NCBI GenBank assembly: GCA_018401695.1 | Contig: JAGYKD010000002.1 | Location: 238,636-302,635 of the forward strand | From: Flavobacteriales bacterium | GTDB taxonomy: Bacteria > Bacteroidota > Bacteroidia > CAIKAF01 | Length of the DNA stretch: 64,000 bases | Direction of reading: 5' to 3' | Part shown: in pieces, positions 1 through 64,000 of the stretch | Position numbering within the stretch: the first letter of the stretch is position 1 | How the letters are laid out: every line of letters starts with the position of its first letter | Notes under the pieces: generated by a model | Seen by the model: the letters and a program-made list of their open reading frames with translations, nothing else | Database searches by the model: none | What the model was told of the DNA's origin: nothing | Translations under genes and position numbers: made by a program

Positions 1-1
1 G

Positions 2-190
2 CGCTATGCCGTGTCCATTGATGCAGAACTTATTGTAATTTCCTCACGTCCCGACGAGCGTAATATGGCTGGTCTGCTCTTTGGTAGGGTGGAAGAAGAA
101 GTAATCAACAACGAAGCCATGATTCCTGTTTTAGTGGTCAATCCTAAACAGGATGTGTCCCATCTAAGTATCGATATTTCTACTTGGTAA
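2..190 (+). CDS. 3' end of an upstream CDS (partial, product unknown)
   Basis: Open frame runs from the window edge to TAA at 188-190 (…RYAVSIDAELIVISSRPDE…STW*). It reads plausibly as protein and sits upstream of a lipid A gene. Confidence 0.35.
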   Translation, partial: RYAVSIDAELIVISSRPDERNMAGLLFGRVEEEVINNEAMIPVLVVNPKQDVSHLSIDISTW

Positions 191-281
191 CTACATGTAA
201 GCAAAATGGTTAGGTCGGAATTTGAGTTAGCCTCGGTTCCGACTTTTTTATTTCCGTTTTTCTCAAGTCTTAGGCCTGTTT

Positions 282-1148
282 ATGCTGGTTCAAACCCTGT
301 CTTTAGTTGCTGTTAAGCTCCTGCTGTTTTTAGTGCAAGCTTTGGGCCGTCGGGGGTTACTTTTGCTCAAACCAGCTTTAGCATTTCTTCTTAGGCCATA
401 CAGAAAACAGGTCATCCAAATAAACCTTCAAAGGTGCTTTCCTGAAAAATCAAGGAAGGAAATTAAAACCCTTCACCAAAAATACTTAAACTACCTCACC
501 GATGTGATTCTTCAAAGTTTGTTGGGTTTTGCAAGCTCAAAATCTACCTTGGCCTACTGGCAAAGTTTTGCCCCCCATAATTTGCTCGACCAAATGGCAA
601 CCAACAAAACCAACTGTTTTGTGGTGATGGGGCATACCTCCAATTGGGAATGGGCAGGGCTCCGGGCCGGTATGCAACAAGGCCTGCACATGGCCGCAGT
701 ATACAAGCCTCAATCCAACACAAAAATCGATCGTTTTTTAAAAAAGACGCGCCGACGTTTTGGGACAGAAATGGTTGCCATGTCTGAAGTGCCACGCTTT
801 TTGTCAAAACAAGAAAGCCCCTGGTGCCTAACCTTTATTGCCGACCAAAACCCACCCAAAGAAACAGCCCACTGGGTAGATTTTTTTGGCATAAAAACGG
901 CCTTTTTTTCCGGTTGGAGTCGCTTGGCCCTGCGAAAAAATATTCCGGTACTGCTGGCCGTTCCAAAAGATTTGGATTCCTGGAATAGGTGTATGGATTT
1001 TTCCATACTCTACAATGGAACAGAGGAGCTAAGTTCCGAAGAGCTTACCGCCCGATTTGCCCAAGCCCTCGAAGCCCAAATTCGAAATAAACCCGAGGCA
1101 TGGTTGTGGTCACACAAACGCTGGAAACACGGGTATATGCCTAAATAA
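282..1148 (+). CDS. lipid A biosynthesis acyltransferase (LpxL/HtrB family)
   Basis: 288 aa with an N-terminal TM segment. HTSNWEW motif and the WLWSHKRWK C-terminus are typical of lauroyl/myristoyl-Kdo2-lipid IVA acyltransferases. Confidence 0.7.
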   Translation: MLVQTLSLVAVKLLLFLVQALGRRGLLLLKPALAFLLRPYRKQVIQINLQRCFPEKSRKEIKTLHQKYLNYLTDVILQSLLGFASSKSTLAYWQSFAPHNLLDQMATNKTNCFVVMGHTSNWEWAGLRAGMQQGLHMAAVYKPQSNTKIDRFLKKTRRRFGTEMVAMSEVPRFLSKQESPWCLTFIADQNPPKETAHWVDFFGIKTAFFSGWSRLALRKNIPVLLAVPKDLDSWNRCMDFSILYNGTEELSSEELTARFAQALEAQIRNKPEAWLWSHKRWKHGYMPK

Positions 1149-1244
1149 CCCACTATGTAATGGTATTTCGTTAAGGAATGGTTAAAATCGAAGTGGCAAA
1201 GCCTTCGATTACTTAATTTAGTGTGTTCATTAAAACAATAGCAT

Positions 1245-2738
1245 ATGTGGCCAGGATACTTACGTTGGATTATTGTTTTCCTTATTTCGTTTCAATCGCT
1301 TAAGGCTCAATCCCAGGAAACGTTTCCCGAATATTCTTTTAGCTTCAAGGTTAAAGGTTTAAAAGATACGGTGGCCTACCTCGGTTTCCATATGGGTGAG
1401 CAAAAATACGTTAGAGATACCGCAAGGGTCAACAGCAAAGGCGAAGTAACCTTTACCCACCTCACCCGAAAAGGTGCGCCCGATATTTTAAAAGGGGGTA
1501 TTTACTTATTGGTCCTACCCAATATGCAATGGTTTGAATTTGTGGTGGCTGAACCTAAATTTACCATTGAAACAGATACCCTAAACTTTGTTCAAAATGC
1601 CCAAATCAAAGGGTCTCTAGAAAACCAGCTATGGTTCGATTACCTCCGCTTTGTGAGTTCCATGCAAGAAGAGGTACAAAAACTTCGCGCCGAACAAGAA
1701 GCATTAGAGCCCGAATCCCCACGTTATAAGGCCATCAGTAAGGAATTGGAAGCGAAAACCAAAGGCCTTAAAGAGTATCGTGCTAAAGTTCGGTCAGAAC
1801 ATCCCAATACCTTTATGACCACCTTGTTCAATGCCATGGAGGATGTGGAGCTTCCTAAGGATCTGGATACTGCCGACCGTAAAGCCGCCTATTGGTACAT
1901 GAGGAATCATTTTTTCGATCCTTTTGACCTTCAAGACATGCGCCTGCTTAGAACTCCTATTTTCGAACCCAAATTGGTTACCTATTTTGAAAAAGTCGTT
2001 CCCCAACAACCCGACTCTGTTTTGGCAGAAGCCCGCAAGCTGATTAAAATGGTAGAAGGCGACGAAGAAATGTTCAAGTTTGTAGTCCACAAACTTACCA
2101 GCATGTTTGAGCGAAGCCAGGTAATGTGCATGGACAAGGCCTTTGTAGGCATGGTGGAAACCTATTATAAAACAGGAAAGGCCACCTGGCTCGATGATAG
2201 TACGCTAGCGAAGGTTATTGATCGCTCCAACAAACTGGCACCGCTGCTTTGCGGAGAAAAAATCCCCAACATCATTCTTCCCGACACCGGCATGACGGTA
2301 TGGCATAATTTATATGCCCAAAATGCCGATTACACGGTGCTTTATTTTTGGGATGCTACTTGCGGCCACTGCAAAAAGGCCACCCCGAAATTGGGAGAAG
2401 TGTATACGGACTTTCTTAAACCCAATGGAATTCCTGTATTCAGCGTTGAAGGAGAGGTTGAAACCACCAAATGGAAGGATTTTATTAAAGAACACAACAT
2501 TCCTTTCATATCCGTATCCGATCACCCCATCATGCGCGATAAACCCGAAAATTTTGTGCCTTCCAAAACCACACTGGAAAGCATTAACTTTCGCAATGTT
2601 TTTGACCTAAAGGCCTATCCCGTAATTTATATTTTAGATAAGGACAAAAAGGTCATTGCCAAGCGTCTTGGAGTAGAACAAATCCAAGATTTTATTGAAA
2701 AACACCGCGCACAAGAAAAGAAGAAGCAGCAACCTTAA
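1245..2738 (+). CDS. TlpA-like thiol-disulfide oxidoreductase (thioredoxin fold with N-terminal Bacteroidetes domain), secreted
   Basis: Signal peptide and a WDATCGHCKK thioredoxin CxxC motif. 497 aa. Confidence 0.65.
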   Translation: MWPGYLRWIIVFLISFQSLKAQSQETFPEYSFSFKVKGLKDTVAYLGFHMGEQKYVRDTARVNSKGEVTFTHLTRKGAPDILKGGIYLLVLPNMQWFEFVVAEPKFTIETDTLNFVQNAQIKGSLENQLWFDYLRFVSSMQEEVQKLRAEQEALEPESPRYKAISKELEAKTKGLKEYRAKVRSEHPNTFMTTLFNAMEDVELPKDLDTADRKAAYWYMRNHFFDPFDLQDMRLLRTPIFEPKLVTYFEKVVPQQPDSVLAEARKLIKMVEGDEEMFKFVVHKLTSMFERSQVMCMDKAFVGMVETYYKTGKATWLDDSTLAKVIDRSNKLAPLLCGEKIPNIILPDTGMTVWHNLYAQNADYTVLYFWDATCGHCKKATPKLGEVYTDFLKPNGIPVFSVEGEVETTKWKDFIKEHNIPFISVSDHPIMRDKPENFVPSKTTLESINFRNVFDLKAYPVIYILDKDKKVIAKRLGVEQIQDFIEKHRAQEKKKQQP

Positions 2739-2784
2739 TTGAGTTGCTTTTTCAACCCTTATCCATAGAATTTTCACGACTTTT

Positions 2785-3696
2785 GTGGATATGAAGAGGG
2801 TTGGCATTATCGGAGCCTCCGGGCAAATAGGCACCTTGCTTTCCAAAGGTTTAGCATCCGAAAGAAAGGTGGACCTACTGCGGCTGTCTCGAAAACATGA
2901 AGCGGGTTTCCTTTGCTTTGACCCCTTTGAAGATTCCTGGGAAAAACTAGGAAAATTGGATGTGCTCATTAATGCGGCCGGTATTATTCAAGAAAGTAAG
3001 AATACCGACTTTTACCGCATCCATGTAGATTTGGTTCGAAAAATTATTGAAAACCGAAGCCTTTTGGGCAATCCGAGAATCGTTCACTTCTCCGCCCTTG
3101 GCGCCGAAGCAGGATCCCCTTCGGCCTTTTTAAAATCAAAAGCCCTCGGCGACGAAATAATGGAAAAGCAAAGCAATGTGTTGCTGTTAAGGCCTTCTAT
3201 TGTGTGTACTCCGGACACCCTTTTGGTGCAAAAACTCATTTTATTGTTGGACATTAGCCGCTATTTCTTCAATAGAGCCCTGCTCCCAACGGAGTTTCCC
3301 GACAAGCAAATTCAACCCGTTATGCCCTTCGATTTGTTGGCTGCGGTCTCCAAAGCTTGCTTTGAGCCCTTGCCTAACACAAAGGTTTTAGAAGTAGTAG
3401 GTCAAAATGCCTATTCTTTTCGGTACCTTATGGAGTTGGCCGCTCGGGTTAGAAACCAACGGCTAATTCCTATCGAAATTCCTAAAAACCTGGTAGGAGT
3501 AGTTACCAAAAACTTTATTTCGGTTTGGTTCCCCGGCTTGGTAAGTTACGACCAGTTTCAACTGCTATTCAAGGACAATACCGGAAATAAAGAAGCCTTG
3601 GAAGCTTGGTTGAGACATCCGGTGCAAGATACCAAGGACTTTTGGCAGGAAGCCTTTAAAAAGGAGCAAGAGGGAATTAACCCGGACGCTGAATAA
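2785..3696 (+). CDS. NAD(P)-binding NmrA-like/epimerase family protein (SDR superfamily)
   Basis: N-terminal VGIIGASGQIGTLL Rossmann motif. 303 aa. Confidence 0.55.
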   Translation: MDMKRVGIIGASGQIGTLLSKGLASERKVDLLRLSRKHEAGFLCFDPFEDSWEKLGKLDVLINAAGIIQESKNTDFYRIHVDLVRKIIENRSLLGNPRIVHFSALGAEAGSPSAFLKSKALGDEIMEKQSNVLLLRPSIVCTPDTLLVQKLILLLDISRYFFNRALLPTEFPDKQIQPVMPFDLLAAVSKACFEPLPNTKVLEVVGQNAYSFRYLMELAARVRNQRLIPIEIPKNLVGVVTKNFISVWFPGLVSYDQFQLLFKDNTGNKEALEAWLRHPVQDTKDFWQEAFKKEQEGINPDAE

Positions 3697-4390
3697 ACCG
3701 CAATTGATGGGTGTATTTCTTTTGGCCAATGTGGTAAATGCCCTGTTGGTCAAATTTGTCAATCCTTACTTCTCCTGAAGCATGCAATATTTCGGTGGGA
3801 CTCAACAGCAATCCCACATGGTTTATATGGCCTTCTTCATCTCCAAAAAAGGCCAAATCTCCCTCACTGGCATCCAACCACCATTGCACCACTGTGCCTT
3901 GCTCGGCTTGTTGGGAGGCGTCTCTTTTGAGTGGAACGCCTCGGGTTCGCCAAAGCAATTGCGTTAAGCCGGAACAGTCCACGCCCATCGGCGATTTGCC
4001 TCCCCAAAGGTAAGGGGCTCCTAACCATTCTTGGGCTAGTTCCACCCAAGGTTTAGGCTTATATTCTTTTTTATCTTGGCTAAGCCAAGCCCCAAAACTT
4101 AACCACCTGGGATGTCCTTCCGCAGGCTTGGGGAAGGACACGAAGGCCTGCTGAACTACAGATTTTACCTTCCAATCTTGGACAGAAACTTCATCTGCCG
4201 CCAAAACCATTTGGTTCGTCCTTATCCAAGCCGGATATCCATCCACTTGGCTTTCTACCAATGCCCATTCCCCCATATTTTCTAGGATAAGCAAAGGCTC
4301 TCCATAGTGCCATTGGGTGCTAAGCTCTGATTTGTGCGAAGCTTCAGCCCTTCCGGGCACCAAGGAAAGGGCAACGGTGGCCACTGCCAT
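3677..4390 (-). CDS. NlpC/P60 family cell-wall peptidase (SH3-like N domain)
   Basis: GAPYLWGGKSPMGVDCSGL catalytic Cys motif and a downstream His. Start chosen at the internal Met to avoid overlap with the thiolase. Confidence 0.65.
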   Translation of the reverse strand: MAVATVALSLVPGRAEASHKSELSTQWHYGEPLLILENMGEWALVESQVDGYPAWIRTNQMVLAADEVSVQDWKVKSVVQQAFVSFPKPAEGHPRWLSFGAWLSQDKKEYKPKPWVELAQEWLGAPYLWGGKSPMGVDCSGLTQLLWRTRGVPLKRDASQQAEQGTVVQWWLDASEGDLAFFGDEEGHINHVGLLLSPTEILHASGEVRIDKFDQQGIYHIGQKKYTHQLRFIQRPG

Positions 4391-4392
4391 AG

Positions 4393-5571
4393 TTAAACCT
4401 TTTCGATCACTAAGGCACTTGCCCCTCCTCCTCCATTGCAAAGGGAAGCTACGCCGTATTTCCCGTTTTCTTGATGGAGTACCGAAACCAAAGTAGCCGT
4501 AATCCGTGAACCGGAAGAGCCTAAGGGGTGTCCTAAGGAAACCCCACCACCATAAACATTTACCTTATTGGCATCTAGCCCCAACTTTTGATTGTTGGCT
4601 AGCGCAACAACTGCAAATGCTTCGTTGAGCTCGTAAAAATCGACCTGATCTTGTGTTATTCCGGCGCGCTCCAAAGCCTTGGGAACGGCAAGGCTAGGTG
4701 CAATGGTAAACCAACAAGGCTCCGTTGCGGCATCGGCATATCCAATGATTTTTGCCAAGGGTTTCAGGTCATGTTTTTCGACCGCCTCGGCACTTGCCAA
4801 AATCAAAGCAGAAGCTCCGTCATTCAAGGTAGAAGCATTCGCGGCTGTTACGGTCCCGTCTTTTTGAAAAACCGGCCTCAGGGATGGAATCTTATCAAAA
4901 TGCACGCTTTTGTATTCCTCGTCCTCAACAAAAGCAACAGGGTCTCCTTTGCGTTGAGGAATTTCTACAGGGTAAATTTCGCGAGCGAATTTACCATTCT
5001 GCCAAGCTTTTTCGGCCCTTTGGTACGATTCAATTGCATAAGCATCCTGGTCTTCCCTCGAAATATTCATTTCACGGGCACAGTGTTCTCCTGCATTGCC
5101 CATGTGGTAGTCGTTATATACATCCCACAAACCGTCTTTTACCAAACCATCAAGTACTTGCCCGTGACCAAGCTTTTGACCAAAACGGTTGTTGGTAAGA
5201 TAATAGGGTACTTGAGACATGTTTTCCATACCTCCGGCAACCACTAAATCGTTTTGTCCAAGCATAATGGACTGAGCACCCAGCATGATTGCTTTCATTC
5301 CGGAGGCACAGACCTTGTTTACCGTGGTACAGGGCACCGTATCGGGGATTCCTGCTCCAATAGAAGCTTGGCGAGCGGGAGCCTGTCCCAATCCTGCCGA
5401 CAATACATTGCCCATATACACTTCTTGAATAGCCTCAGGACTTAAGCCCGACTCTTTTAGTGCACCTTGAATGGCAAAACTGCCTAGTTTGGTAGCACTT
5501 AGGTCTTTTAGGCTTCCTCCAAAACTTCCCATGGCCGTGCGCCCTGCCGCTACTATATATACTTCTTTCAT
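4393..5571 (-). CDS. acetyl-CoA C-acetyltransferase (thiolase II)
   Basis: MKEVYIVAAGRTAMGSFGGSL N-terminus, a CxS active site and the C-terminal NGGGGASA thiolase signature. Confidence 0.85.
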   Translation of the reverse strand: MKEVYIVAAGRTAMGSFGGSLKDLSATKLGSFAIQGALKESGLSPEAIQEVYMGNVLSAGLGQAPARQASIGAGIPDTVPCTTVNKVCASGMKAIMLGAQSIMLGQNDLVVAGGMENMSQVPYYLTNNRFGQKLGHGQVLDGLVKDGLWDVYNDYHMGNAGEHCAREMNISREDQDAYAIESYQRAEKAWQNGKFAREIYPVEIPQRKGDPVAFVEDEEYKSVHFDKIPSLRPVFQKDGTVTAANASTLNDGASALILASAEAVEKHDLKPLAKIIGYADAATEPCWFTIAPSLAVPKALERAGITQDQVDFYELNEAFAVVALANNQKLGLDANKVNVYGGGVSLGHPLGSSGSRITATLVSVLHQENGKYGVASLCNGGGGASALVIEKV

Positions 5572-5720
5572 AATTAATGCGCGTTAGATTTGATGCGAAA
5601 ATAGGAATTTATAGACCGATTATTGGGCTTTGTTGCTATAATTTAGAGTCGAGGCCTGGTGTTGGCCGGTAGGGTTGGGGACAAGAGCCCGACCTCAATG
5701 TTCTTGCTTACATTTGATCT

Positions 5721-7742
5721 ATGCACTGGTTTAAACGTTTCATAAAACCTTGGATGTTGTTTCTAGTCGCAGCATTGGCCATTACGCTTCTGTTGCCCAA
5801 CCAGGTTTTTTTCCAATACGAGTATCAAGTGGGGCGCCCTTGGATGCATCAAAAACTCGATGCGCCCTTTGATTTTGCTATTCAAAAGACCAAAAGGGAA
5901 CAGAACCAACAAAGAGAAGCACTTAAAAAAGCCCAATGGGTGGTTTTACGTGTGGACAGTGCTGCCGAAAAACGCGTCAAAGAGGCCTGGCAAGCGGTAT
6001 TGTTGAATTACGCGGCACAGCTTTCTGAAGTTCAAAGGGAAGCATTGCAAATGGGAGCCGACAGTCTGTTTGAACGAGGCATTCATGCCCAATCGCAAAC
6101 GCAATTTCCGGTCGAAGTGGTCCATGTATTGTTCCCGAATCAGGAGCTTCGTACCCGATTAAAAGAACGCATGGTATCTCTTTCCGAAGCTGCCGAATGG
6201 CCCGGAAAGTGGCCTTCTACTCTTGACAGCATGGTTCTATTGGACCTAAAGCAGGCTTGGCAACAAAGTCTAGAGCCCAATTTGTATCCGGATATTTCTT
6301 GGAGCGAGCGACTTAAAGAGCGGACCTTGGATGCTCTTCCCGGATTCCGTGGCCTAATTCTGGAAGGAGAACTGGTGATTGACCAAGGCGAAATGGTGAC
6401 TCCCGAACGTTTTCGAGTGCTCAATAGTTTGAGGTCCGCCTATCAAGAAAGGGAAGCCACAGCCCTGCAGCGGCTTGGAACCTTTGCCGGGCAATGCTTG
6501 TTTGTCTCCATTTGGGTAGCCTTTCTTTTTGCCTACTTTAAGGTTTTTAGAAAGCTTTGGTTAAGACAGCCCAGACGCATTGGGGCGCTGCTTGCTTTGC
6601 TTTGTTTTCATGTAGCTTTGGCTCGCTTGGCCATTGAAACTCCCGGTGGCCATATTTATATGGCTCCGGCCATTATGTTTCCGATTCTTGTTCGGGCCTT
6701 GTTTGATAGCCGGACGGCCATTTTTTCCTTGTTTACCTTTGTGCTGATTTGCGGTTATTTTGCCCCCAACAGCTTTGAGTACGTCCTGCTTCAATTTGCC
6801 GGTGGGTTAATTGCTGTTTTTTCTTTCCGTAAATTCAGAAAACGGGCCCAACTCTTTTCCATTATTGGTATGTTGTTGGTGGTGTGGTCTTTTTTAAACC
6901 TTACCCTTCATTTGTTGCGTACCGGTACTTTGCTGGGGCTGGATTGGTATCCTTTTCTTTGTTTTGGCATCTCCGGGGTGGCCACCTTGTTCACCTTTGC
7001 CTTGGTATTCATTACCGAAAAGCTCTTTGGTTTCCATAGCGACTTCACCCTATTGGAATTGTCGGATATGAACAATCCCCTGCTCAAGAAATTATCCCAA
7101 AAAGCCCCGGGTACCTTTCAGCACAGCATTCAAGTGGCCAATTTGGCCGAAGCCGCCGCCGAAAAAACAGGGGGCAACAGCCTATTGGTCCATACCGCCG
7201 CCTTATACCACGATATCGGAAAGCTCAAACAACCCGGCTTTTTTATCGAAAACATGATGGGCGAACGCTCTCCTCACGAAGTTTTAAGTTTTGAGCAAAG
7301 CGCAGAAATCATCATTCAACATGTAGAAGAAGGGGTGGCATTAGCTAAAAAACACAAACTTCCCGAAGTGTTGATCGATTTTATTCGAACCCACCACGGG
7401 ACCTCCACCGTGCAGTACTTTTACCGAAACTACTTGAAAGCTTTTCCGGAAGACAAGGAAGTTCGTGCACGTTTTTCTTACCCCGGCCCCAAACCTTACA
7501 GCAAGGAAACCGGCATATTAATGATGGCAGATTCGGTAGAGGCTGCCTCAAGAAGCTTAAAAGAAAAAACGCCCGAAGCCCTGGAGCAGTTGGTCGACAA
7601 GGTACTGGACCACCAACTCCGGGAAGGACAATTGGATCATTGCGACTTAACCTTAGCCGAAATACGAATCATTCGCAAAGTGTTTAAGGAAAAGCTAATG
7701 AATATGTACCATCAACGCATCGAATATCCGGAGCATTCCTGA
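5721..7742 (+). CDS. 7TM receptor with intracellular HD hydrolase domain (HDIG phosphohydrolase, YqfF-like)
   Basis: Multiple TM helices followed by an HD motif (LLVHTAALYHDIGK). Confidence 0.75.
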   Translation: MHWFKRFIKPWMLFLVAALAITLLLPNQVFFQYEYQVGRPWMHQKLDAPFDFAIQKTKREQNQQREALKKAQWVVLRVDSAAEKRVKEAWQAVLLNYAAQLSEVQREALQMGADSLFERGIHAQSQTQFPVEVVHVLFPNQELRTRLKERMVSLSEAAEWPGKWPSTLDSMVLLDLKQAWQQSLEPNLYPDISWSERLKERTLDALPGFRGLILEGELVIDQGEMVTPERFRVLNSLRSAYQEREATALQRLGTFAGQCLFVSIWVAFLFAYFKVFRKLWLRQPRRIGALLALLCFHVALARLAIETPGGHIYMAPAIMFPILVRALFDSRTAIFSLFTFVLICGYFAPNSFEYVLLQFAGGLIAVFSFRKFRKRAQLFSIIGMLLVVWSFLNLTLHLLRTGTLLGLDWYPFLCFGISGVATLFTFALVFITEKLFGFHSDFTLLELSDMNNPLLKKLSQKAPGTFQHSIQVANLAEAAAEKTGGNSLLVHTAALYHDIGKLKQPGFFIENMMGERSPHEVLSFEQSAEIIIQHVEEGVALAKKHKLPEVLIDFIRTHHGTSTVQYFYRNYLKAFPEDKEVRARFSYPGPKPYSKETGILMMADSVEAASRSLKEKTPEALEQLVDKVLDHQLREGQLDHCDLTLAEIRIIRKVFKEKLMNMYHQRIEYPEHS

Positions 7743-7759
7743 AACTATTCAGAAGCCCT

Positions 7760-8644
7760 TTATTTTTTGCTTTTGTTGCGGATTAGCGCTTCCACCGCAT
7801 CCCACATTTCCGGAGGAATCATATCCCCTACCCAAGAGAATTCCCCTCCGTTTTTCATCCATTCGCCCCCATCAATGGTAATTACTTCTCCATTTATATA
7901 GGCCGAAAAATCGCTCATCAAATAAGCCGCTAAATTGGCAAGCTCTTGGTGATGCCCCACTCTGCCTATCGGAATCTTTGAGGGAATATCCATTTGATCC
8001 ATGAATTCTTTTGGGAAAAGTCTGTCCCAAGCTCCCGGAGTGGGAAATGGCCCCGGAGCTATGGCATTGCTTCGGATGCCATATTTGGCCCATTCCACGG
8101 CCAAAGAACGTGTGAGCGCCAATACCCCCGCTTTTCCACAAGCAGAAGGAACAACATAGGCCGAACCGGTCCAAGCATAGGTGGTAACAATATTGAGCAC
8201 GCTGGCCGTAATTTTTTGTTCTATCCAATATTTGCCTAGGGCCAAGGTGCAATTGTAGGCGCCTTTCAATACAATATCTACCACTGAATCAAAGGCTCTG
8301 TGGCTCAATCGCTCGGTGGGGCTTAAAAAATTTCCCGCAGCATTATTCACCAGCCCGTCTATTTTGCCCAAGGACTCAACGCCATAAGCGATTAACTCTT
8401 CTACCTGCTCGTAGTTTCGTATGTCGCAGCTCTTGTACACTATAGTTCCTCCGGTGCGCTCATGCAACTCTTTGGCGGTGGTTTCCAAAACCTCTGTGCG
8501 TCTGCCACAAATGACCACATCGGCTCCTAGGGCTAAAAAATAAGCGGCCATGGATTTGCCAAGTCCGGTTCCTCCCCCCGTAATTAAGATGGATCTGCCT
8601 TCCAGGCTATCGCTCGGAAGCATGGGTTTTTGGTAATTTTCCAT
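7760..8644 (-). CDS. SDR family oxidoreductase (2,4-dienoyl-CoA / trans-2-enoyl-CoA reductase-like)
   Basis: ITGGGTGLGKSMA glycine-rich motif and NNAAG. Start trimmed to an internal Met to remove the overlap with ctpA. Confidence 0.65.
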   Translation of the reverse strand: MENYQKPMLPSDSLEGRSILITGGGTGLGKSMAAYFLALGADVVICGRRTEVLETTAKELHERTGGTIVYKSCDIRNYEQVEELIAYGVESLGKIDGLVNNAAGNFLSPTERLSHRAFDSVVDIVLKGAYNCTLALGKYWIEQKITASVLNIVTTYAWTGSAYVVPSACGKAGVLALTRSLAVEWAKYGIRSNAIAPGPFPTPGAWDRLFPKEFMDQMDIPSKIPIGRVGHHQELANLAAYLMSDFSAYINGEVITIDGGEWMKNGGEFSWVGDMIPPEMWDAVEALIRNKSKK

Positions 8645-8649
8645 GGGAA

Positions 8650-10248
8650 TTAAGATTTTATGTTTGTGGGCCATGCACCTTGCAATAGGTCTATGGCCTT
8701 TTGTAACGATTCGTTTTGACCCTGCATGATCTCAAAGTAGGCATTTCTATCGAATAGCGCCTGGGCGGTCATGGCCTTGAGCACCGTTTTAAGCCATGCC
8801 TTGCTCTTGGCTAAATCCTCCACGGGGATGTTAATTTCCTTTTCTTTGGCTGCTTTCAGCACGCTTTGCAGCAATTCCTCGGCATCGAAACCCTCCTTAA
8901 AATCCGTCAAATTTGGGTAGCTGTTTTTGAGCTTAGTCCGGTTTTTGTCTATATATTCCATGGTGGTTTGGTAGCTCAAACCGGTGCCGTTTACCCGGTT
9001 TAGAAAAGGACTAAAAAAAGAAGTGTCCAGCGGAACAAATACATCGGGCAGTATGCCGCCGCCGCCGTATACTTTTCTGCCGGCATTCGTTTTGAAAGTT
9101 AAGCTGTCCGGAAAATGAATCATGGCCGAGTCCGTGAGCTCTCCTTCCTCAAAACGATGCGCCAAATCTTCGTAATAGGCATCCGTGCCTTTGTCGTAGG
9201 GTGACTGAATGAATCTTCCGGAAGGCGTATAATAGCGCGCAGTGGTTAGGCGAAGCGCACTCCCGTCCGGTAGGGGAAAGGTGTTCTGTACCAGGCCTTT
9301 GCCAAAACTTCTGCGGCCAACAACCACGCCACGATCCCAATCTTGAACGGCCCCAGCTACAATTTCTGAAGCAGAAGCGGATCCCTCATCAATCAATACC
9401 ACCAATTTGCCATGGTCTAAATTTCCTCTTACACTGGCCTTATAGTCTCGGCGCGCCGAGTGGATGCCTTCGGTATACACCACCAATTGTCCGGAAGTTA
9501 AAAATTCATCGGCCAAGGAAACCGCAGCTCCTAAATAGCCCCCGGAATTGCCTTGAAGATCCAGGATAAGGTTTTGGGCGCCTTGTTCTGTAAGACTTAT
9601 CCAGGCGTCCTCGAATTCCTTGGGGGTTTTCTCGCCAAAACGGTTGAGTTTTATATAGCCAATACCCGGCGCAGCCATATAAGAGGCATCTAAACTAAAT
9701 ACCGGAATTTCGTCGCGGGTAATATGAAAATCAATCAAATCCTTTTGGCCGGGGCGTTTTATACCTACGCGAACTATTGAGCCTTTTTTGCCTCTTAGCC
9801 ATTTAAACACATCGTTGTTGGTAATGCCGGTTCCGGCAACCACGGTGTCGTTTATGGTTACAATTTTGTCGCCGCTTCGAATGCCCAGCTTTTCTGAGGG
9901 GCCACCCGAAATGGGACTCACCACCATAATGGTATCGTTTAAGATATTGAATTGTATACCAATACCTTCGAAATTTCCGGAAAGCGCCTCTTCAGAAGCT
10001 TGCAGCTCTTTTAAGGACAAATAGTAGGAGTGAGGGTCTAGCTCTTTAAGCACCCCATTGAGCGCAGCCTCAATGAGCGGATCCGTTTCTACGGATTCTA
10101 CGTAGTAATTTTCCAGGTAAAAGAGCAGCGCATCCAGCTTCTCGGAGGGGTTGATCATGGGTTGCTGGGCGCGAAGGACTTGCCCGGAGAACAAGCCCCA
10201 AAAGGCCAATGCCGCCACGAAAGTTAGGGAACCTTGTATATGCTTCAT
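8650..10248 (-). CDS. ctpA: carboxyl-terminal processing protease (S41, PDZ domain)
   Basis: Signal peptide, a PDZ segment (GIGIQF…SGGPSEKLGIRSGDKIV) and the S41 motif LILDLQGNSGGYL. Confidence 0.8.
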   Translation of the reverse strand: MKHIQGSLTFVAALAFWGLFSGQVLRAQQPMINPSEKLDALLFYLENYYVESVETDPLIEAALNGVLKELDPHSYYLSLKELQASEEALSGNFEGIGIQFNILNDTIMVVSPISGGPSEKLGIRSGDKIVTINDTVVAGTGITNNDVFKWLRGKKGSIVRVGIKRPGQKDLIDFHITRDEIPVFSLDASYMAAPGIGYIKLNRFGEKTPKEFEDAWISLTEQGAQNLILDLQGNSGGYLGAAVSLADEFLTSGQLVVYTEGIHSARRDYKASVRGNLDHGKLVVLIDEGSASASEIVAGAVQDWDRGVVVGRRSFGKGLVQNTFPLPDGSALRLTTARYYTPSGRFIQSPYDKGTDAYYEDLAHRFEEGELTDSAMIHFPDSLTFKTNAGRKVYGGGGILPDVFVPLDTSFFSPFLNRVNGTGLSYQTTMEYIDKNRTKLKNSYPNLTDFKEGFDAEELLQSVLKAAKEKEINIPVEDLAKSKAWLKTVLKAMTAQALFDRNAYFEIMQGQNESLQKAIDLLQGAWPTNIKS

Positions 10249-10441
10249 ACACAAATATACCTGCCTGGTTTAATCCTCGGGCATTTGCTAAGGATTTTTA
10301 GTTTTTTTTGAGGTTCTTCGCCCGATTTTTTGTGCTATGCTTCGCCGGAAAAATCTTACCGGTATCGGTATGAAGCTTCGATTATTAACCTTGAGTGGAA
10401 AAATTGAACTTTCAAGATTTTCTTCTCCCTGAAATTGGCTT

Positions 10442-10509
10442 AAAATCTCTACATGAACTTTTTTAATTAACTGATAAACAGAATTCATTGTTTTTTAAAA
10501 TCTCTACAT
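10442..10509 (+). repeat. 68 bp paired-motif element (AAAATCTCTACAT x2, 55 bp apart), copy A
   Basis: Same motif pair with identical spacing and a similar spacer at 51596-51663. Confidence 0.6.
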
Positions 10510-10700
10510 ACCCAAAGTAGAAAGTCGAGCCATTTGGGCCCCGGCATCTACAAAAATCCTCCTCCGTATGGGCGTCCACTCCAGCCTCACCCTTGGCATG
10601 GCACGGTCTGCCAACCGCCCTAGGGTGTTTCAACACCCCAGGGCGGGGCATACCGGCCTTGCCAAGGGCGGGGTCTTCCGTTCAAGCCCGGGGGCCATTT
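10510..10700. ncRNA. candidate structured RNA / GC-rich hairpin cluster (unclassified)
   Basis: 65% GC block in a 1 kb gene-free gap. Contains a 12/13 bp hairpin CCGCCCTAGGGTG-TTTCAA-CACCCCAGGGCGG. No tmRNA, RNase P or SRP signature motifs were found. Confidence 0.2.
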
Positions 10701-11282
10701 TATGAAGTTTTTGGTCCCTATTGCTTTGTTTCAAAAGAAAATGCCGGGCTTTACTTTGCGGAGGATAGGATCTTTTTGAAAATGCTAAACGCTAGGGTAG
10801 GTGCACCCCAAAGGGACAAGCACAATCCGTCTAAAGACCATACAGCCTTGCCACAACTTTCCAAAGAGCATAAGGTTTGAATGCAAAGATTCGCTTTTAG
10901 AGGCATAGATTTCGGCCAGGACATGGAAGAGTAAATGATCCGGCGCAGGGACCGAGCCGGTACCCCCCTTTTGGGCTCCGAATGAGGGCCTGCCGGAAGG
11001 AGCGACTATAAGAAGCTCCCTTGCGGCAGAAAGAGACCGTTGATTTACACCTATTCTGGCGGCATACCAGTCCTGACCGAAGCGTCAGGAGATTTTCGAT
11101 TTGTCCACGCCTTAATCTGTACCGACGCTAGGGTCGGCATCAATGGACCTCGAAAATGCTATCCGTCAAAGGCCTCTATGTAAATTTTTAAAAAATCAAT
11201 TGCCCGAATTCGGAGGCCAAAAGGGGAGTAAAGGGGAGGGCCCGGAAGCCCCGCCAACAGAGAATGCCTAATGGTGTATTGG

Positions 11283-11304
11283 AAGAAGCGGGGCTTGCGC
11301 CCCA
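11283..11304 (-). terminator. putative intrinsic terminator of the PiT-like gene
   Basis: On the minus strand GGGGC-GCAA-GCCCC is followed by GCTTCTTCC, directly after the stop codon. The T-tract is weak. Confidence 0.3.
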
Positions 11305-11307
11305 CCA

Positions 11308-12453
11308 TTACAACAATTCGTCGATGAGTTGTTGGTTAACGGCCAGGGCAAGAATAATCGATACCAACAAGCCTATGAGGGCGAATACTACATCGCGAAG
11401 CACCATTTTGATGGCAATGCGTTTGTGGTGGAAGCCGCTTTTTTTCCGCATGATGGATATAGCGATTTCGCGACCGCCAATAATGCCCAAAAACACCCAG
11501 GTGGTGCTCATGGGTACGGTACTGATAAACAGTTTGTAAATGAGCATAATGGCGTAGCTGAAGTCGATGAGGGTGGCGGCGCGCACGTCGTCGATGCGTT
11601 TTTTTTCGCTTACGATGTTCTGAATTTTGTCGCCACGTTGGTACATAAGCAATCCCAATCCGGCAAAAATGAGTCCGGCAAATCCAAGAAACTCCCAAAT
11701 ATTGAGTTGTCGAGGCAGGTAAACGGCAATGTTGGCTGCGTCTTGCATGAGCCAAACTCCCCAAAGCGTGCCGCTGATGAGCCATTGTGCCACAATCCAA
11801 CCCTTGGCATGTCTTCGTCCGCTAAAGAATTTTCGAATGATGGAGTAGCCGCCAATCCAAATGACCATGGAAAGGACAAAAGCCATTCCATAACCGCTTA
11901 CGCTTTTTACAAATACCGAGGAAATACCTGAAGCGCTGGCGGAGAAGCAGCTGAGCAGCAAAAAGGTAGTTGAAACCGGCATGCGCAAACGGGTGAGCAC
12001 CAGTAAAATGAGTGGCGCCACCACTTGAATAAAGGAAAAACCTTGTTCGGCCGTGGGTTGCGGATAGGGGGAGTGCTGGGGTAAATCGGGATATTTACTT
12101 GGGTTGTAAATGCGTTGGTAGGTTACATCGCCATCAAAAACAATCCAACTAAAGGAAACCACGGCCAAAAAAATTAAACCGGCAAAAAGCCATAGGATCC
12201 ACCAGGGTCTACGCGCATTACTGACAATAAAAGTGCCTAGGGTTTGAATGGAGTCGTTGGCAACAGCTGCATAGCCGGCAAAAATAAATCCGAGCCACAT
12301 GGCTACAGAATGCACCTGATAAAAAATACCGGAAATGGTAAAGCCCAATACAATGAGCAACAAGAAGCTCCGTTCGCGGAGTACAATTTCGAGGAAGTTG
12401 AACCTCCTGCGGGCTAGAACCGGCTGCAATTGCGGACTGGATTTCTGTGGCAT
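11308..12453 (-). CDS. inorganic phosphate transporter (PiT family), tentative
   Basis: Polytopic membrane protein with an ANDxxxxxGT-like motif near the N-terminus and a second hydrophobic half. Confidence 0.45.
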   Translation of the reverse strand: MPQKSSPQLQPVLARRRFNFLEIVLRERSFLLLIVLGFTISGIFYQVHSVAMWLGFIFAGYAAVANDSIQTLGTFIVSNARRPWWILWLFAGLIFLAVVSFSWIVFDGDVTYQRIYNPSKYPDLPQHSPYPQPTAEQGFSFIQVVAPLILLVLTRLRMPVSTTFLLLSCFSASASGISSVFVKSVSGYGMAFVLSMVIWIGGYSIIRKFFSGRRHAKGWIVAQWLISGTLWGVWLMQDAANIAVYLPRQLNIWEFLGFAGLIFAGLGLLMYQRGDKIQNIVSEKKRIDDVRAATLIDFSYAIMLIYKLFISTVPMSTTWVFLGIIGGREIAISIMRKKSGFHHKRIAIKMVLRDVVFALIGLLVSIILALAVNQQLIDELL

Positions 12454-12578
12454 ATATTTAGCCCTTTAGTTTTTCAGCGTACGGCAGTTGTTCTGCATTA
12501 TACAATCTGACGCAAATATCTAAGATGCAAAAGGGCAAAAGCCCGGAGCTGTATTAAATAATTGTTAAGGCGATAGGT

Positions 12579-13013
12579 TTACAAGGTAAACTGAGCAGAC
12601 ATGTCCCAGTAAAACAAAGCGAGCGAAAGTCCGGCCAAAATCATGTAAGGCACAAGAGAGGCCGCGCCCGGATAGTCTTTTGCCAATCGCTGTCCGGTAA
12701 ATAGGGCCAAAAGGGAGGCCATGCTAAAGAACAAAGCGAGGCTAATGAGCACGGGGCTAAAATCACCACCAATACCTTCAAAAATCCAAAAACCTCCGGC
12801 AGCTAAGCCAAATAAGCCCGCCAATAGTTCCAAAAGCGTGAGCGTGGGCAGCAGTATGGATACCGTTCCGGCCAGTGGAGAGGCTGAAAAGTGCCCTTTA
12901 AGCCAGTCTAGGTTGCCTTTATAGTTACGGCATTTGTCGTAAGCGCTTTGGGCAAAACAAATACCCAGCATGAGCAAGGGGGCTGCAAAAAGAAAACGCG
13001 TTATCCAAATCAT
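12579..13013 (-). CDS. DoxX-like small integral membrane protein
   Basis: 144 aa with four predicted TM helices. Shares a 4 nt overlap with the upstream reductase gene. Confidence 0.45.
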   Translation of the reverse strand: MIWITRFLFAAPLLMLGICFAQSAYDKCRNYKGNLDWLKGHFSASPLAGTVSILLPTLTLLELLAGLFGLAAGGFWIFEGIGGDFSPVLISLALFFSMASLLALFTGQRLAKDYPGAASLVPYMILAGLSLALFYWDMSAQFTL

Positions 13014-13552
13014 AGGGCAAAGGTAGCGATCCGGGATTTTAGCTCGGCAATTTGTTGCCGAAGGGCAGTGGCCACCAAGGGGTCCACTTGCGTACCGTCT
13101 TTGGAAACCAGGTTATGGATACCGGAAACAGGCACCTTAAGGGGAAGTACATCGGAGCCGAGGTAATGAAGCACGGAAGTAAGGTGGTCCATTCCTCTTA
13201 CATTTCCTGACCTCCCGGTGCCGAGTCCCACCAACACCGAGAGTTTGTTTTTGAACCATACGGGAGGGCAGGAATCGATAAGCAACTTTACCAGACCCGG
13301 GTAAGAGCCGTTGTATTCGGGGCAAATCCAGACCAAAATTTTGGGTATGCGGATATGGGTTATCAACAGGTTTTCAACATCCGAACTAGGAGTTCCAAAA
13401 ATGCTATTGTCCTTAAAGAAGGGGCTGGGCAGCTCTTGGAGCGAAAAAATTTGGGAGCTTATGCCCTCTTGTTCAAGCAACTGCATGTAAAGTCTTGATA
13501 AAGTGAGGGTATAGCTGTCGTTTCTGTGGGTTCCGGAAATAATATGAATCAT
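13010..13552 (-). CDS. NAD(P)H-dependent FMN reductase / flavodoxin-like oxidoreductase
   Basis: MIHIISGTHRNDSYT flavodoxin-like N-terminus. 180 aa. Confidence 0.55.
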   Translation of the reverse strand: MIHIISGTHRNDSYTLTLSRLYMQLLEQEGISSQIFSLQELPSPFFKDNSIFGTPSSDVENLLITHIRIPKILVWICPEYNGSYPGLVKLLIDSCPPVWFKNKLSVLVGLGTGRSGNVRGMDHLTSVLHYLGSDVLPLKVPVSGIHNLVSKDGTQVDPLVATALRQQIAELKSRIATFAL

Positions 13553-13697
13553 GAATATTCGTTCAAAGAAGTATTACGGCTGTTGATAAGTCAAAAGTAA
13601 GCAAAGCCTTGCTGTATCAATAATGCCTATTTTTGTGTATTGTTCATGGAGCAACGCATTAGACGCCTAAAAAATTGGTTTCTTTATATACAGAAGT

Positions 13698-14501
13698 ATG
13701 GGTAAAGTAATTTCCATTGCAAACCAAAAGGGTGGCGTGGGTAAGACCACCACGGCCATAAATTTAGCGGCGGGTTTGGCCGTTTTGGAGTTTAAGACAT
13801 TAATTATTGATGCCGATCCTCAAGCCAATGCCACTTCCGGTGTCGGCTTTGACCATAAGGCCGTCCAAAGTTCCATATACGATTGCATTCTAAACGAGGT
13901 GAAACCCGAGGATATTATTCTGGAAACCAAAACGCCTCATTTGGATATTATTCCGGCGCATATTGATTTGGTAGGCGCTGAAATTGAGCTCATTAATCTG
14001 CCGCACAGGGAGCAAAAAATGAAAGAGGTAATTGACGAAATCAAGCACCTCTACGATTTTATCATTATAGATTGCTCGCCCTCTTTAGGGCTTATAACGG
14101 TAAATGCCCTTACGGCCTCCAATTCGGTGATTGTACCCGTGCAATGCGAGTATTTTGCCTTGGAAGGTTTGGGCAAGCTGTTGAATACCATTCGTATTGT
14201 TCAGTCCAATTTGAACCCGGAATTGGAAATGGAAGGCATATTGCTTACTATGTTCGATAAGCGATTGCGGTTGTCGAATCAGGTGGTAGAAGACGTACGT
14301 ACCCATTTTCAGGACATGGTGTTTCAAACCATTATTGCGCGCAATACCACCTTGGGCGAAGCTCCAAGCTTTGGAGAAACCGTAATTATGTTCGATGCGG
14401 AGAGCCGCGGTGCGCAAAACTATTTGGACATGGCCAGGGAGCTCATACGTAAGAACAATATTCGAAAAGAACAATCGGTATTGCACACCACAAAGGCCTA
14501 A
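13698..14501 (+). CDS. parA: chromosome partitioning ATPase ParA/Soj
   Basis: [14 protein letters not shown] deviant Walker A motif. 267 aa. Confidence 0.9.
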
Positions 14502-14514
14502 GTAAGATATTGGT

Positions 14515-15387
14515 ATGGCACAAAGAAAAAAAGCATTAGGCAAAGGATTGGGTGCCTTGTTGGCTGCCAGAGAAGAAGAGCAATCCTCCGATCATCATTC
14601 GGTTTCGTCCTCCGGTTCGGGAAGCATTGCTTTAATTGAAGTAAAAGATATTGTAGCCAATCGACTTCAACCCAGAACAGAATTTGAAACGGAGGCCTTA
14701 GAGGATTTGTCGGAATCCATTCGGCAGTTTGGCATTATTCAGCCCATAACCGTTCGAAAAACGGACGCGTCTTCCTATGAACTTATTTCCGGGGAGCGTC
14801 GGTTTAGGGCTTCTCAAATGGCAGGCCTAACCGAAGTGCCCGCTTATGTGCGGGAAGCAGACGACCAGGCCATGCTGGAAATGGCCTTGATTGAGAATAT
14901 CCATAGGGAAGACTTAAATGCCATGGAAATTGCGCTGTCTTACCAAAAGCTTATGGACGATTTTCAGTTTACCCAGGAACAGTTGTCTTCCAGGGTGGCC
15001 AAAAAGCGTTCTACCATTACCAATTACCTGAGGTTGCTCAAATTACCTGTCGAAATTCAATCGGGAATTATCGAGGGAATTATAAGCATGGGGCATGCCC
15101 GCGCCTTGGTCAATGCCGGTTCGGAGGAACGTCAAGTGGCCTTATATCGGATGGTCCTGGACAAAGGTTTGTCGGTACGCCAAGTGGAATCCTTGGTAAA
15201 ATCTCCGGAATCCAAACCTGCACCGGTTACCAAAGTTCAAAAGATGCGGATTAAACCGGGGGCTTGGGCTGGCGATTTTAAACCCAAAATGGAGGCCAAA
15301 ATGGGAGAAGAGGGCAAAGGAGCCATTACCATTCGCTTTGAATCCAAAGAAGAGTATGAGCGGTTGGTGCAGCATTTGAGCCAATGA
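14515..15387 (+). CDS. parB: chromosome partitioning protein ParB/Spo0J
   Basis: GERRFRAS ParB box and a helix-turn-helix, located directly after parA. Confidence 0.9.
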   Translation: MAQRKKALGKGLGALLAAREEEQSSDHHSVSSSGSGSIALIEVKDIVANRLQPRTEFETEALEDLSESIRQFGIIQPITVRKTDASSYELISGERRFRASQMAGLTEVPAYVREADDQAMLEMALIENIHREDLNAMEIALSYQKLMDDFQFTQEQLSSRVAKKRSTITNYLRLLKLPVEIQSGIIEGIISMGHARALVNAGSEERQVALYRMVLDKGLSVRQVESLVKSPESKPAPVTKVQKMRIKPGAWAGDFKPKMEAKMGEEGKGAITIRFESKEEYERLVQHLSQ

Positions 15388-15950
15388 AGTCCGGAGCATT
15401 TGTGGTCTTTTTCCTGATGCTTTTTGCTTTCGCTAATGCGCAGCAGGAAGCCAACGATTCCCTTAATATTATCCGAAGGGACAGCTTAAAAGCCCTACGG
15501 TTGGAAAGACACAAACCGGCGACAGCCAGCATACTGAGTGCGGTGCTGCCCGGGGCGGGTCAGCTCTATAACCGAAAGTATTGGAAAGCCCCAATTGTTT
15601 GGGGAGGGCTAGGTGCCTGTGGTTACTTTTTTGCGGCAAATCATATAGAATATATTAAGTTTCGAGACGCTTTTAGGGATCGTGTAAACGGTATTCCAAA
15701 TCCGGAGTTTGATGTCTATGATGCTACCGCCTTGCGTTCCGAAAGGGACTTGTTTCAGCGCAACCGCGATTTTGCAGCCATCATTGGTTTGGTGGTCTAT
15801 TTATTAAATATCGTAGATGCTACGGTAGATGGTCATCTGTATCATTTTGATGTTAGCGATGACTTATCCTTGTATTGGTCACCGGTTTCCATGCCGGCCG
15901 GCCTGCATGGAATGCAGCAAACAGGAATTCAATTGGGTATAAGGTTTTGA
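15384..15950 (+). CDS. DUF5683-like protein (conserved parB-downstream gene in Bacteroidetes)
   Basis: Signal peptide. Conserved position between parB and dapB. Overlaps parB by 4 nt. Confidence 0.5.
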   Translation: MKSGAFVVFFLMLFAFANAQQEANDSLNIIRRDSLKALRLERHKPATASILSAVLPGAGQLYNRKYWKAPIVWGGLGACGYFFAANHIEYIKFRDAFRDRVNGIPNPEFDVYDATALRSERDLFQRNRDFAAIIGLVVYLLNIVDATVDGHLYHFDVSDDLSLYWSPVSMPAGLHGMQQTGIQLGIRF

Positions 15951-15988
15951 AGAATAACACACCACATAGCTTGCAACCTTTGGCCATA

Positions 15989-16702
15989 ATGGGCTACGGG
16001 CAAATGGGAAAGGAAATTGAGGCTTTGGCCGGTTCTTTTCCATTTGAGTTGGTAGCGGTGCTTGATCATGGTTTTGAGAAAGCATCCCTGGATTGGGTAA
16101 AAAGGAAACCGGTGGTGATTGAGTTTTCTGAACCTGAGGCTGCCCCAAACAATATACGATTTTGCATGGATCATGGCCTCCCTATGGTGGTTGGCACCAC
16201 AGGTTGGAACGATCGGGAGGAGGAGTTAAAAAGCTATTGCCAGAAAGAAAATGGAGCCTTGCTCAAAGGCAGTAATTTTAGCCCAGGAGTAAATCTTTTT
16301 TTTGCTCTAAATGCCTGGATGGCACGCCGGATGAATCAGCTGTCGGACTATCGAGCGACCCTTCACGAAATACATCACACCCGCAAAAAAGATGCGCCCA
16401 GTGGAACAGCCATTAGTTTGGCCCAAGGGCTTATAAAAGAGCACGCTCAATACCAAGATTGGAAGCTGAGGGAGGACATGCCTTCCGATTTGGATGGCAT
16501 ACTTCCGGTGACCTATGAGCGAAGCGATGAAGTACCGGGAATACATCAGATTCAATGGCATTCTGCGGACGATCTTTTGCAAATAAAGCACGAAGCCTAT
16601 GGACGAAAGGGATTTGCTCGTGGGGCATTAATGGGCGCTATGTGGATAGTACAACACAAGGGATGGCACGATGTGTCAGAAATGTATGCATTTGGAGCAT
16701 GA
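15989..16702 (+). CDS. dapB: 4-hydroxy-tetrahydrodipicolinate reductase
   Basis: MGYGQMGKEI N-terminus and the MVVGTTGW motif. The ORF-track start at 15875 overlaps the upstream gene. The true start is probably ATG 15989 or an in-frame TTG at 15947. Confidence 0.8.
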   Translation: MGYGQMGKEIEALAGSFPFELVAVLDHGFEKASLDWVKRKPVVIEFSEPEAAPNNIRFCMDHGLPMVVGTTGWNDREEELKSYCQKENGALLKGSNFSPGVNLFFALNAWMARRMNQLSDYRATLHEIHHTRKKDAPSGTAISLAQGLIKEHAQYQDWKLREDMPSDLDGILPVTYERSDEVPGIHQIQWHSADDLLQIKHEAYGRKGFARGALMGAMWIVQHKGWHDVSEMYAFGA

Positions 16703-16890
16703 GTTGGTTTGGCGAAGGAAAAAAGACCGAACAAAGGTCAAAAAGCACAGGAAATCGGGTCGACTTTCATCAGTACCGAAATCGAAGGAAGGCCGGTTTT
16801 AGCGGATTGATGCGGATGTTGGTGTATGGCGCCATGGTCTTGGCTTTGGCATTTATGCTCATGGAATTGGTGCAGATGTTGCCGGGTTGA
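16699..16890 (+). CDS. possible small membrane protein (63 aa)
   Basis: ATG overlaps the dapB stop (ATGA). Basic N-terminal half and one C-terminal TM helix. No homology recognised. Confidence 0.2.
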   Translation: MSWFGEGKKTEQRSKSTGNRVDFHQYRNRRKAGFSGLMRMLVYGAMVLALAFMLMELVQMLPG

Positions 16891-16987
16891 TGCCAACAGG
16901 CCTAATATAGGGACGGGCAATAGGTAGCTTGCCTACAGGCCGGCTAAAAGCTTTATTAACTCCGAATCATTACTTTTACCCGAGACT

Positions 16988-17632
16988 ATGGACCAGCTAA
17001 TGGCTTCTTATGTTTTTGCGGGTTTCGGTGGGCATGCATTGGAATTAATGGATGCCATGCAAGCGTGGGAGGCATCCCCTGCGGCTTTTGCTTGCTATGT
17101 GTTGCCCGAAGCAAAAGCTGCATGGAGGGGGCCCAAACTTGAAGTTATTTGCAACCCGGAAGACCTTAAAGCTTGGTGCCGTGCCGATACCCGGGCGGTT
17201 TTGGCTACCGGAAACCCAAGATTAAGACGGCAGCTCTTCGAAGAGTTAAGTAGTTACGGCATTTCGTTTACTACCGTTGGACATCCCCAAGCCGTTTGTA
17301 GCCCCAAAGCCATATTTGGAGAAGCTTTAAACCTAATGGCCTTTGCATTTGTGGGGCCTTTTGCCCAAATAGAAACCGGAGTGTTGCTTAATGTAGGTGC
17401 CTCTGTTCATCACGGTGCCGAAGTGGGCGCCTTTTCTGAAATTGGCCCCGGTGCCCGTGTTTTGGGCGATTCAAAAATAGGGGAGGGCTGTTTGGTTGGT
17501 GCCCAAGCCACCATTATGCCCGGTATTTCTCTGGGAAAGAATGTTAGGGTAGGTGCCGGTGCAGTGGTTACCAAAGATGTTCCTGCAGGAAAAACAGTGG
17601 TGGGAGTGCCAGCCACACCTCTTAAAGGCTGA
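16988..17632 (+). CDS. sugar O-acyltransferase (NeuD/PglD-like, left-handed beta-helix hexapeptide repeats)
   Basis: Hexapeptide repeats (LGKNVRVGAGAVV…) near the C-terminus. 214 aa. Confidence 0.6.
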   Translation: MDQLMASYVFAGFGGHALELMDAMQAWEASPAAFACYVLPEAKAAWRGPKLEVICNPEDLKAWCRADTRAVLATGNPRLRRQLFEELSSYGISFTTVGHPQAVCSPKAIFGEALNLMAFAFVGPFAQIETGVLLNVGASVHHGAEVGAFSEIGPGARVLGDSKIGEGCLVGAQATIMPGISLGKNVRVGAGAVVTKDVPAGKTVVGVPATPLKG

Positions 17633-18146
17633 TTTCTTCTTTTTTCTTGTCTCTTTTTTGTTCCCAGCGATTAAAATCGTTGAGGTGCCAAAGCGTGGCC
17701 ACAAAGGAAAGCAAACTTACCGTCCAAACGGTACTTCCTAAGCCCAGCGAAAACATGAGATTGGCCATATTGAGTACAAAGCCACCCATAAGAAATAGAT
17801 GCACCAAGAGAAGTGGCTTAAGTTTCTGTTTTATGGCCCATAGGATGAACGAAACAACAACAAAGCCCAAAAAGGGGATTTGAAGAAAACTAAAAAGGGA
17901 CTCACCGGGCCATTGCATTATGCTAAGCATGGAGCCAATAGAAGAAACTCCCAAAAAGCTCACCATAGAAACAATCAGCAAAAGATGCCGGGTTTTAAAC
18001 TGCTTAATGGTAAGCATAAAAGCCATCAATGCAGGAATAAGCACCAATAGGTGCTTAATGGGGGAGAATGGAAGCTCTGCACCCAGGTAAAAGCCCATCA
18101 TACTCACGCCCATGCATAAATACGCAAGAAACAGACGTACCGACAT
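17622..18146 (-). CDS. hypothetical integral membrane protein
   Basis: Five to six predicted TM helices. 174 aa. Confidence 0.4.
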   Translation of the reverse strand: MSVRLFLAYLCMGVSMMGFYLGAELPFSPIKHLLVLIPALMAFMLTIKQFKTRHLLLIVSMVSFLGVSSIGSMLSIMQWPGESLFSFLQIPFLGFVVVSFILWAIKQKLKPLLLVHLFLMGGFVLNMANLMFSLGLGSTVWTVSLLSFVATLWHLNDFNRWEQKRDKKKEEISL

Positions 18147-19339
18147 CAGTGTTTTTCATGATCAATAGAAAGGGTCCTTATGGTCCCTGATTCCGGGTCA
18201 AAGCTTATGCGCAGGTGTTTAAGTTGCTTGTAGGGAATCCGCTGCACGGTGCCCAATTGGGCAATGGAAAGTTTTTCTGTGGTGAGCACTTTATTGTTCC
18301 ACAATATCTGAAACTCGGTGGGTTCGGGAATACGGTAGGCCAGGCGTTGGTCTTCATCGGGGTTTTTGCCTCTTTCGTAATAAAGGTTTGACCGGTTTTT
18401 GCGCACCATTTCGGTCAGTTGCGTGGGTTTTGGAACAATGTATACCGTTTCTTTAATCATCTTTAGGCTGTCGTTGATGCCTTTTTCGGGGTTGAATTTG
18501 AATAGGCTTTGGTATCCTTGGTCCATTAAACTAGGCAAATAGGTGTAGCGGTAGTGAATGGTTTCGGTAGTGCTATAGCCTGTAAATAACTGAAAATAGG
18601 CCGATTCCATTTGGTCCAGCTCTTTTAGCATGGTTTCTAAAGTGCCTTCGGGGTATTGTACGTCTTCATTAAACGAAATCAGCTGATACCTATTGCTTCT
18701 TATGGAGGCAATGCGCGTTGCGGCTTCTCGAGCGCTTTCTTCCAGGGTGCTTTTTATGAGCACTTTCTCAATTTGCCAGCGTTCCACCACCACCGAGTCG
18801 TCGTACACCTCGCGTTTGTATATGGTGTCCAGCTTTTCACGCATATTGAGCAAGTTCAGTTGACTGCGAATCTGGGCTTCTTCCTCCGCACGGCTTACGT
18901 TTTCTTGCCTCCGCTCTCTTTTTTCTTCCTCCGAGGTTTGCCAGTTTACATGCCTTAACAAGCCGTTGGACTCAAACTCCAACATAAAACCTGCCTTAGG
19001 AGAGGCCTCAATAAAGTACACCTGATTAGGATCCGGAATTTGTTCGGTTCGTAGCTCAATATCTTCAATTTCGTAAGAAAAGGTTTTGCGTTCCAGCACC
19101 GGGTAGCCCAAGAACTTTTCGGCGTAGGTATGGTAGGGACCGGGTACCTGGGTTGTTTTTTTGATTTTTACGTCTGCCACCACCACAGTTTGAGGTAAGT
19201 AATAATAAAAGCCTTCATTTTTCGGCTTAAAACCTTCCCTTACGTGGTGTACCTTTACTTTGCTGCTGCAGGAAAGCACCAAAGCTGTCCCTGTCATTAG
19301 CAAGGCTGCAAGATGAATATTCTTACTCCCTATTATCAT
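18146..19339 (-). CDS. hypothetical lipoprotein
   Basis: Lipoprotein signal (…LVLSCSS). 397 aa with charged, coiled regions. Confidence 0.45.
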   Translation of the reverse strand: MIIGSKNIHLAALLMTGTALVLSCSSKVKVHHVREGFKPKNEGFYYYLPQTVVVADVKIKKTTQVPGPYHTYAEKFLGYPVLERKTFSYEIEDIELRTEQIPDPNQVYFIEASPKAGFMLEFESNGLLRHVNWQTSEEEKRERRQENVSRAEEEAQIRSQLNLLNMREKLDTIYKREVYDDSVVVERWQIEKVLIKSTLEESAREAATRIASIRSNRYQLISFNEDVQYPEGTLETMLKELDQMESAYFQLFTGYSTTETIHYRYTYLPSLMDQGYQSLFKFNPEKGINDSLKMIKETVYIVPKPTQLTEMVRKNRSNLYYERGKNPDEDQRLAYRIPEPTEFQILWNNKVLTTEKLSIAQLGTVQRIPYKQLKHLRISFDPESGTIRTLSIDHEKH

Positions 19340-20800
19340 ATGCTACTGCTTTCCTATGCCATGAAATTAAGCCCAATCCAATAAAGGTCAGCAAACCGTT
19401 TACCGGAAGTATAGCAAACCCAAAACTAAAGGCAAAGGTACTGGATAAATAGTTTTCTAATAACCAGGCCATGGCAGGGGCCGTCAAACATACCCCTACC
19501 AAACCTATCGCGGGGAGCTTGCGCTGCTTGTGAACTATGCCAAAAGCAAAAAGCCCAAGCAATGGACCATAGGTATAACCCGCTAAGGTTAAAATGGCGC
19601 CTATGACCGAACGTTCGTTGAGTAGCTCAAACAGCCAAATACTCAACAACAGGGCCAAAGCCATACCCAATTGCACACGAGTTCTAATGCGTTTTCTTTC
19701 CGAAGCTTTGTAGCGTTCGGTCTTGCCAAATTCTAAAAAGTCAATGCAAAAAGAGGTGGTAAGGGTGGCTAAAACCGAGTCTGCACTCGAAAAGGTGCTG
19801 GCAATTAGTCCAAGGGTAAAAAATACCATCACCACGGCACCTAAATGCTCAAAAGAAAGCCAGGCAAACAGCTGGTCTCCTTCCGGCAAGGGTTGCCCCG
19901 GAAGCTTTTGGGCGGCATAGCTATACAATAAAGCTCCAAGACTCAAAAAAGCCAGGTTTACCAGCACAATCACCAGGCTGAACCCTACCATGTTTTTTTG
20001 CGCTTCTTTTAAGTTTTTGCAGGATAAATTTTTCTGCATCATGTTTTGATCCAATCCTGTCATGCATAAGGCAATAAAGGCGCCCCCCAACAAATCTTTG
20101 CCCCAAAACCGCCCATGGGACCAATCGGTATTAAACCATGGGATGTGTACACTTTCTCCCGCAATTCCTCTCCAATCCCAAAGACTTAAGTCCAATTCCT
20201 GCATCAAAACAAAAACCGCTACTCCCATGGCCAAAAGCATCATACCCGCTTGCACAGCATCGGTATATATCAAGGTCTTTATGCCTCCTTTCCAAGTGTA
20301 AAGCCACATAAAGCCCATCATTAAGGCAGAAGTCAAGAGCAAAGGAACACCCAAATCGTCCAAAAAGAAGGCCTGCAATACCAACACAGCCAAATACAAC
20401 CGACCTGCCGAACCTAAAATGCGGCTAAGTAAAAAGTAGCCCGAACCCACCCGTTGGGCAGTAGTACCAAAGCGATGCCCCAAAAAACTGTAAATGGTCG
20501 TTAGGTTCATGCGATAATACAAGGGCAGCAAAACCAAGGCAATGATTTGATACCCTATGAGGTAGCCAAAAACTACCTGCATATAACTAAAGCCTGACTT
20601 GGATACGGTGCCCGGTACACTCATAAAGGTCACCCCGCTTAAGGAGTCGGCAATCATGCCAAAAGCAATTAAATACCAAGCCGATTTTCGATTGCCCAAA
20701 TAGTATCCTTGTTCGTCGTTTTTTCGACCGGTTATCCAACCCAACAGCAGCAGCAAACCTACGTAGCCGCCCAAACAAACCAACAACCAAATCCAATGCA
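19323..20800 (-). CDS. sodium:solute symporter (SSF family)
   Basis: About 13 TM helices. Start moved to the internal Met (MHWIWLL…), which gives a typical SSF N-terminus. Confidence 0.65.
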
Positions 20801-20808
20801 TCCTTTGC

Positions 20809-22671
20809 TTAGGGCTTAATGAAGGTTTGGCTCGACTGTACCGAGGCGGAGCTAATACGCAGTATATAGCTGCCCGAAGCCAAATGTCCTGCCTCAAATG
20901 CAATTACCTGTTCTCCTGCATATCCTTGACCTTTATACAAGGTATGCAATTTCTTTCCCTGCATGTCGTATACTTCCAGCAGCACCTCTTCGCTGCCCGG
21001 CAAACTGAAGCTTACATGCACCCTGTGGTATCCCGGGTTGGGAAAGACCTGCATTTCTTGACTTTTTTGCGCTTCTTCTATGCTCGAAGGGGCGCTGCCG
21101 AAAGGGCTAAACACTTCGGTAATCCATGTAGAATGTCTGCTGTTGGAAAACCCAAAGGTTCCGGAAATCCAAGCTCTACCATACAAGTCATAGTCTTGCT
21201 GAGCTCCAAAATAATCGCCCCAGCGTTCTACACCACCGTTGAGCACCAACAGGTTGCCCAAACCTTCTTTTACCCGCAATACCTCCGAAAAGCTCCCATC
21301 ATGGTAGAGCATAACGCTATGCCCGGGAAAGGTGTTGGGGCCACTGTGGTTAAAGGCAATCAAGGTCACCGGCTCCCAGCCGTTTTGATACCCCATGGTT
21401 GCCAGGTTGGGATAGCCCAAATCCAGGCTGTCAAAGCCAATTTGCCAACCACGTACGCTGCGTTGCCCCGGGTTTTCTGCCTGTTGAATTTCACCAAAAT
21501 ATATACCCGATGAGCCATGCGCCGTATCTATGCTGTTGCCTGCAAAATGAATGGTATTTCTATCTAAATTGGCGCTCAACACCCTGGCGTCATTGGTGGC
21601 CAGCACCTTGGAGGTGTCCGGCTGTCGGGCATCCGGCGACAATCCATAAGCTTTATCCAAGAGCATAACCTCAACGCTCACCTGAGCCGCACCCATGGTA
21701 TCGCTCAAGGTCACAAAAAAGAGGGTGTCGTTTTGTACATCAAAATTTCGATTGCTTAAGAAATATTGTTTGCGGCTACCTGCCAGCTCTGAGCGACGTG
21801 CTACCGCATGCAGGTTTCGGATAGGGCGCCCATCGTAGCCAATGCCCGACCAAATCTGAGAAATAAGCGTGTCTCCCGCATAGGCAGGTGCTTTTTTCAT
21901 TTGCCAAATCACCGACTGGGTAAAGCCCAGCTGCCAACTTACTCCATCCTTTATTTGATTACCGGTCACAAAAACTTCATCCTCGGTAATGGAAAGGGTG
22001 GGGAAGTCAAACCAAGTGGTGTCGTTAAAGGGATTTCCGGGCAAAGTATAAATGTTCCAATCGCCGGTGGGGTCGTTGCTTTGTGAAAAGGCCATTACTA
22101 TTTTGCTGCTTGCCGGTGTATTCCCGTTTAATACCACCGCTATAAATTTATCCGCCAAGGGATCGTAAATCACTTTGGGGTCAAAGCGGTTGTTTAAAAA
22201 GCCTCCAAGACCAGCAGCTTGGGTAAAAAACTTAAGTGTTTTTGAGGAGCTCACGCTTCCATCCCGCATATCGTATACCTGAATGGTGGTGTTCACAACC
22301 GAAACAATTTGGCTGTCGCGATTAAACGCCAAATAATTGTCCAAAGGCACGCTGCTGTTAAAATAGTTGCCCTGAAACGACCGCCCCAAAACAGGTACAG
22401 GAAGGTTGTTTTTGTTAGGAAGCATGGACGAAGCACCCACTTTTCGCGGGAAAGCCATGCTAGACGCTTGTTTTTGAAGCTTTAAGCCCACTTTCGAAGC
22501 CTTGCTGTAATAATCGCCCGAAGGCTTAGGCAGCAGTTGCGGCATCCAAGGGTCCTCCAACCCCGTACCTAAATGCACCACACCCGAGGGCGCAATACGA
22601 AACGAACTGGCTTGCTGTGCAAAAAGTGGGGCGGCAAACAAAAACGCACCCAACCAATAAAAACCTTTCAT
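20809..22671 (-). CDS. secreted protein with T9SS C-terminal sorting domain
   Basis: Signal peptide. C-terminal roughly 80 aa (…VFPNPGYHRVHVSF…YILRISSAS…) match the Por secretion tail. Confidence 0.6.
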   Translation of the reverse strand: MKGFYWLGAFLFAAPLFAQQASSFRIAPSGVVHLGTGLEDPWMPQLLPKPSGDYYSKASKVGLKLQKQASSMAFPRKVGASSMLPNKNNLPVPVLGRSFQGNYFNSSVPLDNYLAFNRDSQIVSVVNTTIQVYDMRDGSVSSSKTLKFFTQAAGLGGFLNNRFDPKVIYDPLADKFIAVVLNGNTPASSKIVMAFSQSNDPTGDWNIYTLPGNPFNDTTWFDFPTLSITEDEVFVTGNQIKDGVSWQLGFTQSVIWQMKKAPAYAGDTLISQIWSGIGYDGRPIRNLHAVARRSELAGSRKQYFLSNRNFDVQNDTLFFVTLSDTMGAAQVSVEVMLLDKAYGLSPDARQPDTSKVLATNDARVLSANLDRNTIHFAGNSIDTAHGSSGIYFGEIQQAENPGQRSVRGWQIGFDSLDLGYPNLATMGYQNGWEPVTLIAFNHSGPNTFPGHSVMLYHDGSFSEVLRVKEGLGNLLVLNGGVERWGDYFGAQQDYDLYGRAWISGTFGFSNSRHSTWITEVFSPFGSAPSSIEEAQKSQEMQVFPNPGYHRVHVSFSLPGSEEVLLEVYDMQGKKLHTLYKGQGYAGEQVIAFEAGHLASGSYILRISSASVQSSQTFIKP

Positions 22672-22923
22672 GAGCTGTAGTCTATGGCCTAAAGTTGTTC
22701 AATTTTTTTGGGATGCCCAAAGGCTTTATTTATAGGGGCCGCTTTTCCGGTGCTTTGCACCATCGGCTTTGCGCCCGGGCGCTTTTGCAGCCGGCTGCAG
22801 GGGCTTGCTGCGCGCCGCCGCTGCCCCGGCGCAAAAGCTGCCCGGCCGCTTCAGCAGGCTGGTACTGTCGCCCCGGGCGGAATCGAAACTGTGGTATTTT
22901 CCCCTACCTTTGTGCTTTAAATC

Positions 22924-23664
22924 TTGTTTTTGCCTGTGAAAGCTGTTTTCCTAAAAGAAATATCCGCTTTTTTTTCGTCCTTAACGGCCTACCTGGTCAT
23001 TGGACTCTTTTTGTTGGCCAACAGTATTTATTTGTGGCTTTTTCCCGGCGATAATATGCTCACCGCCGGTTATGCCGATATGCGCCGCTTTTTTGTAGAT
23101 GCTCCCCTGCTTTTTTTACTCCTGATTCCCGCACTTACCATGCGCTCCTTTGCCGAAGAAAAAAGTTTGGGTACCCTCGAAATCCTGCTCACCAAACCCT
23201 TAAACGAAGGCCATTTGGTGCTTGCTAAATTCTTTGCTGCCCTGTTTTTAATCTTGGTGGCTTTGCTGCCTACCATAATTTATCCGGTCTCTTTGTACAT
23301 GCTGGGTGATCCACCCGGAAATTTAGATGTGGCTGCGGTAACAACTTCTTATTTAGGACTGCTGCTTTTGGCCTCGGTTTATGCAGCAGCCGGTATTTTC
23401 GCTTCTACCTTTTCCAAAAATCAAATGGTAGCGCTTTTGCTTGGTTTGCTTTTTTGTTTGCTGGTTTCCGAAGGTATTGCCCAATTGGCGGTCTTGCCAT
23501 TTTTTGCCGGAGCCGACTTGTTCATAGCCAATTTGGGCATACATGCCCACTACGAGGGCATAAGCCGTGGAGTTATCGATTCCCGAGACTTACTTTACTT
23601 CCTTAGCCTCACGCTTTTATTTTTGGCCGGAGCTCGGCTTGTACTCCAAAAACGCACCTGGTAA
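22924..23664 (+). CDS. gldF: gliding-motility ABC transporter permease GldF
   Basis: N-terminus is (M)FLPVKAVFLKEISAFFSSLTAYLVIGLF. Six TM helices. gldG follows immediately. Confidence 0.8.
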   Translation: MFLPVKAVFLKEISAFFSSLTAYLVIGLFLLANSIYLWLFPGDNMLTAGYADMRRFFVDAPLLFLLLIPALTMRSFAEEKSLGTLEILLTKPLNEGHLVLAKFFAALFLILVALLPTIIYPVSLYMLGDPPGNLDVAAVTTSYLGLLLLASVYAAAGIFASTFSKNQMVALLLGLLFCLLVSEGIAQLAVLPFFAGADLFIANLGIHAHYEGISRGVIDSRDLLYFLSLTLLFLAGARLVLQKRTW

Positions 23665-25358
23665 TGTTGCAGCAAAGAAAATGGCGCCATTTGGCCTCCT
23701 TTGGACTACTTCTGGGTTTGGTTTTTATACTAAATCTCTTGTCCCAAACCGGTTTTTTTAGAATTGATCTTACCCAGGAAGGCCGCTACAGCCTTTCCGA
23801 TTCAACCGTGGCCATGTTGGAATCCATGGAAGAACCGGCCATTATAACCGTATACTTGGAAGGAGATTTCCCCGCCAATTTTAAACGGCTGCGTAACGCT
23901 ACCCAAGAATTGCTCGACGAGTTCAGATCCTACGGAGGTTCAAACCTGCAGTACCGATTTGTTGACCCATTTGCAGGAAAAAATAAAGAGGAGCAGGCCC
24001 AGATGTACCAAGAACTTATTGAAAAAGGCCTCAAACCATTTACGGTAGCCTTTACCGAACAGGGCGGTTCTCAACAAAAAATGATTTTTCCCGAGGCCAT
24101 TATTGCTTATCGGGGACGGGAAACCCGAGTGCCGCTTCTTCAAAATCAACAAGGCAGAGATCCTGAGGTTGCCCTTAATCAATCCATTGAGCAATTGGAA
24201 TTTGCCTTTGCCTCCGGATTATACAAGTTGCATACCTATGAATCCCGCCCAAAAGTGGCTCTGTCCTTTGGGCATGGTGAACTTCCCCAAGGCCTTATGG
24301 CCGACTTTCTGGAAACCCTCAAGGATTATTACGTAGTAGAAGCGGTAGAAATTAAAAACGACTTAGAAATTCTTACCCAAGCCTACCGTTGCCTCATTGT
24401 GGCCAAACCTTACCAAGCCTTCGACGATGCTTCAAAATTCATAATTGACCAATACATTATGCATGGCGGAAGGGTACTGTGGCTGGTGGATCCGGTGCTT
24501 ACCTCTATGGATAGCTTGCGCACTAGTGGCTTAAGTTATACGGTGGCCGTTCCTCAAGATTTGAACCTAAACGATATGTTCTTCAGATACGGGTTTCGTC
24601 TGAATTACGATTTGGTGCAAGACGCCAGATGTGCCTTTATTCCGGTTGTTACCGGAATGGATGGTGATCAGCCCCGCGAGGAGTTGTTGCCTTGGTTTTA
24701 TTTTCCGGTGGTGGTTCCCGGAACCCAGCATTTTTTGTCCGAAAACGTAGGACCTATTCGCCTGGAATTTGCTTCTACCGTGGATACGGTTAAGTCTCCA
24801 GGAATTCAAAAAAGCGTGCTGCTCACCAGCTCCGATTTGACCCGCGTGCCCAAGGCCCCGACTCGGGTTGCGCTTCAGTCAGTTTCCGAAATTCCTGTGC
24901 CCGAACGGTTTAATCAGCCCAATAGAACCTTGGCGGTTTTGCTCGAAGGCCGCTTTTCTTCGGCTTTTCAGCAAAGAATTGTGCCCAAATCCAATAAGCC
25001 ATTTAAGGCCGAAAGCGAACCTACGCGGATGATTGCCGTTGCCGATGGCGACATTGTTAAGAACAAGTTTAGTGCTTCTCGCCAACAACCTTTTCCTTTA
25101 GGGTTAGACCCTGTGAGCGGAGTGTATTACCCCGGCAACAAAAACTTTTTACTCAATTGCGTAAACTACCTCGCCGACGATGGTTGGTTCATTCCTTTGC
25201 GCAATAAACGCTTTCAAATACGTTTGCTTAACCGAAAGGCAGTAGAAGAAAAGGGCAGAAGCTGGCAAACCTTTAATGTGGTTTTTCCGCTTGCCTTTAT
25301 GTTGGCTTTTGCTTTTCTATTCAATTTTGTAAGAAACAGAAGATTCCGATCGCAATGA
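23664..25358 (+). CDS. gldG: gliding-motility-associated ABC transporter component GldG
   Basis: About 560 aa with TM helices at both ends, in the conserved position after gldF. Confidence 0.8.
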   Translation: MLQQRKWRHLASFGLLLGLVFILNLLSQTGFFRIDLTQEGRYSLSDSTVAMLESMEEPAIITVYLEGDFPANFKRLRNATQELLDEFRSYGGSNLQYRFVDPFAGKNKEEQAQMYQELIEKGLKPFTVAFTEQGGSQQKMIFPEAIIAYRGRETRVPLLQNQQGRDPEVALNQSIEQLEFAFASGLYKLHTYESRPKVALSFGHGELPQGLMADFLETLKDYYVVEAVEIKNDLEILTQAYRCLIVAKPYQAFDDASKFIIDQYIMHGGRVLWLVDPVLTSMDSLRTSGLSYTVAVPQDLNLNDMFFRYGFRLNYDLVQDARCAFIPVVTGMDGDQPREELLPWFYFPVVVPGTQHFLSENVGPIRLEFASTVDTVKSPGIQKSVLLTSSDLTRVPKAPTRVALQSVSEIPVPERFNQPNRTLAVLLEGRFSSAFQQRIVPKSNKPFKAESEPTRMIAVADGDIVKNKFSASRQQPFPLGLDPVSGVYYPGNKNFLLNCVNYLADDGWFIPLRNKRFQIRLLNRKAVEEKGRSWQTFNVVFPLAFMLAFAFLFNFVRNRRFRSQ

Positions 25359-26380
25359 GAAAGCTTAATACAATGCTCCTTTTTTTAGCGGCTTCCCTCT
25401 GGTATGCTTGTGGTTCGGGAGGAAGGGGAAGTACCCTTTCGGCAGATTATACCGCATTCAAAATTGAAGATACGGCCGGTATTGACCGCATTGTGTTGAG
25501 CAACCGAAGCAAACAACAAACCGTTTTGGTCCGCAAGCCAAACCGATGGGATGTAGAAAACGGCAACTTTCCCGCACGAAAAGATTTGATTGAGGTTACC
25601 CTAAACACCTTGCACCGGATGGAGGTGAAGGAATTTGTCTCTAAAGCAGGAAGAGACCACCAATTAAAACAATTGGCGGTGCACGGCACTACAGTGGAGG
25701 TGTACCAAAACGGTGAAATTACCCGTCGTTTTTACGTAGGCGGCCCTACCCAAAACCATATGGGAACCTACATGATGTTGGACGGTGCCGATATGCCCGT
25801 GGTGGTATATGTGCCCGGATTTAGAGGCTATTTATCCAACCATTTTACACCCAATATTCAAGAGTGGAAAAGCCGGCAAATTTTTGCTTACCACATTTCC
25901 GATATTGAGTCGGTGCAGGTGAGGCATGTCCGGAATCCCGAGCAATCTTTTAAGGTCGAATTGCTTAGTCCTACCCAATTTGCTCTGTTTCGAGGAGCTT
26001 CCCTTAGCCAAGCTATACCTTCTTTTGATACCAGTTTGGTTAAGGTGTTTCTACAAAATTTTAAGGCGCTTGGCTTTGAAAACTTTGTAGACATTAACGC
26101 GGCACGCATGGATTCGGTTCGGGCAAAGTATGGTTTGTACAGCGTAGAAGTAATGGAAAAGGGTGGAACCCTTCGAAAAGTGGACCTTTACCAAATTCCT
26201 TTGCCCCCGGGTACCTTGAATATGCTGGGCGAACCGGTAGATTTTGATGTAGACCGCATGTATGGCGTAGTAGACGATTCTATAATTACCCTTTGCCAGT
26301 TTTTTACCTTTGACCCTGTTACCATGCCTGCCGATTACTTTTTAAAGAAATCAGCGGTTCATAGAAAAACCGACGGCTGA
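25355..26380 (+). CDS. DUF4340-like lipoprotein (conserved gldG-downstream gene)
   Basis: Lipobox (LWYACGSGG). 4 nt overlap with gldG. Confidence 0.45.
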   Translation: MRKLNTMLLFLAASLWYACGSGGRGSTLSADYTAFKIEDTAGIDRIVLSNRSKQQTVLVRKPNRWDVENGNFPARKDLIEVTLNTLHRMEVKEFVSKAGRDHQLKQLAVHGTTVEVYQNGEITRRFYVGGPTQNHMGTYMMLDGADMPVVVYVPGFRGYLSNHFTPNIQEWKSRQIFAYHISDIESVQVRHVRNPEQSFKVELLSPTQFALFRGASLSQAIPSFDTSLVKVFLQNFKALGFENFVDINAARMDSVRAKYGLYSVEVMEKGGTLRKVDLYQIPLPPGTLNMLGEPVDFDVDRMYGVVDDSIITLCQFFTFDPVTMPADYFLKKSAVHRKTDG

Positions 26381-26424
26381 ATCTTTTTTTCAGGTTATAT
26401 TTGTGAGGATTAAATTGAAGGATT

Positions 26425-27552
26425 ATGCATTTTGTTGTTTCCAGCAAAACTTTATTGCAACACATACAAACCTTAACCGGTATTATTCCTAGCGGAAACT
26501 CCACCGTGCCTGTGTTGCAAAATTTCTTGTTCGCTACCGAAGAAAACGGAAGTCTAAGGGTTACGGCTTCTGATTTGGAAACTACAGTAGTTACCTCGGT
26601 GCCTGAGGTAGATGTCCGAACTCCCGGAAGAGTGGCATTTCCGGCCAAGTTCCTCGTAGATATTCTCAAGACTTTTGCCGATGTTCCGCTCTCGGTTCAG
26701 GTAGATACCTCCAATTGGAAAATTACCCTGAGTTCCGATTTCGGAAAATACCATACCGCCGGTTTTGACCCCGAAGAATATCCTTCCCTTCCTGTTTTTG
26801 ATGTGCAAGGCTCCTTTGAAGTAGAGGCCGTTACCTTCAACCATGCCATCTCTAAAACCATGTTTGCTGCCGGAAACGATGAAATTCGTCCGGTAATGAG
26901 CGGTATTCTTATGCAGGTGACCGCAGAGGGAACCAACTTTGTAGCTACCGACGGCAATAAGTTGGTGCGCTACAAAAGAAAAGACCTCAGTTCCGAAAAT
27001 CAATTCGAACTTATTCTTTCCAAGCGTCCGCTAAACTTGCTTAAGTCTATTGTAGGTACCTCCGAAGAACTAATTTCCATTGAGTACTCTGAAAGCAATT
27101 TGCGCTTTGTGTTTGGAGACTTCATAATGTATAGCCGTGCGGTAGAGGGAAATTATCCGGCCTACGAAACGGTTATTCCTAAAAACAATCCCAACAAATT
27201 GGTGGTAGACCGCACTGCTTTGATGAATGCATTGAAGCGGGTGTCTATGTTCTCCAATAAATCTACCTACTTGGTGAAGGTGCAATTGCAAGGCAACGTA
27301 ATGCAAATCATTGGAGAGGATTTGGACTTCAACAATGCCGCCAGCGAAGAGCTGAGTTGTCAATATGTAGGCGAAGACATGGAAATAGGCCTAAGCGCCC
27401 GTTTTTTGGTGGAAATGTTGAGCCACTTGGAGCAAGACAGCATCACCATGGAATTTAGCTCGCCCAACAAACCGGGAATTTTAGAGCCTACCGATTACCA
27501 GCGCGATATTGAGGACATCACCATGCTCATGATGCCTATTTGGGTAGGCTAA
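26425..27552 (+). CDS. dnaN: DNA polymerase III subunit beta (sliding clamp)
   Basis: 375 aa with an N-terminus typical of beta-clamps (…VPVLQNFLF…LRVTASDLE…). Confidence 0.85.
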   Translation: MHFVVSSKTLLQHIQTLTGIIPSGNSTVPVLQNFLFATEENGSLRVTASDLETTVVTSVPEVDVRTPGRVAFPAKFLVDILKTFADVPLSVQVDTSNWKITLSSDFGKYHTAGFDPEEYPSLPVFDVQGSFEVEAVTFNHAISKTMFAAGNDEIRPVMSGILMQVTAEGTNFVATDGNKLVRYKRKDLSSENQFELILSKRPLNLLKSIVGTSEELISIEYSESNLRFVFGDFIMYSRAVEGNYPAYETVIPKNNPNKLVVDRTALMNALKRVSMFSNKSTYLVKVQLQGNVMQIIGEDLDFNNAASEELSCQYVGEDMEIGLSARFLVEMLSHLEQDSITMEFSSPNKPGILEPTDYQRDIEDITMLMMPIWVG

Positions 27553-28217
27553 TTGGGCATAGAAGCCCCCATAAATACATAGTACAGCATATTGGCCCCC
27601 ATTTGGAGGGCCTTTTTTCTGGTAGATTCACTGTCGCCATGCACCTCGGGGTCTTCCCAGCCGTCGCCTAAATCGGTTTCAACGGTGTAAAGCAATACCA
27701 GGCGTCCTTCTATAAAAATACCCAAGGCTTGTGGTGCTTTTAAATCGTGTTCATGAATCTTTGGCATGCCTTGGGCGAAAGTAAAGGGCTTGCGAAAAAT
27801 GGGGTGATTGGAGGGAATGCTTGCTAAATTGTGGTCGGGAAAAATCTTTTTTATTTCTCGCCTGGCGTATTCATCCATGCCGTAGTTGTCGTCTATGTGC
27901 AAAAAGCCACCTCCCATCATCCATAGCCTTAAGTTCCTGACCTCTTCTGTGGAGAGCACTATATTGCCGTGCCCCGTGGCGTGCACCCATGGGTAACGAA
28001 ATAAATCGCTGCTTCCGGGTTCTACCACGGCAACTTCCGGGTTTAGCGCCATGCCCAAGGCATCGCGGCAAAACTTTACCAAATTGGGCACACTGCTGGG
28101 GTTGGCATACCAATCCCCACCTCCCTGGTATTTTAATACGGCCAACTGAGGTAATTGGGCACACAAGGTGTGCAGGGAAAACCATGCCGGCAGAATCAAC
28201 CAAAAACAAGCTTTCAT
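27549..28217 (-). CDS. secreted DUF4159-like protein
   Basis: Signal peptide and an LKYQGGGDWYA motif. Convergent with dnaN, overlapping it by 4 nt. Confidence 0.4.
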   Translation of the reverse strand: MKACFWLILPAWFSLHTLCAQLPQLAVLKYQGGGDWYANPSSVPNLVKFCRDALGMALNPEVAVVEPGSSDLFRYPWVHATGHGNIVLSTEEVRNLRLWMMGGGFLHIDDNYGMDEYARREIKKIFPDHNLASIPSNHPIFRKPFTFAQGMPKIHEHDLKAPQALGIFIEGRLVLLYTVETDLGDGWEDPEVHGDSESTRKKALQMGANMLYYVFMGASMPN

Positions 28218-28485
28218 AGCTTAAAGATACATTACCTGGGCCATACCTCTGCGGATACTACAAAAGACTGGCCGACAGTGGTCCCATTTTATCATAGATT
28301 AATTAGTTGAAAATGAGAATTTTATATGCATTTTTTCCGTTTTAAGCATGCAAAAAACAATCGAAACTTGCGTTTTTTTGTTTTTGGGGCTTTGTTTCAA
28401 AGGGCGCATCTTTGTATTGTAAGCAGCTTACAGGAAAGTTGTTACAAGGTTTAGGTTAGGGTTAATGTTCGCATAGCGGACAGGT

Positions 28486-28514
28486 AAGGGCGGTTTTCCG
28501 CCCTTATTTTTTTT
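28486..28514 (+). terminator. strong intrinsic terminator hairpin (plus-strand T-tract)
   Basis: AAGGGCGG-TTTT-CCGCCCTT followed by ATTTTTTTTGG. No annotated plus-strand gene lies upstream. Confidence 0.55.
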
Positions 28515-28681
28515 GGAAGATAAAGCGCCCCCGGGCGAACGGAAAGCCCGGAAAGCGGCCAGCCCCTACGCTTGGCAGGCGGAGGCGGCACAAAGTAAGC
28601 CCACGCACTGCCTAGCGAAGGGTGCTGACCGCTTGAGGACTTGCAGGGAGCACGGGAATTTGGCGCCCAAACCATCCTTTT

Positions 28682-30538
28682 TTACGACCGAATGAACCGT
28701 TTTACAATTCGGTGTTTGGAATTTTCGAATACCATGTAATACAGGCCTTTGCTGAGGGCGTAGCCGTCGTCGGTGCGGAAGCTGTTTTGCCGGCCCACTT
28801 CGTATTCGAGCAGGCTGCGGCCATGCATGTCCAGTATGTGTATTTTTGCCGGGCCTAAGTTGCCTTTCCAACGGACGCTGATGGGGCCGTGCGTTGGGTT
28901 TGGAAAAACAGTCATATCTAAGGTTTGGCCTGGGTTCCTTGGTTCTAGGGCTTTTTCAAGGATTTCCTGCAAGTGGTCCTGGGGCGGTTCCTGCGTTTGC
29001 GGTTCGCCGTTTTTTTCGCACTCGGGCACATACACAAAGCGATGAATGATTTGGAGCAACATTTTATTGAGCTTGTCCTTGTCGACGGTTCCGGCTACGG
29101 GACTTCGGTGGCTGTTTCCAATGCCGCTGTCGTCGGTAAGGGCCGTGTAGGTGCCATTGGTCGCTAGGGCCATGGCACGGCTTAGGAATTCGGCATCGGC
29201 GTCCATGCCGCTGCAAGCCAAAGGTACAATTCGTATGCCCTTTTCTGCTGCCTCTGCAGTAAGGAGCTGCAAGGCGCGGATGGTCTGTTGGTCCTTGTGC
29301 GCCGGGGCGTCAAGCACCAAAAATAGGATCCTTGCTCTTGCTTCGCTGCTCCAGCTCAACTGCTGAATACCCGCCATAAGTCCTTGATCTACAGCTTCCG
29401 GGAAATCTCCGCCACCGCCCGCTCTTTGTTCCTTTAAAAAGGAAGCGGCACCCGATCCGGGTCTAAAATCTTGATGCTGATATATGTAATGGTCTGTTAT
29501 GTCGCGATATACTACGGCCGAAGTTCTAAAATCAAGCGCTTTATGTTGGGTTTGGGCTTGTTGCATAACGTCCTCCAATTCGGTTTGGAGGTAGTTGAGT
29601 TCGTCGCCCATGGAACCGGTAGCATCAATAACAAAAGCAATGTCTACGGCTTTGGCAGGGCTGGGGCACTCCACCTGAAAACTCAGCTTACGGTAGCTAT
29701 GGTGCTTTTTTTGTGCACGGACGGTTTGGCTATGACCACGGTAGGTTGCCCTCAAAAACAAAGGACGTTCTGCCTGGGTATCTCGGCTAAAAAAATCGGC
29801 CCAAAGCTCGGCAGTTCCTGTGTTGTTGGTGCGGCCACTCCAAAGGATTTGCCCTTTTTCATTTTCCAAGAAAACGGGCACATCTACTAAGGCTTGCCCG
29901 TCGGCAGACTGAACCTTAAGGCCATATTTTTTTTGAGGAAACATGTGCCATTGGGCCATAGAAGATTGCAGGCTATCTAAGGCGTGTTGCGTCCAAAAGT
30001 CCCAGTGAATAAAGTCGTTGACCTCTCTTGCGGTGAGTTTCCCGGCCCCTGGGGAAGCTGTTGGGACTGGAGCTTCAAAATCTGCACCCATGCTTACCGC
30101 GCCGGTGGCTTTATCGGACCTTGCCCTGCTCATGGAGCTTCCTTCCGAAACGGTAGGAGCTATTTCTTCGGCGGATCCGTCAAAGCGCATGTTTTGTTGT
30201 AAGGCAATATTTGGCGCTTTTTTGATTTTGGTGGCTTCCAAAACCAGCGAGCTAAATTCGGGGGTTTCTTTGGAAATGACCAATGGCTTCTCTAAATGGT
30301 AGGCCATGTTGTGGCTAAAAGCCACCAGTCGATAGCTTCCGGGTAACAAGCTGCCGCAAAGCGTGTCGCCGTTTTGCCATAAAAAGTTGTGGACTCTTTT
30401 TTGGTTTCGATACATTTCTACCCGAAATTCCAGCGACTTTGGAGCGCTTTCAGGTGCCGAAATACGGAGACATGAGGACTGCGCCCCAAGGTGCAGGGTA
30501 GCAAGACTAAAACAAAAGACAAGAAGTGAACGCATCAT
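28682..30538 (-). CDS. secreted von Willebrand factor A domain protein with T9SS C-terminal sorting domain
   Basis: Signal peptide, a vWA MIDAS motif (AFVIDATGSMGDEL) and a C-terminal Por tail (…VFPNPTHGPISV…YYMVFENSK…). Confidence 0.65.
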   Translation of the reverse strand: MMRSLLVFCFSLATLHLGAQSSCLRISAPESAPKSLEFRVEMYRNQKRVHNFLWQNGDTLCGSLLPGSYRLVAFSHNMAYHLEKPLVISKETPEFSSLVLEATKIKKAPNIALQQNMRFDGSAEEIAPTVSEGSSMSRARSDKATGAVSMGADFEAPVPTASPGAGKLTAREVNDFIHWDFWTQHALDSLQSSMAQWHMFPQKKYGLKVQSADGQALVDVPVFLENEKGQILWSGRTNNTGTAELWADFFSRDTQAERPLFLRATYRGHSQTVRAQKKHHSYRKLSFQVECPSPAKAVDIAFVIDATGSMGDELNYLQTELEDVMQQAQTQHKALDFRTSAVVYRDITDHYIYQHQDFRPGSGAASFLKEQRAGGGGDFPEAVDQGLMAGIQQLSWSSEARARILFLVLDAPAHKDQQTIRALQLLTAEAAEKGIRIVPLACSGMDADAEFLSRAMALATNGTYTALTDDSGIGNSHRSPVAGTVDKDKLNKMLLQIIHRFVYVPECEKNGEPQTQEPPQDHLQEILEKALEPRNPGQTLDMTVFPNPTHGPISVRWKGNLGPAKIHILDMHGRSLLEYEVGRQNSFRTDDGYALSKGLYYMVFENSKHRIVKRFIRS

Positions 30539-30591
30539 GGTGTTTTATTGGGTTTACACCTGTGCGCAATAAACGTTCAAAAGGAAGTGCA

Positions 30592-31503
30592 TTATGGCTC
30601 AAAAATGACCTGTAAATCCTTTCTTTTAGAAATGATTTTTAGAGGCATAACCTCGTTGTAGGGAATGGGGTTCCCTTTGAGGTTAAGGTAATAGAGCTTA
30701 GGGTGGTAGGCAAAGCGCTCGGAAATTTGGGTCAATTGATTTTGCGCCAAATTGATTTCGCTAAGGTGGTTTAAACGGAGCAGGGATTCCGGAAGCTCGC
30801 TGATGTTATTTCCGGCCAAATCCAATATTTTGAGTTTGGAGAGTTGGGCAATGTCTTCGGGAAGGCTGTCGATTTTGCAATTGACCAACATAAGGCTTTC
30901 CAAGTTTTTGCACCGGAATACAAAATCGGGGATGCGGTGAAGATTCACGTTGTAAAACTCCATAGAGCGAAGGGAAGGCAATCCCGGCATGCTGTCTACA
31001 AAAAGCAAGCTATCGCTTTCGTTGTAAAAAATACGCAGCAGTTCCAGGTTTCCTAATGCCGCCAAATCAAAAGGAAGGGAATCGAGCCGGGTTTGGGTCA
31101 TTTCCAAGTAAAGCAAACTGGGGATTTGTCCCAACTCAGGTGGAAAATAAGTAAGGGGATTGTCGTTGCTTACCAAAATAAATAGGAGAGGGTTTTGCAT
31201 TAGGCTGGAGGGCAGCTGCTGCAAATGGTTATTTTTAAGAAATAGAATTTCCAGTTGGCTGAGCTGAGCCAGTTGTCTTTGCTCCTTCTCGGAAAGGAAT
31301 CCGGTAACCATCAATTTTTGGGTGTTCTTATCCTTTAATCCGCTGCGCTCGGTGTAGGTAATTCCCATAGGAGAACCATATCCTTTGAGGACTTCAGGAT
31401 CGGTGCTGTCGAATCGAACTTGAGCAAAAATAGGGGAGACAATGGATGCTAGGGTTCCAAAGCAAAGTCCCAGGTGGAAGATTATGGACAGAATTTTTCC
31501 CAT
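30592..31503 (-). CDS. leucine-rich repeat (LRR) protein, secreted
   Basis: Signal peptide and eight or more LxxLxLxxNxL repeats. Confidence 0.65.
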   Translation of the reverse strand: MGKILSIIFHLGLCFGTLASIVSPIFAQVRFDSTDPEVLKGYGSPMGITYTERSGLKDKNTQKLMVTGFLSEKEQRQLAQLSQLEILFLKNNHLQQLPSSLMQNPLLFILVSNDNPLTYFPPELGQIPSLLYLEMTQTRLDSLPFDLAALGNLELLRIFYNESDSLLFVDSMPGLPSLRSMEFYNVNLHRIPDFVFRCKNLESLMLVNCKIDSLPEDIAQLSKLKILDLAGNNISELPESLLRLNHLSEINLAQNQLTQISERFAYHPKLYYLNLKGNPIPYNEVMPLKIISKRKDLQVIFEP

Positions 31504-32027
31504 GCTTGTTTAGCGTCTGCATCACCAAGGTCGGCACTTTTTTTGAAACAGGTGCATGCCATGGAGCTATTTCCCCTATCCATGTGCAAAACAGCCAAGT
31601 TGAACCAGCCTTCGGCAAATTGTGGATCGGCCTGCGTGCTTTGCTCAAAGGCCCAGAAGGTGGAGTCCGGTTCTTGCAGGCGGTCGTAAACCAAGCCTAA
31701 GTTAAACCAAGCTTCGGCATAGCCGCTGTCCAAGGCAATGGCTTCAAAAAAATCGGATTTGGCGGCATCAAAGCGGTCCAAACTAAAGTGGCAAATGCCA
31801 CGGTCGTGCCAGGCCGAAACATACAAGCTGTCTAAGGCGATGCATTGGTCAAAGGCTTCTGTAGCGCGTGTGAGGTCTTGATTTTCATAGTATTGTAAGC
31901 CTTGTTGGTACCACTCCTCGGCCGAGCCGGGCCCTTCTGTGTGGAGGTTTGTGGCCGGTTTTGGGGCTTGCTTGCCGCAGCTGTAGGCAAAGCAAAGTCC
32001 GAGGCTTAAAAGAAAAAGTGTTTTCAA
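31482..32027 (-). CDS. TPR-repeat lipoprotein
   Basis: Lipobox (FAYSCGK) and three TPR-like repeats (…AWFNLGLVY…GWFNLAVLH…). Confidence 0.55.
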   Translation of the reverse strand: MKTLFLLSLGLCFAYSCGKQAPKPATNLHTEGPGSAEEWYQQGLQYYENQDLTRATEAFDQCIALDSLYVSAWHDRGICHFSLDRFDAAKSDFFEAIALDSGYAEAWFNLGLVYDRLQEPDSTFWAFEQSTQADPQFAEGWFNLAVLHMDRGNSSMACTCFKKSADLGDADAKQAWEKFCP

Positions 32028-32608
32028 AAGAAAATGCCGGTTCTAATGTCGAAAGGATAAAAATAAGGAGAATCTTGACCCATGGGCAATACGTTATACA
32101 AAAAGGCCAGGTAAAAGAAACCGGAATCAAAATGTTCTACATAGCCGCCTCCCAAAAATAAGGCATGAGAATTGAGCCGTGTATTGTCGTTTTGGTAATT
32201 ATAATTGAGCCATTCGTACTGACCCATAACCAGTAAAAAATCAAAAACGGTGAGCATGGCAAAATTTCGTAAACCAAACATATGGGAGTCTCCCGGAGAA
32301 CCAACCCAATTGGTGTATTGGTATATAGGTCCGCCTCCGATTATGAATTTTTGGTCTAAGGATACATCGTAAGCAACGGCAGGCGAAACCCCAATAACGG
32401 TAACATTACCAAACCAAAGATTCAAATCTCCTCCAAACATGATTCGGTCCCATACCGAAACTCCGGGATCTTCTTTTGCTTCTTGGCTTGTGAAAGTACC
32501 GGTTTCATTGCTGTCCGTCTCCTCCCTGCGGTCTATTTGTGCCCTAAGGTTGGAGTTTAGTACCAAAACCAACAGAAAAATGCCAAGGCTACACTTCATT
32601 TTTTCCAT
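32024..32608 (-). CDS. hypothetical outer-membrane beta-barrel protein
   Basis: Signal peptide, alternating amphipathic strands and a C-terminal …GIFF. Confidence 0.4.
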   Translation of the reverse strand: MEKMKCSLGIFLLVLVLNSNLRAQIDRREETDSNETGTFTSQEAKEDPGVSVWDRIMFGGDLNLWFGNVTVIGVSPAVAYDVSLDQKFIIGGGPIYQYTNWVGSPGDSHMFGLRNFAMLTVFDFLLVMGQYEWLNYNYQNDNTRLNSHALFLGGGYVEHFDSGFFYLAFLYNVLPMGQDSPYFYPFDIRTGIFF

Positions 32609-32655
32609 CCATCAAAATAGCGCATGGCTGTAATGTTACAAAAACCGCACCGAAA

Positions 32656-33735
32656 TTAATGGTCAAAGCTCAAAATGAGCTCTTCGCCTTCCGGGTGGGT
32701 TTGGCAAGCCAGCGTAAAACCGGCTTCTACCTCTTCCGGACTTAAGGCATAATTTAAGGCCATGCGGCTTTTCCCTTTAAGCACCTTGGCCTTGCAAGTA
32801 GCGCAAACCGCACCTTTGCAGGCATAGGGGGCGTCGGCTCCGGCCTCCAGTGCGGCATCCAAAACCGCTGCTCCTTCTTTGTCCAAGTCAAAAGTGGTAT
32901 GCAGGCCATCCAAAATTACGGTTACCCGCGAAGTTTCGCCTAATAAAGTAGGGGCTTGACTTTCTTCTATGCCCCTATCGTTTATCTTTTGGCCCGGAGC
33001 GGAAAACATTTCGAACTTGATTTGTTCAGCAGCCACTCCACGCTCCATCAAACGCTGTTTTACTTGTTCTATCATGTCGCCGGGACCACACACCAAATAG
33101 GTATCGCCACCGGCGGGTCGAAGCAGTTTTTGACACAGTTCGCCACAGCGTTCTCCATCAATACGTCCGCTAAACAGTGGAATATCCATACTTTCCCTAC
33201 TCAAAATATGGTACAAAGCAAAGCGGTGCGGATAGCGGTTTTTTAAACCTTCCAAGGTCTCCTTAAACATGATGGAGCCGGTATTTTTATTGCCAAAAAA
33301 CAGGGTAAAGGTGCTGTTTTCTTCTCCGGCAAGAACTTCCTGAAGCATGCTCAACACCGGAGTAATGCCCGAGCCCGCAGCAAAAGCCACTATATGCCTT
33401 CCTTCGGGCGGCGATTGGGGCAAGGTGAAGCGACCCATAGGTTTCATTACCTGAACTTTATCGCCAACCTGTAGGTTTTCGTTGGCCCAAGTCGAAAACC
33501 GCCCTCCGGGGACTTTTTTTATTCCCACCCGGAGCAAGGCATCTTGCGGCGCCGAACACAGCGAATAGGTTCTCCTTAGGTCCTCGCCCTGGATTTCTTT
33601 GCGCAGCGTAAGGTATTGACCGGCCTTAAAAGCGAACTCTTCTTTCAGCGCTTCGGGCACTACAAAAGCAACTTGAACACTATCTTCAGTTTCAGGCCGC
33701 ACTTCGGCCACTTCCAATTCTACAAAACGAGGCAT
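32656..33735 (-). CDS. paaE: 1,2-phenylacetyl-CoA epoxidase reductase subunit (FNR-like + 2Fe-2S ferredoxin)
   Basis: FAD/NAD-binding ferredoxin reductase fold with a C-terminal CxxxxCxxC…C ferredoxin. Divergent from paaABCD. Confidence 0.8.
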   Translation of the reverse strand: MPRFVELEVAEVRPETEDSVQVAFVVPEALKEEFAFKAGQYLTLRKEIQGEDLRRTYSLCSAPQDALLRVGIKKVPGGRFSTWANENLQVGDKVQVMKPMGRFTLPQSPPEGRHIVAFAAGSGITPVLSMLQEVLAGEENSTFTLFFGNKNTGSIMFKETLEGLKNRYPHRFALYHILSRESMDIPLFSGRIDGERCGELCQKLLRPAGGDTYLVCGPGDMIEQVKQRLMERGVAAEQIKFEMFSAPGQKINDRGIEESQAPTLLGETSRVTVILDGLHTTFDLDKEGAAVLDAALEAGADAPYACKGAVCATCKAKVLKGKSRMALNYALSPEEVEAGFTLACQTHPEGEELILSFDH

Positions 33736-33995
33736 ATGGCTGTTTTGGACAAATATACACGACTGAGGGGATTTTTTGGGGCGCCTTTTCGGGCTTTCGG
33801 CGGTAGTGCCTTTGGAGTAGGCTGTCGGGCTCGGGGCTCCGGGCTCTGCAGCCGAGCTGCAGCGTCCTCGCCTCCGGCCCGAACAAGCCTCCTCCTACAG
33901 GCAGCTACCTGCCTCTATCCCGGGCGCAGTGCTCCGTTTTAAAACATTCCTTAGCGCTGTGGTGTTTTTTTTGTAAAATTGCATCTATACAGCTT

Positions 33996-34934
33996 ATGGA
34001 AACTACCGCACTCGAACATCGTTTCAACCAAAAAATTGAACGAGAAGAAAAGATTGAGCCTAAGGACTGGATGCCCGAGGACTACCGCAAAAACAATATT
34101 CGGCAAATATCCCAGCATGCCCATTCCGAAATTGTGGGTATGCTCCCGGAAGCTAATTGGATTACCAGGGCGCCCAGTCTCCGCCGTAAAGTGGCTCTGC
34201 TGGCTAAAGTCCAAGACGAAGCCGGACATGGTTTGTACCTCTATAGCGCAGCAGAAACCTTAGGCACCGATCGCGAAGAAATGATTGACGATTTGCATTC
34301 CGGCAAAGCCAAATATTCTTCCATATTTAATTATCCTACCACTACTTGGGCCGATATTGGCGCCATTGGTTGGTTGGTTGATGGGGCTGCCATTACCAAT
34401 CAAGTAGCACTTTGCCGCACTTCCTATGGCCCTTATGCACGTGCTATGGTAAAAATTTGCAAAGAAGAAAGCTTTCACCAGCGCCAAGGTTACGAAATCA
34501 TGTGCGCTATGGCCTTCGGCACCCCCGAACAAAAAGCCATGGCTCAAGATGCCTTAAACCGCTGGTGGTGGCCCTCCCTAATGATGTTTGGCCCTACCGA
34601 CGGCGACAGCGTGCACTCACAAAAATCGATGGATTGGAAAATAAAGCGCTACTCCAACGATGAGCTTCGCCAAGAATTCGTGGATAAAACCGTAGCACAA
34701 GCAGAATATTTGGGGCTTACCATTCCCGATCCGGATTTGACATATAACGATGAAACCGGTCATTATTCCTTTGGGGAAATCGACTGGAAAGAGTTTTACC
34801 AGGTCATCTCCGGTAACGGCCCATGCAACAAAGAACGCATAGAAGCCCGCAGAAAAGCGCATGAAGATGGAGCTTGGGTGCGCGAAGCAGCCAATGCCTT
34901 TGCCCAAAAACGTGCCAATCAACAAGTAGCCTGA
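33996..34934 (+). CDS. paaA: 1,2-phenylacetyl-CoA epoxidase subunit A
   Basis: 312 aa. Di-iron ferritin-like motifs (…QDEAGHGLY…[11 protein letters not shown]…). Confidence 0.85.
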
Positions 34935-34947
34935 TACATAAAGCAAT

Positions 34948-35235
34948 ATGAGCAACCAAAACTGGCCTCTATTCGAGGTTTTTATACGTTCAAAAAATGG
35001 ACTTAGCCACAAGCATGTCGGAAGTCTGCATGCCGCAGATGCAGCTATGGCCATTGAAAATGCAAGAGATGTGTATTGTAGGCGTAACGAGGGCGTTTCT
35101 ATTTGGGTGGTTCCCTCCACCCAAATTGTAGCTTCTGATCCCGAAGACGCCGAGGCTTTATACGAACCCGCCAAGGATAAAATTTACCGGCATCCAACTT
35201 TTTACACCGTACCGGACGAAGTAGGACATATGTAA
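34948..35235 (+). CDS. paaB: 1,2-phenylacetyl-CoA epoxidase subunit B
   Basis: 95 aa. The N-terminus WPLFEVFIRSKNGLSHKHVGSLHA is typical of PaaB. Confidence 0.85.
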   Translation: MSNQNWPLFEVFIRSKNGLSHKHVGSLHAADAAMAIENARDVYCRRNEGVSIWVVPSTQIVASDPEDAEALYEPAKDKIYRHPTFYTVPDEVGHM

Positions 35236-35996
35236 TGGAGCAAGAAAAGCAAAAAGCAGCCCTCAATTTGTCTTTGGTTATGGGCGATAATGCCCTAATC
35301 TTAGGGCACCGTTTGTCGGAATGGTGTGGTCATGGCCCCATTTTAGAACAAGATATTGCCTTATCCAATATTGCTTTGGATTTAATTGGACAGGCCAGGT
35401 TATGGTTGAGCCATGCAGGAAAACTTCAAGGAGGAAAATCCGAAGACGATTTGGCTTACCATCGCGATGTGTTTGATTTCCACAATTTTCAAATGGTCGA
35501 AACGCCCAATGGGCATTGGGGAAAAACCTTATTGAGGCAGTTTTTATACGATGCCTGGCACCATGCCATGCTTCAAAAGCTGGTGCTCGCTCAAGACGAA
35601 GATATTGCAGGAATTGCGCGGAAATCCTTAAAAGAGGTAAACTATCACCTTCGATGGAGCAGCGAGTGGGTCATTCGGTTGGGCGACGGAACAGAAGAGA
35701 GCGCTGCCAAAATGCAGGATGCCTATGCCGATGTTTGGCCCTATGTTGGAGAACTTCTTCAAAAAGATTTTTGGTTAAAGGAGCTGGATCAATGGATTCC
35801 CGGATTCACTGCCGACGAAATCCTTGCCCAATGGTGGAAAACGGTGCGAGAAGTGTTTAGTCAAGCCAATCTTCCGGCAGAACCCATGGATTGGTTGTAC
35901 CGAAAAGGCCATCTGGGGCACCATACCGAGCATCTGGGCTTTATTTTAGCCGAAATGCAGTTTCTGCCAAGGGCCTATCCGGACGCAACCTGGTAA
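35235..35996 (+). CDS. paaC: 1,2-phenylacetyl-CoA epoxidase subunit C
   Basis: 253 aa PaaC-like protein at its position in the operon. Confidence 0.75.
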   Translation: MEQEKQKAALNLSLVMGDNALILGHRLSEWCGHGPILEQDIALSNIALDLIGQARLWLSHAGKLQGGKSEDDLAYHRDVFDFHNFQMVETPNGHWGKTLLRQFLYDAWHHAMLQKLVLAQDEDIAGIARKSLKEVNYHLRWSSEWVIRLGDGTEESAAKMQDAYADVWPYVGELLQKDFWLKELDQWIPGFTADEILAQWWKTVREVFSQANLPAEPMDWLYRKGHLGHHTEHLGFILAEMQFLPRAYPDATW

Positions 35997-36001
35997 ACCC
36001 A

Positions 36002-36490
36002 ATGGCCAATCTCGAAACCATAGAACAAGCCTTAGAAAAGGTGAAAGACCCGGAAATACCGGTGCTCACCATTAAAGATTTGGGCGTGTTGCGCGGATTG
36101 GAACGTGCGGAAGATGGAAGTCTGAAGGTAATAATAACGCCTACTTACTCAGGTTGTCCTGCCATGTACACCATTGAGCAGTCAATAAAGCAAGTGCTCA
36201 CCCGATTGGGCGAAGAAACAGTAACCATAGAGACCCGGTTAGACCCGGCCTGGACTACCGATTGGATGACCGAAGAAGCCAAACAAAAGCTTCAGGATTT
36301 TGGTATAGCACCACCCGAAGGAAGCAGTGCCGATAAACGGGCTTTGTTTGGGGAGGAAAAGCAGGTAACCTGCCCACATTGCAAAAGCCGAAACACCTTT
36401 ATGAAAAGTCAGTTTGGCTCAACTGCCTGTAAATCATTGTATCAGTGCTGGGATTGCGAAGAGCCTTTCGACTATTTTAAGTGCCTTTAG
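36002..36490 (+). CDS. paaD: phenylacetyl-CoA epoxidase assembly subunit PaaD
   Basis: DUF59-like N-terminus with a C-terminal Cys cluster (CPHC…CWDC). Start set at the internal Met after the paaC stop. Confidence 0.75.
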   Translation: MANLETIEQALEKVKDPEIPVLTIKDLGVLRGLERAEDGSLKVIITPTYSGCPAMYTIEQSIKQVLTRLGEETVTIETRLDPAWTTDWMTEEAKQKLQDFGIAPPEGSSADKRALFGEEKQVTCPHCKSRNTFMKSQFGSTACKSLYQCWDCEEPFDYFKCL

Positions 36491-36576
36491 GCGACATACC
36501 GCCCTGTGAGACCTCTGCTTAAGGTCAGGATTAAGAACAAAGATTCCCGGTACGGAGCCCATAATTAATTGCATCA

Positions 36577-38007
36577 TTGTACCTTGGAGCCATGCGAACA
36601 CAGGGTTCATCCACAGAATTGGTAAGAGGTCTTGGCCTTTTTGCCGCCTTTGCATTGGTTTTTGGCTCCATGATTGGTTCGGGTGTATTTAAGAAGGTTT
36701 CGGCCATGGCCGATTATTTGGGCAATCCGGTTTGGATTATTTTGGCTTGGATAGTTGCCGGCAGCATAACCTTGATTGGCGCCTTATCCAACGCGGAAGT
36801 AGCCGGCCTAATTGCCGAACCTGGCGGGCAATACCAGTACTTTAAACGTATGTATGGCAAAGGCTTTGCCTTTTGGTATGGTTGGAGCAGCTTTTCTGTA
36901 ATCCAAACCGCCACCATAGCTTCTGTAGCTTATGTATTTGCCGAGGGCCTAAATGTTTTTTACCCTTTGCCTGTTTTATCTGCTTCCTGGGCAGAGATTA
37001 CTTGGTTTGGCTACATACAGCCCTTCCACAACTTCGGGGTAAAGCTGGTAACCATTGGCCTTATTTCCCTGCTCACCTTTTTAAATGTGCTTGGAGTACG
37101 CGTGGGAGGCACGATTACCTCCATCATGGCCAGCAGTGTGGTGCTTTGTATTTTATTAATCATTGCCTTAAGTTTCGGTTCCGGAGCAGGAGATACCTTG
37201 CATTTTCAAATGTCCACCGGACCGCAACTGGAAAAGGAGCCTTTGGTAGGAACGGGTATGTTGGGTTTGTTTTTTATGGCTTTGATGTCTGCCTTTTGGG
37301 CCTATGAGGGCTGGAACAACATTGGTTTTTTGGGAGGAGAAATCCGAAATCCCTACCGCAATATCCCCAAAGCTTTAGTGATGGGGGTTGGCTTTGTAAT
37401 GCTGGTGTATGTACTGGTGCATTTGGCATTCCTCTATATTATGCCTGTGCAAGATTTACAAGCCGTTACCGATAAGCAAATTGCTGCAGTAGAAGTCATT
37501 CGACGCTTTATGGGCGATGGCGGAGCCTTGGCCATTTCGGCATTGATTGTAGTGAGTACCTTCAACAGCACCAATACTACCATTTTAAGTGCACCTAGGG
37601 TGTATTTTGCTATGGCTAAGGACCGGTTGTTTTTTCAAGGAATTGATAAAGTGCACCCCAAATTCAAGAGTCCTTCCAATGCTCTATTGATTCAAGCGTT
37701 TTGGGCATCGATATTGGTAATGACAGGCAGCTTTGACGATCTAACAGAGATGCTCATATTTGCCGCATTTATTTTTTATGGGGCCGGTGCATTTGGCGTA
37801 TTTGTATTGCGAAAAAAATGGCCCGACCGTGAACGCCCCTTTAAAGTACCCTTTTACCCCTTTTTGCCGGCGGCCTTCGTACTGTTTTGCTTGGCTTTGG
37901 TTTTGATTTCGATCTTAGAAAACCCCATGGGTTCTTTGATGGGCATAGTGCTTATGGCCACGGGGCTACCCTTTTATTATTTTTGGAAAAGAAATGGAGG
38001 AGAGTAG
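36577..38007 (+). CDS. amino acid permease (APC superfamily)
   Basis: Twelve TM helices, 476 aa, APC-like N-terminus. Confidence 0.7.
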   Translation: MYLGAMRTQGSSTELVRGLGLFAAFALVFGSMIGSGVFKKVSAMADYLGNPVWIILAWIVAGSITLIGALSNAEVAGLIAEPGGQYQYFKRMYGKGFAFWYGWSSFSVIQTATIASVAYVFAEGLNVFYPLPVLSASWAEITWFGYIQPFHNFGVKLVTIGLISLLTFLNVLGVRVGGTITSIMASSVVLCILLIIALSFGSGAGDTLHFQMSTGPQLEKEPLVGTGMLGLFFMALMSAFWAYEGWNNIGFLGGEIRNPYRNIPKALVMGVGFVMLVYVLVHLAFLYIMPVQDLQAVTDKQIAAVEVIRRFMGDGGALAISALIVVSTFNSTNTTILSAPRVYFAMAKDRLFFQGIDKVHPKFKSPSNALLIQAFWASILVMTGSFDDLTEMLIFAAFIFYGAGAFGVFVLRKKWPDRERPFKVPFYPFLPAAFVLFCLALVLISILENPMGSLMGIVLMATGLPFYYFWKRNGGE

Positions 38008-38950
38008 GATAAAAGTATTGGAAGAGAGCAATAGCTTTTTAGGCTTTAGTCTTAAGCTTAAGCCCATGTCTTGGATGGCTATAGTATTTGTGGGTTTAGG
38101 CTTGTTTTTGGCCTTAAGTTTACTGGCTATGTTTTTTTTAACCCAGGCTTCAGGCATGTCGGCGGATTTATCGGGAGGAGTTTCTCACATGGTGGAGTCC
38201 TTAGGCTTTCCTTTGGTTTTTTCCGGTATTATGTCGGTGCATGTGCTGCTATGTTTAACTGTATATTTGGTTTGGATTAAAGGGTTTAAGTTTCCTGGCC
38301 GTGCCCTTTTTCGTGTAGGAGCTTCATTCCAATGGAAATGGTGGTTGGGAAGTTTTTTGGTAGTATTTCTACTTAGTGGCCTTATGGATTGGTTTTATTT
38401 GAATCGAAACCCAATACATACCTGGACTTTTGATGCGGATCGCTTTTGGGCCTTTTTTCCTGTTGCCCTAGTATTCTTCCCCTTTCAAACCTTATTTGAA
38501 GAGTTTTTATACCGAGGTTTTTTGATGCGTTGGAGCTTTAGTCTTACCAGGAGCGGCTTGGTTGCTCTTGTCTTGTCGGCAAGTTTTTTTAGCTTAATGC
38601 ATATGGGGAACAAAGAAGTGGAAGCTTATGGCACCGGTTCCATGTTTTTCTATTATGCTTGGCAGGGCGGAATGTTGGCTTTGCTGGTTATGTTAAGCAA
38701 TGGTCTGGAAGCAGCTTGGGGCTACCATTTGGCCAATAATTTGTACGGATCCTTAATAATCTCTGTGCCGGAATCCAGTTTGCCCATGCCGTCTCTTTGG
38801 CAAAGCACGCCACCTGAGGGAGCCGTGTTTTTATTGTACAGTGCTTTATCCACCCTTATTATTGTACTTACTTTGGTTTTGGTGTTTAGGTGGCGCGACT
38901 GGAATCGATTGTTTCCCGAAAAACAATTATTTCCCAAAGACAAGGAATGA
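37994..38950 (+). CDS. CPBP family intramembrane metalloprotease (CAAX protease-like)
   Basis: EEFLYRGF motif with downstream FxxxH and HxxxN motifs. Confidence 0.65.
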   Translation: MEESRIKVLEESNSFLGFSLKLKPMSWMAIVFVGLGLFLALSLLAMFFLTQASGMSADLSGGVSHMVESLGFPLVFSGIMSVHVLLCLTVYLVWIKGFKFPGRALFRVGASFQWKWWLGSFLVVFLLSGLMDWFYLNRNPIHTWTFDADRFWAFFPVALVFFPFQTLFEEFLYRGFLMRWSFSLTRSGLVALVLSASFFSLMHMGNKEVEAYGTGSMFFYYAWQGGMLALLVMLSNGLEAAWGYHLANNLYGSLIISVPESSLPMPSLWQSTPPEGAVFLLYSALSTLIIVLTLVLVFRWRDWNRLFPEKQLFPKDKE

Positions 38951-38997
38951 TTTTGCATCCCTTATCTAAGCAAGAGGGTTGTATCTTTGAACTACCA

Positions 38998-39750
38998 ATG
39001 ATGCTCAGATTTCTCCGTTTACTGTGTTTTTGTTTGAGCTTGAGCTTTACCGGGAACCTCTTTGCGCAAAATTTGGAGGAGCAGGAAGATGTGGAGTATG
39101 ATGCGGAGTTCCGAACCGGTCCGGCACCCAAGGGTGGGTATAGGCATTTAATTCAGGCAGAAATATCTTCTCCCCACAACTTAGCCAACGAAGCCAATGC
39201 AAGAGCCTTTGACGGTATCGCATCCCTTCAGTTGGGTTATGCGTATCAAACCCTCAAAGGATTGTATTTGGGTGGGGTAGTGCGTTACACCGGTTTTAAT
39301 ATCTATTTGCCTCCGGCCGTTCCCGGTGCCATTGAGGGAAGCTCAATCTCAGATATCAACAACCATTTCTTGTCTTTTGGGCCTTCCATAAGTTATATTA
39401 TTTCTGGAGAGTCCGGGGTGGGATTTATGCCCGAGATTAGTGGTGGCCTAAGTACCCTTCGCTACGACGGCATTAAAATTGCCAAATACGACAATGGTTT
39501 CTTAACCCGTAGTATTGCCGATATGTCGTGGTTTGCCAGCCTGAGGTTAAGGGTTTTATTCACACCTTTTGAAGACCAGCATACCCATTTCTCTTTTTTT
39601 GTTGGCGGTACTTACCTTGGGCATGAATTCAAAAAAGAACCCCTGGGTTTAAATGGAGACGACAATCTGATTCCCTTATCGGATGATGGGGGAAGCCTTC
39701 AGCTGCACTTTGGCTTGGGCTTCTTCTTTTTATTAGGAAAAAAGAACTAG
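38998..39750 (+). CDS. hypothetical secreted protein
   Basis: Signal peptide after an internal Met (MMLRFLRLLCFCLSLSFTGNLFAQ). Confidence 0.4.
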   Translation: MMLRFLRLLCFCLSLSFTGNLFAQNLEEQEDVEYDAEFRTGPAPKGGYRHLIQAEISSPHNLANEANARAFDGIASLQLGYAYQTLKGLYLGGVVRYTGFNIYLPPAVPGAIEGSSISDINNHFLSFGPSISYIISGESGVGFMPEISGGLSTLRYDGIKIAKYDNGFLTRSIADMSWFASLRLRVLFTPFEDQHTHFSFFVGGTYLGHEFKKEPLGLNGDDNLIPLSDDGGSLQLHFGLGFFFLLGKKN

Positions 39751-39757
39751 CCAAACC

Positions 39758-41038
39758 TTAACTCCTGCTTTCCCAAAAATTTTCTCTCCAAGGCATGCCA
39801 ATCAAATGCTTGCGCAACAGGTTTAATGCCGATTGGGTAGCCCTCAGTACATTTCCATCACGGGTGCTTCCAAAACGAAAGCACTTACTATAGGTACCTT
39901 CCGGAGTAGCCAAGCCAATCCAAACCATACCTACCGGTTTTTCTGCACTCCCACCTCCCGGGCCTGCTACCCCGGAACTTGAAAGGGCAAAGTCTGCTCC
40001 GGTAATGCTTCGGGCTCCCTCTGCCATGGCCTCAACTACTTCTTTACTTACCGCGCCAAACTGCTGAATATACGCGGGAGGTACCCCTAGCTGCCTTATT
40101 TTTAAAGAATTGTCGTAGGTAACTACACCACCCAAAAATGCCGCCGAAGCACCTGGCACAGAAGTAAGGTGTTGGGCTAAAAGTCCTCCGGTACAACTTT
40201 CTGCCGTTGCTAAGGTATACTCTTTTTCAACCAAAAGTTGCACCACAACTTCCTCCAACCGCTGTTTATCCACACCAAATATCTCCCCACCTAAGATGTT
40301 CCGTAATCCATCTTCCGCTTGGTTCATTAGCTCTTCACCAATCCCCTTGTGATTCAAACAACTGATCCGAAGTTTAACTCTTCCCGCAGAGGGCAGGTAG
40401 GCCAAAGATATTTCCCGAGGAAGGGCGTCCTCCCAAGAACGAATAATCCCCATCAATTCAGATTCCGGTATCCCTTCGGTATGGAAGGTTCGGTGGAGCA
40501 ATGGTGGTAACGAAAAACGTTTTTTTAACCCCGGAATTACTCCGGTCTCCATAATGTGCTTCATCTCGTATGGAACGCCGGGCATGGAAACCACAATGGT
40601 ATTGTTTTTTTCGAACCACATTCCTGCGGCTGTTCCCATTTTATTCAGTAAGGTTGTGCAAGCCTTTGGCAACAAAGCTTGCCCCCGGTTGGCCTCATTT
40701 AAGCTTCGGTTTCGTTCTTTAAAAAACCTTTCTAATTGGTGCAATACCTCCTGGTCTTCACGCCAACCTCCCCCGAAATAAGTCTCAAGGGTGGTCTTGG
40801 TAACGTCGTCTTTGGTCGGTCCTAAGCCGCCTGTCATTAGCACAATAGGAAACTTGTCAAGGATTTGATCCAAAGTTTCCGTTATGGCCTCTTGGGTATC
40901 GGCAATGGTTCGAACTTCCCGAACTTTAATCCCGATTTGGTTCAGCACCTCCGCCATCCACGAAGCATTGGTATTTACAATTTGACCAATAAGAATTTCA
41001 TCTCCTATGCTTACAATAAAGGCCTCCGGACGATCCAT
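39758..41038 (-). CDS. cinA: competence/damage-inducible protein CinA (MoaB/MogA-like N domain + CinA C domain)
   Basis: IGDEILIGQIVNTNASW N-terminal motif and a C-terminal CinA domain (…AESCTGGLLA…). Confidence 0.8.
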   Translation of the reverse strand: MDRPEAFIVSIGDEILIGQIVNTNASWMAEVLNQIGIKVREVRTIADTQEAITETLDQILDKFPIVLMTGGLGPTKDDVTKTTLETYFGGGWREDQEVLHQLERFFKERNRSLNEANRGQALLPKACTTLLNKMGTAAGMWFEKNNTIVVSMPGVPYEMKHIMETGVIPGLKKRFSLPPLLHRTFHTEGIPESELMGIIRSWEDALPREISLAYLPSAGRVKLRISCLNHKGIGEELMNQAEDGLRNILGGEIFGVDKQRLEEVVVQLLVEKEYTLATAESCTGGLLAQHLTSVPGASAAFLGGVVTYDNSLKIRQLGVPPAYIQQFGAVSKEVVEAMAEGARSITGADFALSSSGVAGPGGGSAEKPVGMVWIGLATPEGTYSKCFRFGSTRDGNVLRATQSALNLLRKHLIGMPWRENFWESRS

Positions 41039-41094
41039 ACTACTAATAGATTCAAAATAAGGGGTTAACAACTTTTAACCGGGCTTTGTTCTGG

Positions 41095-41135
41095 GGGCTC
41101 CATTGCCCGAGGCAAAATTGGTATTTTTGTATGCA
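41095..41135 (+). promoter_or_regulatory. putative Bacteroidetes-type sigmaA promoter of the bat operon
   Basis: TTG … 16 nt … TATTTTTG (TAnnTTTG -7 element), 45-85 bp upstream of moxR. Confidence 0.2.
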
Positions 41136-41178
41136 TCCGTAACCGTTTGCGGAGATTTATTTGAAAAATTAAGATACG

Positions 41179-42177
41179 ATGGATGGAATGCGTGTGGATA
41201 TGGAAGCATTAAATGAGCGAATTGCTCAAGGTGCCTCCTTTATTCCCTTGCTCAAACAAGAAATGAACAAAGTAATTGTAGGTCAAAGCTACATGACCGA
41301 CAGATTACTCATTGCTTTGCTTGGCAACGGACATATTCTTTTGGAAGGGGTGCCCGGCTTAGCCAAAACCCTGGCAATAAAAAGCCTCGCTCAAGCAATT
41401 CAGGTTGACTTTAGCCGTATTCAATTTACTCCCGACTTGCTGCCTGCAGATGTGGTGGGTACGGTGATTTACAACCAAAAATCCGAAAGTTTTTCAGTAA
41501 AAAAAGGCCCCATTTTTGCCAACTTTGTACTGGCAGACGAAATCAATCGAGCCCCGGCTAAGGTCCAGTCCGCCTTGCTCGAAGCCATGCAAGAACGCCA
41601 AGTAACCATTGGAGAATCTACTTACCCTCTGCCGGACCCATTTATGGTATTGGCAACCCAAAACCCGGTGGAGCAAGAAGGAACATACCCTTTACCCGAA
41701 GCTCAAAGCGATCGTTTTCTCCTTAAAGTAGTACTTAATTACCCCTCCAACGAAGAAGAACAGCAAATCATCCGTTTGAATATGGGGGGTAATTTCCCGA
41801 AAATCCAAGCCGTAGTGCAACCTAAAGATATTGCAAACGCAAGGGCTTTGGTTAGAGAAGTGTATATGGACGAAAAAATCGAACGCTATATCGTTCGCTT
41901 GGTGCATGCCACTCGAAAACCATCAGAAACCGGTTTCTCTGACCTGGCAGACCTTATTTCGTTTGGAGCATCCCCTCGCGCATCCATTGGTTTGGCCTTA
42001 GCTTCAAAAGCTTTTGCCTTTATTCAGGGCAGAGGGTATGTTATCCCCGACGACATTCGATCTATAGCCGCAGATGTTATGCGCCACCGCATTGGGCTTA
42101 CCTATGAAGCCGAGGCGGAAGAAAAAACAGCCGATGATGTGGTAAAAGAAATAATTAATAAGGTAGAGGTCCCATAA
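41179..42177 (+). CDS. MoxR-family AAA+ ATPase
   Basis: Walker A (GVPGLAKT) and Walker B (LADEINRA) motifs. First gene of the Bat operon. Confidence 0.85.
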   Translation: MDGMRVDMEALNERIAQGASFIPLLKQEMNKVIVGQSYMTDRLLIALLGNGHILLEGVPGLAKTLAIKSLAQAIQVDFSRIQFTPDLLPADVVGTVIYNQKSESFSVKKGPIFANFVLADEINRAPAKVQSALLEAMQERQVTIGESTYPLPDPFMVLATQNPVEQEGTYPLPEAQSDRFLLKVVLNYPSNEEEQQIIRLNMGGNFPKIQAVVQPKDIANARALVREVYMDEKIERYIVRLVHATRKPSETGFSDLADLISFGASPRASIGLALASKAFAFIQGRGYVIPDDIRSIAADVMRHRIGLTYEAEAEEKTADDVVKEIINKVEVP

Positions 42178-42181
42178 TTCC

Positions 42182-43087
42182 ATGCAGGCTACGCAAGATA
42201 TAGCAAACAGGGAGTTAAAAGAACTGCTGAAAAGAGTCCGAAAGATTGAAATAAAGGCAAGAGGCCTAAGCAATCAGCTCTTTTCTGGTCAATACCATGC
42301 TGCCTTCAAAGGGCTGGGTATGTCGTTTAGCGAAGTGCGTGCGTATCAATTTGGAGACGATGTGCGCTTCATTGATTGGAACGTTACCGCCCGCCTTAAT
42401 GAACCCCATGTAAAGGTGTTTGAAGAGGAGCGGGAATTGTCGGTGTTCTTTTTGCTTGACCTTAGCAGCTCCATGAAGTTCGGAGCAAACCACGACCAGT
42501 TCCGCGAGCGAATGGCCGAAATCTTGTGCGTCCTTTCTTTTGCGGCCGTGCAAAACAACGATAAAGTAGGGGCTATTTTTTTCTCCGGAAATCAACGCAG
42601 CTTTATTCCACCCGCCAAAGGAAAAGGGCATGCCATGCGCATTGTGCGCGACGTAATTGCCGCTCCATTACCCGAAGGCAGCACTACCCACCTGGCCGAT
42701 GGTTTGGCTTTCTTAAATCGTGCGCTCAGCAAAAAGGCCACAGTTTTTGTAATAAGTGATTTCCTCGATAAAGGCTTTGAACGTCCTCTTCGTCTGGCCA
42801 ACCAAAAACACGACATTATTGCTTTAAAGCTAGAAGATCCCAGTTTCCAGAATATCCCTAAAGTAGGCCTTATTAAAATTCAGGACCCGGAAACCGGAAA
42901 AAACCGTTGGATCAATACCAACGCTAAGCAAACAAGAAATCAGTGGGCGGCCCATTTTAACAAGCACCAACAAGAACTTCTTCGCTCTTGCAAAGCCGCA
43001 GGCGTAGATTTGGCCATCCTTCCAAGTCACCTCGATTATATCAAACCGTTGAAGCAGCTGTTTCGAAAAAGAGAAATGATGCGATGA
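42182..43087 (+). CDS. DUF58 domain protein (vWA-like, MoxR partner)
   Basis: Conserved second gene of the bat operon. 301 aa. Confidence 0.75.
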   Translation: MQATQDIANRELKELLKRVRKIEIKARGLSNQLFSGQYHAAFKGLGMSFSEVRAYQFGDDVRFIDWNVTARLNEPHVKVFEEERELSVFFLLDLSSSMKFGANHDQFRERMAEILCVLSFAAVQNNDKVGAIFFSGNQRSFIPPAKGKGHAMRIVRDVIAAPLPEGSTTHLADGLAFLNRALSKKATVFVISDFLDKGFERPLRLANQKHDIIALKLEDPSFQNIPKVGLIKIQDPETGKNRWINTNAKQTRNQWAAHFNKHQQELLRSCKAAGVDLAILPSHLDYIKPLKQLFRKREMMR

Positions 43088-44043
43088 AAAAGTTAGGGTT
43101 TGTTATCTATATATTGGCCTTTGGTGCTTCGCTCCATGCTCAGGTAGATGCCAACCTGCGACTTAATAAAGATACCTTGTGGTTGGGCTCTCCCGATACC
43201 CTCTGGCTGGAATTGGACCAGGACCGTAACTTAACCGTTCTTTGGCCCTTGCTGGGTGATTCGCTTGGGCCGCACTTGGAAATTCTCTCAAAAACCCCAT
43301 TAGATACTTTAGCCACAAACGATTCCAATACCTTAAGATATCGACAAGGATTGCAAGTAGTTTCTTACGATTCCGGTGCTTGGGTATTACCCACCATTCC
43401 GTTTCAGTATTTAGATAAACAGGATACGACTTTTGCTGTGTTTCCTGAGAAGAGCATTGTGGTGCTGGCTCCTGCAGTGGACCTCTCAAAAGACATTCGA
43501 GGGATAGAAGGAGTACTGAATCCCGGCTACCATTGGCTCGAATGGTTTCCTTGGCTTTTGCTTTCTTTGGGTATCCTCGCTCTAAGCTTCTTTGCCATTC
43601 GATGGTTGGTGCTTAAAAAACCAAAGCAACAAGAACTCCCGGTCCCCATTCAGGTAGAAGAGGTCCTAAACCCATTTGAAGAAGCTTTGGCCACTTTGGA
43701 ACGTATTCGAAACCGCGCCGATTGGAAACAAGGCAAGGTAAAGGCCTACTACTCAGATTTGGTAGACCTTATGCGCAGGTATACTGAACGATGCTATGGG
43801 GTGGAAGTTTCCGAAATGACTTCTGCTGAGTGGCTTAGTTGGTGGCAACGGGCCGGTTTGGCAAAGCAAGACGGAGGGAAACTTAAGCAACTCCTGCAAT
43901 TGGCCGATATGGTCAAATTTGCCAAACAAAACCCTACCGATAAAGAACACCTGTGGATGGCCGAAACCATCCATGCCTGGTTGTTGATTTTGGAAAAAGA
44001 AAAACAAGCATCTAGCAATCAAGATTCGGAGGAGAAAGAATGA
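43084..44043 (+). CDS. bat-operon membrane protein (hypothetical)
   Basis: Signal/TM start at the internal Met (MKKLGFVIYILAFGASLHAQ), ATGA overlap with DUF58 and a central TM helix. Confidence 0.5.
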   Translation: MKKLGFVIYILAFGASLHAQVDANLRLNKDTLWLGSPDTLWLELDQDRNLTVLWPLLGDSLGPHLEILSKTPLDTLATNDSNTLRYRQGLQVVSYDSGAWVLPTIPFQYLDKQDTTFAVFPEKSIVVLAPAVDLSKDIRGIEGVLNPGYHWLEWFPWLLLSLGILALSFFAIRWLVLKKPKQQELPVPIQVEEVLNPFEEALATLERIRNRADWKQGKVKAYYSDLVDLMRRYTERCYGVEVSEMTSAEWLSWWQRAGLAKQDGGKLKQLLQLADMVKFAKQNPTDKEHLWMAETIHAWLLILEKEKQASSNQDSEEKE

Positions 44044-45053
44044 CGGCTTGGCAACAAATAACATTTACCTATCCTTGGGTTTTGCTGCTGCTTTTGCTGC
44101 TCCCTGTGCTGTTTTGGCTCCACAGATTAAAGCTTAAAAAAGGCGCCCCTGCCTGGAGGGTTCCTTTTGATTACGATGCGCCAAAACTCCCCCGCGACTT
44201 TAGGGCAAAACTGAGTTGGATACCCACAATGCTTAGAATAGGAGCATTAGCACTCCTGATAGTAGTGCTTGCACGACCAAGAGGAAATCTTGGACTGGTG
44301 GAGTCCACCAAAGAAGTCGTAGACATGCAATTGGCCATAGACGTATCCCTGTCCATGCTTGCCAAGGATTTTCAACCCAATCGACTCGAAGTCTCCAAAT
44401 CTCTGGCGGCTGATTTTATTCAAAAACGACCGGACGACCGTATGGGACTTGTGGTTTTTTCGGGAGAGTCCTTTACCCAATGTCCCATGACCACCGACCA
44501 CAGGGTACTCCTAAATCGTTTGGAAGCCCTTTCCATCGACAACGATATGAAGCAAGGAACGGCCATTGGTCTGGGCTTGGCAAAGGCAGTGGCCCGATTA
44601 AGCAATAGCGAAGCCAAATCCAAAGTCGTGATTTTACTTACCGATGGAGTAAACAATACCGGACAGATTTCTCCATTGACCGCCGCACAAATGGCCAGAA
44701 CCTTTGGAATTCGGGTGTATGCCATTGGAGTAGGAAAGAAAGGAATGGCCCTCTCTCCGGTTGGTTACGACTTTTTTGGTCAGCTGCGCTATGGCATGGC
44801 CCCCGTAGAAATCGACGAGGAATTGTTGACCGACATCGCGCAGCAAACCGGTGGAGCCTACTTTAGAGCCACCAATCAAGCCAGCCTTAAAGAAGTTTTC
44901 AAAGAAATTGACCGACTCGAAAAAACGAAAATTCAAATCACCGAATACCAAAAGCAGCCCGATATTTTTTGGCCATTTTTATTGCTTGCTTCTGCCTTGC
45001 TCGGCTTGGAATGGTTGTTGCGTTTAACCCTTTGGAATAGCTTGTCTTTATGA
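44040..45053 (+). CDS. batA: aerotolerance protein BatA (vWA domain, N-terminal TM)
   Basis: vWA MIDAS motif (DVSLSM). 4 nt overlaps on both sides. Confidence 0.8.
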   Translation: MTAWQQITFTYPWVLLLLLLLPVLFWLHRLKLKKGAPAWRVPFDYDAPKLPRDFRAKLSWIPTMLRIGALALLIVVLARPRGNLGLVESTKEVVDMQLAIDVSLSMLAKDFQPNRLEVSKSLAADFIQKRPDDRMGLVVFSGESFTQCPMTTDHRVLLNRLEALSIDNDMKQGTAIGLGLAKAVARLSNSEAKSKVVILLTDGVNNTGQISPLTAAQMARTFGIRVYAIGVGKKGMALSPVGYDFFGQLRYGMAPVEIDEELLTDIAQQTGGAYFRATNQASLKEVFKEIDRLEKTKIQITEYQKQPDIFWPFLLLASALLGLEWLLRLTLWNSLSL

Positions 45054-46072
45054 TACATTGGGAAGAACCTTGGTTTTTATTCGGCCTTTTGGCACTGCCC
45101 TTAGGTATGGCTATCGGCTTTATTTTGCTTAAACAAGCCCAAAACAGGTTAAAAAGGCTGGGCAAGCCCAAAAATACTGCCCAAACTTTGCCCTTATACC
45201 AACCCAAGCGCCTCTTGGCACGACACTTCTTGCTTGGTTTGGCAGGTTCCCTCCTGGCGGTAGCTTTGGCCAGACCCCAATGGGGACAAAGAACGGTCGA
45301 AACGGAACGAAAGGGTATGTATTTGGTCCTGGCCGTCGATGTTTCGCAAAGCATGCTTGCCGAAGACGTAAAACCCAACAGACTTTACCGGGCCAAACAA
45401 GCCGCTATTCATTGGCTCGACGACTTAAACAACGACCAATTAGCCCTGGTTGTCTTTGCCGCCACAGCACAAATTCAAATGCCCATGACCTCCGATTATG
45501 GGGCTGCCCGGCTCTACTTGGAATCTATCGATCAACTTAATCCGGATTTGCAAGGAACTTCCTTAAAAGAAGCTCTTGCCGCTGCCTACAAAGCCATTCC
45601 CCAAGAACGCGAGGCCGATGCCGCCGTTATTTTAATTTCCGACGGAGAAGACCATGAAGGAGAAGCTCTCGAAATGGCAGCTAAAATGGCCGACGAAGGC
45701 ATCGAAGTCCACACGCTTTCCGTAGGATTAAACCAGGCGGTACCCATCCCCATGGGAAACGGATACCTCAAAGACGAGGCCGGAAAAATGGCCTTAACCA
45801 AGCCCAACAAACAAATGCTCGCCCAATTGGCCGACATGGGCGGAGGTACTTTTGCCGATGACCCACACCCCGAACAAGCCTTAAATAGAATTTTTGCCGC
45901 ACTGGAAGAAAAACAACGCGAAAGCTTTACCAGTGAAATCAAAGAAGAGGGTAGGGAAGAACACGCCGGATGGTTTGTGGCCGCTGCCCTTGTATTGCTT
46001 TCCGTAGAATTGTTTTGGAAAAACACTCGAAAACCTCACGCTAAGGTATGGACATGGTTTGGAAATGCTTGA
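45050..46072 (+). CDS. batB: aerotolerance protein BatB (vWA domain)
   Basis: vWA MIDAS motif (DVSQSM). Confidence 0.8.
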   Translation: MIHWEEPWFLFGLLALPLGMAIGFILLKQAQNRLKRLGKPKNTAQTLPLYQPKRLLARHFLLGLAGSLLAVALARPQWGQRTVETERKGMYLVLAVDVSQSMLAEDVKPNRLYRAKQAAIHWLDDLNNDQLALVVFAATAQIQMPMTSDYGAARLYLESIDQLNPDLQGTSLKEALAAAYKAIPQEREADAAVILISDGEDHEGEALEMAAKMADEGIEVHTLSVGLNQAVPIPMGNGYLKDEAGKMALTKPNKQMLAQLADMGGGTFADDPHPEQALNRIFAALEEKQRESFTSEIKEEGREEHAGWFVAAALVLLSVELFWKNTRKPHAKVWTWFGNA

Positions 46073-46791
46073 CCCTTTGCCTGATGGTATGTACATCGGC
46101 CTCGGTCTCGGCTCAACAAGCCGAGCGCCCTTGGTATGAAGCACCCCCTTACCGCTTGTTGCGGGAAGGTAATGCCGCCCTCGAACAAGGAAATATACAA
46201 GAGGCTATGAAGGCTTATCAAGCCTACGGTGAACGTATGCCCAACGACCCCAGATGGCAATACAACCTCGGAAATGCGCTGTTTAAAAACGGACAAGCCG
46301 ATAGCGCAAGGCATTGGTACCAACAAGCAGCCCAAAACCTCAACGACCCCAACCATCAGTCCAAAGCTTGGCACAACCTGGGCAACAGTTATATGCAAGC
46401 AGAGGATTTCCCTAAAGCAGTAGAGGCCTACAAAAAATCCCTGCTTGCCAATCCTAAGGCAGAAAACACCCGCTACAATTTAAGCTATGCGTTGAAAAAA
46501 TTGCAACAGCAGCAACAACAGCAAGATCAGCAGCAACAACAGCAACAACAGCAACAAGAGCAGCAGCAAGAGCAGCAGCAAGAGCAGCAGCAAGAGCAGC
46601 AGCAAGAGCAGCAGCAAGAGCAAGAGCAGCAGCAAGAGCAACAAGAACGCAATCAGCAAAAAAATCAGGAGCTAACCAGAGAACAAGCCCAACGCTTACT
46701 CGACGCCTTAGATCGAGACGAAAAAGAACTGCAACAAAAGAAAATGGAATCCGGGGATGCCCCCCAAAAAAGAATAAAAAAGCCATGGTAA
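46048..46791 (+). CDS. batC: aerotolerance protein BatC (TPR repeats + Gln/Glu-rich tract)
   Basis: Signal peptide, TPRs, then a roughly 50-residue Q/E low-complexity stretch. Confidence 0.7.
   Translation: MDMVWKCLTLCLMVCTSASVSAQQAERPWYEAPPYRLLREGNAALEQGNIQEAMKAYQAYGERMPNDPRWQYNLGNALFKNGQADSARHWYQQAAQNLNDPNHQSKAWHNLGNSYMQAEDFPKAVEAYKKSLLANPKAENTRYNLSYALKKLQQQQQQQDQQQQQQQQQQEQQQEQQQEQQQEQQQEQQQEQEQQQEQQERNQQKNQELTREQAQRLLDALDRDEKELQQKKMESGDAPQKRIKKPW
46501..46650 (+). repeat. CAG/CAA trinucleotide-rich tract with perfect 12 bp repeat (CAGCAGCAAGAG) x5 inside batC
   Basis: Direct reading of 46561-46620. In-frame and encodes (QQQE)n. Confidence 0.9.
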
Positions 46792-48536
46792 GCATGCGTT
46801 TTTTTCTCCTTTTTGCAGCGGTTTGGATTACCCATGTCCTACCTGCCCAACAGATTTCTGTTCAAGTGAACCCCGAAAACCCGACAGTAGGCCAGGCTTT
46901 TCGTGTGGTTTACCAAATTTCCGATATGCAAGGCGCTATTCGCCCTCCCTCTTTTGCCCCACTCATCCAACAAGGCACTTTTCAGCAACAACAATACATC
47001 AATGGAAGGGTTTCTTTTACCCTTACCTATCAATTGGTGGCTCGCGAAGCCGGAACTTACACCATTGCTCCTCTGCGCGTGCTCAATTCCAAAGGCGAAA
47101 CCCTTGGTTCCAGCCAATCGCTCTCTATTCGCGTCGGTAATGCCTCAGGACCAAATGCCAACAATCCCCAAAAACCCGGAAACAGCCCTACCGAAAAAAC
47201 GACCAAGGCAAAAGCCTCCCCCAAAATCTTAATGCGCCTCGAACTCGAGCCTAAAGAAGTTTTCGAAGGCCAGCCTTTTGCCATCGATTTGGTGCTCTAT
47301 ACCAAATACACCAGCCTAAGAAACGAAAGCTTCTCCGCCCTGGAAATTCCCGGAGTCTGGCTCCAGGAGTCCGAGGAAATGGGAAAACCGGAACTGGTAC
47401 CCGCTACCTATCAAGGCGAATCCTACTATAAAGTTTCTCTAAAGCGCTGGCTGGCCATTCCTCAAAGGTCCGGTTCTATTCAAATCCCTTCCATGCAAGC
47501 AACTTTTGTTGTTCAAGAAATGCTGCCGCCCACCAACGTTTTTGAACAACTCTTTGGCGGAGGAAACGTGGTAACCGAAACGGTAGAAATCGAATCGCCC
47601 GCGGCTACCGTTAAGGTAAAACCGCTGCCCGAAAAGGGACGGCCCGCAGACTTTATCAATGCAGTAGGCGATTTTACCATCAAATTTGACGCCGGACCCT
47701 GCACGCTGAGTACTTCCGATGCCCTCCAAATGTCCCTTATGGTTAAAGGTAACGGCAACCTGAATTTGTTCGAATTCCCAAACCCCGATCTCCCCGATGG
47801 CTTCATGGCCTATCCCCCAGAAATTCAAGAAAAAATCACCTTCGGTAGGTTTAAACTCTCCGGTACCAAACAGGCCGACTATATCCTTATCCCCCAAGGT
47901 GGAGGCCGCTTTGTAATTCCTCCCCTGCGTTTTTCCTGGTTTAACCCTTCTACAGAAAGCTACCAAACCTTCCATTCCGATAGCTTAGAGGTGTTGGTAC
48001 AAGGCGCCCCCTTGAACCCCTCCTTGACCCAAAAGGAAGACCAAGCCGAAACTTCTCCCAATTTTTCCCTACCTCAAAACCGAGACCAAGCCCTATGGCC
48101 TACCTGGTTCGGATCCACGGGTTTTTGGGTGTTCACCCTTATCCCACTGCTTCTCTTAATCAGTTGGCCGTTTTTATGGCGCCCGCTGCTTAGCCAAGCC
48201 ACCGAAAAATGGAAACGAAAAACTCCCCTTCAAAAGGCCTTACTCGCGCTTGAACGCTTAGAAAAAGCACCCGATACTCCCTTACATGCCTATTGGCAAG
48301 TGATGAGCAACTACCTGCACGAGGCATTTGCCATTCCTCCCAGCGACCAAACCGAACAGCTCTTAAAGCAGAGCCTCCAAAAGCAATTCCCCACCGAGCT
48401 TTGCACGCAAATACTGGCTTGGAAACAACAATTGGAATGGTCGGCCTTTGCTCCACAACCCCAACAAACACTCCAAAAGCCTACCCAACAAATAAAATCC
48501 TGGCTCTTTCAAATGGACAAACACCTGAACCTATGA
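46785..48536 (+). CDS. batD: oxygen-tolerance protein BatD
   Basis: 583 aa with a signal peptide and a C-terminal TM helix. Confidence 0.75.
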   Translation: MVSMRFFLLFAAVWITHVLPAQQISVQVNPENPTVGQAFRVVYQISDMQGAIRPPSFAPLIQQGTFQQQQYINGRVSFTLTYQLVAREAGTYTIAPLRVLNSKGETLGSSQSLSIRVGNASGPNANNPQKPGNSPTEKTTKAKASPKILMRLELEPKEVFEGQPFAIDLVLYTKYTSLRNESFSALEIPGVWLQESEEMGKPELVPATYQGESYYKVSLKRWLAIPQRSGSIQIPSMQATFVVQEMLPPTNVFEQLFGGGNVVTETVEIESPAATVKVKPLPEKGRPADFINAVGDFTIKFDAGPCTLSTSDALQMSLMVKGNGNLNLFEFPNPDLPDGFMAYPPEIQEKITFGRFKLSGTKQADYILIPQGGGRFVIPPLRFSWFNPSTESYQTFHSDSLEVLVQGAPLNPSLTQKEDQAETSPNFSLPQNRDQALWPTWFGSTGFWVFTLIPLLLLISWPFLWRPLLSQATEKWKRKTPLQKALLALERLEKAPDTPLHAYWQVMSNYLHEAFAIPPSDQTEQLLKQSLQKQFPTELCTQILAWKQQLEWSAFAPQPQQTLQKPTQQIKSWLFQMDKHLNL

Positions 48537-49345
48537 GCTACCCGGCTTTGTTTTCATGGTTGGACGTTTTTCGATTAACAAAAACGGTCGTTTTCTGCCT
48601 GCTGTTCCTACCCGGGCCGGCCTTGAATTCGGCCAAAGCGCAGACAGCAGAAGGCTCCCAAGTCGATTTTCAAAAAGGCCTGGAAGCTTTTTCCAACCAA
48701 TGGTATGCGCAAGCTTTTGACCTCTGGAGCCAAGCCGATGCCCCCCAATGGTCCGGCGATTGGTGCGGCTACACCGCTCAGGCAGCCTGGAAAGCCGGAA
48801 AACCCGCCGAAGCCATTCGTTGGGCCTACCGGGGACTGCGCGTTGAACCTACCCACGCCGGCCTCCGACAGGAACTTAAATTCATGCTCTCCAGCCAACA
48901 ATTGACCTCAGAAATGCCCTTAGAGCCTCCCCATCTTTTTTGGCAAACAAGCATCGACACCCTCGGCCAATGGGCAGTTTTATGGCTTTGGTTGGCTTTG
49001 TGCATTTTGCTAGGACATCATCTGCTGCCCATTCCAGCCAAAGTCCGAAGGCTTTTTCCCGCCTTTTTTGGGCTCTTACTTCTCCTGTCCCTTTCTTTTT
49101 TTGGTTTGGCCTGGGGCCGCTACCTATGGATGCACCGCACCGAGGCCGTAACCGCCCTTTCTTCCGTGGTCCTCAGAGATGCTCCCGAAGATACCGCACA
49201 AGAAATACAAAGGCTTAAGGTCGGGCAAAGGCTTCGATGTATCGAAACCAAGCAGGAATGGCACAAAGTCCGCCTTACCAACGAAGTTTCAGGTTGGGTA
49301 CGCTCCGATCAACTGTTACCTATTCTACCGGAGTCTAAACCATGA
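48533..49345 (+). CDS. batE: BatE (TPR + C-terminal SH3b domain)
   Basis: Start at the internal Met MSYPALF with an ATGA overlap onto batD. SH3-like C-terminus (…VGQRLRCIE…GWVRSDQL). Confidence 0.65.
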   Translation: MSYPALFSWLDVFRLTKTVVFCLLFLPGPALNSAKAQTAEGSQVDFQKGLEAFSNQWYAQAFDLWSQADAPQWSGDWCGYTAQAAWKAGKPAEAIRWAYRGLRVEPTHAGLRQELKFMLSSQQLTSEMPLEPPHLFWQTSIDTLGQWAVLWLWLALCILLGHHLLPIPAKVRRLFPAFFGLLLLLSLSFFGLAWGRYLWMHRTEAVTALSSVVLRDAPEDTAQEIQRLKVGQRLRCIETKQEWHKVRLTNEVSGWVRSDQLLPILPESKP

Positions 49346-49857
49346 GTATACAACGTATTCTACTCTTAAGCGACACCCACGGCTGGCTGCATCCCGGCAT
49401 CGAAGCCCATGCCGCACAAGTCGATGAAATATGGCACGCCGGAGACGTCGGCCAACCCGAAGTCCTGGATCAACTCGAAAGCATGGCGCCCTTGCGCGCC
49501 GTATTCGGCAACATCGATGGCCAAAACATCCGCCGCCGACTCCCCGAAACCCTGCATTTTGAATGCAAGGGCCTAAAGGTCTTTATGACCCACATCTTGG
49601 GAAGACCCCGTGCCTATCCCGCCGCCGTGCGCCAAATGCTCCAATCCGATCCGCCCGACCTTATGATTTGCGGCCATTCCCACATCTTGTTGGTAGAACC
49701 CATCCTTACCGGAAAAGCCCTGCATTTGAATCCCGGAGCCTGTGGAAAACACGGTTGGCATCAGGTCATGACCATGCTCCGCCTCGACATTTCCCACCAA
49801 AAGGTTGCCGCCTTGTCGGTCATTGAACTTGGGCTTAGAGGCAAAGCCTTCGACTAA
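49342..49857 (+). CDS. YfcE/MJ0936-family metallophosphoesterase
   Basis: LLLSDTHG…HAGDVG…GNID…GHSH motifs. 4 nt overlap with batE. Confidence 0.75.
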   Translation: MSIQRILLLSDTHGWLHPGIEAHAAQVDEIWHAGDVGQPEVLDQLESMAPLRAVFGNIDGQNIRRRLPETLHFECKGLKVFMTHILGRPRAYPAAVRQMLQSDPPDLMICGHSHILLVEPILTGKALHLNPGACGKHGWHQVMTMLRLDISHQKVAALSVIELGLRGKAFD

Positions 49858-49887
49858 GTTCCTCCCAACATTCCGTATCTTTTTGCC

Positions 49888-51273
49888 ATGAAATGGCGCA
49901 TCTTCTGGTTATTGGCCGGCCCTTTGGCCGCTTGGCTCGTTTTCCTCGCCTGCCTGCCCATGGGAGCAACCCAAGCCAAAACCCTGGGCTTGGGCGCATG
50001 GATGGTGCTTTGGTGGATAAGCCAACCCGTAAACCTGGCGGTAACTGCCCTGCTTCCCCTGGTCTTTTTTCCCTTGCTCAACCTCATGCCCGTTCGGCAA
50101 ACCGCCGCCTATTACGGCCACGACATCGTTTTTTTGTTTCTCGGTGGCTTTTTGATTGGTCTGGCCATGGAAAAACACCGCCTTCACGAGCGCATTGCCT
50201 TGCTTATTTTGCTCAAAACCGGTGGGCGCCCCATCAAAGTGCTTTTGGGCTTTATGTTGGCCACGGGTTTCCTAAGCATGTGGATCAGCAATACCGCCAC
50301 CACCCTTATGATGCTCCCCATGGCCACTTCCGTGCTCCCCGTGTTCAACAACGCCACTTTTGGTCGACGACTTCTGTTGGCCATTGCTTACAGCAGCAGC
50401 TTGGGGGGCATGGCCACCCTCATTGGCACGCCCCCCAATGTGGTTTTACGTGGACAACTTCAGGCCGCCGGATTGGGCGAGCTTTCCTTTTTTGCCTGGC
50501 TTGGCCTGGCCCTGCCCATAACCCTAGTCCTTGGAGCCCTTTTGTATATGCTCTTGGGCTATGGCTTAAAACACATGCAGGGCTCAGCCATCGACCAAAT
50601 CCGGCAACGCAAACATGCCTTAGGCAAACCCGGGCCGGAAGAAAAACGTGTAGCCCTTATCTTTGCCGCCACCGCTGCGGCTTGGATATTCAGGCCCCTA
50701 TTGGAGCAGCTCAGCGGATTGCCCTTAAACGACACCGGCATTGCCATGGCGGGTGGACTGTTGATGTTTATGGTGCCCTCCACCAAGGCCGGCAAAGCCC
50801 TGTTGGATTGGGACGACACCCGAAAAATGGCCTGGGGCATAATTCTCCTCTTTGGCGGTGGACTCAGCTTGGCAGCGGCCTTAGAGCAAGCCGGAATCAT
50901 ACAAAGCTTGGGCATGGCCGCAGCCGATTGGGGCAGCGGCGGACTCTTTGCGCTCATATTGGGACTTACGGCCCTGGCGCTGTTCCTCACCGAAATCATG
51001 AGCAACGTAGCCCTCGTGTCCATCCTCTTGCCTGTCGTCTTGGAGTTGGCCAAAAGCCTGGACATAAACCCCTTGCAATTGGCCATACCCGTCACCCTGG
51101 CCGCCAGTTGCGCCTTTATGTTGCCCATGGCCACCCCGCCGAACGCCCTTGTATTTGCCGGAGGACAACTCAAAGTAAGCCACATGAGCCGCTACGGCAT
51201 TTGGATGAACCTGGCTTCCGTCTTAGTCATCAGCCTTGCCGCCTGGCAATTCCTGCCCCTTTGGTTAAACTGA
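49888..51273 (+). CDS. DASS/SLC13-family anion:sodium symporter
   Basis: 461 aa, polytopic, two-fold repeated architecture. Confidence 0.65.
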   Translation: MKWRIFWLLAGPLAAWLVFLACLPMGATQAKTLGLGAWMVLWWISQPVNLAVTALLPLVFFPLLNLMPVRQTAAYYGHDIVFLFLGGFLIGLAMEKHRLHERIALLILLKTGGRPIKVLLGFMLATGFLSMWISNTATTLMMLPMATSVLPVFNNATFGRRLLLAIAYSSSLGGMATLIGTPPNVVLRGQLQAAGLGELSFFAWLGLALPITLVLGALLYMLLGYGLKHMQGSAIDQIRQRKHALGKPGPEEKRVALIFAATAAAWIFRPLLEQLSGLPLNDTGIAMAGGLLMFMVPSTKAGKALLDWDDTRKMAWGIILLFGGGLSLAAALEQAGIIQSLGMAAADWGSGGLFALILGLTALALFLTEIMSNVALVSILLPVVLELAKSLDINPLQLAIPVTLAASCAFMLPMATPPNALVFAGGQLKVSHMSRYGIWMNLASVLVISLAAWQFLPLWLN

Positions 51274-51394
51274 GTCTACCCTTTAAAAAGCTGCCCGACC
51301 CATAAAAATGTACGATGGGTTATTTGGGCGCCTAATCCGTCTCCGGCCATTAGCTGCCTTGTGGGCTAGCTACGCCGCTAAGCGTAGGCAAGGA

Positions 51395-51535
51395 GCTTCC
51401 TCTGGTCGCTCTTGCCTCCGCAGCGGCTGAGCAGCCCACATCGTCAGGCTAATTGGCCTGCGCCGGGGCGCGTTAAGCTCCGTGTGTATTTTTTTTGAAT
51501 GATGGCCCACAGTTGAAACCGTGGGCGGTAGTGCG
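51395..51535 (+). repeat. ~140 bp direct repeat, copy 1 (…GGTCGCTCTTGCC…CGTCAGGCTAATTGGCCTGCGCCGGGGCGCGTTAAGCTCCGTGTG…GTTGAAACCGTGGGC)
   Basis: About 85% identical to 51985-52123. Confidence 0.8.
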
Positions 51536-51595
51536 GGTGAAATCATGGGATGCGGTTGAAACCGTGGGCTGTGGTGTGGCCATTTTTAAAGGGAA

Positions 51596-51663
51596 AAATC
51601 TCTACATGGCTTTGTTTAGTTAATTGATTATCAACTGTTTTTTAAAACGAAAATCTCTACATC
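51596..51663 (+). repeat. 68 bp paired-motif element (AAAATCTCTACAT x2, 55 bp apart), copy B
   Basis: Homologous to 10442-10509, including the spacer. Confidence 0.6.
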
Positions 51664-51699
51664 CATAGTTTAAGGCAAAGAGTGCCTGCCAATCGTTCC

Positions 51700-51985
51700 C
51701 TGGCGCAGTTTAAACCGTGGGCTATGGTTTAACCATTGATAATTTCGCCGTTAAATAAACACCTGGGGATTCTATTCTTTCGAGAATTTTAAACCGTTAA
51801 AACGGTTGGCCGGACACGGCATTTCATATAGCCCACGGTTTAAACCGTGGGCTATGGTTTAACCATTGATAATTTCGCCGTTAAATAAACACCTAGGGAT
51901 TCTATTCTTTCGAGAATTTTAAACCGTTAAAACGGTTGGTCCGGACTCGGCATTTCATATAGCCCACGGTTTAAACCGTGGGCTT
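51700..51985 (+). repeat. tandem repeat, ~130 bp unit x2.2, each unit starting with perfect palindrome GCCCACGGTTTAAACCGTGGGC
   Basis: Units at about 51709-51838 and 51839-51969 differ by roughly three substitutions and one indel. A third partial unit follows. Confidence 0.85.
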
Positions 51986-52123
51986 CCTGTGGTCGCTCTT
52001 GGCCGGGCGGCTGCTGAGCACTCTATTTCGTCAGGCTAATTGGCCTGCGCCGGGGCGCGTTACGCTCCGTGTGGATTTTTTTTGAATGATGGCCCACGGT
52101 TGAAACCGTGGGCTATGATTTCA
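51985..52123 (+). repeat. ~140 bp direct repeat, copy 2
   Basis: Matches 51395-51535. Confidence 0.8.
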
Positions 52124-52150
52124 ACCGTGGGTTAAACATCGGTCAACAAG

Positions 52151-52303
52151 AATGCAACGCTTCATTTGCTGAGGCATTGCTATTCGACGCAATTGCTTGA
52201 GGCGGATGTCGATTTGCGGGTCATACAGGAGTTGCTTGGGCATAAGAGAAGATAGACAACAGAGATTTGCACACATGTTAGCAACCGGCTGCTTCAACTG
52301 GTT
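52151..52303 (+). pseudogene. tyrosine recombinase (integrase) C-terminal remnant
   Basis: Translates to …[50 protein letters not shown]. The canonical R-HxxR…LLGH…Y block has a premature stop and Cys in place of the catalytic Tyr. No upstream ORF. Confidence 0.7.
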
Positions 52304-52465
52304 GGTTCACCTTTCAATGACTTGTGAAAACTACTTATATTAGCAAAGGGTAATCGAATGAGGTAAACCATCACTTAGCCTACCATTGAGGGTGGATAAA
52401 TGAGGTTCAACCTCATTTATAAAGGAGTTGGGGCACATGCTAAAATGAACTAAGAACAAAACGAC

Positions 52466-52828
52466 ATGCTTGAATTTATATTAGGATTAACATCGGACAT
52501 TATTTCAAATTCGACTTCACTATCAAAAAAAGACAAGGACACTGTCCATAATGAAGTAACGTATGCATTGAACCAGACACGGACACACATCAGAAACACC
52601 AGACAGGGGAATACAGATCAACCATCTTCTCATTTATCCAATGTTTGGCAAAGAACAGGCAGGCGACTTAGACAAATTGGGCATACCGAAGTCCAAGGTC
52701 TTGCGGACACCATTGAGCAAAAAAGCAAATACTGGTCAGACCCTACTGACTATGATTTACAGAACTTAGACCAGTATGAAATGCGACTAACCCAAGTTGA
52801 AAGTAAATTGAATGAACTCTGCTCATGA
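52466..52828 (+). CDS. hypothetical protein (120 aa)
   Basis: ORF with ATGA coupling to the next gene. No recognisable motifs. Confidence 0.4.
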   Translation: MLEFILGLTSDIISNSTSLSKKDKDTVHNEVTYALNQTRTHIRNTRQGNTDQPSSHLSNVWQRTGRRLRQIGHTEVQGLADTIEQKSKYWSDPTDYDLQNLDQYEMRLTQVESKLNELCS

Positions 52829-53649
52829 AAAGGATTATTGCTACAATATCGTTTATGTACCTTGTTTCCATACCGACAATTGCCCAAAGCGACACAGTTA
52901 CTGTTCAGAAACTGGATAAAATTGAAAAGACGTTAAATGAAATTGCTCAACAACTTACCAATCAAAAAAGTGACTCATTAATTGTCTCCGTAGAGCACTT
53001 TGAGAAGTTGACAAATAGACTTCAAAAAAATGATAGCATCTGGCCTGACATTCTTCCTTCGTTGATTGCAATTTTCGTTGTATTGATATCCACTGGCGGA
53101 GCAATCTTCATTGGAGTTAGACAGATTAGAACTCAAACGACAAATGCGGAAGAGCAAATTAGAAGCCAAGAAGCGCAAGCACAAGATAACCTTCAGGTTG
53201 CTCGAGAACAAATTCAAGAGACATCGAGAATGACCTTGGCACAAGTAAGGGCAAACAATATTTCACAAGCACGAATTAACTGGATACAGGATTTAAGAAA
53301 TGAACTGAGTCAGTTTAATGGAGAAGTCGCAATAATTAACTTTTATCTTCATGATGTGGTGGAGTTGACAAAAGAGGGAAATAAGAAAAAAGCAGAAGAA
53401 TTATACAATCAACAAGTTGAGAGGATAAAAACCGCAAGACAATTAGCATTCAAAATCAAACTTTTTCTGAACAAAGGCGAAACAGACCATAAGAAACTTG
53501 AAGTTTTAATTAACGACTACTACACTTCCGCTCTTGAAACCTTTTCAAAAGTGAAGTCCGACTTTAATAAAGTAAGCAATGACATTCTGGATATTTCAAG
53601 AAAAATACTTAAAGACGCATGGGAACAGGCAAAAAATGAAGGAACATAA
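52825..53649 (+). CDS. hypothetical membrane-anchored coiled-coil protein (274 aa)
   Basis: N-terminal signal-like segment, one internal TM helix (LPSLIAIFVVLISTGGAIFIGV) and long heptad-like Q/E/K-rich stretches. Confidence 0.45.
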   Translation: MKRIIATISFMYLVSIPTIAQSDTVTVQKLDKIEKTLNEIAQQLTNQKSDSLIVSVEHFEKLTNRLQKNDSIWPDILPSLIAIFVVLISTGGAIFIGVRQIRTQTTNAEEQIRSQEAQAQDNLQVAREQIQETSRMTLAQVRANNISQARINWIQDLRNELSQFNGEVAIINFYLHDVVELTKEGNKKKAEELYNQQVERIKTARQLAFKIKLFLNKGETDHKKLEVLINDYYTSALETFSKVKSDFNKVSNDILDISRKILKDAWEQAKNEGT

Positions 53650-53894
53650 AGAACAAAAAGCACGATGCCCCAACAGCGCATATAGCTTATGGCGGGTGAC
53701 GGGATAAATTCAAGGTTTTCGGCACGTAGCAAAGTTTGTCATTGGGGACAGTTAAGTGCTCTAAAAACCGCCACAAGCCATATGCGCAAAACGTTAGCGT
53801 TCATTAGTGTGACGAGTTAACAGCGAAATTATACTTTTGACGGAGCGGTTTCCGAAAGGCCAAACGAGTAGTAATAATTAAAAAACAAAAAAAT

Positions 53895-54383
53895 ATGACA
53901 AAGAACAAGTCAATACCCATTTTGCTCCTCACAGCAGGAGTTCTTTGGGCGGGCCTCACACAAGCTCAGGAATCTGCCAATGCCTCCGGTGGTGATGCTA
54001 CAGGAAGCGGAGGTACTGTTGCTTACAGCGTTGGACAAGTGCTTTACACCTCCAATACAGGAAGCGGAGGAACTGTTGACCAAGGCGTGCAACATGCCTA
54101 CGAAATTTTCACGGTTGGTATAAAGAAAACAGAACTTAACATTTCGCTCACCGTATTTCCGAACCCAACAACAGAAAATTTAACCTTGCAAATAAGCGAT
54201 TACACCAACGAAAAGTTGTCGTATCAGTTATTTGATATGCAGGGAAAACAACTAAGCAAAGGGCAAATAGTAGCACAGCAAACACAAATAAACATTAATG
54301 GTCTGCCCTCCGCTACTTACTTCATTCATGTTGTAAACCAAGAAGACAAAAAAGTTCAATCATTCAAAATCATCAAAAACTAA
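53895..54383 (+). CDS. small secreted protein with T9SS C-terminal sorting domain
   Basis: Signal peptide. C-terminal …LTVFPNPTTENLTLQI…YFIHVVNQEDKKVQSFKIIKN. Confidence 0.6.
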   Translation: MTKNKSIPILLLTAGVLWAGLTQAQESANASGGDATGSGGTVAYSVGQVLYTSNTGSGGTVDQGVQHAYEIFTVGIKKTELNISLTVFPNPTTENLTLQISDYTNEKLSYQLFDMQGKQLSKGQIVAQQTQININGLPSATYFIHVVNQEDKKVQSFKIIKN

Positions 54384-54389
54384 ATAATC

Positions 54390-55274
54390 ATGAAAAGGAT
54401 AATTTCAATATGTGCAGCATTACTAATGACAGCAAGCGTGTTTGCCCAAGCACCCGAGAAAATAAGCTATCAAGCAGTTGTGCGTGACGGAAGTAATACT
54501 TTAGTTACGTCCTCCGCAGTAGGTATGCAAATAAGCATTTTACAAGGTTCATCAAGTGGAACGGCAGTGTACGTAGAAACGCAAACACCTACTTCTAATG
54601 CCAATGGTTTGGTAAGCATTGAAATTGGAGCAGGAACAATTGTAAGCGGGGGCTTTACCGCTATTGACTGGGCAAATGGACCGTATTTTATTAAAACAGA
54701 AACCGATCCGACAGGAGGGACAAATTACACCATTACAGGTATAAGCCAACTTTTAAGTGTGCCTTATGCCTTACATGCGAAAACGGCAGAAACAGTGTCA
54801 GGAGGAAAGGATTTTTATTTAGGACAAGATACGCTTGGTGGTATTGTATTTTATATTTATTTGGATGCGAATGGAGTACAACGTGGACTTATTTTAAATA
54901 AAAACGAAAGTACGGCACAATGGCAAGGCACCGGCACAACAACCAATGCTACACGCAGTTGGGATGGTGCTTACAATACAGGGTTAATGGCAAATAGCCC
55001 TGCTGCTAATTATGTGAATAGTTTAACAGATGGTGGATTTACAGACTGGTATTTACCTTCAGTTGACGAGTTAAGTATTTTATGGAACAACCGCTTTCAC
55101 GCTAATAATGCCCTAAATGCTGGAGGCTATACATTATTGTCAAGCGGCGCTTCCTATTGGAGTAGTACAGAGGGTAGTGCGGCGATCGCATTCCGCTTCG
55201 CCTTCAACGACGGTTACGCACTTAACACCAATAAGATTAATATTCATAGCGTGCGTGCCGTTCGGGCATTTTAA
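54390..55274 (+). CDS. secreted DUF1566 (Lcl C-terminal-like) domain protein
   Basis: Signal peptide and a …TDWYLPSVDELSILWNN… motif typical of DUF1566. Confidence 0.5.
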   Translation: MKRIISICAALLMTASVFAQAPEKISYQAVVRDGSNTLVTSSAVGMQISILQGSSSGTAVYVETQTPTSNANGLVSIEIGAGTIVSGGFTAIDWANGPYFIKTETDPTGGTNYTITGISQLLSVPYALHAKTAETVSGGKDFYLGQDTLGGIVFYIYLDANGVQRGLILNKNESTAQWQGTGTTTNATRSWDGAYNTGLMANSPAANYVNSLTDGGFTDWYLPSVDELSILWNNRFHANNALNAGGYTLLSSGASYWSSTEGSAAIAFRFAFNDGYALNTNKINIHSVRAVRAF

Positions 55275-55626
55275 CCATTTATCAATTTAATACCCTGAAG
55301 CGGTAGATTTTTGAAAATTAATGGCTCTGTATTACGAATTACCAGTTTTTAAGCTCGTATTGATTTTTGGTTATACCAAAGATTTTCCGCCAGAGTATAA
55401 ACATACGCTTGGGCAAGACAATAAATGAGACAACATACAACTAGTAAGGATTATATATATAGCCAATACATCGAACGCAAATAACAAACGCACCGCAAAC
55501 ATTTAGCCGATTAGCAGAAAAGCCCTGCCAAAATGCCTGAATGACCTTTTGTCTTTGTAAGCATCCGACCAACCCCATATTCCCCACCTCAAAATCCCCC
55601 CACAGCTTTGGGCAAAACAAAAAATT

Positions 55627-55842
55627 ATGTCCAAAAGCAATCAAAAACGTGAAGCCATGTTAGCTCTGATAGCGGAGTGGCGCCAAAACGGAGAAACCTA
55701 GGTACATTTTACTACCAAAAATGAAATCTCTTTCGCTAAATTTCAAAACTGGGTGCGCAAAAGCAAGGCTACCGCTGCACCGGAGGGTTCTTTGGAATTT
55801 CCGCTGCCAAGTGGATGTTCCGAAGATACTGCCCCCTGTTAA
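55627..55842 (+). pseudogene. transposase OrfA-like HTH protein remnant with in-frame amber stop
   Basis: MSKSNQKREAMLALIAEWRQNGET*VHFTTKNEISFAKFQNWVRKSK… The TAG at 55699-55701 interrupts a frame resembling IS3/IS66 accessory HTH proteins (F..W.RK). Confidence 0.3.
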
Positions 55843-56184
55843 GGCCATCTTGAACCAGGTGTGTCCTTTTGATTTGGCCTACAGGGCTTTGTTAACTTTT
55901 TAACGGCTTGCTATAAACCAATCAAAAGTGGTATTTTAGACTGGGAAATGGGGTAAGAACGGGGTTATTAGACGAACTGACGTTAGCAGCAACCCCAAAA
56001 AACAGATAATAAAAAATCGCGCAATGGCAATTTTCACACCACGTCGCCTAAAAATCAGATTAAGAAAAGACGAGGCCTTTACCTATATCGCGAGACTTCA
56101 CCCGAAGTTTTCTGCGTTCCAAGTTTAAAAACAGTTGAAGGAGTTGAGTTACTCCCAAGTACATTTTGAGACAGATGGATCGGT

Positions 56185-57111
56185 ATGAACAAAGGTGAAA
56201 TAGAAATATATAAAAGTGAAACCGGCACTGAGGTACAAGTCAAACTGGAAAAAGAAACGCTATGGCTTACCCAGAGACAAATGGCTGAGCTGTTCGAAAA
56301 AGATGCAGACACCATTGGGCTGCACCTCAAAAACATATACAGTGTTAAAGAGCTAGAGGAAAATACAACTACCGAGGATTACTCGGTAGTTCGGCCCGAA
56401 GGGAAAAGAATGGTTCGAAGAACCATCAAACACTATAACCTGGATGCCATTATATCAATAGGGTATCGAGTAAATTCCAAAAGAGGTACTCAATTCCGCA
56501 TCTGGGCTACCCAACGCTTAAAAGATTATCTGGTGCAGGGCTACGCAATCAATGAAAAACGATTGCAGCAAAAAGAGATGGAGGTGCAGCATTTGAAAAC
56601 AGGCATTCACATTTTAGGCAGAGCTATTGAGGAGAAAGCTGGAGAACAAGGGCATGAATGGCTGGTACACTACGCTAAAGGACTTGAGCTTCTAGATGAC
56701 TACGATCATGAAAATCTGGATAAACTCGGCAAGAGCAAGCAAGCAGCGGTTTATCCTGCCAAAGAAGAATACCACAAACTGATCCATCAAATGAAGATCG
56801 ATTTTGATTCAGCCCTGTTTGGGGTTGAAAAAGACCAAAGCTTTGATAGTGCCATAGCCCAAATAGCCCAAGGATTTGGCCATGAAGACATCTATCCTAC
56901 CTTAGAAGAAAAAGCGGCTATGCTGCTCTATCTTATCACCAAAAATCATGCTTTTGCCGATGGCAACAAACGCATTGCCGCAGCCTGTTTTCTTTTATTT
57001 TTAGACCGAAACCACTTACTGACGAATACCCGTAATGACCAAATTATTAGCCATGAAGCCTTGGCTAGCCTAACGCTATTTGTGGCAAGCAGTAGGCCTG
57101 AAGAAATGTAG
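56185..57111 (+). CDS. RhuM-family protein with Fic/Doc motif (HxFxDGNKR)
   Basis: The N-terminus (IEIYKSETGTEVQVKLEKETLWLTQRQMAELF) is the RhuM signature. C-terminal HAFADGNKRIAA is the Doc/Fic catalytic motif. Confidence 0.75.
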   Translation: MNKGEIEIYKSETGTEVQVKLEKETLWLTQRQMAELFEKDADTIGLHLKNIYSVKELEENTTTEDYSVVRPEGKRMVRRTIKHYNLDAIISIGYRVNSKRGTQFRIWATQRLKDYLVQGYAINEKRLQQKEMEVQHLKTGIHILGRAIEEKAGEQGHEWLVHYAKGLELLDDYDHENLDKLGKSKQAAVYPAKEEYHKLIHQMKIDFDSALFGVEKDQSFDSAIAQIAQGFGHEDIYPTLEEKAAMLLYLITKNHAFADGNKRIAAACFLLFLDRNHLLTNTRNDQIISHEALASLTLFVASSRPEEM

Positions 57112-57152
57112 GCTGTAAAAGGATTAATTATTAGTGTATTAAATAGAAATCA

Positions 57153-57257
57153 ATGAGCAACGAATCAAGCATTGTTTCAAAAGTTTGGTGTTTCGCAAGC
57201 GTACTCCGCGACGATGTGCACTCCTCTTTCTTCGTGGCCGGTATGTATTCCTTGTGA
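57153..57257 (+). pseudogene. N-terminal stub of an HsdM-type (type I R-M) methyltransferase
   Basis: MSNESSIVSKVWCFASVLRDDVHSSFFVAGMYSL* matches the conserved HsdM N-terminal helix (…KLW.FCN.LRDDGV…). It is truncated after 34 aa. Confidence 0.4.
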
Positions 57258-57500
57258 GTTGCTCTCCGGCAGAGCACACTTCCACTTCAATACTGACACT
57301 GCCAAGGTCTCAACTATTTTTTATATTTTCAACATGTCTAGTTTAGGGGAAGCCCACAAGAACAATGTTGGTAGAATCACCATATTTATTAACTATGCAC
57401 CAAACCAGTCTTAATGTTTTGTAACCCATGGAAAAACCAAAAGTAAACGAACTCGATAAAGCATATAAAAGATGCCGAAAAATTATTAAATTTTGAGGGT

Positions 57501-57830
57501 ATGAGTGAGATCAAAAATATTGTAGAAAAGCTGATTGCATTTAGAGATGAAAGAGATTGGGCTCAGTTTCATAATCCCAAAGATTTGGCCATTGCTTTAA
57601 ATATTGAGGCAGGAGAACTGCTTGAAGCATTTCTTTGGAAAGGCCCAGAAGATGCGGATATTGAAAAAGTAAAAGAAGAATTAGCCGATGTGTTTGCCTA
57701 CGCTTTTTTGATTGCCGATAAATATAAGTTTGATGTTGTCGAAATTGTTACAACAAAAATTAAAGAAAATGGGGAGAAATATCCTGTGAGTAAAGCTAAG
57801 GGATCTGCGAAGAAATATAATGAATTATGA
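57501..57830 (+). CDS. MazG-like nucleotide pyrophosphohydrolase (small all-alpha NTP-PPase)
   Basis: 109 aa. EAGELLEAFLWK and EELADVFAYAFLIA motifs. ATGA overlap with the downstream gene. Confidence 0.7.
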   Translation: MSEIKNIVEKLIAFRDERDWAQFHNPKDLAIALNIEAGELLEAFLWKGPEDADIEKVKEELADVFAYAFLIADKYKFDVVEIVTTKIKENGEKYPVSKAKGSAKKYNEL

Positions 57831-60031
57831 ATCCCATAGGCGAAATTGTTATTGACTTAAATCGATACCCTTTTTCAAAAAACGCACTTGCCGAAATTTC
57901 AGAAAATAAATGGGTTAAAACTCAATGGCCCTTGGTGTATCTAATAAAAAACGACAAAACCAAAGTGGCGTATGTTGGAGAGACGACCAATGCGTTTAAT
58001 AGAATTAAAAACCATTTTGCTAACGAAGACCGTTTGGTTCTAGATACCATTACATTAATCGGATCCGATCGTTTTAACAAGTCTGCTACCCTTGATATCG
58101 AGTCTCAACTCATTCAATATTTGTCGGCAGAAAACACCTATAAACTTCAAAATGGAAATGGTGGACTAACCCACCACAATTACTACGAAAAGCCTTTCTA
58201 TCGAGATATTTTCAAAGAGATATGGGCACGACTAAAGAGTGAAAAATTAGTTAGCAAGTCGCTAGAGGAAATCGAAAATTCGGATTTGTTTAAATACTCT
58301 CCCTACAAAGCGCTTTCCGATGATCAAAGAGCCTCAGTAATGAAGATTATTCATACGCTAAACAACCAGAACCATCCGAGTATTTTTGTGGAAGGTAGTG
58401 CGGGAACTGGTAAGACCATTCTTGCAACTTACTTGATGAAGCTTTTACATTCACCTCTGCCAGCTGCTGACGAGATAGAAGATTTAGAAGGATACCGTTT
58501 GGAGGAGTATCGATTGCTTGAATTATTTCGCCAAAAGTTTAAAGATGCAACTATTGGTTTGGTTGTGCCTATGACCTCCTTACGCAAAAGTCTTAAAACT
58601 GTATTTGGTGCAATTGGTGGGCTTAAAAGGAGTATGGTTATTGGTCCTTCGGATGCGGTTGAAAAAGAATACGACATCCTAATTGTTGATGAAGCTCATC
58701 GGTTAGCTCAACGTAAAAATATTCCGAATTATGGGTCTTTTGATGCCATAAACCGCTCCTTGGGATTAGGAATTGAAGGCACTCAGCTTGATTGGATAAT
58801 CCGAAGTAGTAAGCACCAGATATTTTTTTACGATGAAGCGCAATCGATTAAGCCCTCCGATATCCCTAAGGAAAGGTTTAACGAATTAAAACGCCAATCA
58901 GCAAAACCCATCAAGCTTACTTCTCAAATGCGGGTTTCGGCGGGTTCCGACTATATCAATTTTGTAGACCGCTTGTTGAAATGTCAACCTCTCGATGATT
59001 TGACCATTCCCGAGAATTATGACTTTAGGTTGTTTACATCTTTCAAAGAATTTCATAATGAGATTATTATTAAAGAAAATGAACTGGGATTGAGTCGCCT
59101 CATTGCCGGGTATTCGTGGCCTTGGATTTCAAAAAGCGATAAAAGCTTGTATGACATTGAAATCGAAGGGACGAAATTGCAATGGAACAAGGTGAACGTA
59201 GATTGGATTAACTCCGCCGATCCGAAAGTGGAAGTAGGTTGTATTCATACTACGCAAGGGTATGACTTAAACTATGCCGGGATTATCTTTGGCAAAGAAA
59301 TAACCTACAATAAAAAACTGAATCGAATAGAAATTATCAGAAAAAACTACCACGATAGAAATGGAAGCGCAGGGATTAATGATGATGAGCGTTTGAAAGA
59401 ATATGTTGTCAATATTTATAAGACCATTATGTATCGGGGGATTAAAGGAACTTTGGTTTATGCTTGCAATCCGGAATTAAGGGACTATTTGGCTGCTTAT
59501 ATTAAACATGAAACATGGGAAAGAGGCGCAACCTCTGTAGAAAAAGAATCATTTTTTAGAGTCTTGGATTTCGAAAAGGTGCTGCCTTACCAAAACGCAA
59601 TTCCCTTGGTTGATATACAAGCCGCTGCAGGAAATTTTAGCGAAAACCAACAGCATTCGGAATTAACATGGGTTGAAATTCCCGATGGATTAAGGGTGAG
59701 TGAAGGCGATTTTATTTGCCAAGTTATTGGCGAATCCATGAATAAACGCATTCCAAATGGATCTTTTTGCCTATTCAAACCATATTCGGGTGGATCACGA
59801 AATGGTAAAATCGTATTAGTTGAGTCAACTAGTATACAAGATTCAGAATTTGGTTCAGGATATACGGTAAAAGAATACCACAGCATAAAAAAAAATTCTG
59901 ATAGCGGTTGGAGTCATGAGTCAATTGTATTAAAACCGCTATCGACTGATGGAGAATACTCAAATATTGTTTTACAAAAAGATGAATTGGTGGATTTTAG
60001 GGTTGTCGGAGTATTCGAGAGAGTAATCTAA
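57827..60031 (+). CDS. GIY-YIG nuclease-like / Schlafen-like (DUF2075) P-loop ATPase with C-terminal LexA-type S24 autopeptidase domain
   Basis: N-terminal VYLIKN…AYVGETTN…R..NH (GIY-YIG). Walker A at GSAGTGKT and a DEAH box at ILIVDEAHRL. C-terminal PLVDIQAAAGNF (Ala-Gly site), GESM (Ser) and TVKEY (Lys) in LexA/UmuD spacing. Confidence 0.7.
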   Translation: MNPIGEIVIDLNRYPFSKNALAEISENKWVKTQWPLVYLIKNDKTKVAYVGETTNAFNRIKNHFANEDRLVLDTITLIGSDRFNKSATLDIESQLIQYLSAENTYKLQNGNGGLTHHNYYEKPFYRDIFKEIWARLKSEKLVSKSLEEIENSDLFKYSPYKALSDDQRASVMKIIHTLNNQNHPSIFVEGSAGTGKTILATYLMKLLHSPLPAADEIEDLEGYRLEEYRLLELFRQKFKDATIGLVVPMTSLRKSLKTVFGAIGGLKRSMVIGPSDAVEKEYDILIVDEAHRLAQRKNIPNYGSFDAINRSLGLGIEGTQLDWIIRSSKHQIFFYDEAQSIKPSDIPKERFNELKRQSAKPIKLTSQMRVSAGSDYINFVDRLLKCQPLDDLTIPENYDFRLFTSFKEFHNEIIIKENELGLSRLIAGYSWPWISKSDKSLYDIEIEGTKLQWNKVNVDWINSADPKVEVGCIHTTQGYDLNYAGIIFGKEITYNKKLNRIEIIRKNYHDRNGSAGINDDERLKEYVVNIYKTIMYRGIKGTLVYACNPELRDYLAAYIKHETWERGATSVEKESFFRVLDFEKVLPYQNAIPLVDIQAAAGNFSENQQHSELTWVEIPDGLRVSEGDFICQVIGESMNKRIPNGSFCLFKPYSGGSRNGKIVLVESTSIQDSEFGSGYTVKEYHSIKKNSDSGWSHESIVLKPLSTDGEYSNIVLQKDELVDFRVVGVFERVI

Positions 60032-60216
60032 TTGCTATTTAATAGCCAAAAACCTTTTGTTCTAACCCAATGGCCTTTAGTGGCCAGCCAAAACGGGACA
60101 ACAAACACCAAGTGCATAAATTTGAGACAAATTCAAGCACTAAAGAACTTTGAATTTGGGCTTTAACCTGAGAGAATGGCTAAGTCCATTCCATTACTCG
60201 GCCAACAAACCCTAGG

Positions 60217-60365
60217 CCACGGTTGAAACCGTGGGCTATGTGAAATGCCGAGGCAGGGCCAACCGTTTTAACGGTTTAAAAATCTTGAAAAAAGGAATCC
60301 CCGCGGTTTTGTTTAATTGCCAAATCATCCATGGTTAAACCATAGCCCCAGGTTTCAACGGCGTT
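60217..60365 (-). repeat. inverted copy of the 130 bp repeat unit plus CCACGGTTGAAACCGTGGG palindrome
   Basis: The reverse complement aligns with 51709-51838 over most of its length. Additional CCACGG/CCGTGG palindromes lie at 60395-60480. Confidence 0.75.
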
Positions 60366-60739
60366 TATGAAATGGGAAATGGATGCATCCATTGCATTAG
60401 CACGGTAAATAGCCGTGGGCTGCGATACATACTTTCTATTCCTAGGTAAACTGCCCACAACCCAGGGTTGTGCCCGTGGGATTAATTGGCAAAGAAATGC
60501 TGGGGGCCCAGAAGGCGGCTTTGCCATGTTTTGCGGGCTGCGGCATAGGCCATAATAAATTTTAATTTGCTTTGGGAGGGACCTCCGTCAAAAATAAGGT
60601 GCTTATGAAATGCGGAGTTTGAAGAGGAAAGGTGTGTCATACGCTAGGTTTAATTGCTGTATCCGTGAAGGAGCTGTTGAGACTCGCTACTAAACCATAA
60701 CGCAGGGACAGGGACCTTAGTATATAGGCGCTTAAAAAA

Positions 60740-61330
60740 TCAGGAGGCCAGTTCCAACTGATGTTTCTCCATGAGCTTACGCAGATTGATTAAGGCATAG
60801 CGCATGCGGCCTAAGGCGGTATTGATGCTTACCTGGGTTTGTTCGGCAATTTCATTGAAGCTCATGTCGGCATAATGACGCATGTATACCACTTCTTTTT
60901 GTTCGGTGGGCAATTGCTCAATGAGGCGGTGTAAAGCGTCCTGGGTTTGTTGCTGAATGAGCTTATCTTCTGCGTTTTTTTCGGGCATTTTGAGTAAATC
61001 AAACACATTAAATTCTTCGTCTTCGGTTTCGAAGCGAGGCATGCGCTTGTTTTTACGGAAATGGTCGATGATGAGGTTGTGGGCGATGCGCATAACCCAG
61101 GGAAGGAATTTGCCTTCATCGGTATATTTGCCGGATTGAAGGGTTTGGATTACCCGAATAAAGCAGTCTTGGAAGATGTCTTCGGAGGTGTCGTGGTCTT
61201 TCACCATCATCATGATGTAGGAATAGACCTTGGTGCGGTGCCTGTGGAGTAATACGTTAAAGGCTTCGGATTGACCGTTCTGATAGGCTTTAACCAGAGC
61301 TTTGTCTGATAATTCGCTGTGACTGTGCAT
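60740..61330 (-). CDS. RNA polymerase sigma-70 factor, ECF subfamily
   Basis: Region 2 (…VYSYIMMMV…DIFQDCFIRV) and region 4 (YMRHYADMSFNEIAEQTQVSINTALGRMRYA). Confidence 0.75.
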   Translation of the reverse strand: MHSHSELSDKALVKAYQNGQSEAFNVLLHRHRTKVYSYIMMMVKDHDTSEDIFQDCFIRVIQTLQSGKYTDEGKFLPWVMRIAHNLIIDHFRKNKRMPRFETEDEEFNVFDLLKMPEKNAEDKLIQQQTQDALHRLIEQLPTEQKEVVYMRHYADMSFNEIAEQTQVSINTALGRMRYALINLRKLMEKHQLELAS

Positions 61331-61728
61331 ACGCTTGGTGATTTACCGTGAAAAAAAATGGTAGCGTATGGGTGTCTTTATAAGCGCGAATTGTATTTGG
61401 TTATGCTAATGTAATACGGAAGAATAGATATGTTGTTTCAAAAATGCAAAAAAAGTTTAAAATCCGGCTGAGGGACAGCAGAGGAAAGCCGGGCAAGACC
61501 GGGGCATGGCAGCAAGTGCGGGGCGGCAGCGACCAAAGGAAGCTCGCCGGCCGGCCTTGATGCCTGCCCCGGGCGCTGCCCGCTTGGAACGGATGGCCCG
61601 ACGGCAGCCCAACACAGCGTAGACCCTATGCAGGGATAAAGGGATGGGGTAGGGAGAACGAATTGCAGGCATAGAGCTGCCGGCAGCCCCCAAAACCAAA
61701 ATTCCCAATTGTTGTTGACCTTTGCACT

Positions 61729-62562
61729 ATGGAGCAATGGGATGCCATTCAAAAGTTGTTGGACGATCGTGATCCGGAGGTGTGGTCGGCCTTGGAGGCG
61801 GAGATTGTTTCCTATGGGGTGGAGGCGGTGCCTTTGTTGGAGGCGGCGTGGGAGCGCAGTCTGGATGAGCTGGTGCAGTCGAGGATTGAGGCTTTGGTGC
61901 GGAGGTTGCATTTGCGGGAGGCGGAGGGTGCGTTGGTGGCGTGGCGCTATGGAAGTCGGGATTATGGTGCTTTGCAGGGCTTGTTGCACCGTTTTTTGTT
62001 TCCGGATATAGCTACTGAGCGTATGGATGCGAAGCTGGACCGGATGTTGCGGGAGGTGCAGCAGGCGCTGCCTCATGGAAGCTTGTTGGCTCGCATTCGG
62101 GTTTTGAACCATGTGGTGTTTGACGTACACCGTTTGGGGGCGCAACAACGTAAGGCGGTGGGTTTGTCGTTGGATTTTGTACATACCCTTTTGGAGCGAG
62201 GAATCGGTTCGCCTTTGGCCATGAATTTTTTGTTTTTGATGTTGTCGGAGCGTTTGGGTCTTGGTTTGCAGCCGGTGGCATTGCCCAGGCATTTTGTGTT
62301 GTGTTCGCCGGTGATAGGGGGGGAGGGTTATCCGGAGTTTTATGTAAACCCCTATGGAAAGGGAGCGGTGTTTAGTTACCGGGAGTTGTTGCACTATTTA
62401 AAGGAGACCGGGCATTCGAGGGGAGTGGAAGGGATGCAGGCCGTAGATGCCCTGACTTTTGCTCGTGGAGCTTTGGAGGAGTTGATACTACACGCAAAAA
62501 AAATGCAGCTTAATCAACGTCAGGAGGAGTTGAGCAAGCTGCACGGATTGTTGTTGCCATAG
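61729..62562 (+). CDS. hypothetical protein (transglutaminase-like/SirB1-type fold suspected)
   Basis: 277 aa with no clear motifs. The sense strand is strongly G+T-rich. Confidence 0.35.
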   Translation: MEQWDAIQKLLDDRDPEVWSALEAEIVSYGVEAVPLLEAAWERSLDELVQSRIEALVRRLHLREAEGALVAWRYGSRDYGALQGLLHRFLFPDIATERMDAKLDRMLREVQQALPHGSLLARIRVLNHVVFDVHRLGAQQRKAVGLSLDFVHTLLERGIGSPLAMNFLFLMLSERLGLGLQPVALPRHFVLCSPVIGGEGYPEFYVNPYGKGAVFSYRELLHYLKETGHSRGVEGMQAVDALTFARGALEELILHAKKMQLNQRQEELSKLHGLLLP

Positions 62563-62575
62563 CTGGCTATGGGTT

Positions 62576-64000
62576 TTATTTAGCCACGGCTACGGATCGT
62601 TTTTCGCGGATTACGGTAACGCGCACCTGACCGGGGTAACTCATTTCTGTTTGGATTTTTTGGGAGATTTCGAAGGCGAGTTTGTCGGATGCTTCGTCGC
62701 TAACGCGGTCGCTTTCTACGAGCACCCTTAATTCTCTTCCGGCCTGAATGGCGTAGCTTTTGATGACACCGGGGTATTCCATGGCCAGGCGCTCAAGTTC
62801 TTTGATGCGTTTGATGTAGGATTCGGTGATTTCGCGTCGTGCTCCGGGGCGTGCACCGGAAATGGCGTCGCATACTTGAACGATTGGTGCGTAGAGGGAG
62901 GTCATTTCTACTTCGTCGTGGTGGGCGCCGATGGCGTTGCAGACGTCGGGTTTTTCTTTGAATTTTTCGGCCAGTTTCATACCAAAAATGGCGTGTGGCA
63001 ATTCGGTTTCTCCGTCGGGTACTTTACCGATATCGTGTAGGAGTCCGGCGCGTTTGGCAATTTTGGGGTTGAGTCCAAGTTCGGAGGCCATAATGGCGCA
63101 AAGGTTGGCCACTTCGCGGCTGTGCTGCAGGAGGTTTTGTCCGTAGGAACTGCGGTAGCGCATGCGTCCCACGTAGCGCATGAGTTCGGGGTGTAGACCA
63201 TGTACTCCAAGATCAATGGCGGTGCGTTTTCCGATTTCGAGGACTTCCTCGTCGATTTGGCGTGTGACTTTGGCGACAACTTCTTCGACGCGTGCGGGGT
63301 GTATTCTTCCGTCGGAGACGAGTTGGTGAAGCGCGAGTCGAGCGATTTCTCTCCGGATGGGGTCGAAGCAGGAGAGGACGATGGCTTCGGGGGTATCGTC
63401 GATGATGATTTCGACGCCGGTAGCAGCTTCTAGGGCTCGGATGTTACGTCCTTCGCGTCCGATGATGCGGCCTTTGATGTCGTCGCTTTCGATATTAAAC
63501 ACCGTTATGGCGTTTTCGATGGCGGTTTCGGTACCCAGGCGTTGGATGGACTGAATGATAACGCGTTTTGCTTCTTTATTGGCGTTGATTTTGGCTTCTT
63601 CGAGGATTTCCTGGACTTGGGCCATGGCTTCGGATTTGGCTTCTTGCTGCAGAGCGTCGACCAATTGTGCTTTTGCTTCTTCGGCGGAGAGTCCGGCAAT
63701 AGTTTCGAGTTGAAGCACTTGACTTCTGTGTGTTTTTTCGAGTTCTTCTCGTTTGACTTCAAGGATTTCGAGGCGTTCTTCGTAATCCTTGATTAGCTTT
63801 TGGGCTTTAGCCTCGGTTTTACGTGCTTCGTCTCGCCACTGCTGAATTTGTTGTTCTTTTTGGCGGAGTTTAGATTCTTGAAGGTTGATTTGTTGATTTT
63901 TTTCCTGGACCTTTTTATTGTGTTCCGCTTTAAGCTGCAGGAACCGCTCTTTGGCTTGCAGGATTTTTTCTTTTTTAATGACTTCGGCGTCGTCTTTGGC
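62576..64000 (-). CDS. rny: ribonuclease Y (KH + HD domains), N-terminal part extends beyond window
   Basis: HD motif (LLHDIGK) and a KH region. The reading frame stays open upstream of Met 63718 to the window edge, where the coiled-coil N-domain lies. Confidence 0.8.

Follow-up and report, generated by a model that had tools for sequence, protein, structure and literature searches.

Short interspersed repeats of the REP, BIME, ERIC and MITE kinds shape bacterial genome structure, transcript ends and recombination, and nearly all described families are palindromic. REP-type repeats are found mostly downstream of unidirectional or convergent genes and carry an unpaired GTAG or CGTC tag at the end of the palindrome (PMC3733652). 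REPs are palindromes of 20–40 bp that form stable stem-loops, usually occur as inverted pairs in hundreds of copies, and flank their cognate RAYT. MITEs have terminal inverted repeats and copy-specific target-site duplications, while PATEs of the IS200/IS605 type have subterminal hairpins at both ends that a Y1 transposase recognizes, insertion 3' of a fixed tetra- or pentanucleotide and an orientation that follows the direction of replication. CRISPR arrays combine repeats of 23–55 nt with unrelated spacers and, as a rule, cas genes or a leader. Direct repeats accompany a short central palindrome in a further group of sites (iteron-plus-palindrome sites): the double-strand origins of rolling-circle replicons (a nick-site hairpin plus direct repeats), arm-type sites flanking a recombinase core, and P1 parS, in which boxes flank an IHF site. 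Such sites occur once per replicon or mobile element, beside the gene of the protein that uses them.

Within the 64-kb stretch of DNA analysed here (the window; W denotes its genome), the 13-mer AAAATCTCTACAT has four exact matches, all on the + strand, at 10442, 10497, 51595 and 51650. They form two pairs (10442/10497 and 51595/51650), each spaced 55 bp start to start, and the window holds no other match even with two mismatches allowed. As one given 13-mer is expected ~0.002 times in 128 kb (both strands), four exact copies in two equally spaced pairs are not due to chance, and the paired 13-mers 55 bp apart that the initial annotation had picked out at two distant loci are real. Its coordinates for copy A (10442–10509) hold, whereas copy B, which it had placed at 51596–51663, lies one base to the left, at 51595–51662. 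Its account of the common spacer also stands in part: the two spacers share TGAT(T/A)A(T/A)CA in register and TTAA/TTAG at offset 21, but the TTTTTTAAAA strings that it had matched are out of register, this string overlapping the second 13-mer (DR2) in copy A and ending 2 nt before it in copy B. As it had also noted, both copies lie in gene-free surroundings with structured or repeated DNA: copy A in the spacer 10255–11307, which separates two minus-strand reading frames (an S41 peptidase gene and a 381-aa ORF of unknown function), and copy B in the spacer 51306–52465, after a CitMHS/DASS transporter gene. The features of the two loci are as follows.

10442–10454, + strand: first 13-mer (DR1) of copy A, an exact match to AAAATCTCTACAT, 100% identical in the L002 orthologue.
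10455–10496, + strand: 42-nt AT-rich spacer of copy A, with TTAA at 10463–10466 and the central box TGATAAACA at 10472–10480, in register with all 21 copies of the family.
10497–10509, + strand: DR2 of copy A; similarity between copies stops sharply at 10509.
10533–10705, + strand: GC-rich rod beside copy A, with 5' end TTTGGGCCCC, a stem at 10584–10672 and a terminator-like hairpin plus T-run at 10675–10704.
51324–51493, + strand: rod of the D2 subfamily upstream of copy B, with a hairpin at 51464–51482 plus T-run; nhmmer E = 3e-38 against other D2 copies.
51498–51579, + strand: two REP-like palindromes of the GCCCAC(A/G)GTTGAAACCGTGGGC type (family D3), between the D2 tail and copy B.
51595–51607, + strand: DR1 of copy B, an exact match.
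51608–51649, + strand: 42-nt spacer of copy B, with TTAG at 51616–51619 and the central box TGATTATCA at 51625–51633.
51650–51662, + strand: DR2 of copy B, an exact match.

The two copies belong to a family. One genome per species was scanned for the 13-mer pair with a gap of 30 to 60 nt, and metagenomes were scanned with a looser 11-mer pair, both scans demanding exact boxes. Seventeen genome loci were returned, 14 of them in J (the MAG Bacteroidia bacterium 2_bin.4, JAUHWY01) and two in CAZJFM01; these 16 true matches are all spaced exactly 55 bp, and the seventeenth (L008) is an unrelated 56-bp satellite. The metagenomes contributed three further members with the family spacing (L020, L029 and L041), the other 30 matches being unrelated tandem repeats. 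The variable spacing elsewhere that the initial annotation had named as a refuting observation was not encountered, and its recurrent element of fixed spacing is borne out by a family of 21 copies (19 beyond the window). These occupy 18 independent loci of a single small Bacteroidia lineage and include three orthologous pairs (copy A/L002, L010/L013 and L003/L020). CAZJFM01, a bin labelled Competibacteraceae, belongs to the same lineage as J, since its DNA is 97% identical to that of J at one common locus. J is the best-sampled genome, with 14 exact copies spread over at least 12 contigs totalling >1.3 Mb; copy number is low, in a census that rests on 8-kb pieces and covers exact-box copies only. 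In ~200 kb searched with a profile, full copies (E ≤ 1e-12) stood apart from noise with no intermediate matches, and ~220 kb of lineage DNA contain no solo or decayed 13-mer (≤1 mismatch). Because both scans demanded exact boxes, the perfect identity of the 13-mers across copies is partly an ascertainment effect.

The family is confined to an isolated lineage, in which relatives of the S41 peptidase are 90–94% identical while the next closest stand at ~62% (Flavobacteriales-like MAGs, e.g., Vicingaceae and Acidiluteibacter); the element is missing from the loci examined in these more distant relatives. The satellite L008 (139–315; MAG CAZBPK01, another Bacteroidia) was set aside: each of its tandem 56-bp units starts with AAAATCTCTACAT, beyond this it does not resemble the family, and the shared 13-mer is probably a coincidence. 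Viral contigs gave no matches to the element, and a viral origin was dropped. A literature search for the motif strings found them only in unrelated primers and siRNAs.

All 21 copies have one layout—a 13-bp direct repeat (box), 17 nt, TGATnATCA, 16 nt and the second box—and none departs from it in length. Aligned in register, the consensus reads (g)aAAA-AAAATCTCTACAT-N8-TTAA-N5-TGAT(T/A)ATCA-N16-AAAATCTCTACAT, an element of ~68–72 bp. Similarity among copies starts a few bases before DR1, in an A-run that is preceded in most copies by G (often as TTGG), and ends sharply after DR2. The central 9-bp palindrome stands at offset 30 in 21 of 21 copies, 28 and 27 bp from the box centres, and the spacer always measures 42 nt despite many homopolymer runs. 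Its remaining positions are 77% A+T, show 51% identity across independent loci (random expectation, 33%), come in two flavours with an A-rich (GAAAAA...) or a T-rich start (GTTTTTG...), and are least conserved, with the lowest information content, where they adjoin the boxes. The length of the element is constrained, and most of its spacer sequence is not. A TCTAC...GTAGA hairpin resembling Cas12a repeats was considered as a family feature and rejected, being limited to copy A and L002 and, in part, L029.

Comparison between species separates the constrained positions from those that drift. Across locus A, W and J are 87.6% identical, yet 10436–10482 is 100% identical between them, as is DR2, while the non-coding flank at 10390–10435 is visibly far more diverged than the element. 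The spacer of copy A matches that of L002 at 36 of 42 positions, the first 28 nt being the same and all six differences falling in the last 14 nt. In the pair L010/L013, the flanks are ~97–98% identical and the spacer differs at 10 of 42 positions, some changes being compensatory; in L003/L020 it differs at 12 of 42, like the diverged downstream flank. The boxes are intact in both pairs. As the boxes stay intact or 100% identical while their surroundings or spacers diverge, selection acts on the boxes; the central box and the length are constrained along with them, and most spacer positions change at about the neutral rate. A hypervariable spacer, suggested by L010/L013 (10 of 42 against ~3% in the flanks), was rejected in favour of near-neutral drift, as the spacer of copy A and L002 is better conserved than its surroundings and that of L003/L020 matches its flank.

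A third orthologue of locus A, L060, lacks the element. Its S41 protein is 90% identical to that of W (W vs. J, 94%), and it keeps both the S41 gene and the rod (87–88% identity), but gene and rod stand ~67 nt closer together, with no 13-mer in between, in an alignment that is imprecise because the flank has diverged and does not fix the exact indel boundaries. As the entire 68-bp unit including both boxes is missing, the whole unit is what was gained or lost, and by this comparison it behaves as an insertion or deletion. The boxes did not arise as target-site duplications, since no solo 13-mer occurs in the ~220 kb of lineage DNA or at the L060 empty site; such duplications were further rejected because the flanking 13-mers are identical in all copies.

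The gene-free spacer around copy A has other features of its own. Upstream of the S41 gene it measures 1050 bp in W and 43–260 bp in the relatives L051, L053 and L055. In the comparison of W with J, two blocks within it (10895–11070 and 11195–11320) visibly exceed the genome average of 87.6% identity, and one such block contains a hairpin, GGAAGGAGCGACTATAAGAAGCTCCCTTGC, that resembles the D2 apex reversed. J has an extra insertion of ~148 bp at the position matching 10790 of the window.

The element is closely associated with GC-rich rods, imperfect long hairpins of ~170 nt with a 5' end TTTGGGCGCC(T/A)TATCC... and a 3' end ...GGGGCGC-N5-GCTCCGT followed by a T-run. At 16 of 18 loci a rod, scored as a 130-nt window with a fold of ≤ −55 kcal/mol, is found no more than 300 nt from the element, and it always flanks the element on one side only (upstream in 10, downstream in six); the 64-kb window overall has ~8 such strongly folding clusters. 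In eight loci—the seven D2 loci and L004, which has a different rod—DR1 stands 20–23 nt after the 3' end of the rod. At copy B, 22 nt of D2 tail are followed by inserted REPs before DR1, and in the other seven composites DR1 comes 20–23 nt after the rod end ..CTCCG(T/A). Other rods occur in either orientation and at variable distance from the element. The D2 subfamily has 12 covarying pairs among seven copies and invariant G-U pairs on the + strand, and its 3' hairpin with T-run scores as terminator-like. The rod beside copy A (fold z = −5.3) has the lowest 130-nt MFE in the window, −80 kcal/mol, and at 93% identity in L002 and 87–88% in L060 it surpasses the coding gene next to it in conservation.

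Rods also occur without the element, at four other places in the window and at the orthologous spacer of the relatives at ~62% protein identity, where the element is missing. By this distribution, rods are older and more widespread than the element. With the rod retained in L060, either the element arrived at locus A beside a pre-existing rod or L060 lost it. The rod superfamily in the window comprises 51324–51493, 10533–10705, 22756–22885, 28515–28675, 33776–33935 and 61471–61600, with a partial member at 51980–52080, and rods are further present in L003, L004, L007, L009, L015–L017, L029, L041, L053, L055, L056 and L060. Its members are better conserved between species than the coding genes beside them. 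The superfamily has no Rfam match; it could be an undescribed family of structured RNAs or terminators, or REPIN-like DNA, and is possibly of more interest than the 68-bp element.

Around copy B, repeats of several further kinds are found. REP-like perfect palindromes of the form (A)TAGCCCACGGTT(T/G)AAACCGTGGGCTAT lie at 51498–51579, 51824–51862, 51955–51984, 52085–52123 and 60208–60246, and match the Acido-Lenti-1 hairpin model below threshold. Downstream of copy B, 51708–51939 is a tandem duplication of a 130-bp unit (99% identical), of which an inverted copy (76–82%) lies ~8.3 kb away at 60207–60363; together they could flag a segment that is invertible or has been rearranged. Elsewhere in the window, at 46486–46671, a long CAG/CAA/GAG codon repeat encodes a Q/E-rich low-complexity tract in the ORF at 46048–46791.

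Set against the described systems, the element resembles each of them in part. Like REPs, BIMEs and REPINs, it is short, dispersed and strictly extragenic and mainly follows co-oriented or convergent genes. Each of the 21 copies is intergenic; of 14 informative loci, 11 have an upstream gene that is co-oriented and ends before the element (in the other three it is divergent), and the downstream gene is convergent in about half of the loci, sometimes ending only 32–101 nt downstream of the element (L015, L004 and L016). Unlike REPs, it consists of two direct repeats 55 bp apart, exists in tens of copies, and has as its conserved palindrome only the 9-bp TGATnATCA in place of a stem-loop of REP size. 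The minus strand of each 13-mer does contain GTAG, but at least 8 nt (8–10) from any stem and twice in direct orientation, which is not the placement of a REP tag. The neighbouring genes of the copies are functionally unrelated and none is conserved, on which grounds both a type III toxin–antitoxin system and CRISPR-like repeats were rejected. CRISPR mini-arrays do share with the element two identical direct repeats around a variable spacer of constant length; however, its repeat is only 13 nt, its spacers are homologous, with TTAA and TGATnATCA in register, and no cas genes were found near the element loci.

The likeness to MITEs, whose remnant ends had been proposed as the origin of the paired 13-mers, survives in one respect. 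The element is small, non-coding, multicopy and intergenic, an insertion-like dispersed unit with presence/absence polymorphism at an orthologous site (missing in L060); but both terminal inverted repeats and target-site duplications are lacking, the direct repeats at its ends do not differ between copies, and its 68 bp fall short of the usual MITE size. In place of the paired subterminal hairpins of a PATE it has one weak central hairpin. The iteron-plus-palindrome sites are similar in geometry, with direct repeats at a fixed distance from a short central palindrome, AT-richness and a footprint of ~70 bp, and the central box of the element has TTGAT, as do some HUH nick or target sites; in contrast to them, however, the element has at least 14 dispersed chromosomal copies with unrelated neighbours and no gene that accompanies them.

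No RAYT of its own was found for the element. At L001, a gene for a 157-aa Y1_Tnp protein (RAYT-like, with an HVH motif) at 4880–5353 on the minus strand lies 231 nt from the element, and homologues 82–89% identical occur in L056 (5298–5759), L057 (65–526) and L059 (467–928). These RAYT-like genes are, however, flanked on both sides by a REP of their own, TTAAGCCTCC-AAA-GGAGGCGACAGCTTAA (also written GCCTCC-AAA-GGAGGCGACA, with (G/T)CTTAA after GGAGGCGACA), which is unrelated to the element and was not found in the window; in L057, it is repeated ~8 times downstream of the gene. As the element is also missing beside the homologues in L056, L057 and L059, the RAYT was rejected as its mobilizer, and the adjacency at L001 is best explained by repeats accumulating in one spacer.

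The sigma-A promoter of Bacteroidetes has TTG at −33 and TAnnTTTG at −7, with a spacing of ~19–21 nt. The element does not match this consensus, as had been remarked of the two window copies: on neither strand does TAnnTTTG take a fixed position in the ±100 nt around the 21 copies, and no sigma-70-like sites occur in the element copies. A promoter role is not supported. At the gathering score of Rfam 15, the window and 17 loci gave tRNAs only, and both gene-free spacers gave only chance matches at E ≤ 10, so that a known RNA family was rejected; ARAGORN found no tRNA or tmRNA in the window. Resembling REP/BIME-type repeats in size, location and persistence, but without the features that define REPs, MITEs, CRISPR arrays, Rfam families and promoters, the element is classed here as a previously undescribed repeat of the short interspersed extragenic kind.

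Whether the constraint acts on RNA or on DNA can be judged from the spacers. In some copies, among them L001, L006, L010 and L013, they are nearly perfect 40-nt palindromes, and pairing between left and right spacer arms is better for cognate than for non-cognate combinations (permutation 64/20000). Little or no hairpin is predicted for about a quarter of the copies, both window copies among them (the spacer of copy A has no stable one), neither strand folds better than the other (11 vs. 10, Wilcoxon p = 0.41), and the columns flanking TGA/TCA form Watson–Crick pairs in 10 of 21 copies, which in this manual count on the alignment equals the chance expectation. Because strand asymmetry and flanking covariation are absent, the hairpin is not universal and the length is rigid, the constraint appears to be on duplex DNA geometry rather than on an RNA fold. 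These observations point to the spacer being a DNA-level module rather than RNA, and a selected RNA hairpin within it was rejected on the first three of them. The long palindromes of some copies may be a mutational feature of quasi-palindromes.

Our tentative reading, favoured though held at somewhat less than even confidence, is of short interspersed extragenic DNA elements that form a new family restricted to this lineage, each element being a DNA-level recognition platform that is copied as a whole unit beside rods and mobilized in trans. Specifically, two protomers of a sequence-specific protein would assemble on the direct boxes, with a dimer or a bend at the central palindrome; the whole unit would be copied or inserted into intergenic DNA, preferably right beside pre-existing GC-rich rods; and the element, being non-autonomous, would be mobilized in trans by a putative enzyme. 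It may still be mobile and may benefit its host. Of the roles that the initial annotation had proposed, the paired operator for a regulator of the neighbouring genes is unlikely in its simple form, since most copies follow genes whose functions are unrelated; a protein-binding DNA module in the general sense is the best reading, and a putative one. Among the neighbour genes of its copies, none for a transposase, recombinase or binding protein could be linked to the element, the RAYT-like gene of L001 being the sole candidate close by. Without terminal inverted repeats or target-site duplications, it indicates no known transposition chemistry.

The main rival to this DNA-level reading is a cis-acting RNA element of 3' UTRs, in which + strand read-through would expose two single-stranded AAAAUCUCUACAU around a weak AU hairpin to an RNA-binding protein, a ribonuclease or a trans-acting RNA. 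The placement of the element after co-oriented genes in 11 of 14 loci suits it, as do the copies of L010/L013 and L012, which must be transcribed because a stop codon lies only 2–15 nt upstream of them, and L001, which has a canonical + strand terminator directly after DR2. D2 rods fold best on the + strand and keep their G-U pairs there, the better pairing of cognate spacer arms would be expected of an RNA, and invariant 13-mers suit recognition by base pairing. We nevertheless consider this rival unlikely, given the equal folding of both strands, the weak or missing hairpin in about a quarter of the copies and the lack of covariation beside the TGA/TCA core. In addition, RNA hairpins do not usually combine a strict 42-nt length with free sequence, the element follows a terminator-like hairpin and T-run in the eight rod composites, the upstream gene is divergent at three loci, and Rfam holds no match.

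A chromosomal site of the host, bound by a protein for nucleoid organization, for control of replication or segregation or as a polar barrier, and selected without ever having been mobile, is a more doubtful alternative still. Invariant boxes and spacing around a variable spacer, conservation between species, and tens of oriented copies per genome are what such a site would show, and the window probably lies near the replication origin, since the S41 peptidase locus of relatives (L051, L053 and L055) has dnaA at ~6 kb and dnaN at ~4 kb, and parA/parB (13698–15387) lie 3.2 kb from copy A. Against this stand the scatter of the J copies over many contigs, the absence of the element from L060 and from the loci of the relatives at ~62% identity, the tight rod association, for which a chromosomal site offers no obvious rationale, and GC skew over the 8-kb loci, which is noisy and gives no clear orientation rule relative to replication.

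Least likely is the promoter module for a non-coding transcript that had been suggested for the window copies, possibly for an alternative sigma factor and driving adjacent rod RNAs or other non-coding transcripts: although the right boundary is sharp, with divergence starting immediately after it, fixed motif spacing is typical of promoters, and some promoter must lie between 10255 and 10532, there being no + strand gene upstream of the terminator-ended rod of copy A, the copies lack promoter motifs while lying near the 3' ends of convergent genes (those of L015, L004 and L016 among them) or 2–15 nt after a stop codon, the rod is upstream and not downstream of the element in 10 loci, L060 keeps its rod without the element, and to our knowledge a 55-bp box spacing fits no known promoter geometry.

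A further reading is conceivable though rather improbable: the 68-bp unit as the cis site of an undescribed DNA-processing system, whose single-strand or site-specific enzyme would bind the 13-mers like iterons and act at the TTGAT-containing palindrome, with the rods as insertion landmarks. If true, the element would represent a new class of miniature mobile element, with direct- rather than inverted-repeat ends, coupled to a second and older family of structured repeats. If the element is instead a passive, slowly decaying repeat, it is of local interest only.

For the genome of W, the repeats explain the unusually long gene-free spacers, and they probably also cause assembly breaks. The 13-bp box, used as bait, is a handle for finding the recognizing protein in this uncultured Bacteroidia lineage. 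More generally, a family with invariant direct boxes at a rigid 55-bp spacing, set beside older covarying hairpins, would widen the range of bacterial interspersed elements.

Follow-up and report, generated by a model that had tools for sequence, protein, structure and literature searches.

A non-coding repeat locus in a Flavobacteriales genome: a probable REP/BIME-like hairpin cluster tied to a Y1 transposase family

The stretch of Flavobacteriales DNA analysed here (64 000 nt; hereafter the window) contains, between a transporter gene and an island of low GC content, a block of non-coding sequence composed of direct repeats, tandem units and palindromes. The gene content of the window is of the Bacteroidota type (T9SS sorting domain, BatD). 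What kind of element is this block, and is it peculiar to this locus? The locus is best explained as a cluster of non-coding, non-autonomous REP/BIME-like hairpin modules, tied to the subclass-1.2 family of Y1 HUH transposases; we give this reading a probability of roughly three in four. It is not a new kind of element.

The features of the locus are listed in table 1. A first-pass annotation, made from the sequence alone, had reported direct repeats of ~140 bp with ~85% identity around a tandem 130-bp unit. The direct repeats are found as two copies of 132 nt that are 88.6–89% identical, the earlier figures being obtained when a few bases further are included. The tandem array is also as described, its 2.13 copies repeating with a period of 130 and being 98–99% identical; it was detected by repeat search and blastn, and TRF listed no 130-bp array. 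On the minus strand a unit is made up of hairpin A' AATGGTTAAACCAT, the abutting hairpin B (the REP), 22 nt, hairpin C AACCGTTTTAACGGTT and 54 nt. The main palindrome GCCCACGGTTTAAACCGTGGGC is located at 51831–51852 and 51962–51983, but it is longer than the 22 bp stated: the perfect palindrome extends over 28 bp in one copy (ATAG-CCCACGG-TTTAAA-CCGTGGG-CTAT) and over 26 bp in the other. The second palindrome, now hairpin C, was correctly identified in both units, with arms of 7 nt and a centre of 2 nt. Variant and half copies, of which the annotation had noted variants of the half-site at the junctions, recur at 51506–51525, 51553–51571, 51708–51725, 52093–52112 and 52119–52134.

Table 1. Features of the repeat locus and the adjoining island (window coordinates).
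Feature	Position	Strand	Remarks
Long imperfect hairpin	51345–51458	+	Host context; just 3' of the DASS/CitMHS transporter gene (49888–51273); fold of 51300–51500 as RNA −95.9 kcal/mol, z = −5.9; outer pair 51345/51458, apex 51400–51404
Direct repeat copy 1, 132 nt	51395–51526	+	GC 0.56, host-like; contains 3' arm of long hairpin, terminator-like stem 51464–51482, T8 run 51489–51496 and REP hairpin 51505–51526 with one stem mismatch
Half/degenerate REP copy CGGTTGAAACCGTGGGCTG	51553–51571	+	5' arm decayed
Two AAATCTCTACAT boxes, 55 nt apart, in 'mid' segment	51596–51662	+	Separate small repeat; identical pair also at 10443–10509
Tandem 130-bp module, 2.13 copies	51708–51984	−	GC 0.415
3' half copy of REP hairpin B	51708–51725		
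Hairpin A' ATGGTTTAACCAT	51724–51736	.	Second copy 51854–51866
Hairpin C AACCGTTAAAACGGTT	51792–51807	.	Second copy 51922–51937
REP hairpin B, 28-bp perfect palindrome ATAGCCCACGGTTTAAACCGTGGGCTAT	51828–51855	.	Further full copy 51959–51984
Direct repeat copy 2, 132 nt	51982–52113	+	GC 0.57, host-like, between low-GC segments; terminator-like stem 52051–52069; right end is REP 52092–52113, then CTAT tag
3' half REP TTTCAACCGTGGGTTA	52119–52134	+	Directly abuts truncated recombinase gene
Low-GC (~0.40) island, ~8 kb	52135–60173	.	Bracketed by both repeat clusters; outside the repeat family
Tyrosine-recombinase pseudogene	52136–52327	+	C-terminal ~62 codons only, in-frame stop, ends SPFNDL (stop); Pfam Phage_integrase 37 bits; best NCBIfam match, C-terminus of integron-integrase/Xer models
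Complete A-B-C module	60174–60276	+	Hairpin-A-like GAATGGCTAAGTCCATTC 60174–60191; 26 nt; REP 60216–60235; CTAT 60236–60239; 21 nt; hairpin C 60261–60276
Decayed further copies	60331–60422	+	Hairpin A' 60331–60343, then degenerate REP up to ~60365; hairpin-A-like AATGGATGCATCCATT 60378–60393, then degenerate REP 60401–60422

There is no open reading frame of at least 60 aa in the interval 51274–52465, in line with the first-pass annotation, although the recombinase pseudogene fragment lies within it. This truncated gene had been overlooked, together with the long hairpin, the low-GC island and a further, inverted copy of the unit. This copy (60207–60374, 83% identical) is situated 8 kb away, at 60.2 kb, so that two clusters in opposite orientation (51.5–52.1 kb and 60.2–60.4 kb) flank the island, and within the window the hairpin is confined to these two clusters. 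The 3' arm of the long hairpin forms the first part of direct repeat copy 1, and it is this arm that the 132-nt repeat duplicates; the hairpin matches no Rfam family, 6S and SRP included, even when E ≤ 10 is allowed. Neither this hairpin nor the 132-nt repeat, the recombinase fragment or the 'mid' segment is matched in the compared genome and metagenome loci; all four are local sequence outside the family.

The REP hairpin is clearly overrepresented in the window. The 11-mer AAACCGTGGGC is matched 12 times with at most one mismatch, against 1.87 matches expected (none of 100 shuffles reaches 12), and there are four full hairpins with at least five of the six outer pairs, against none in 100 simulated sequences. 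The 20–28-nt hairpin, folded as single-stranded DNA, has an energy of −11.5 to −13.5 kcal/mol (−13.5 for the 28-bp palindrome, z = −7.7). Nor is the unit unique to this locus, a possibility that the first-pass annotation had raised: its 18-bp core CCACGGTTKAAACCGTGG is found in more than 118 genome stretches, mostly from Bacteroidota, several genomes supplying two or three of the loci. We estimate that about 0.03 occurrences of this core would be expected by chance in 596 Gb. The flanks give the extended consensus ATAGCCCACGGTT(T/G)AAACCGTGGGCTAT. Carriage by phages was considered and rejected, almost all of the 62 IMG/VR matches to the 18-mer being another conserved context that lacks the CTAT tag.

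Across these genomes the core hairpin has the form ATAG-CCCACGGT-T(T/G)AA-ACCGTGGG-CTAT (20–28 nt), with a tag, ATAG/CTAT, that is exact in only about half of the copies. Together with two smaller hairpins (A, AATGGTTAAACCATT-like, and C, identical to that of the tandem unit) it makes up a module of ~105–130 nt. Both the units of the window, taken in minus-strand orientation, and the copy at 60.2 kb belong to this family: they align with modules found upstream of tnpA in other genomes over the REP, the spacer and hairpin C, with an REP-to-C gap of 21–22 nt in the window and 23–28 nt elsewhere, and an A-to-REP gap of 26 nt in the 60.2-kb copy and 24–28 nt elsewhere. Tandem arrays are a trait of the family, being present at eight other loci with periods of 55–248 bp. 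The segments between palindromes are near-identical in two of these arrays, as in the window, where the 102–108 nt in question are 98–99% identical across units and are not unique spacers; the earlier exclusion of a CRISPR array is thus upheld.

The stem of the hairpin covaries. Among the stem variants, 41 + 23 + 11 are fully compensated and 12 carry a single broken pair; the covariation score over 99 distinct sequences is 0.276, against 0.155 ± 0.010 after shuffling (0/500 reach it) and 0.05–0.12 for slid partners. Pairing of the stem is under selection. Covariation of a palindrome suits a symmetric double-stranded DNA binding site equally well as a hairpin; another of the arrays holds three different stem variants, which favours structure over sequence. 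The palindromes are also biased towards intergenic positions: only 27% of them lie inside long ORFs, compared with 83% of random positions (118 loci, other genomes).

A single ORF family recurs beside the palindrome. It encodes a protein of ~143 aa, present at 13–15 of the 118 loci and separated from the palindrome by a median of 65 bp, which matches Pfam Y1_Tnp (95 bits) and the NCBIfam IS200/IS605 transposase model (70.7 bits, cutoff 55) and does not pass the REP-associated-transposase model NF047646 (36.6 bits, cutoff 80). The closest solved structure is ISDra2 TnpA, and the motifs DH[IV]H, WQ and YIKNQKxHH are those of subclass 1.2 of Quentin et al. 2018 (PMC6006769). The linkage holds in the reciprocal test, in which 80 metagenome loci were chosen only by the protein that they encode (at the 95% identity level they form 77 clusters, with a median pairwise identity of 61%). 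A hairpin with at most two mismatches lies within 300 bp of the gene in 64 of the 80 loci, that is 60 of the 77 clusters, and on both sides of it in 30 clusters; hairpin density is 2.76 per kb near the gene and 0.116 per kb farther off. In the other 17 tnpA clusters no hairpin is found within 300 bp; some of their flanks are cut, and one syntenic lineage lacks the hairpin. Hairpins that flank tnpA are typically 580–605 bp apart (range 480–605), both sides carry one type of A-B-C module, and in other genomes hairpin C follows the REP and precedes the start codon of tnpA. With 15 of the 118 loci adjoining tnpA, a rough calculation suggests a modest copy number of about ten per genome.

No subclass-1.2 tnpA or remnant of it is detected in the 64-kb window, either by tblastn or by a profile search at maximum sensitivity. 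An autonomous IS200/IS605 element is thereby rejected, and the copies in the window are non-autonomous. The REPs that end the two 132-nt repeats are 587 bp apart, a spacing that fits the 580–605 bp seen around tnpA and might point to a decayed gene between them; since no remnant is found, we take it as coincidence. The suggestion of a MITE-like cluster or protein-binding array can be kept in so far as the modules are non-coding, non-autonomous and likely binding sites of a transposase-family protein. It probably does not extend to classical MITEs: the linked enzyme is a Y1 HUH transposase, a class without terminal inverted repeats and target duplications, and since the units share the palindrome that bounds them, a target-site duplication cannot be defined.

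By analogy with E. coli TnpA(REP)/RAYT and with the TnpA proteins of IS608 and ISDra2, the transposase would bind the single-stranded hairpin (e.g. ATAG-CCCACGGTTTAAACCGTGGG) and would cut and rejoin DNA at the hairpin foot, with the flanking ATAG tag as a guide. Such activity would account for the spread of transposase-less modules between genes, for tandem arrays and for rearrangement junctions located at hairpin feet, and may also have produced the 132-nt duplication. Two junctions of the window coincide precisely with hairpin feet. At one, direct repeat copy 2 is fused on its left to the foot of the REP before it, its right end being itself a REP; the other is where the integrase gene is broken off. 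A break of the assembly at the REP was also considered. The only other contig with the transporter gene (Logan) ends at 51280, a position that precedes the hairpin and is not at the REP, and it therefore says little.

The same chemistry would apply if the family were simply a selfish IS200-type insertion sequence, tnpA with its hairpins being an ordinary autonomous element and the units of the window its dead solo ends or miniature PATE- or MITE-like derivatives; the difference concerns evolutionary status. The protein does pass the IS200/IS605 equivalog and fail the REP-transposase model, the hairpins flank the gene at a regular distance like left and right IS ends, and homologues are carried by plasmids, although these amount to two distant ones, on large plasmids, with 37–41% identity. 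Subclass 1.2, however, has been characterized by a low copy number (1.7 per genome), by copies only 36% identical to one another and by the lack of IS properties (PMC6006769). In addition, tnpA occupies lineage-specific syntenic positions (a restriction–modification gene is a common neighbour in nine loci and another gene is shared by nine), most palindromes are solitary, and the hairpin is nearly invariant across the phylum, unlike IS ends. Nor is tnpA with its flanks known to be multi-copy or, as a whole, mobile in the manner of IS200/IS605. We consider a merely selfish element unlikely.

The position of the repeats beside a recombinase fragment and a low-GC island could instead indicate a Xer/dif- or integron-like site, with the palindrome as the core site of a tyrosine recombinase and the island integrated between two such sites. 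The 28-bp palindrome indeed has an 11-6-11 layout, the fragment, whose best partial match is to integron-integrase/Xer, begins 1 nt past the last half-site, and a perfect 24-bp direct repeat CCACGGTTGAAACCGTGGGCTATG is found on either side of the island (52094–52117 and 60217–60240). Yet a Xer-like ORF lies within 2.5 kb in only three of the 118 loci, at a median of 1.2 kb, the steady partner being the Y1 transposase. The repeats truncated this gene and did not serve it: since its reading direction is rightwards, towards the interior of the island, the lost 5' part would have run leftwards over the repeats. The right-hand REP sits in a complete A-B-C module in which hairpin A has the canonical spacing, and the 24-bp identity is hence that of two family copies and not a target duplication. 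Different stem variants within one array argue against a sequence-specific duplex site, and the sequences GTTTAAA and GTTGAAA depart from the GTTRRRY of the attC core (RYYYAAC/GTTRRRY). We consider this reading very unlikely. ARAGORN found no tRNA or tmRNA in the window that might act as an att site; with the gathering-level Rfam scan of the 64 kb, which returned nothing, this bears out the earlier statement that the locus is not a tRNA or rRNA.

A further reading places the function in RNA, the hairpin acting once transcribed as a small RNA of the Acido-Lenti-1 type, a terminator or an mRNA-stabilising stem–loop. Acido-Lenti-1 (Rfam RF01687; Weinberg et al. 2010, PMC2864571) is filed by Rfam as a candidate small RNA motif of two other phyla, and the accessible part of its record carries no transposase link (PMC2864571). 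The model hits every full copy in the window at 20.6–24.7 bits, below its threshold of 37, whereas copies from Verrucomicrobiota and Acidobacteriota with an identical hairpin sequence score 37.4–58.7 bits and exceed it. The idea that the unit might belong to a family already described is thus half borne out: the hairpin is related to this motif, but the window copies do not reach its threshold. In common with Acido-Lenti-1 the window copies have a stem of 8 bp, a loop of 4 nt and, on the 3' side, the tag GCUA(U); they differ from it in their sub-threshold scores and in that the alignment covers only hairpin 1 and the GCUA tag, the second hairpin of the model being missing. No Y1 transposase ORF is found within 8 kb of Acido-Lenti-1-type copies at E ≤ 1 (27 loci). 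The copies are intergenic, as this reading would have it, but their perfect palindromes are the same on both strands and are found in either orientation, no T-run belongs to the REP hairpins themselves, and linkage to a DNA transposase accounts better for their distribution. A role in RNA as the main explanation is very unlikely; it is nevertheless compatible with the REP/BIME-like reading. Classical REPs act as terminators and mRNA stabilisers.

The locus itself is an ordinary outcome of its repeat family, a REP/BIME-like cluster at a rearrangement-prone junction beside a foreign island, and the family is the more useful result. It supplies a cognate DNA partner for a transposase subclass described as having neither REPs nor terminal hairpins, it gives Bacteroidota REP-like elements of phylum-wide conserved sequence, and it suggests that the orphan Rfam 'small RNA' motif Acido-Lenti-1 is a DNA repeat of the same kind. 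In annotation, these hairpins should not be called small RNAs or CRISPR-like arrays; they are likely hotspots of assembly breaks and recombination. In the searchable literature library the hairpin strings do not occur, and we found no paper naming such REPs in Bacteroidota. More tentatively, subclass-1.2 TnpA and the three-hairpin module might represent a second REP/RAYT-like system, independently domesticated from the IS200 clade and inherited across Bacteroidota, with Acido-Lenti-1 as the same DNA-level element in Acidobacteriota, Verrucomicrobiota and Lentisphaerota. We hold this broader proposal to be possible, though on balance somewhat doubtful. If true, the deep conservation of the hairpin would imply a function at the level of the host, and not mere selfish spread, for example in the processing of single-stranded DNA at replication forks or in genome structuring. 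The family in any case offers a testable system for how Y1 HUH transposases become domesticated.

Besides Acido-Lenti-1, three known systems invite comparison. The ends of IS200/IS605 elements and PATEs carry subterminal hairpins that are read on single-stranded DNA by a Y1 transposase, without terminal inverted repeats or target-site duplication. The position of hairpin C just upstream of the start codon recalls the left-end stem–loops of IS200; the presence of one module type on both sides of tnpA, in place of distinct left and right ends, does not.

The protein agrees with subclass 1.2 of Quentin et al. 2018 (PMC6006769) in its motifs (DH[IV]H, WQ, YIKNQKEHH), size (~148 aa) and occurrence in Bacteroidetes. 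Those authors list the subclass without REP or terminal hairpins (PMC6006769), whereas a conserved hairpin lies close to the gene in most of the clusters examined here (60/77, ≤300 bp). Group 3 of Bertels 2017 may be likened to the same family by its description: no duplicates, absence from plasmids and abundant 16-mers flanking the gene, the repeat itself not being described (PMC5581495).

The closest likeness is to the REP/BIME elements of Proteobacteria. Together with their RAYT/TnpA-REP proteins these reportedly form a 'REPtron', work said to go back to Nunvar 2010, Bertels & Rainey 2011 and Ton-Hoang 2012. The system is also treated by Corneloup 2021 (PMC8266576). The two have in common a palindromic hairpin that is short and stable and carries a conserved tetranucleotide at the foot, copies that lie between genes, clusters and tandem arrays of alternating orientation, a predominance of solitary, non-autonomous copies, and a small, low-copy Y1 HUH gene flanked by hairpins (seen here in other genomes, the gene being absent from the window). 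The family described here differs in its protein, which is of class 1 (IS200-like subclass 1.2) and not class 2 and fails the REP-transposase model, and in its tag, ATAG/CTAT in place of the GT[AG]G of RAYT systems. Its unit has three hairpins, and its sequence is almost invariant over a whole phylum, whereas classical REPs are species-specific.

The palindrome at the centre of the repeat locus is repeated in the window far beyond chance: its 11-mer has 12 matches where 1.87 are expected, and four full hairpins are present compared with none in simulated sequences. The first-pass annotation described direct repeats of about 140 bp with about 85 per cent identity, enclosing about 2.2 tandem copies of a 130-bp unit built around a perfect 22-bp palindrome. 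The tandem array, the second internal palindrome and the recurring half-site variants were all recovered; the direct repeats exist but are somewhat shorter and more similar, and the palindrome is perfect over a greater length than was claimed. The inverted copy at 60.2 kb, the low-GC 8 kb, the recombinase remnant at 52136 and the long-hairpin arm in the 132-nt repeat had been overlooked. A CRISPR array, which that annotation had already rejected together with a tRNA, is excluded as the identity of the repeats, as are a tRNA/tmRNA att site and known RNA families.

Positions of the repeats and neighbouring features in the window
Feature	Position	Strand	Properties
AAATCTCTACAT box pairs	10443-10509 and 51596-51662		spacing exactly 55 nt
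Long imperfect hairpin	51345-51458	+	114 nt, z = -5.9
132-nt direct repeats	51395-51526 and 51982-52113		89% identity
Variant and half copies of the main palindrome	starts 51506, 51553, 51708, 52093, 52119		
Tandem array	51708-51984		period 130, 2.13 copies, 98-99% identity
Second palindrome, AACCGTTAAAACGGTT	51792-51807 and 51922-51937		
Main palindrome, ATAGCCCACGGTTTAAACCGTGGGCTAT	51828-51855		perfect, 28 bp
Copy of the main palindrome	51959-51984		26 bp
Low-GC island	52135-60173		GC ~0.40, 8 kb, flanked by both repeat clusters
Tyrosine recombinase C-terminal fragment	52136-52327	+	~62 codons, in-frame stop
Inverted copy of the 130-bp unit	60207-60374		83% identity

The 132-nt repeat contains the 3′ arm of the long hairpin, a terminator-like stem, a T8 run and a copy of the palindrome. 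Both copies have a host-like GC content of 0.56–0.57, and the sequence between them has 0.42. They diverge by 11 per cent, compared with 1–2 per cent for the 130-bp units, which indicates that the 132-nt duplication predates amplification of the unit. The left end of the second copy is the foot of the palindrome (hereafter REP, or hairpin B), fused to sequence that forms the long-hairpin apex in the first copy; this second copy also terminates in a REP. The long hairpin directly follows a DASS/CitMHS transporter gene and is succeeded by the terminator-like stem and the T8 run, ending at 51496 on the plus strand. The region 51345-51496, with no Rfam match and no copy among all fetched loci, may represent either a complex terminator or a small RNA that has not been described. 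Another small repeat is formed by the AAATCTCTACAT box (four matches, 0.31 expected), whose 10.4-kb pair is located in an intergenic region of 1 kb, upstream of a gene for an S41 peptidase; none of the 261 fetched loci contains this box.

Copies elsewhere, for which the first-pass annotation had proposed a search, are widespread. With one genome scanned per species, CCACGGTTKAAACCGTGG occurs in at least 118 genome stretches, with about 0.03 matches expected by chance on our own estimate. Among those listed, Bacteroidota are the majority (Flavobacterium, Chitinophagaceae, Cytophagales, Saprospiraceae, Algoriphagus and others), and Verrucomicrobiota, Acidobacteriota and Ignavibacteria a minority. 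The flanks lengthen the consensus to ATAG…CTAT, and copies with an asymmetric loop (TTGAAA) carry this tag on a single side. Palindromes avoid coding sequence, 27 per cent lying inside long ORFs among the listed loci versus 83 per cent of random positions. Tandem arrays of the module are also found in other genomes (periods 55, 62, 66–69, 73, 144–148 and 248 bp) and are thus a family trait. On 62 IMG/VR viral-collection contigs (L200–L261), many from sample 3300045988, the 18-bp hairpin core was observed as well. Nearly all of these copies lie within a different conserved element of about 65 nt, GGCCTTTCAYC-hairpin-GCTTTCCCGGCCTTCATTTTGTAA, without the CTAT tag; this element, apparently with a defined 3′ end, is probably unrelated or only distantly related.

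Sequence variation indicates selection on the hairpin stem. Of 212 hairpins with at most four mismatches, 41 have one fully compensated swapped pair, 23 have two and 11 combine a swap with a wobble, compared with 12 in which a single pair is broken. The covariation score of 99 distinct sequences is 0.276, versus 0.155±0.010 for shuffles (0/500 reach the observed value), and slid-partner controls give 0.05–0.12. The ATAG/CTAT columns are paired in only about half of the sequences and so appear to act as a tag, not as stem. Covariation in a palindrome cannot by itself tell a hairpin constraint from a duplex site; the mixture of three stem variants within one array (L163) fits a structural constraint more readily than recognition of a specific duplex sequence.

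As a forward test, the ORFs lying up to 2.5 kb from palindromes at the listed loci were all clustered. A single strongly recurrent family was obtained, a protein of about 143 aa that is encoded at 13 listed loci, or 15 when tblastn is used, with a median of 65 bp to the palindrome. It matches Pfam Y1_Tnp (95 bits), and ISDra2 TnpA is the closest protein of solved structure; its DH[IV]H, WQ and YIKNQKxHH motifs, length and taxonomy are those of IS200-like subclass 1.2 (Quentin et al. 2018, PMC6006769), for which that paper lists neither REPs nor terminal hairpins. [quoted passage not shown] 2017, PMC5581495), may be the same family. In the reciprocal test, 80 metagenome loci were retrieved by the protein alone (77 clusters at 95% identity; median pairwise identity 61%). 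A hairpin with at most two mismatches occurs within 300 bp of the transposase gene, tnpA, at 64 of these loci (60/77 clusters) and on both sides in 30/77 clusters, usually 55–80 bp upstream and 30–80 bp downstream. Hairpin density is 2.76 per kb near tnpA versus 0.116 per kb beyond 300 bp. Neither tnpA nor a remnant of it was found in the 64-kb window.

At nine metagenome loci (L122, L123, L124, L126–L128, L132, L133 and L147), tnpA lies directly 3′ of a large (at least 958 aa) type-IIG-like restriction/methylase gene whose product ends …LYDLTEEEIKIVEGNG; in most of them the stop codon falls inside hairpin A, the proteins ending in NG. In a syntenic lineage (L170, L177, L181 and L188), tnpA stands between rhodanese-like (UPF0176-type) genes and no recognisable hairpin was found within 300 bp of it; this lineage may have lost the repeat, or its copy may have diverged.

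Around tnpA, the REP occupies the central place in a module of three hairpins, in the order hairpin A (AATGGTTAAAACCATT or AATGGATAAATCCATT), 24–28 nt, hairpin B, 23–28 nt, hairpin C (AACCGTTTTAACGGTT), about 15–35 nt and ATG. The same A-B-C module is found again downstream, and compensated variants are seen in hairpins A and C too. The 130-bp unit and the 60.2-kb copy can both be aligned with tnpA-upstream modules: on the minus strand the unit reads A′ (the counterpart of hairpin A)-B-22 nt-C-54 nt, and on the plus strand the 60.2-kb copy has all of A-B-C, its hairpin A being spaced by the canonical 26 nt. The window hairpins score 20.6–24.7 bits against Rfam Acido-Lenti-1, under the threshold of 37. 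Fifteen of 18 scanned loci of other phyla (mostly Verrucomicrobiota and Acidobacteriota) exceed it at 37.4–58.7 bits, the hairpin being the same but accompanied by another small one; a search of these 8-kb loci revealed no ORF for a Y1 transposase. Twelve Verrucomicrobiota/Acidobacteriota copies above the threshold (L005, L024, L026, L027, L037, L043, L047, L052, L057, L076, L086 and L102), some of them from MAG bins labelled otherwise, often have a GC-rich mini-hairpin, gtcgcccctccggggc, on both sides, again giving a three-hairpin layout; none of the twelve has a Y1 transposase within 8 kb.

We interpret the window locus, with a probability of about 0.75, as a REP/BIME-like cluster of non-autonomous modules from the family of subclass-1.2 TnpA. 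If it acts like TnpA-REP (PMC8266576) and IS608/ISDra2 TnpA, the transposase would bind to the hairpin in single-stranded form and would cut and join DNA at the hairpin foot. This would explain how the modules disperse, why tandem arrays form and why junctions lie at hairpin feet. Such junctions are seen in the window at the start of the second 132-nt copy and where the recombinase gene is cut at a half REP. A selfish insertion sequence with miniature derivatives would rely on identical chemistry, and is unlikely in view of the low copy number, the syntenic tnpA positions and the constancy of the hairpin sequence across the phylum. We consider a primary RNA role for the repeats, which could coexist with the REP/BIME interpretation, improbable.

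The region between the repeat clusters has a GC content of 0.37–0.42 versus 0.46–0.56 outside, and has the appearance of a small island with defence or accessory functions. It encodes a T9SS-sorted (T9SS-tail) protein, an Lcl_C protein, a MazG-like pyrophosphatase, a RhuM/Fic protein that matches PDC-S23, a candidate defence system in PADLOC, at 399 bits, and a protein of 734 aa in which GIY-YIG, Schlafen-type/DUF2075 helicase and S24 peptidase domains are combined, with weak similarity to Nhi/AbiO. The recombinase fragment, whose best partial matches are integron-integrase and XerC/D models, lacks the N-terminal ~250 codons, the break lying 1 nt from the last half REP. Its position beside the repeats, and a direct repeat of 24 bp with copies at 52094 and 60217, would suit tyrosine-recombinase sites delimiting the island. 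However, the palindrome has no recombinase association elsewhere among the listed loci, the remnant is itself cut short by the repeats, and the REP on the right lies in an intact module, which makes this the least probable reading.

REP/BIME elements with a Y1 transposase are an already known kind, and the window locus is an ordinary member of the family. In the literature searched, we found no description of the ATAG tag or of the module with its three hairpins, nor of a hairpin sequence constant throughout the phylum, a link to subclass 1.2 or a connection with Acido-Lenti-1. The family differs from the NCBIfam REP-associated transposases in its protein, which scores 36.6 bits against their cutoff of 80 and instead fits the IS200/IS605 transposase model (70.7 bits, cutoff 55).

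Follow-up and report, generated by a model that had tools for sequence, protein, structure and literature searches.

An AT-rich insertion and its flanking repeats

Within the 64-kb stretch of DNA analyzed here (the window), an AT-rich segment of about 8 kb (52136-60206) is strongly atypical in composition, raising the question of where it came from and what it is made of. A previous sequence-only reading had described it as an old integrative island. GC content is 0.35 to 0.45 throughout 52250-60250, compared to 0.53 to 0.58 in the left flank (48.5-51.5 kb) and about 0.47 in the whole window. GC3 ranges from 0.26 to 0.42 in the seven island genes and from 0.51 to 0.68 in the flanking genes. 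Finally, tetranucleotide distances (4-kb windows against the remainder) are 0.30 to 0.36 inside, 0.13 to 0.18 in the background, and at most 0.25 for windows overlapping a flank. All three profiles thus set the interval apart, in agreement with that reading. The seven intact genes are all on the + strand, as is a recombinase remnant.

In two related MAGs, the DASS transporter gene (88% identical in both) is followed after 0.65 or 1.1 kb by the ECF sigma gene and then by a transglutaminase-like gene and RNase Y, with no counterpart of 52.1-60.2 kb between transporter and sigma factor; homology picks up again at ~60483. Because the transporter and sigma factor genes lie only 0.65 to 1.1 kb apart in these relatives, the interval that separates them in the window is an insertion, as had been proposed, and consists of horizontally acquired DNA. 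The comparison comprises these two MAGs only, which are close to each other, and to this extent it would also fit an ancestral region deleted in their lineage. We consider such a deletion extremely unlikely, given the GC3 difference, the mobile-element debris inside the interval, and the 84 to 87% identity that its DUF2075 protein shares with proteins from other families. By comparison, the neighboring core gene, the DASS transporter, reaches no more than 47% identity beyond its own clade.

The interval is composite (Table 1). Remnants of an integron-like element, of IS66, and probably of a type I restriction-modification system stand side by side with a MazG/DUF2075 module that travels separately, and these parts may not have arrived as one element. 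We favor, with a probability of roughly 0.6, a reading in which the interval is foreign and composite, its left third (52136-55560) being what is left of a broken integron-like platform for gene capture, of which there is hardly any description in Bacteroidota, and the remainder being intact defense-type cargo amid dead mobile-element fragments.

Table 1. Features of the interval and its borders (window coordinates)
Feature	Position	Strand	Details
Repeat element A, copy 1	51325-51526	+	~115-nt GC-rich imperfect hairpin (51345-51458), second GC hairpin, T-run, palindrome 51506-51525
Unit B, two tandem ~130-nt REPIN/MITE-like units	51708-51984	.	D4/D6, I1-I4; bounded by palindrome ATAGCCCACGGTTTAAACCGTGGGCTAT
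Repeat element A, copy 2, partial	51982-52134	+	Palindrome 52093-52112, half palindrome 52119-52134; directly adjoins recombinase remnant
Recombinase pseudogene	52136-52327	+	C-terminal ~61 codons, IntI/Xer-like tyrosine recombinase; in-frame TAG; catalytic Tyr to Cys
Candidate attI-type core GTTGGGG	52427-52433	+	99 nt past remnant stop, 39 nt ahead of first ORF
Cassette 1	52428-53793	+	Two overlapping ORFs plus hairpin site; boundaries inferred from GTT cores
Cassette 1 ORF	52466-52828	+	120 aa
Cassette 1 ORF	52825-53649	+	274 aa, predicted membrane protein
attC-like recombination site	53665-53802	+	138 nt; inverted repeat I6, covariance-model match
Cassette 2	53794-55560	+	T9SS protein, Lcl_C protein, bAvd-like pseudogene, half attC-like site
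T9SS C-terminal-domain protein	53895-54383	+	Pfam/NCBIfam; intact
Lcl_C/DUF1566 protein	54390-55274	+	Pfam/NCBIfam; intact
Four-helix-bundle (bAvd-like) pseudogene	~55312-55480	+	Weak, E 0.018
Second attC-like site, 5' half only	55494-55560	+	L029 hairpin homology
IS66-family TnpA (accessory protein) remnant	55627-55842	+	NF047593; one in-frame TAG, codon 25
RhuM + Fic/DOC fusion protein	56185-57111	+	308 aa, intact
Type I methyltransferase (HsdM) N-terminal stub, probable	57153-57257	+	34 codons; weak tblastn
MazG-like pyrophosphatase	57501-57830	+	Pfam; intact
GIY-YIG + SLFN-g3/DUF2075 helicase + S24 peptidase protein	57827-60031	+	Pfam; intact
Unit B, single inverted copy	60207-60363	-	I1 (97 nt, 82%), I2, I7; palindrome 60216-60235

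Both ends of the interval adjoin one repeat family, as the sequence-only reading had stated. With up to 3 mismatches allowed, the palindrome CCCACGGTTKAAACCGTGGG has five copies in the 64 kb, where shuffling predicts none, and each of them (51506, 51832, 51963, 52093, and 60216) sits at one end of the interval or the other. The ~130-nt unit of 51708-51984 is present again, inverted, at 60207-60363, and REP-like debris continues to ~60483. Element A copy 1 forms direct repeat D1 with 51982-52113 (89%), folds with z-scores of -5.0 (+) and -7.6 (-), and shares 83% identity over 208 nt with positions 63-265 of L029, another locus that carries the recombinase tail. For about 65 to 70 nt of unit B, counterparts of ~80% identity exist in numerous metagenome contigs that are otherwise unrelated, and the flanking repeat, a perfect palindrome of 28 nt that has ATAG...CTAT at its ends, was found in >120 metagenome contigs. 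Since this repeat is generic and mostly distant from any integrase, it does not mark island termini, and we rejected it as such: it is a REP/MITE-like intergenic palindrome common elsewhere. Like REP, REPIN, and MITE palindromes, it stands alone, as inverted pairs spaced by ~100 nt, or in tandem arrays, and is mostly intergenic and present in many genomes, although it spans contigs of GC 0.32 to 0.65, a broader range than usual for a REP family.

The inverted unit B copies (51.7-52.0 and 60.2-60.4 kb), with their 97-nt inverted repeats of 82% complementarity and a palindrome confined, within the window, to the interval's ends, could also be viewed as the termini of a composite MITE-bounded transposable unit, the interval having been mobilized or rearranged by these repeats. 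However, a transposase partner is absent, no target-site duplication is seen, and in many organisms single copies of the repeats stand in ordinary intergenic DNA, all of which makes such a unit very unlikely. Furthermore, the same intergenic spot carries other, unrelated hairpin repeats in the relatives, indicating that it is merely a place where such repeats accumulate.

The recombinase remnant and its intact relatives

The left end of the interval does carry the integrase C terminus quoted earlier, with its in-frame stop and the catalytic tyrosine replaced by cysteine. The remnant matches Pfam Phage_integrase (1.9e-10) and the NCBIfam integron integrase (1e-15) and XerD (4e-15) profiles and is 59 to 67% identical to the last 61 to 63 residues of full-length relatives of 345 to 470 aa, all with a tyrosine where the remnant has cysteine. 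A search of the 64-kb window for the N-terminal part of the recombinase did not find it. For the closest full-length relatives, the best match is VchIntIA (2a3v; E 9e-43), split in two by the absence of ~42 residues at the place of the IntI-specific insertion, and they score 199 to 229 bits on TIGR02249, below its cut-off of 265. On these profile comparisons, the remnant is assigned to an IntI/Xer-like family devoid of the IntI-specific insertion and not to the island integrases. That insertion is reported to be needed for IntI activity and defines integron integrases; its absence speaks against an integron-like platform, and recombination by this family is a prediction.

In the intact loci, the chromosomal position of the recombinase is fixed, and the co-oriented genes downstream of it form an array that varies in content and is joined at a GTT core. 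In two independent metagenome contig sets, identical copies part exactly after GTTA, 78 to 90 nt beyond the stop codon, and continue into differing co-oriented gene arrays, with ~130-nt hairpin sites with covarying stems between the genes. In the first set, an identical recombinase (P0273) is found in four samples whose loci are 99.8 to 100% identical over 7507 nt, until AGCTAGTTA, and then carry four different co-oriented arrays, which partly come together again at GTT boundaries. In the second (P0389), one allele splits off exactly after CACAAGTTA, and several contigs stop just beyond the recombinase gene. The 5' end of L154 8129-10445, GTTGGCAGCA, is complementary to TGCTGCCAAC at its own hairpin. 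Secondary-site events are also present in related arrays.

These loci resemble sedentary chromosomal integrons and CALIN in having a fixed-locus tyrosine recombinase with an adjoining GTT-core insertion point, co-oriented genes separated by imperfect hairpin sites, complementary ..AAC and GTT.. site ends inside a cassette, stems that conserve structure rather than sequence, and strain-variable array content. An array beside an intI pseudogene (CALIN) is a known decay fate (Cury et al. 2016, PMC4889954; Neron et al. 2022, PMC9024848), and the IntegronFinder surveys reported almost no integrons in Bacteroidetes (PMC4889954; PMC9024848). The loci described here differ from them in that the recombinase is without the IntI-specific insertion and its gene shares the direction of the cassettes, an arrangement seen in the "inverted" integron group. 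In addition, where integron sites have demonstrated extrahelical bases, these sites have a spacer of 4 to 5 nt on one side (AAAAC), and their cassettes contain up to four genes.

The interval also shares atypical composition, absence in relatives, defense-type genes, and pseudogenized mobility genes with islands bordered by decayed integrases. Together with the recombinase remnant at one border, this would be compatible with a classical integrative genomic island, inserted once by its own tyrosine integrase at an att site between the two core genes and decayed later in its mobility genes. We nevertheless regard this scenario as unlikely, and here we depart from the sequence-only reading: the remnant belongs with IntI/Xer-like enzymes found beside variable arrays, searches for att-type direct repeats and a tRNA target found none, the sole sequence shared by the flanks is the inverted REP-like palindrome, and pieces of three or more unrelated elements are patched together in the interior. 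L029 has the same junction as the window (element A, palindrome, half palindrome, truncated recombinase tail), beside other cargo. Since tail and repeats recur there with different cargo, the tail could be a piece of a repeated non-autonomous unit rather than of a platform that decayed in place.

Hairpin sites and putative cassettes of the left third

The left third also contains a complete hairpin site, a truncated second one, and the bAvd-like pseudogene, none of which the sequence-only reading had mentioned. The complete hairpin site reads CCCCAAC, A, a 20-bp imperfect stem, 72 nt, the returning stem, AAAAC, and GTTAGCG, and folds as DNA with z-scores of -3.3/-3.4. It can be aligned with the array sites of L154-L156, with compensatory changes in 14 of 22 pairs. 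A covariance model (R2) trained on the metagenome array sites alone, leaving the window out, scored it at 42.8 bits (E 9e-9) over the whole model length. The runner-up in the 64-kb window reached 10.8 bits, and a control search of 577 kb of other loci gave 0 matches. By its fit to this model, the site is a member of the family found in the intact loci.

GTTGGGG is present three times in 64 kb, and the copy at 52427 is perfectly complementary, in reverse, to the CCCCAAC that begins at 53668. Similarly, in L029 a GTTGGGC follows the stop codon by 103 nt and a GCCCAAC forms the base of the hairpin that comes next. The motif at 52427 was thus presumably the attI of the array, although this assignment depends on a 7-mer picked after the fact. 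The half site shares ~88% identity with the L029 hairpin site over the left half of the latter, after which homology ends, and its CGCAAAC at 55494 is one base off the complement of GTTAGCG. Only one complete hairpin site was found in the window, which weakens the integron-like reading. Cassette 2 starts with TTAGCGTTCATT, similar to TTAGCGGTCATT, with which cassettes start in L153 and L155. Neither cassette 1 ORF had a family match in profile searches. Cassettes of two or four genes are bigger than typical integron cassettes, which also speaks against the integron-like reading.

Taken together, the recombinase family, the behavior of the intact arrays, the R2 match, and the GTTGGGG/CCCCAAC complementarity point to the left third as a dead integron-like platform with two cassettes, and the array was probably built by the recombination mechanism of the intact loci. 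In such loci, the recombinase gene reads from its fixed site toward a GTT-core site ~80 to 100 nt past its own stop, where new cassettes would join, each closed by a folded site of ~130 nt (..YAAC, stem, variable loop, stem, AAAAC, GTTR..). Loss at a REP-like repeat junction would, in the window, have reduced the recombinase to its last 61 codons, and the stop codon and the Tyr-to-Cys change would have been gained later in the remaining tail. Two cassettes would have been left frozen, one with its site intact and the other with its site cut in half. The IS66 fragment would mark the point of the break and the end of the integron-like third; to its right lie the intact RhuM-Fic gene, the probable type I methylase stub, and the self-moving MazG and GIY-YIG/DUF2075/S24 module.

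The IS66 fragment and the right-hand cargo

The open reading frame previously called transposase-like, with its single amber, matched the IS66 TnpA profile NF047593 at 32.1 bits (cut-off 28; E 1.2e-7), with neither tnpB nor tnpC downstream. Profile searches also bore out that the RhuM-Fic, MazG-like, DUF2075-S24, and T9SS genes are intact: mobility genes are dead, cargo genes are not, and part of the cargo is of defense type, as had been suggested. The proposed HsdM stub fared less clearly. In tblastn against plasmids, it gave 21 weak matches (E 0.5 to 6). All 15 of those listed cover query residues 1 to 21, and 14 lie in annotated type I-style N6 DNA methyltransferase genes, the other having no annotated gene. 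Being too short for HMMs, the stub had neither HMM nor PDB support; it is probably an HsdM start, as judged from these alignments.

RhuM-Fic (Pfam RhuM 6e-27, Fic 2e-11) matches PADLOC PDC-S23, a candidate system only, from end to end (3e-120). Its plasmid homologues, annotated as "virulence protein RhuM/Fic/DOC family," adjoin Tn3 and IS66 elements. The MazG-like and DUF2075 genes form a two-gene module (57501-60031) with a 4-nt overlap, and the same pair is found in Marivirga, Indibacter, and one ENA contig at 84 to 87% amino acid and 78 to 83% nucleotide identity. These copies lie in three distinct neighborhoods, with nucleotide homology confined to 57480-60056, which indicates, on sequence comparison, that the module spreads horizontally on its own among Bacteroidota.

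The whole interval might once have been a single cassette array in which RhuM-Fic, the methylase stub, and MazG/DUF2075 were cassettes with eroded or unrecognized sites. The shared + orientation of all genes that follow the recombinase remnant, the uniformly low GC, the secondary-site events of related arrays, a Vibrio plasmid with a RhuM/Fic gene within a co-oriented small-gene array, and the reported storage of defense systems in chromosomal integrons (bioRxiv 10.1101/2024.07.02.601686) would agree with this. However, neither hairpin sites nor GTT/AAC-bounded structures were found in a search to the right of 55560, including around RhuM-Fic and the MazG/DUF2075 module, so that two thirds of the interval are not demonstrable as cassettes. 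In addition, the module lies away from such recombinases and sites in three other genomes, and the methylase stub and IS66 fragment are not cassette-like. A single array therefore seems doubtful to us, and we retain the platform confined to the left third.

No named system in PADLOC 2.0.0 matched the combination of GIY-YIG, DUF2075, and S24 with a MazG-like partner. The DUF2075 helicase core weakly resembles the helicase-nuclease defense proteins Nhi (1.7e-11) and AbiO (4.8e-10), suggesting, along with the PDC-S23 match, that the cargo may function in defense.

The insertion between the DASS transporter and ECF sigma genes

The AT-rich interval (approximately 52136 to 60206) had been described, in a sequence-only reading, as a decaying integrative island with defense-type cargo. 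Profiles run along the window bear out its distinct composition. GC content is 0.35 to 0.45 over 52250-60250 and 0.53 to 0.58 in the left flank, rising again past 60.3 kb, while GC3 is 0.26 to 0.42 for the seven intact interval genes versus 0.51 to 0.68 for the flanking genes. Furthermore, the tetranucleotide distance to the rest of the window (4-kb windows) is 0.30 to 0.36 inside the interval versus a background of 0.13 to 0.18.

Relatives were found by scanning species-representative genomes with the DASS transporter protein. Two metagenome-assembled genomes (MAGs), L003 and L004, encode an 88% identical protein, all others reaching at most 47%. In both, 0.65 or 1.1 kb separates the transporter gene from an ECF sigma gene (196 aa) on the other strand; transglutaminase-like, RNase Y, and ZapA genes come behind it in the order of the window, where transporter and sigma gene lie 9.5 kb apart. 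The empty site proposed between these two genes is therefore present and intact in both relatives, and the interval is an insertion. Homology of the window to the two MAGs restarts at about 60484. Their intergenic space is filled by another hairpin repeat (GTAAAGACGGGATGCCTCCCGTCTC), so such repeats tend to accumulate at this spot. In the public run SRR14300309, the contigs that overlap the window match it without differences over the shared stretch and end at 51280 and 60097.

Foreign DNA, dead mobility genes, and retained cargo are indeed what we find here, but the mechanism of an integrative island does not fit: no flanking direct repeats (attL/attR) were found, the flanks sharing only a REP-like palindrome family in inverted orientation, the window holds no tRNA or tmRNA, and the recombinase is IntI/Xer-like. 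The left third appears to be a dead integron-like platform of a noncanonical kind, the remainder is a patchwork of separate pieces, and the flanking repeats are incidental.

The window and both MAGs share a conserved block just upstream of the ECF sigma gene; it could be a minus-strand 52-aa ORF or a regulatory leader, and a family search on it gave no match. The L003 record (CAZJFM010000010.1) bears the name "Candidatus Competibacteraceae," a family of Gammaproteobacteria, while it is syntenic with the Bacteroidia MAG L004 and with the window, the gene order being nearly identical; a mis-binned contig is the probable explanation.

Coordinates of features in the window and in the compared loci
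Feature	Position	Remark
Element A	window 51345-51458, 51982-52080; L029 63-235	
Palindrome copies	window 51506, 51832, 51963, 52093, 60216	
Recombinase tail	window 52136-52327	
Decayed recombinase fragments	L050 8413-8616 (minus); L105 10640-10830 (minus)	
Unit beginning at rejoining point	L154 8129-10445	four genes, hairpin site at end
Putative cassette 1	window 52428-53793	bounded by hairpin site 53665-53802
Hairpin site, model R2 match	window 53665-53802 (+)	
Putative cassette 2	window 53794 to ~55560	T9SS-sorted protein, Lcl_C protein, four-helix-bundle pseudogene; second site truncated
Four-helix-bundle pseudogene	window 55312-55480	
IS66 TnpA fragment	window 55627-55842	
HsdM-like stub	window 57153-57257	34 codons
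Short ORF	window 57429-57497	
MazG + GIY-YIG/DUF2075/S24 module	window 57501-60031; L150 9675-12208; L151 8044-10574; L152 9675-12214	4-nt overlap
Block upstream of ECF sigma gene	window 60484-60640; L003 11440-11600; L004 12230-12400	

The recombinase remnant and intact loci of its family

The left end of the interval carries, as the sequence-only reading had quoted it, an integrase C terminus with an in-frame stop and with its catalytic Tyr replaced by Cys. Of the gene, the last ~61 codons alone survive, and a search for N-terminal recombinase pieces elsewhere in the window found none. Relatives were collected by an exhaustive representative search with a near-identical fragment as the query. 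The full-length relatives measure 345 to 470 aa, share 60 to 69% identity across the tail, and contain Phage_int_SAM_4 and Phage_integrase domains. They belong to a highly conserved family of more than 7,900 proteins, typically of 347 aa, with members in Flavobacterium, Chryseobacterium, Sphingobacteriales, and Chlorobi-group bacteria.

The archaeal XerA model and the integron-integrase model give these relatives about equal scores. With the latter (TIGR02249), the scores are 199 to 229 bits, below its cut-off of 265, and the match falls into two stretches, leaving out model positions ~180 to 255. The best solved relative, the Vibrio integron integrase IntI4 (VchIntIA, 2a3v), likewise aligns in two pieces with P0150 and other relatives. 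Since these nearest full-length relatives have 23 residues where IntI4 has 65, they lack the I2 insertion, the additional domain that defines IntI; the corresponding region is deleted in the window remnant. The family thus differs from integron integrases, which carry the I2 insertion and for which it is considered essential for function.

Intact loci of this family nevertheless appear, from sequence comparison, to behave like integron integrase loci. Identical genes for recombinase P0273 occur in four metagenome samples (L154 to L157), within 7507 nt of 99.8 to 100% identity that span conserved sugar-metabolism genes and the recombinase gene. The four alleles part at position 7507, 90 nt beyond the stop codon: AGCTAGTTA is the last sequence that they share, and from the next base on they continue into four differing series of small genes, all on the recombinase strand. 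Two of these series rejoin at ...AAAAC(C) followed by GTTGGCAGCAAG. In L154, the unit beginning at this point has a hairpin site at its end, which opens with CTGCTGCCAAC, the complement of the unit's own 5' end, GTTGGCAGCA. A circular cassette opened at a GTT core would be expected to show this signature. Similarly, in the loci of recombinase P0389 (L160 to L165), which neighbor dnaX and an isocitrate/isopropylmalate dehydrogenase gene, one allele leaves the others exactly 78 nt past the stop codon, and several assemblies end just past the recombinase gene. An attI-type insertion point beside the recombinase is seen in these related loci, after AGCTAGTTA in four alleles and after CACAAGTTA in one. 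In both sets the recombinase gene keeps a fixed chromosomal place, and the alleles part directly behind GTTA.

Some further events were noted around these genes. In L155, an M48 peptidase gene is apparently truncated by a secondary-site event at the junction of ...GAAGCGA and AAACGTTAGCGG. The metagenome contigs L050 and L105 contain decayed C-terminal recombinase fragments of this family followed by co-oriented small genes; in L050, a hairpin repeat (GGTCTTAGCG...CGCTAAGAC) immediately precedes the fragment, and there are REP palindromes 2 kb upstream.

Hairpin sites and putative cassettes in the left third

The sites separating the units (seven aligned, 136 to 140 nt) are built as ..GCYAAC, A, 10-bp stem, second stem, loop, stems, AAAAC, GTTRG. 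Pairing is maintained through changes in both bases for 14 of the 22 predicted pairs; the sites are attC-like in that structure rather than sequence is kept and that AAC and GTT boxes are present. A generic AAC-stem-loop-stem-GTT scan was dropped for covariance models, as it was unspecific (4 to 12 matches per 64 kb in shuffled sequence). Model R2, a covariance model built from six sites, none of them from the window, was used to scan the whole window with filters off. Its best match spans the full model length at 42.8 bits (E 9e-9), the runner-up scoring 10.8 bits.

This site starts 16 nt downstream of the stop codon that closes ORF 52825-53649 and has CCCCAAC (53668) as its first box. Exactly complementary to this box is GTTGGGG at 52427, one of three copies of that motif in the 64 kb, which sits 99 nt past the stop of the recombinase remnant and, on this indirect evidence, may be the attI-type insertion point of the window. 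The same truncated recombinase tail is found in the metagenome contig L029, where GTTGGGC lies 103 nt past the stop and GCCCAAC opens a hairpin behind the next gene, encoding a T9SS-sorted protein. The site in the window ends in AAAACGTTAGCG, and the sequence that follows (TTAGCGTTCATT...) resembles the cassette starts in L153 and L155.

The second unit closes at 55494 with CGCAAAC, one base off the complement of GTTAGCG. The 65 nt after it match the left half of the L029 site at ~88% identity, whereupon homology ends; the IS66 fragment starts 67 nt beyond this truncated site. Run on 577 kb of other, unrelated metagenome loci, model R2 gives 0 matches, so the L029-type site and the truncated site would represent a different sub-family, whose 1.5 examples are too few for a model. 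Between the Lcl_C gene and the truncated site, we also observed a four-helix-bundle (bAvd/23S rRNA IVS-type) pseudogene with three in-frame stops, to which the Pfam bAvd match is weak (E 0.018).

We consider it possible, with a probability of roughly 0.35, that Bacteroidota and Chlorobi-group relatives harbor a widespread cassette capture system that is missed by standard integron tools and uses an insertion-less IntI/Xer-like enzyme, of which the window holds a dead example. In such a system, the recombinase (345 to 470 aa, without the IntI-specific insertion) would point the same way as its cassettes, would recognize a hairpin site of its own type, ~130 nt long and with an AAAAC spacer on one side only, and would have cassettes inserted at the GTT core 80 to 100 nt past its own stop codon. 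If this is true, integron-type capture does not need the insertion thought to define integron integrases.

Integron surveys found almost nothing in the Bacteroidota phylum (PMC9024848), and our literature search returned no description of integron-like arrays from the Flavobacteriales or Cytophagales. By itself, a decaying AT-rich island that carries defense genes is ordinary; the recombinase family is less so. If confirmed, our reading would extend integron-type gene capture to Bacteroidota, offer a natural test of hairpin-site recognition without the I2 helix, and provide a new site model to locate cassette arrays and their cargo (defense genes, T9SS-secreted proteins).

Flanking repeats and the remainder of the interval

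Both ends of the interval abut one repeat family, as had been noted: the palindrome CCCACGGTTKAAACCGTGGG is confined to them within the 64 kb, where 0 copies are expected by chance. The 28-nt perfect palindrome ATAGCCCACGGTTKMAACCGTGGGCTAT (usual form, ATAG-CCCACGGTTKMAACCGTGGG-CTAT) is found in at least 120 metagenome contigs with a GC content of 0.32 to 0.65. Among the matches listed, 126 of 144 copies lie outside long ORFs, and a recombinase relative is present in only two contigs, decayed in both. Copies occur singly, as doublets, or in arrays (62-nt or ~130-nt period) in ordinary intergenic regions. They are palindromic, arranged in doublets and arrays, and mostly intergenic, and we read the family as REP/MITE-like rather than as island termini. 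We also considered the palindrome, or the ~130-nt REP-like repeat unit B, as an attC-type site, given the length of ~130 nt and the AAC...GTT ends. This was rejected as the main reading because copies lie in ordinary intergenic regions without arrays or recombinases nearby and score at most 9.8 bits with model R2. Rfam returned nothing in the window at gathering thresholds; a permissive scan of 51.2 to 52.5 kb placed Acido-Lenti-1 on the palindromes at 24 bits, below its cut-off of 37, and no description of the palindrome sequence was found in the literature.

Element A, a GC-rich imperfect hairpin of ~115 nt (fold z-scores, -5 to -7.6), is 83% conserved in L029, a contig of a different organism; in L029 as in the window, it lies ahead of the same truncated recombinase tail. 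Window and L029 also agree in how element A, palindrome, and recombinase tail are joined, reflecting either an old common truncation or a composite that is itself a repeated unit.

To the right of 55560, inverted-repeat, generic hairpin, and model R2 scans detected no hairpin site and no GTT/AAC-bounded structure. The transposase-like ORF with a single amber codon proved to be an IS66 TnpA fragment (NF047593). Because it consists of a tnpA fragment alone, interrupted by the amber codon and followed by no tnpB or tnpC reading frame, it is a remnant and not an element. The next stub is a putative HsdM N terminus: HMM and PDB searches gave no match, but the 15 listed tblastn matches (21 in all), although weak, all cover its first 21 residues, and 14 of the 15 fall in annotated type I-style methyltransferase genes.

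Family and profile searches identified the intact genes as initially described. The RhuM-Fic protein matches the PADLOC candidate family PDC-S23 (PDLC04965; 3e-120) over essentially the full profile (residues 1-308 against positions 1-312 of 327), the family being a candidate system only. It also belongs to the NCBI "RhuM/Fic/DOC" family, found as cargo beside Tn3 and IS66 elements on plasmids.

The MazG-like gene and the GIY-YIG/DUF2075/S24 gene overlap by 4 nt. They are also paired in Marivirga, Indibacter, and an ENA contig (L150 to L152), with 84 to 87% protein and 78 to 83% nucleotide identity. Since homology is confined to 57480-60056 and the three neighborhoods, across different Bacteroidota families, all differ, this module spreads horizontally on its own. 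PADLOC 2.0.0 assigned the pair to no named defense system, giving only weak matches to Nhi, AbiO, and PDC-S14. In the S24 part, the LexA-like AAG cleavage region (PLVDIQAAAGNF), the GESM serine, and the TVKEY lysine are kept, as judged by eye, which suggests RecA-stimulated self-cleavage. The pair represents a widely transferred two-gene module worth testing against phages.

Just upstream of the MazG-like gene lies a short ORF (MEKPKVNELDKAYKRCRKIIKF), at a position occupied by a called 108-aa gene in L151 and by similar sequence in L150 and L152. The window may have lost a third partner gene here, as nucleotide homology to these three loci begins only ~20 nt ahead of the MazG start codon.

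Follow-up and report, generated by a model that had tools for sequence, protein, structure and literature searches.

A pair of genes spanning 2.5 kb in a Flavobacteriales genome probably forms a phage-defence module, so far uncharacterised, that is linked to the RecA (DNA-damage) signal, as judged by analogy with characterised proteins. The smaller gene encodes a MazG-like pyrophosphohydrolase and the larger a nuclease-helicase that ends in a LexA-type S24 domain. Our full explanation, a mobile anti-phage pair whose nuclease-helicase would be switched by RecA*-stimulated S24 cleavage, has in our estimate a probability of roughly 45%. Its components deserve separate grading: self-cleavage of the S24 domain is likely, a defence role of the pair is reasonably probable, and RecA* has slightly better than even odds of being the trigger. 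The module lies near the end of the window, by which we mean the whole stretch of 64,000 nucleotides that was analysed, and comprises the following features.

57501 to 57830, forward strand: open reading frame for a MazG-like (DCTPP1/RS21-C6-type, all-alpha) NTP pyrophosphohydrolase, 109 aa (PF12643, PDB matches)
57827 to 57830, forward strand: ATGA overlap of the large gene's start codon with the MazG-like stop codon (read directly from the sequence)
57827 to 60031, forward strand: open reading frame for the GIY-YIG / DUF2075 SF1 helicase / S24 protein, 734 aa (Pfam)
57914 to 58171, forward strand: GIY-YIG nuclease domain, residues about 30-115 (PF01541, N-terminal profile, invariant residues)
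58382 to 59467, forward strand: DUF2075 / Schlafen-group-3-type SF1 helicase core, residues 186-547 (PF09848, Foldseek)
58394 to 58417, forward strand: Walker A, GSAGTGKT, residues 190-197 (sequence)
58685 to 58699, forward strand: Walker B, VDEAH, residues 287-291 (sequence)
59504 to 59596, forward strand: helicase-S24 linker, residues 560-590 (pLDDT below 50 at 563-575)
59597 to 60028, forward strand: predicted S24 (LexA/UmuD-type) self-cleavage domain, residues 591-734 (Pfam, profile, hhalign, fold)
59627 to 59632, forward strand: predicted scissile bond Ala601-Gly602 (aligned with LexA Ala84-Gly85)
59735 to 59737, forward strand: Ser637, predicted nucleophile in GESM, residues 635-638 (aligned with LexA Ser119)
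59870 to 59872, forward strand: Lys682, predicted general base in TVKEY, residues 680-684 (aligned with LexA Lys156)

The 109-aa protein matched the Pfam MazG-like family PF12643 at 68.7 bits (cut-off 27) and, in the PDB, the pyrophosphatase 4qgp (9e-17) and DCTPP1 (1.9e-16). With DCTPP1/RS21-C6 and other MazG-like all-alpha pyrophosphatases it shares similarity over its whole length (E about 1e-16) and the metal-binding motif EXXE...EXXD, represented here by E36, E39, E60 and D63, residues that are invariant across 82 partner genes including those from Bacillota. In contrast to DCTPP1/RS21-C6, the partner is a minimal form of the enzyme, coupled in an operon to a nuclease-helicase. Translational coupling of the two genes had been claimed in an earlier note on this DNA, and the overlap at 57827-57830 bears it out. 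MazG domains have been predicted to be components of defence systems but never validated as such (2026 study; PMC13092281).

The same note had described the 734-aa protein as a fusion of GIY-YIG, DUF2075/Schlafen-group-3 and S24 parts. All three Pfam families matched, and the motifs that it quoted (GSAGTGKT, VDEAH, LVDIQAAAGNFS, GESM and TVKEY) were all present at the coordinates checked. The PF01541 match spans only the first half of the GIY-YIG domain, residues 36-68, at 24.4 bits (cut-off 22.6). An N-terminal profile, in turn, recovered the I-TevI catalytic domain 1mk0 (E=8e-4) and UvrC (E=6.5e-3). The GIY-YIG motif is present together with a catalytic set of Y38, Y49, R59, H63, E92 and N109, which was invariant in 20 sequences including Bacillota relatives of 32% identity; of these, Y38, Y49, R59 and H63 line up with their counterparts in I-TevI. 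The helicase core is covered by SLFN-g3_helicase (PF09848, residues 186-547, E=1.7e-56), its Foldseek matches were Upf1, SLFN11 (7zel), nsp13, RecD2 and Dna2, and its motif residues, Walker A and B among them, were invariant in 57 sequences. More than 110 full-length relatives share at least 55% identity with the protein, whose AlphaFold model (pLDDT 80.5, pTM 0.58) leaves the arrangement of the domains uncertain. By the conservation of these motifs, the predicted catalytic residues are intact in all four domains, that is, MazG-like, GIY-YIG, helicase and S24.

Nuclease-helicases of comparable design are established in phage defence. Nhi of S. epidermidis (SERP2475), the Nhi-like proteins (Millman et al. 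2022) and lactococcal AbiO are validated systems in which a nuclease is joined to a DUF2075 SF1B helicase, and these enzymes degrade replicating phage DNA. Like them, the present protein has an N-terminal nuclease fused to a DUF2075/Schlafen-group-3-type SF1 helicase with intact ATPase motifs, and like them it is found in defence islands and on plasmids. It differs in having a GIY-YIG rather than a PD-(D/E)xK nuclease, in carrying S24 in place of the glyoxalase-like, poorly conserved tail of Nhi, and in its translationally coupled MazG-like partner, whereas Nhi and AbiO act as single-protein defences. The PADLOC models for Nhi (E=1.7e-11, residues 280-399, about 120 residues) and AbiO (4.8e-10) gave only partial matches, within about 280-410, rather than full-length ones. 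By its domain composition, then, the system is a variant of the Nhi/AbiO-type nuclease-helicases. A search of the PADLOC models and the searchable literature returned no description of a MazG plus GIY-YIG-DUF2075(-S24) system, in agreement with the earlier claim that no named defence system has such an architecture.

The helicase domain is also homologous to that of human SLFN11, a member of Schlafen group 3 (PF09848; Foldseek 7zel). The N-terminal RNase domain of Schlafen proteins (AlbA_2-type) found no Pfam match in the 734-aa protein. SLFN11 is recruited to ssDNA at stressed or damaged forks. Here a link to damage would run via RecA* and S24 instead of RPA, and the likeness to SLFN11 is one of analogy only.

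The case for the S24 domain rests on family profiles and on the predicted fold, the single-sequence match being marginal. PF00717 matched residues 593-686 at 26.7 bits, 3.4 bits above the cut-off of 23.3, and the domain alone found no relevant PDB entry by phmmer, so that a family profile was required. A profile of 49 C-terminal domains retrieved LexA structures from the PDB at E=5.6e-9 to 1e-7 and UmuD at 4e-5, and hhalign placed all three catalytic elements in register with E. coli LexA at 97.5% probability. When residues 576-734 were modelled separately (pLDDT 80.5, pTM 0.74), the top 34 Foldseek matches in the PDB were all LexA, UmuD or lambda cI, with target-normalised TM-scores of 0.62-0.69 on chains consisting of the C-terminal domain only; entries 8trg and 8gms were among the profile and fold matches. 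These results uphold the earlier claim of a complete LexA-type Ala-Gly/Ser/Lys module in the proper order and spacing.

The predicted scissile bond lies in the segment LVDIQAAAGNFS (residues 594-605), and the loop around it (599-611) is modelled with pLDDT below 50, a prediction of flexibility like that of LexA. From Gly to Ser the distance is 35 residues (34 in LexA); from Ser to Lys it is 45 rather than 37, because of an 8-residue insertion. Ser637 and Lys682 were invariant in 49 diverse relatives, down to 20-38% identity within the S24 domain. In the same set the Ala and Gly of the scissile bond were at least 90% conserved, with Cys-Gly, as in UmuD, in distant relatives and Ala-Ser or Ala-Thr in a few members (L045, L063). 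The domain thus shares with LexA, UmuD and lambda cI the fold, the Ser-Lys dyad and the upstream Ala-Gly (Cys-Gly in relatives) at LexA-like spacing. Unlike the LexA family it has two insertions, one on either side of the Lys strand, and it is joined to no DNA-binding HTH. The cargo that cleavage would release also differs: a 600-residue nuclease-helicase, as against an HTH DNA-binding domain in LexA and cI and a 24-residue peptide in UmuD.

The gene pair itself is strongly conserved. A MazG-like gene lies immediately upstream of the large gene in 79 of 80 genome loci, mostly from Bacteroidota, and the 4-nt ATGA overlap is kept in 70 of the 80; the co-occurrence expected elsewhere was therefore found. 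Within Bacteroidota the system is common (at least 574 genome loci), and the family as a whole has roughly 3,200 members. Its distribution is patchy and crosses phyla, reaching Gammaproteobacteria MAGs (L078, L079), and in Bacillota the pair occurs at 26-35% identity, including on plasmids, whose copies lack S24. Versions without S24 exist among close relatives too (86% identity). The conserved unit, as defined by these comparisons, is MazG-like plus GIY-YIG-DUF2075, with S24 as an accessory module and not a defining part. A separate S24 partner protein was also considered and rejected. Entries of 192 aa annotated as 'S24 family peptidase / LexA' start at the internal Met535 and are frameshifted or partly called copies, and every match in a search for other architectures with the same S24 subtype belongs to the GIY-YIG-DUF2075-S24 family.

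The protein P0259, 46% identical in the core, bears a second S24 subtype that is canonical and LexA-like. Its S24 domain has 34% identity to E. coli LexA (E=4e-16) and matches that of the window only at E=0.02. Two such dissimilar subtypes on one core point to at least two acquisitions, and hence to selection for the combination. These data bear on the reading that S24 has no regulatory role and serves only in dimerisation or in docking on RecA filaments, steering the nuclease to RecA-coated ssDNA, with self-cleavage absent or incidental. LexA-family C-terminal domains do form dimers and bind in the groove of the RecA filament, the RecA-dependent nuclease Ref of phage P1 offers a parallel, and the few members without the scissile-bond Gly would fit. 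We nevertheless regard such a purely structural role as very improbable. The catalytic Ser and Lys show no variation, and more than 90% of sequences keep Ala/Cys-Gly, even among highly divergent members and in the second, independently acquired subtype; an invariant dyad with a retained scissile bond is not expected were catalysis irrelevant.

The S24 domain was lost at least five times among close relatives, in branches that fall within S24-bearing groups, and the majority of the wider family is without it; S24-less proteins stop at about residues 558-582 and no S24 remnant follows downstream. Since S24 has been lost repeatedly and is missing from the majority, it is dispensable and cannot be the sole control on the nuclease. 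That the S24-less core is viable likewise argues against S24 as the only brake on a lethal effector.

The tolerance of a free core, seen in abundant S24-less forms derived repeatedly from S24-bearing ancestors, is also what one would expect if S24 were a safety catch, with a constitutively competent enzyme inactivated by RecA*-induced self-cleavage so as to spare a host chromosome that has ssDNA gaps during SOS repair. LexA and cI lose their function on cleavage because the N-terminal domain is severed from the C-terminal one, which mediates dimerisation. Cleavage would likewise render the present enzyme monomeric and expose a C-terminus ending ...QAAA (...VAA in several relatives), whose final ...AAA resembles the ...VAA degron of the LexA fragment that ClpXP reportedly recognises. 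UmuD shows, however, that S24 cleavage may also activate, and if RecA* turned the enzyme off, the cell would be left unarmed just when many phages make ssDNA. We consider such an off-switch rather unlikely, and as to the direction of the switch we give a slight preference to licensing or recruitment at RecA*-ssDNA over shut-off.

The surroundings of the pair provide a further line of evidence. Its GC content is 0.377 and that of the island around it 0.396, compared with 0.476 in the remaining window, and a RhuM+Fic/Doc gene lies upstream (56185-57111), RhuM-Fic being listed in PADLOC as PDC-S23. Both results agree with the AT-rich island and Fic/Doc gene of the earlier note. Its restriction-modification remnants, on the other hand, did not hold up: no Pfam family matched the ORF fragments at 55.4-55.9 kb, 57.15 kb and 60.3-60.6 kb, and the HsdM-like peptide (57153-57254) had no counterpart among related loci totalling about 1.2 Mb. 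A search for a tRNA, integrase or Rfam element marking the island found none, and promoter and terminator scans performed no better than on shuffled sequence.

Across the 80 loci only the two genes are kept, no third universally conserved gene being found, and the flanks vary. They include a gene for a TPR protein with an XRE HTH (13-17 of the 80 loci) and defence genes such as Thoeris ThsA/ThsB and a Gp49/HTH toxin-antitoxin pair, and further LmuB, PD-Lambda-2_B, RmrA/CapP-like (M78 peptidase), SoFic, PDC-S41, HNH, Vsr, PLD-helicase-DUF3427 and AbiEi. The recurrence of defence genes in these flanks suggests a defence role. Broken, pseudogenised copies of the system are frequent. A phage origin was considered and rejected: relatives occur in only 4 of 50,697 phage records and on 2 IMG/VR contigs, all of them S24-less. 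We count the low-GC island, the variable, defence-rich flanks, the broken copies and the near-absence from phages toward a defence module.

Chromosomal genes almost absent from phages could also belong to a cassette for SOS-linked DNA repair and nucleotide sanitation, in which RecA* would activate, in the manner of UmuD, an incision nuclease of the UvrC/Cho-like GIY-YIG kind with its SF1 helicase, while the pyrophosphatase clears damaged dNTPs. GIY-YIG is the nuclease fold of UvrC, DCTPP1-type enzymes are house-cleaning enzymes, and S24 would tie the protein to RecA*. A repair function is nonetheless improbable. It sits poorly with the patchy distribution, the crossing of phyla into Gammaproteobacteria MAGs, the low-GC island, the frequent pseudogenes and flanks that vary and are rich in defence and toxin-antitoxin genes; moreover, the characterised proteins closest in architecture, Nhi and AbiO, serve in defence.

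We therefore return to the defence reading and outline how such a module might work. It would be a horizontally mobile conflict unit of two genes, most likely anti-phage, with the core logic of Nhi and AbiO: a GIY-YIG nuclease and a DUF2075 SF1 helicase in a single chain, here accompanied by a DCTPP1-like dNTP pyrophosphatase. In the lineage of the window the nuclease-helicase would have gained its C-terminal LexA-type S24 domain, which would dimerise the enzyme and bind the RecA-ssDNA filaments (RecA*) that arise on ssDNA uncovered by phage replication or DNA damage. Stimulated by RecA*, the Ser637/Lys682 dyad would make an intramolecular cut at Ala601-Gly602. The cut would irreversibly part the catalytic 601 residues from S24, so that the state of activity would change post-translationally, with no transcription step. 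Meanwhile the pyrophosphatase would work on the nucleotide pool, either depleting dNTPs or destroying phage-specific modified dNTPs.

DNA damage or ssDNA is known to switch on immunity through proteolysis in control of the CapH/CapP and LexA types. Those systems cleave a transcriptional repressor and so induce expression, whereas in the present protein protease module and effector form one chain, so that control would be post-translational and single-turnover. More tentatively, the effector may sense RecA* directly, S24 freeing the enzyme or docking it on RecA filaments within seconds of DNA damage or phage replication and with no transcriptional SOS step. The same conjecture would have S24 recruited at least twice, and the system dependent on a dedicated DCTPP1-like enzyme acting on the dNTP pool, for instance through breakdown of modified dNTPs specific to phages.

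In conclusion, what is new here, on the strength of sequence comparison, is the core of MazG plus GIY-YIG-DUF2075, the status of S24 as an accessory with repeated loss, and the second S24 subtype. If S24 does cleave on RecA*, this would be the first case found of a LexA/UmuD switch on an immune effector enzyme, rather than on a repressor or a polymerase subunit, and a new, very fast coupling of an ssDNA alarm to a nuclease in bacteria. In that case MazG-type pyrophosphatases, too, would for the first time have a defined role within a defence operon. Bacteroidota, where the system is common, are a phylum whose defence biology is poorly explored. Furthermore, the parallel with SLFN11, which has the same type of helicase and is recruited to ssDNA at damaged forks, would extend the immune logic common to bacteria and animals.

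The gene pair consists of two open reading frames on the forward strand that overlap by ATGA, coupled as the earlier note had described them.

Features of the gene pair and of the gene next to it (residue numbers refer to the 734-aa protein)
56185-57111, + strand: RhuM and Fic/Doc gene, 308 aa, directly upstream of the pair (PADLOC candidate family PDC-S23, end to end, E=3e-120)
57501-57830, + strand: MazG-like gene, 109 aa (PF12643, 68.7 bits)
57827-60031, + strand: GIY-YIG/DUF2075/S24 gene, 734 aa, with the following Pfam domains
residues 36-68: GIY-YIG domain (24.4 bits against a cut-off of 22.6)
residues 186-547: SLFN-g3_helicase/DUF2075 domain (E=1.7e-56)
residues 593-686: Peptidase_S24 domain (26.7 bits against a cut-off of 23.3)

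NCBIfam offered no specific model for the pair's proteins, and PADLOC returned only weak and partial matches to Nhi and AbiO on the helicase and the candidate family PDC-S14 on the N-terminus of the large protein. The small protein resembles DCTPP1/RS21-C6 (E=1.9e-16), and its MazG-like EXXE...EXXD metal ligands (E36, E39, E60 and D63) were invariant among 82 partner genes. A profile of the N-terminal domain matched the catalytic domain of I-TevI (E=8e-4) and also UvrC; the GIY-YIG residues Y38, Y49, R59, H63, E92 and N109 were invariant, even in Bacillota relatives of 32% identity. The helicase core is similar to Upf1, SLFN11, nsp13, RecD2 and Dna2, with invariant Walker A, Walker B and later motifs.

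The C-terminal part had been claimed to form a complete LexA-type self-cleavage module. Because single-sequence evidence was thin (the S24 domain alone found no match in the PDB with phmmer), we built a profile of the C-terminal domain from an alignment of 49 sequences, including relatives only 20-38% identical there. This profile matched crystal and cryo-EM structures of LexA with E=5.6e-9 to 1e-7 and UmuD with E=4e-5, while hhalign aligned E. coli LexA to the domain with 97.5% probability. In register with LexA, AAAG fell on Ala84-Gly85, GESM on Ser119 and TVKEY on Lys156. Ser637, Met638 and Lys682 were invariant in all 49 sequences, and the Ala and Gly of the scissile site were at least 90% conserved; distant members had Cys-Gly, the UmuD version of the site, and two members had Ala-Ser or Ala-Thr. 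The 34 best PDB matches of an AlphaFold model of residues 576-734 (pLDDT 80.5, pTM 0.74) were LexA, UmuD and lambda cI. Confidence in the full-length model (pLDDT 80.5) was low in the linker 563-575 and the cleavage loop 599-611, as would be expected of a mobile LexA-type cleavage-site region. The agreement of profile, hhalign and model therefore bears out the LexA-type module in sequence, register and fold. With invariant residues or motifs in each domain, all four catalytic centres (MazG-like, GIY-YIG, helicase and S24) look intact.

Full-length relatives of the three-domain protein at 55% identity or above number more than 110, and at least 574 genomic loci code for relatives. Most are in Bacteroidota, with host genera including Marivirga, Indibacter, Flavobacterium, Pedobacter, Kordia, Balneola and others; two Gammaproteobacteria MAGs also have relatives. 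A MazG-like gene lay immediately upstream in 79 of the 80 loci that we fetched, the identical ATGA overlap recurred in 70 of the 80, and no genes other than these two were conserved across loci. The coupled MazG gene was kept beside an S24-less Bacteroidota protein 86% identical to that of the window, and beside S24-less relatives on plasmids of B. thuringiensis, B. mycoides and L. plantarum; two other Bacillota plasmids had an S24-less relative without a MazG gene. Since S24-less relatives keep the coupled MazG gene, sequence comparison identifies the MazG-like and GIY-YIG-DUF2075 proteins as the conserved system and S24 as an add-on. At locus L092 (Halomonas sp. PA16-9, 1.8-Mb replicon, 5001-7097), a frameshifted, S24-bearing DUF2075 relative apparently lacks the GIY-YIG part and has its MazG-like gene downstream, not upstream; this gammaproteobacterial version is either rearranged or in decay.

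In a library clustered at 50% identity, S24 was present in only about 15-19 of the 150 top-ranking representatives, most relatives there being GIY-YIG-DUF2075 proteins of 560-590 aa. Among close relatives, at least five S24-less lineages were nested within S24-bearing ones: the S24-less protein P0042 was 90.5% identical to an S24-bearing protein versus 82.9% to its nearest S24-less one. The S24-less proteins come to a clean end within the linker, and nothing of S24 remains downstream. S24 has thus been lost repeatedly, and the core is viable without it. This tolerance of the free core weakens the view that cleavage would release a lethal effector, and keeps alive an SOS "safety catch", in which cleavage of the S24 protein, induced by the RecA-ssDNA filament (RecA*), would be an off-switch. 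On that reading, the predicted cut would leave a C-terminus ending in AAA, similar to the ClpXP degron of LexA.

On the same GIY-YIG-DUF2075 core, the proteins P0259 and P0255 carried a second, canonical LexA-like S24 subtype, with a Cys-Gly or Ala-Gly site and without the insertions of the window's S24. The P0259 domain was 34% identical to E. coli LexA (E=4e-16) and matched the window's S24 at E=0.02 only, the cores being 46% identical. A second subtype on one core indicates at least two independent acquisitions, or a replacement, and this is the best indirect evidence that the S24-effector combination is under selection. Self-cleavage is likely, because the catalytic residues are invariant across both. 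Searching with the S24 domain alone found no family other than the nuclease-helicase one. The many database entries of about 192 aa that carry the names "S24 family peptidase" or "SOS-response repressor LexA" begin at Met535, an internal residue in this family, and are pieces of frameshifted or partially called gene copies (loci L095 4385-6579 and L094 4405-6573; proteins P0409 and P0496). Such entries are artefacts of annotation and a sign that the gene often decays.

GC content was 37.7% in the pair, 39.6% in the island at about 52.1-60.2 kb and 47.6% in the rest of the window. Flanks differ between genomes; among them are Thoeris ThsA/ThsB and a Gp49/HTH toxin-antitoxin pair, an integrase and Fic, and a PLD-helicase-DUF3427 enzyme with HNH and AbiEi. 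The 141 nearest neighbours include LmuB, PD-Lambda-2_B, RmrA/CapP-like peptidases, SoFic, PDC-S41, HNH and Vsr, and about 6 of 80 other loci have a RhuM-Fic gene as a neighbour of the pair (such as L023, 9238-10239). Phage genomes contain almost no members of the family. This pattern of island, variable flanks and phage scarcity is more suggestive of a mobile defence gene than of a housekeeping role in repair.

REP/MITE-like palindromic elements bracket the low-GC island at 51395-52123 and 60207-60363. The hairpin GCCCACGGTT(T/G)AAACCGTGGGC occurs in the 64-kb window only at 51505, 51831, 51962, 52092 and 60215, where none would be expected by chance; its two clusters are mutually inverted (arms 51888-51984 and 60214-60310, 97 nt, 82% complementary) and may mark either the limits of the island or a hot spot for insertions. 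The remainder of the island (52466-55274, + strand) encodes two ATGA-coupled ORFs of 120 aa and 274 aa, the latter with a weak PilB3_C match, and two more proteins with Por_Secre_tail and Lcl_C domains, probably type IX secretion system (T9SS) cargo or surface proteins. Near-identical start contexts, TCATGAAAAGGAT(T/A)ATT, occur at 52823 and 54388. A short ORF at 57153-57254 (+ strand), beginning MSNESSIVSKVWCFASVLRDD..., presumably resembles the N-terminus of type I HsdM methylases and may be the source of the R-M remnants reported earlier; these were not confirmed, the ORF having no Pfam match and no counterpart in related loci. A protein of 556-664 aa with N-terminal TPR repeats and no assignment for its C-terminal half, absent from the window, lies 0-6 nt from the MazG gene in 13-17 of 80 loci, and an XRE-type HTH gene of 105 aa comes before it (L015 1055-3028, L002 733-1050; also L010, L024, L027, L034, L036, L049, L053, L063 and L077); with the pair, these may form an optional four-gene operon version.

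Nhi, "Nhi-like" and AbiO, which join a PD-(D/E)xK nuclease to a DUF2075 helicase, count among the validated or classical defence proteins. Papers on bacterial Schlafen proteins deal with an RNase domain that is absent from the 734-aa protein, and in DefensePredictor MazG figures among the defence domains that are predicted but unvalidated (PMC13092281). Our literature search found no account of the MazG-DUF2075 pairing, nor of an S24 fusion.

In conclusion, the operon, domains and LexA-type module described in the earlier note stand, and its interpretation as an SOS-switched effector is supported in part. Best supported among the readings is a defence module of the Nhi-like nuclease-helicase type, joined by a partner for the nucleotide pool, in which the S24 tail would act as a RecA*-responsive, single-turnover switch cut at Ala601-Gly602; RecA* is proposed as the trigger by analogy with LexA, UmuD and cI. 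Docking of S24 on RecA filaments, for which P1 Ref and SLFN11 offer analogies, would be a third role, compatible with the others. The S24-switch system proposed here would be cheap to test.
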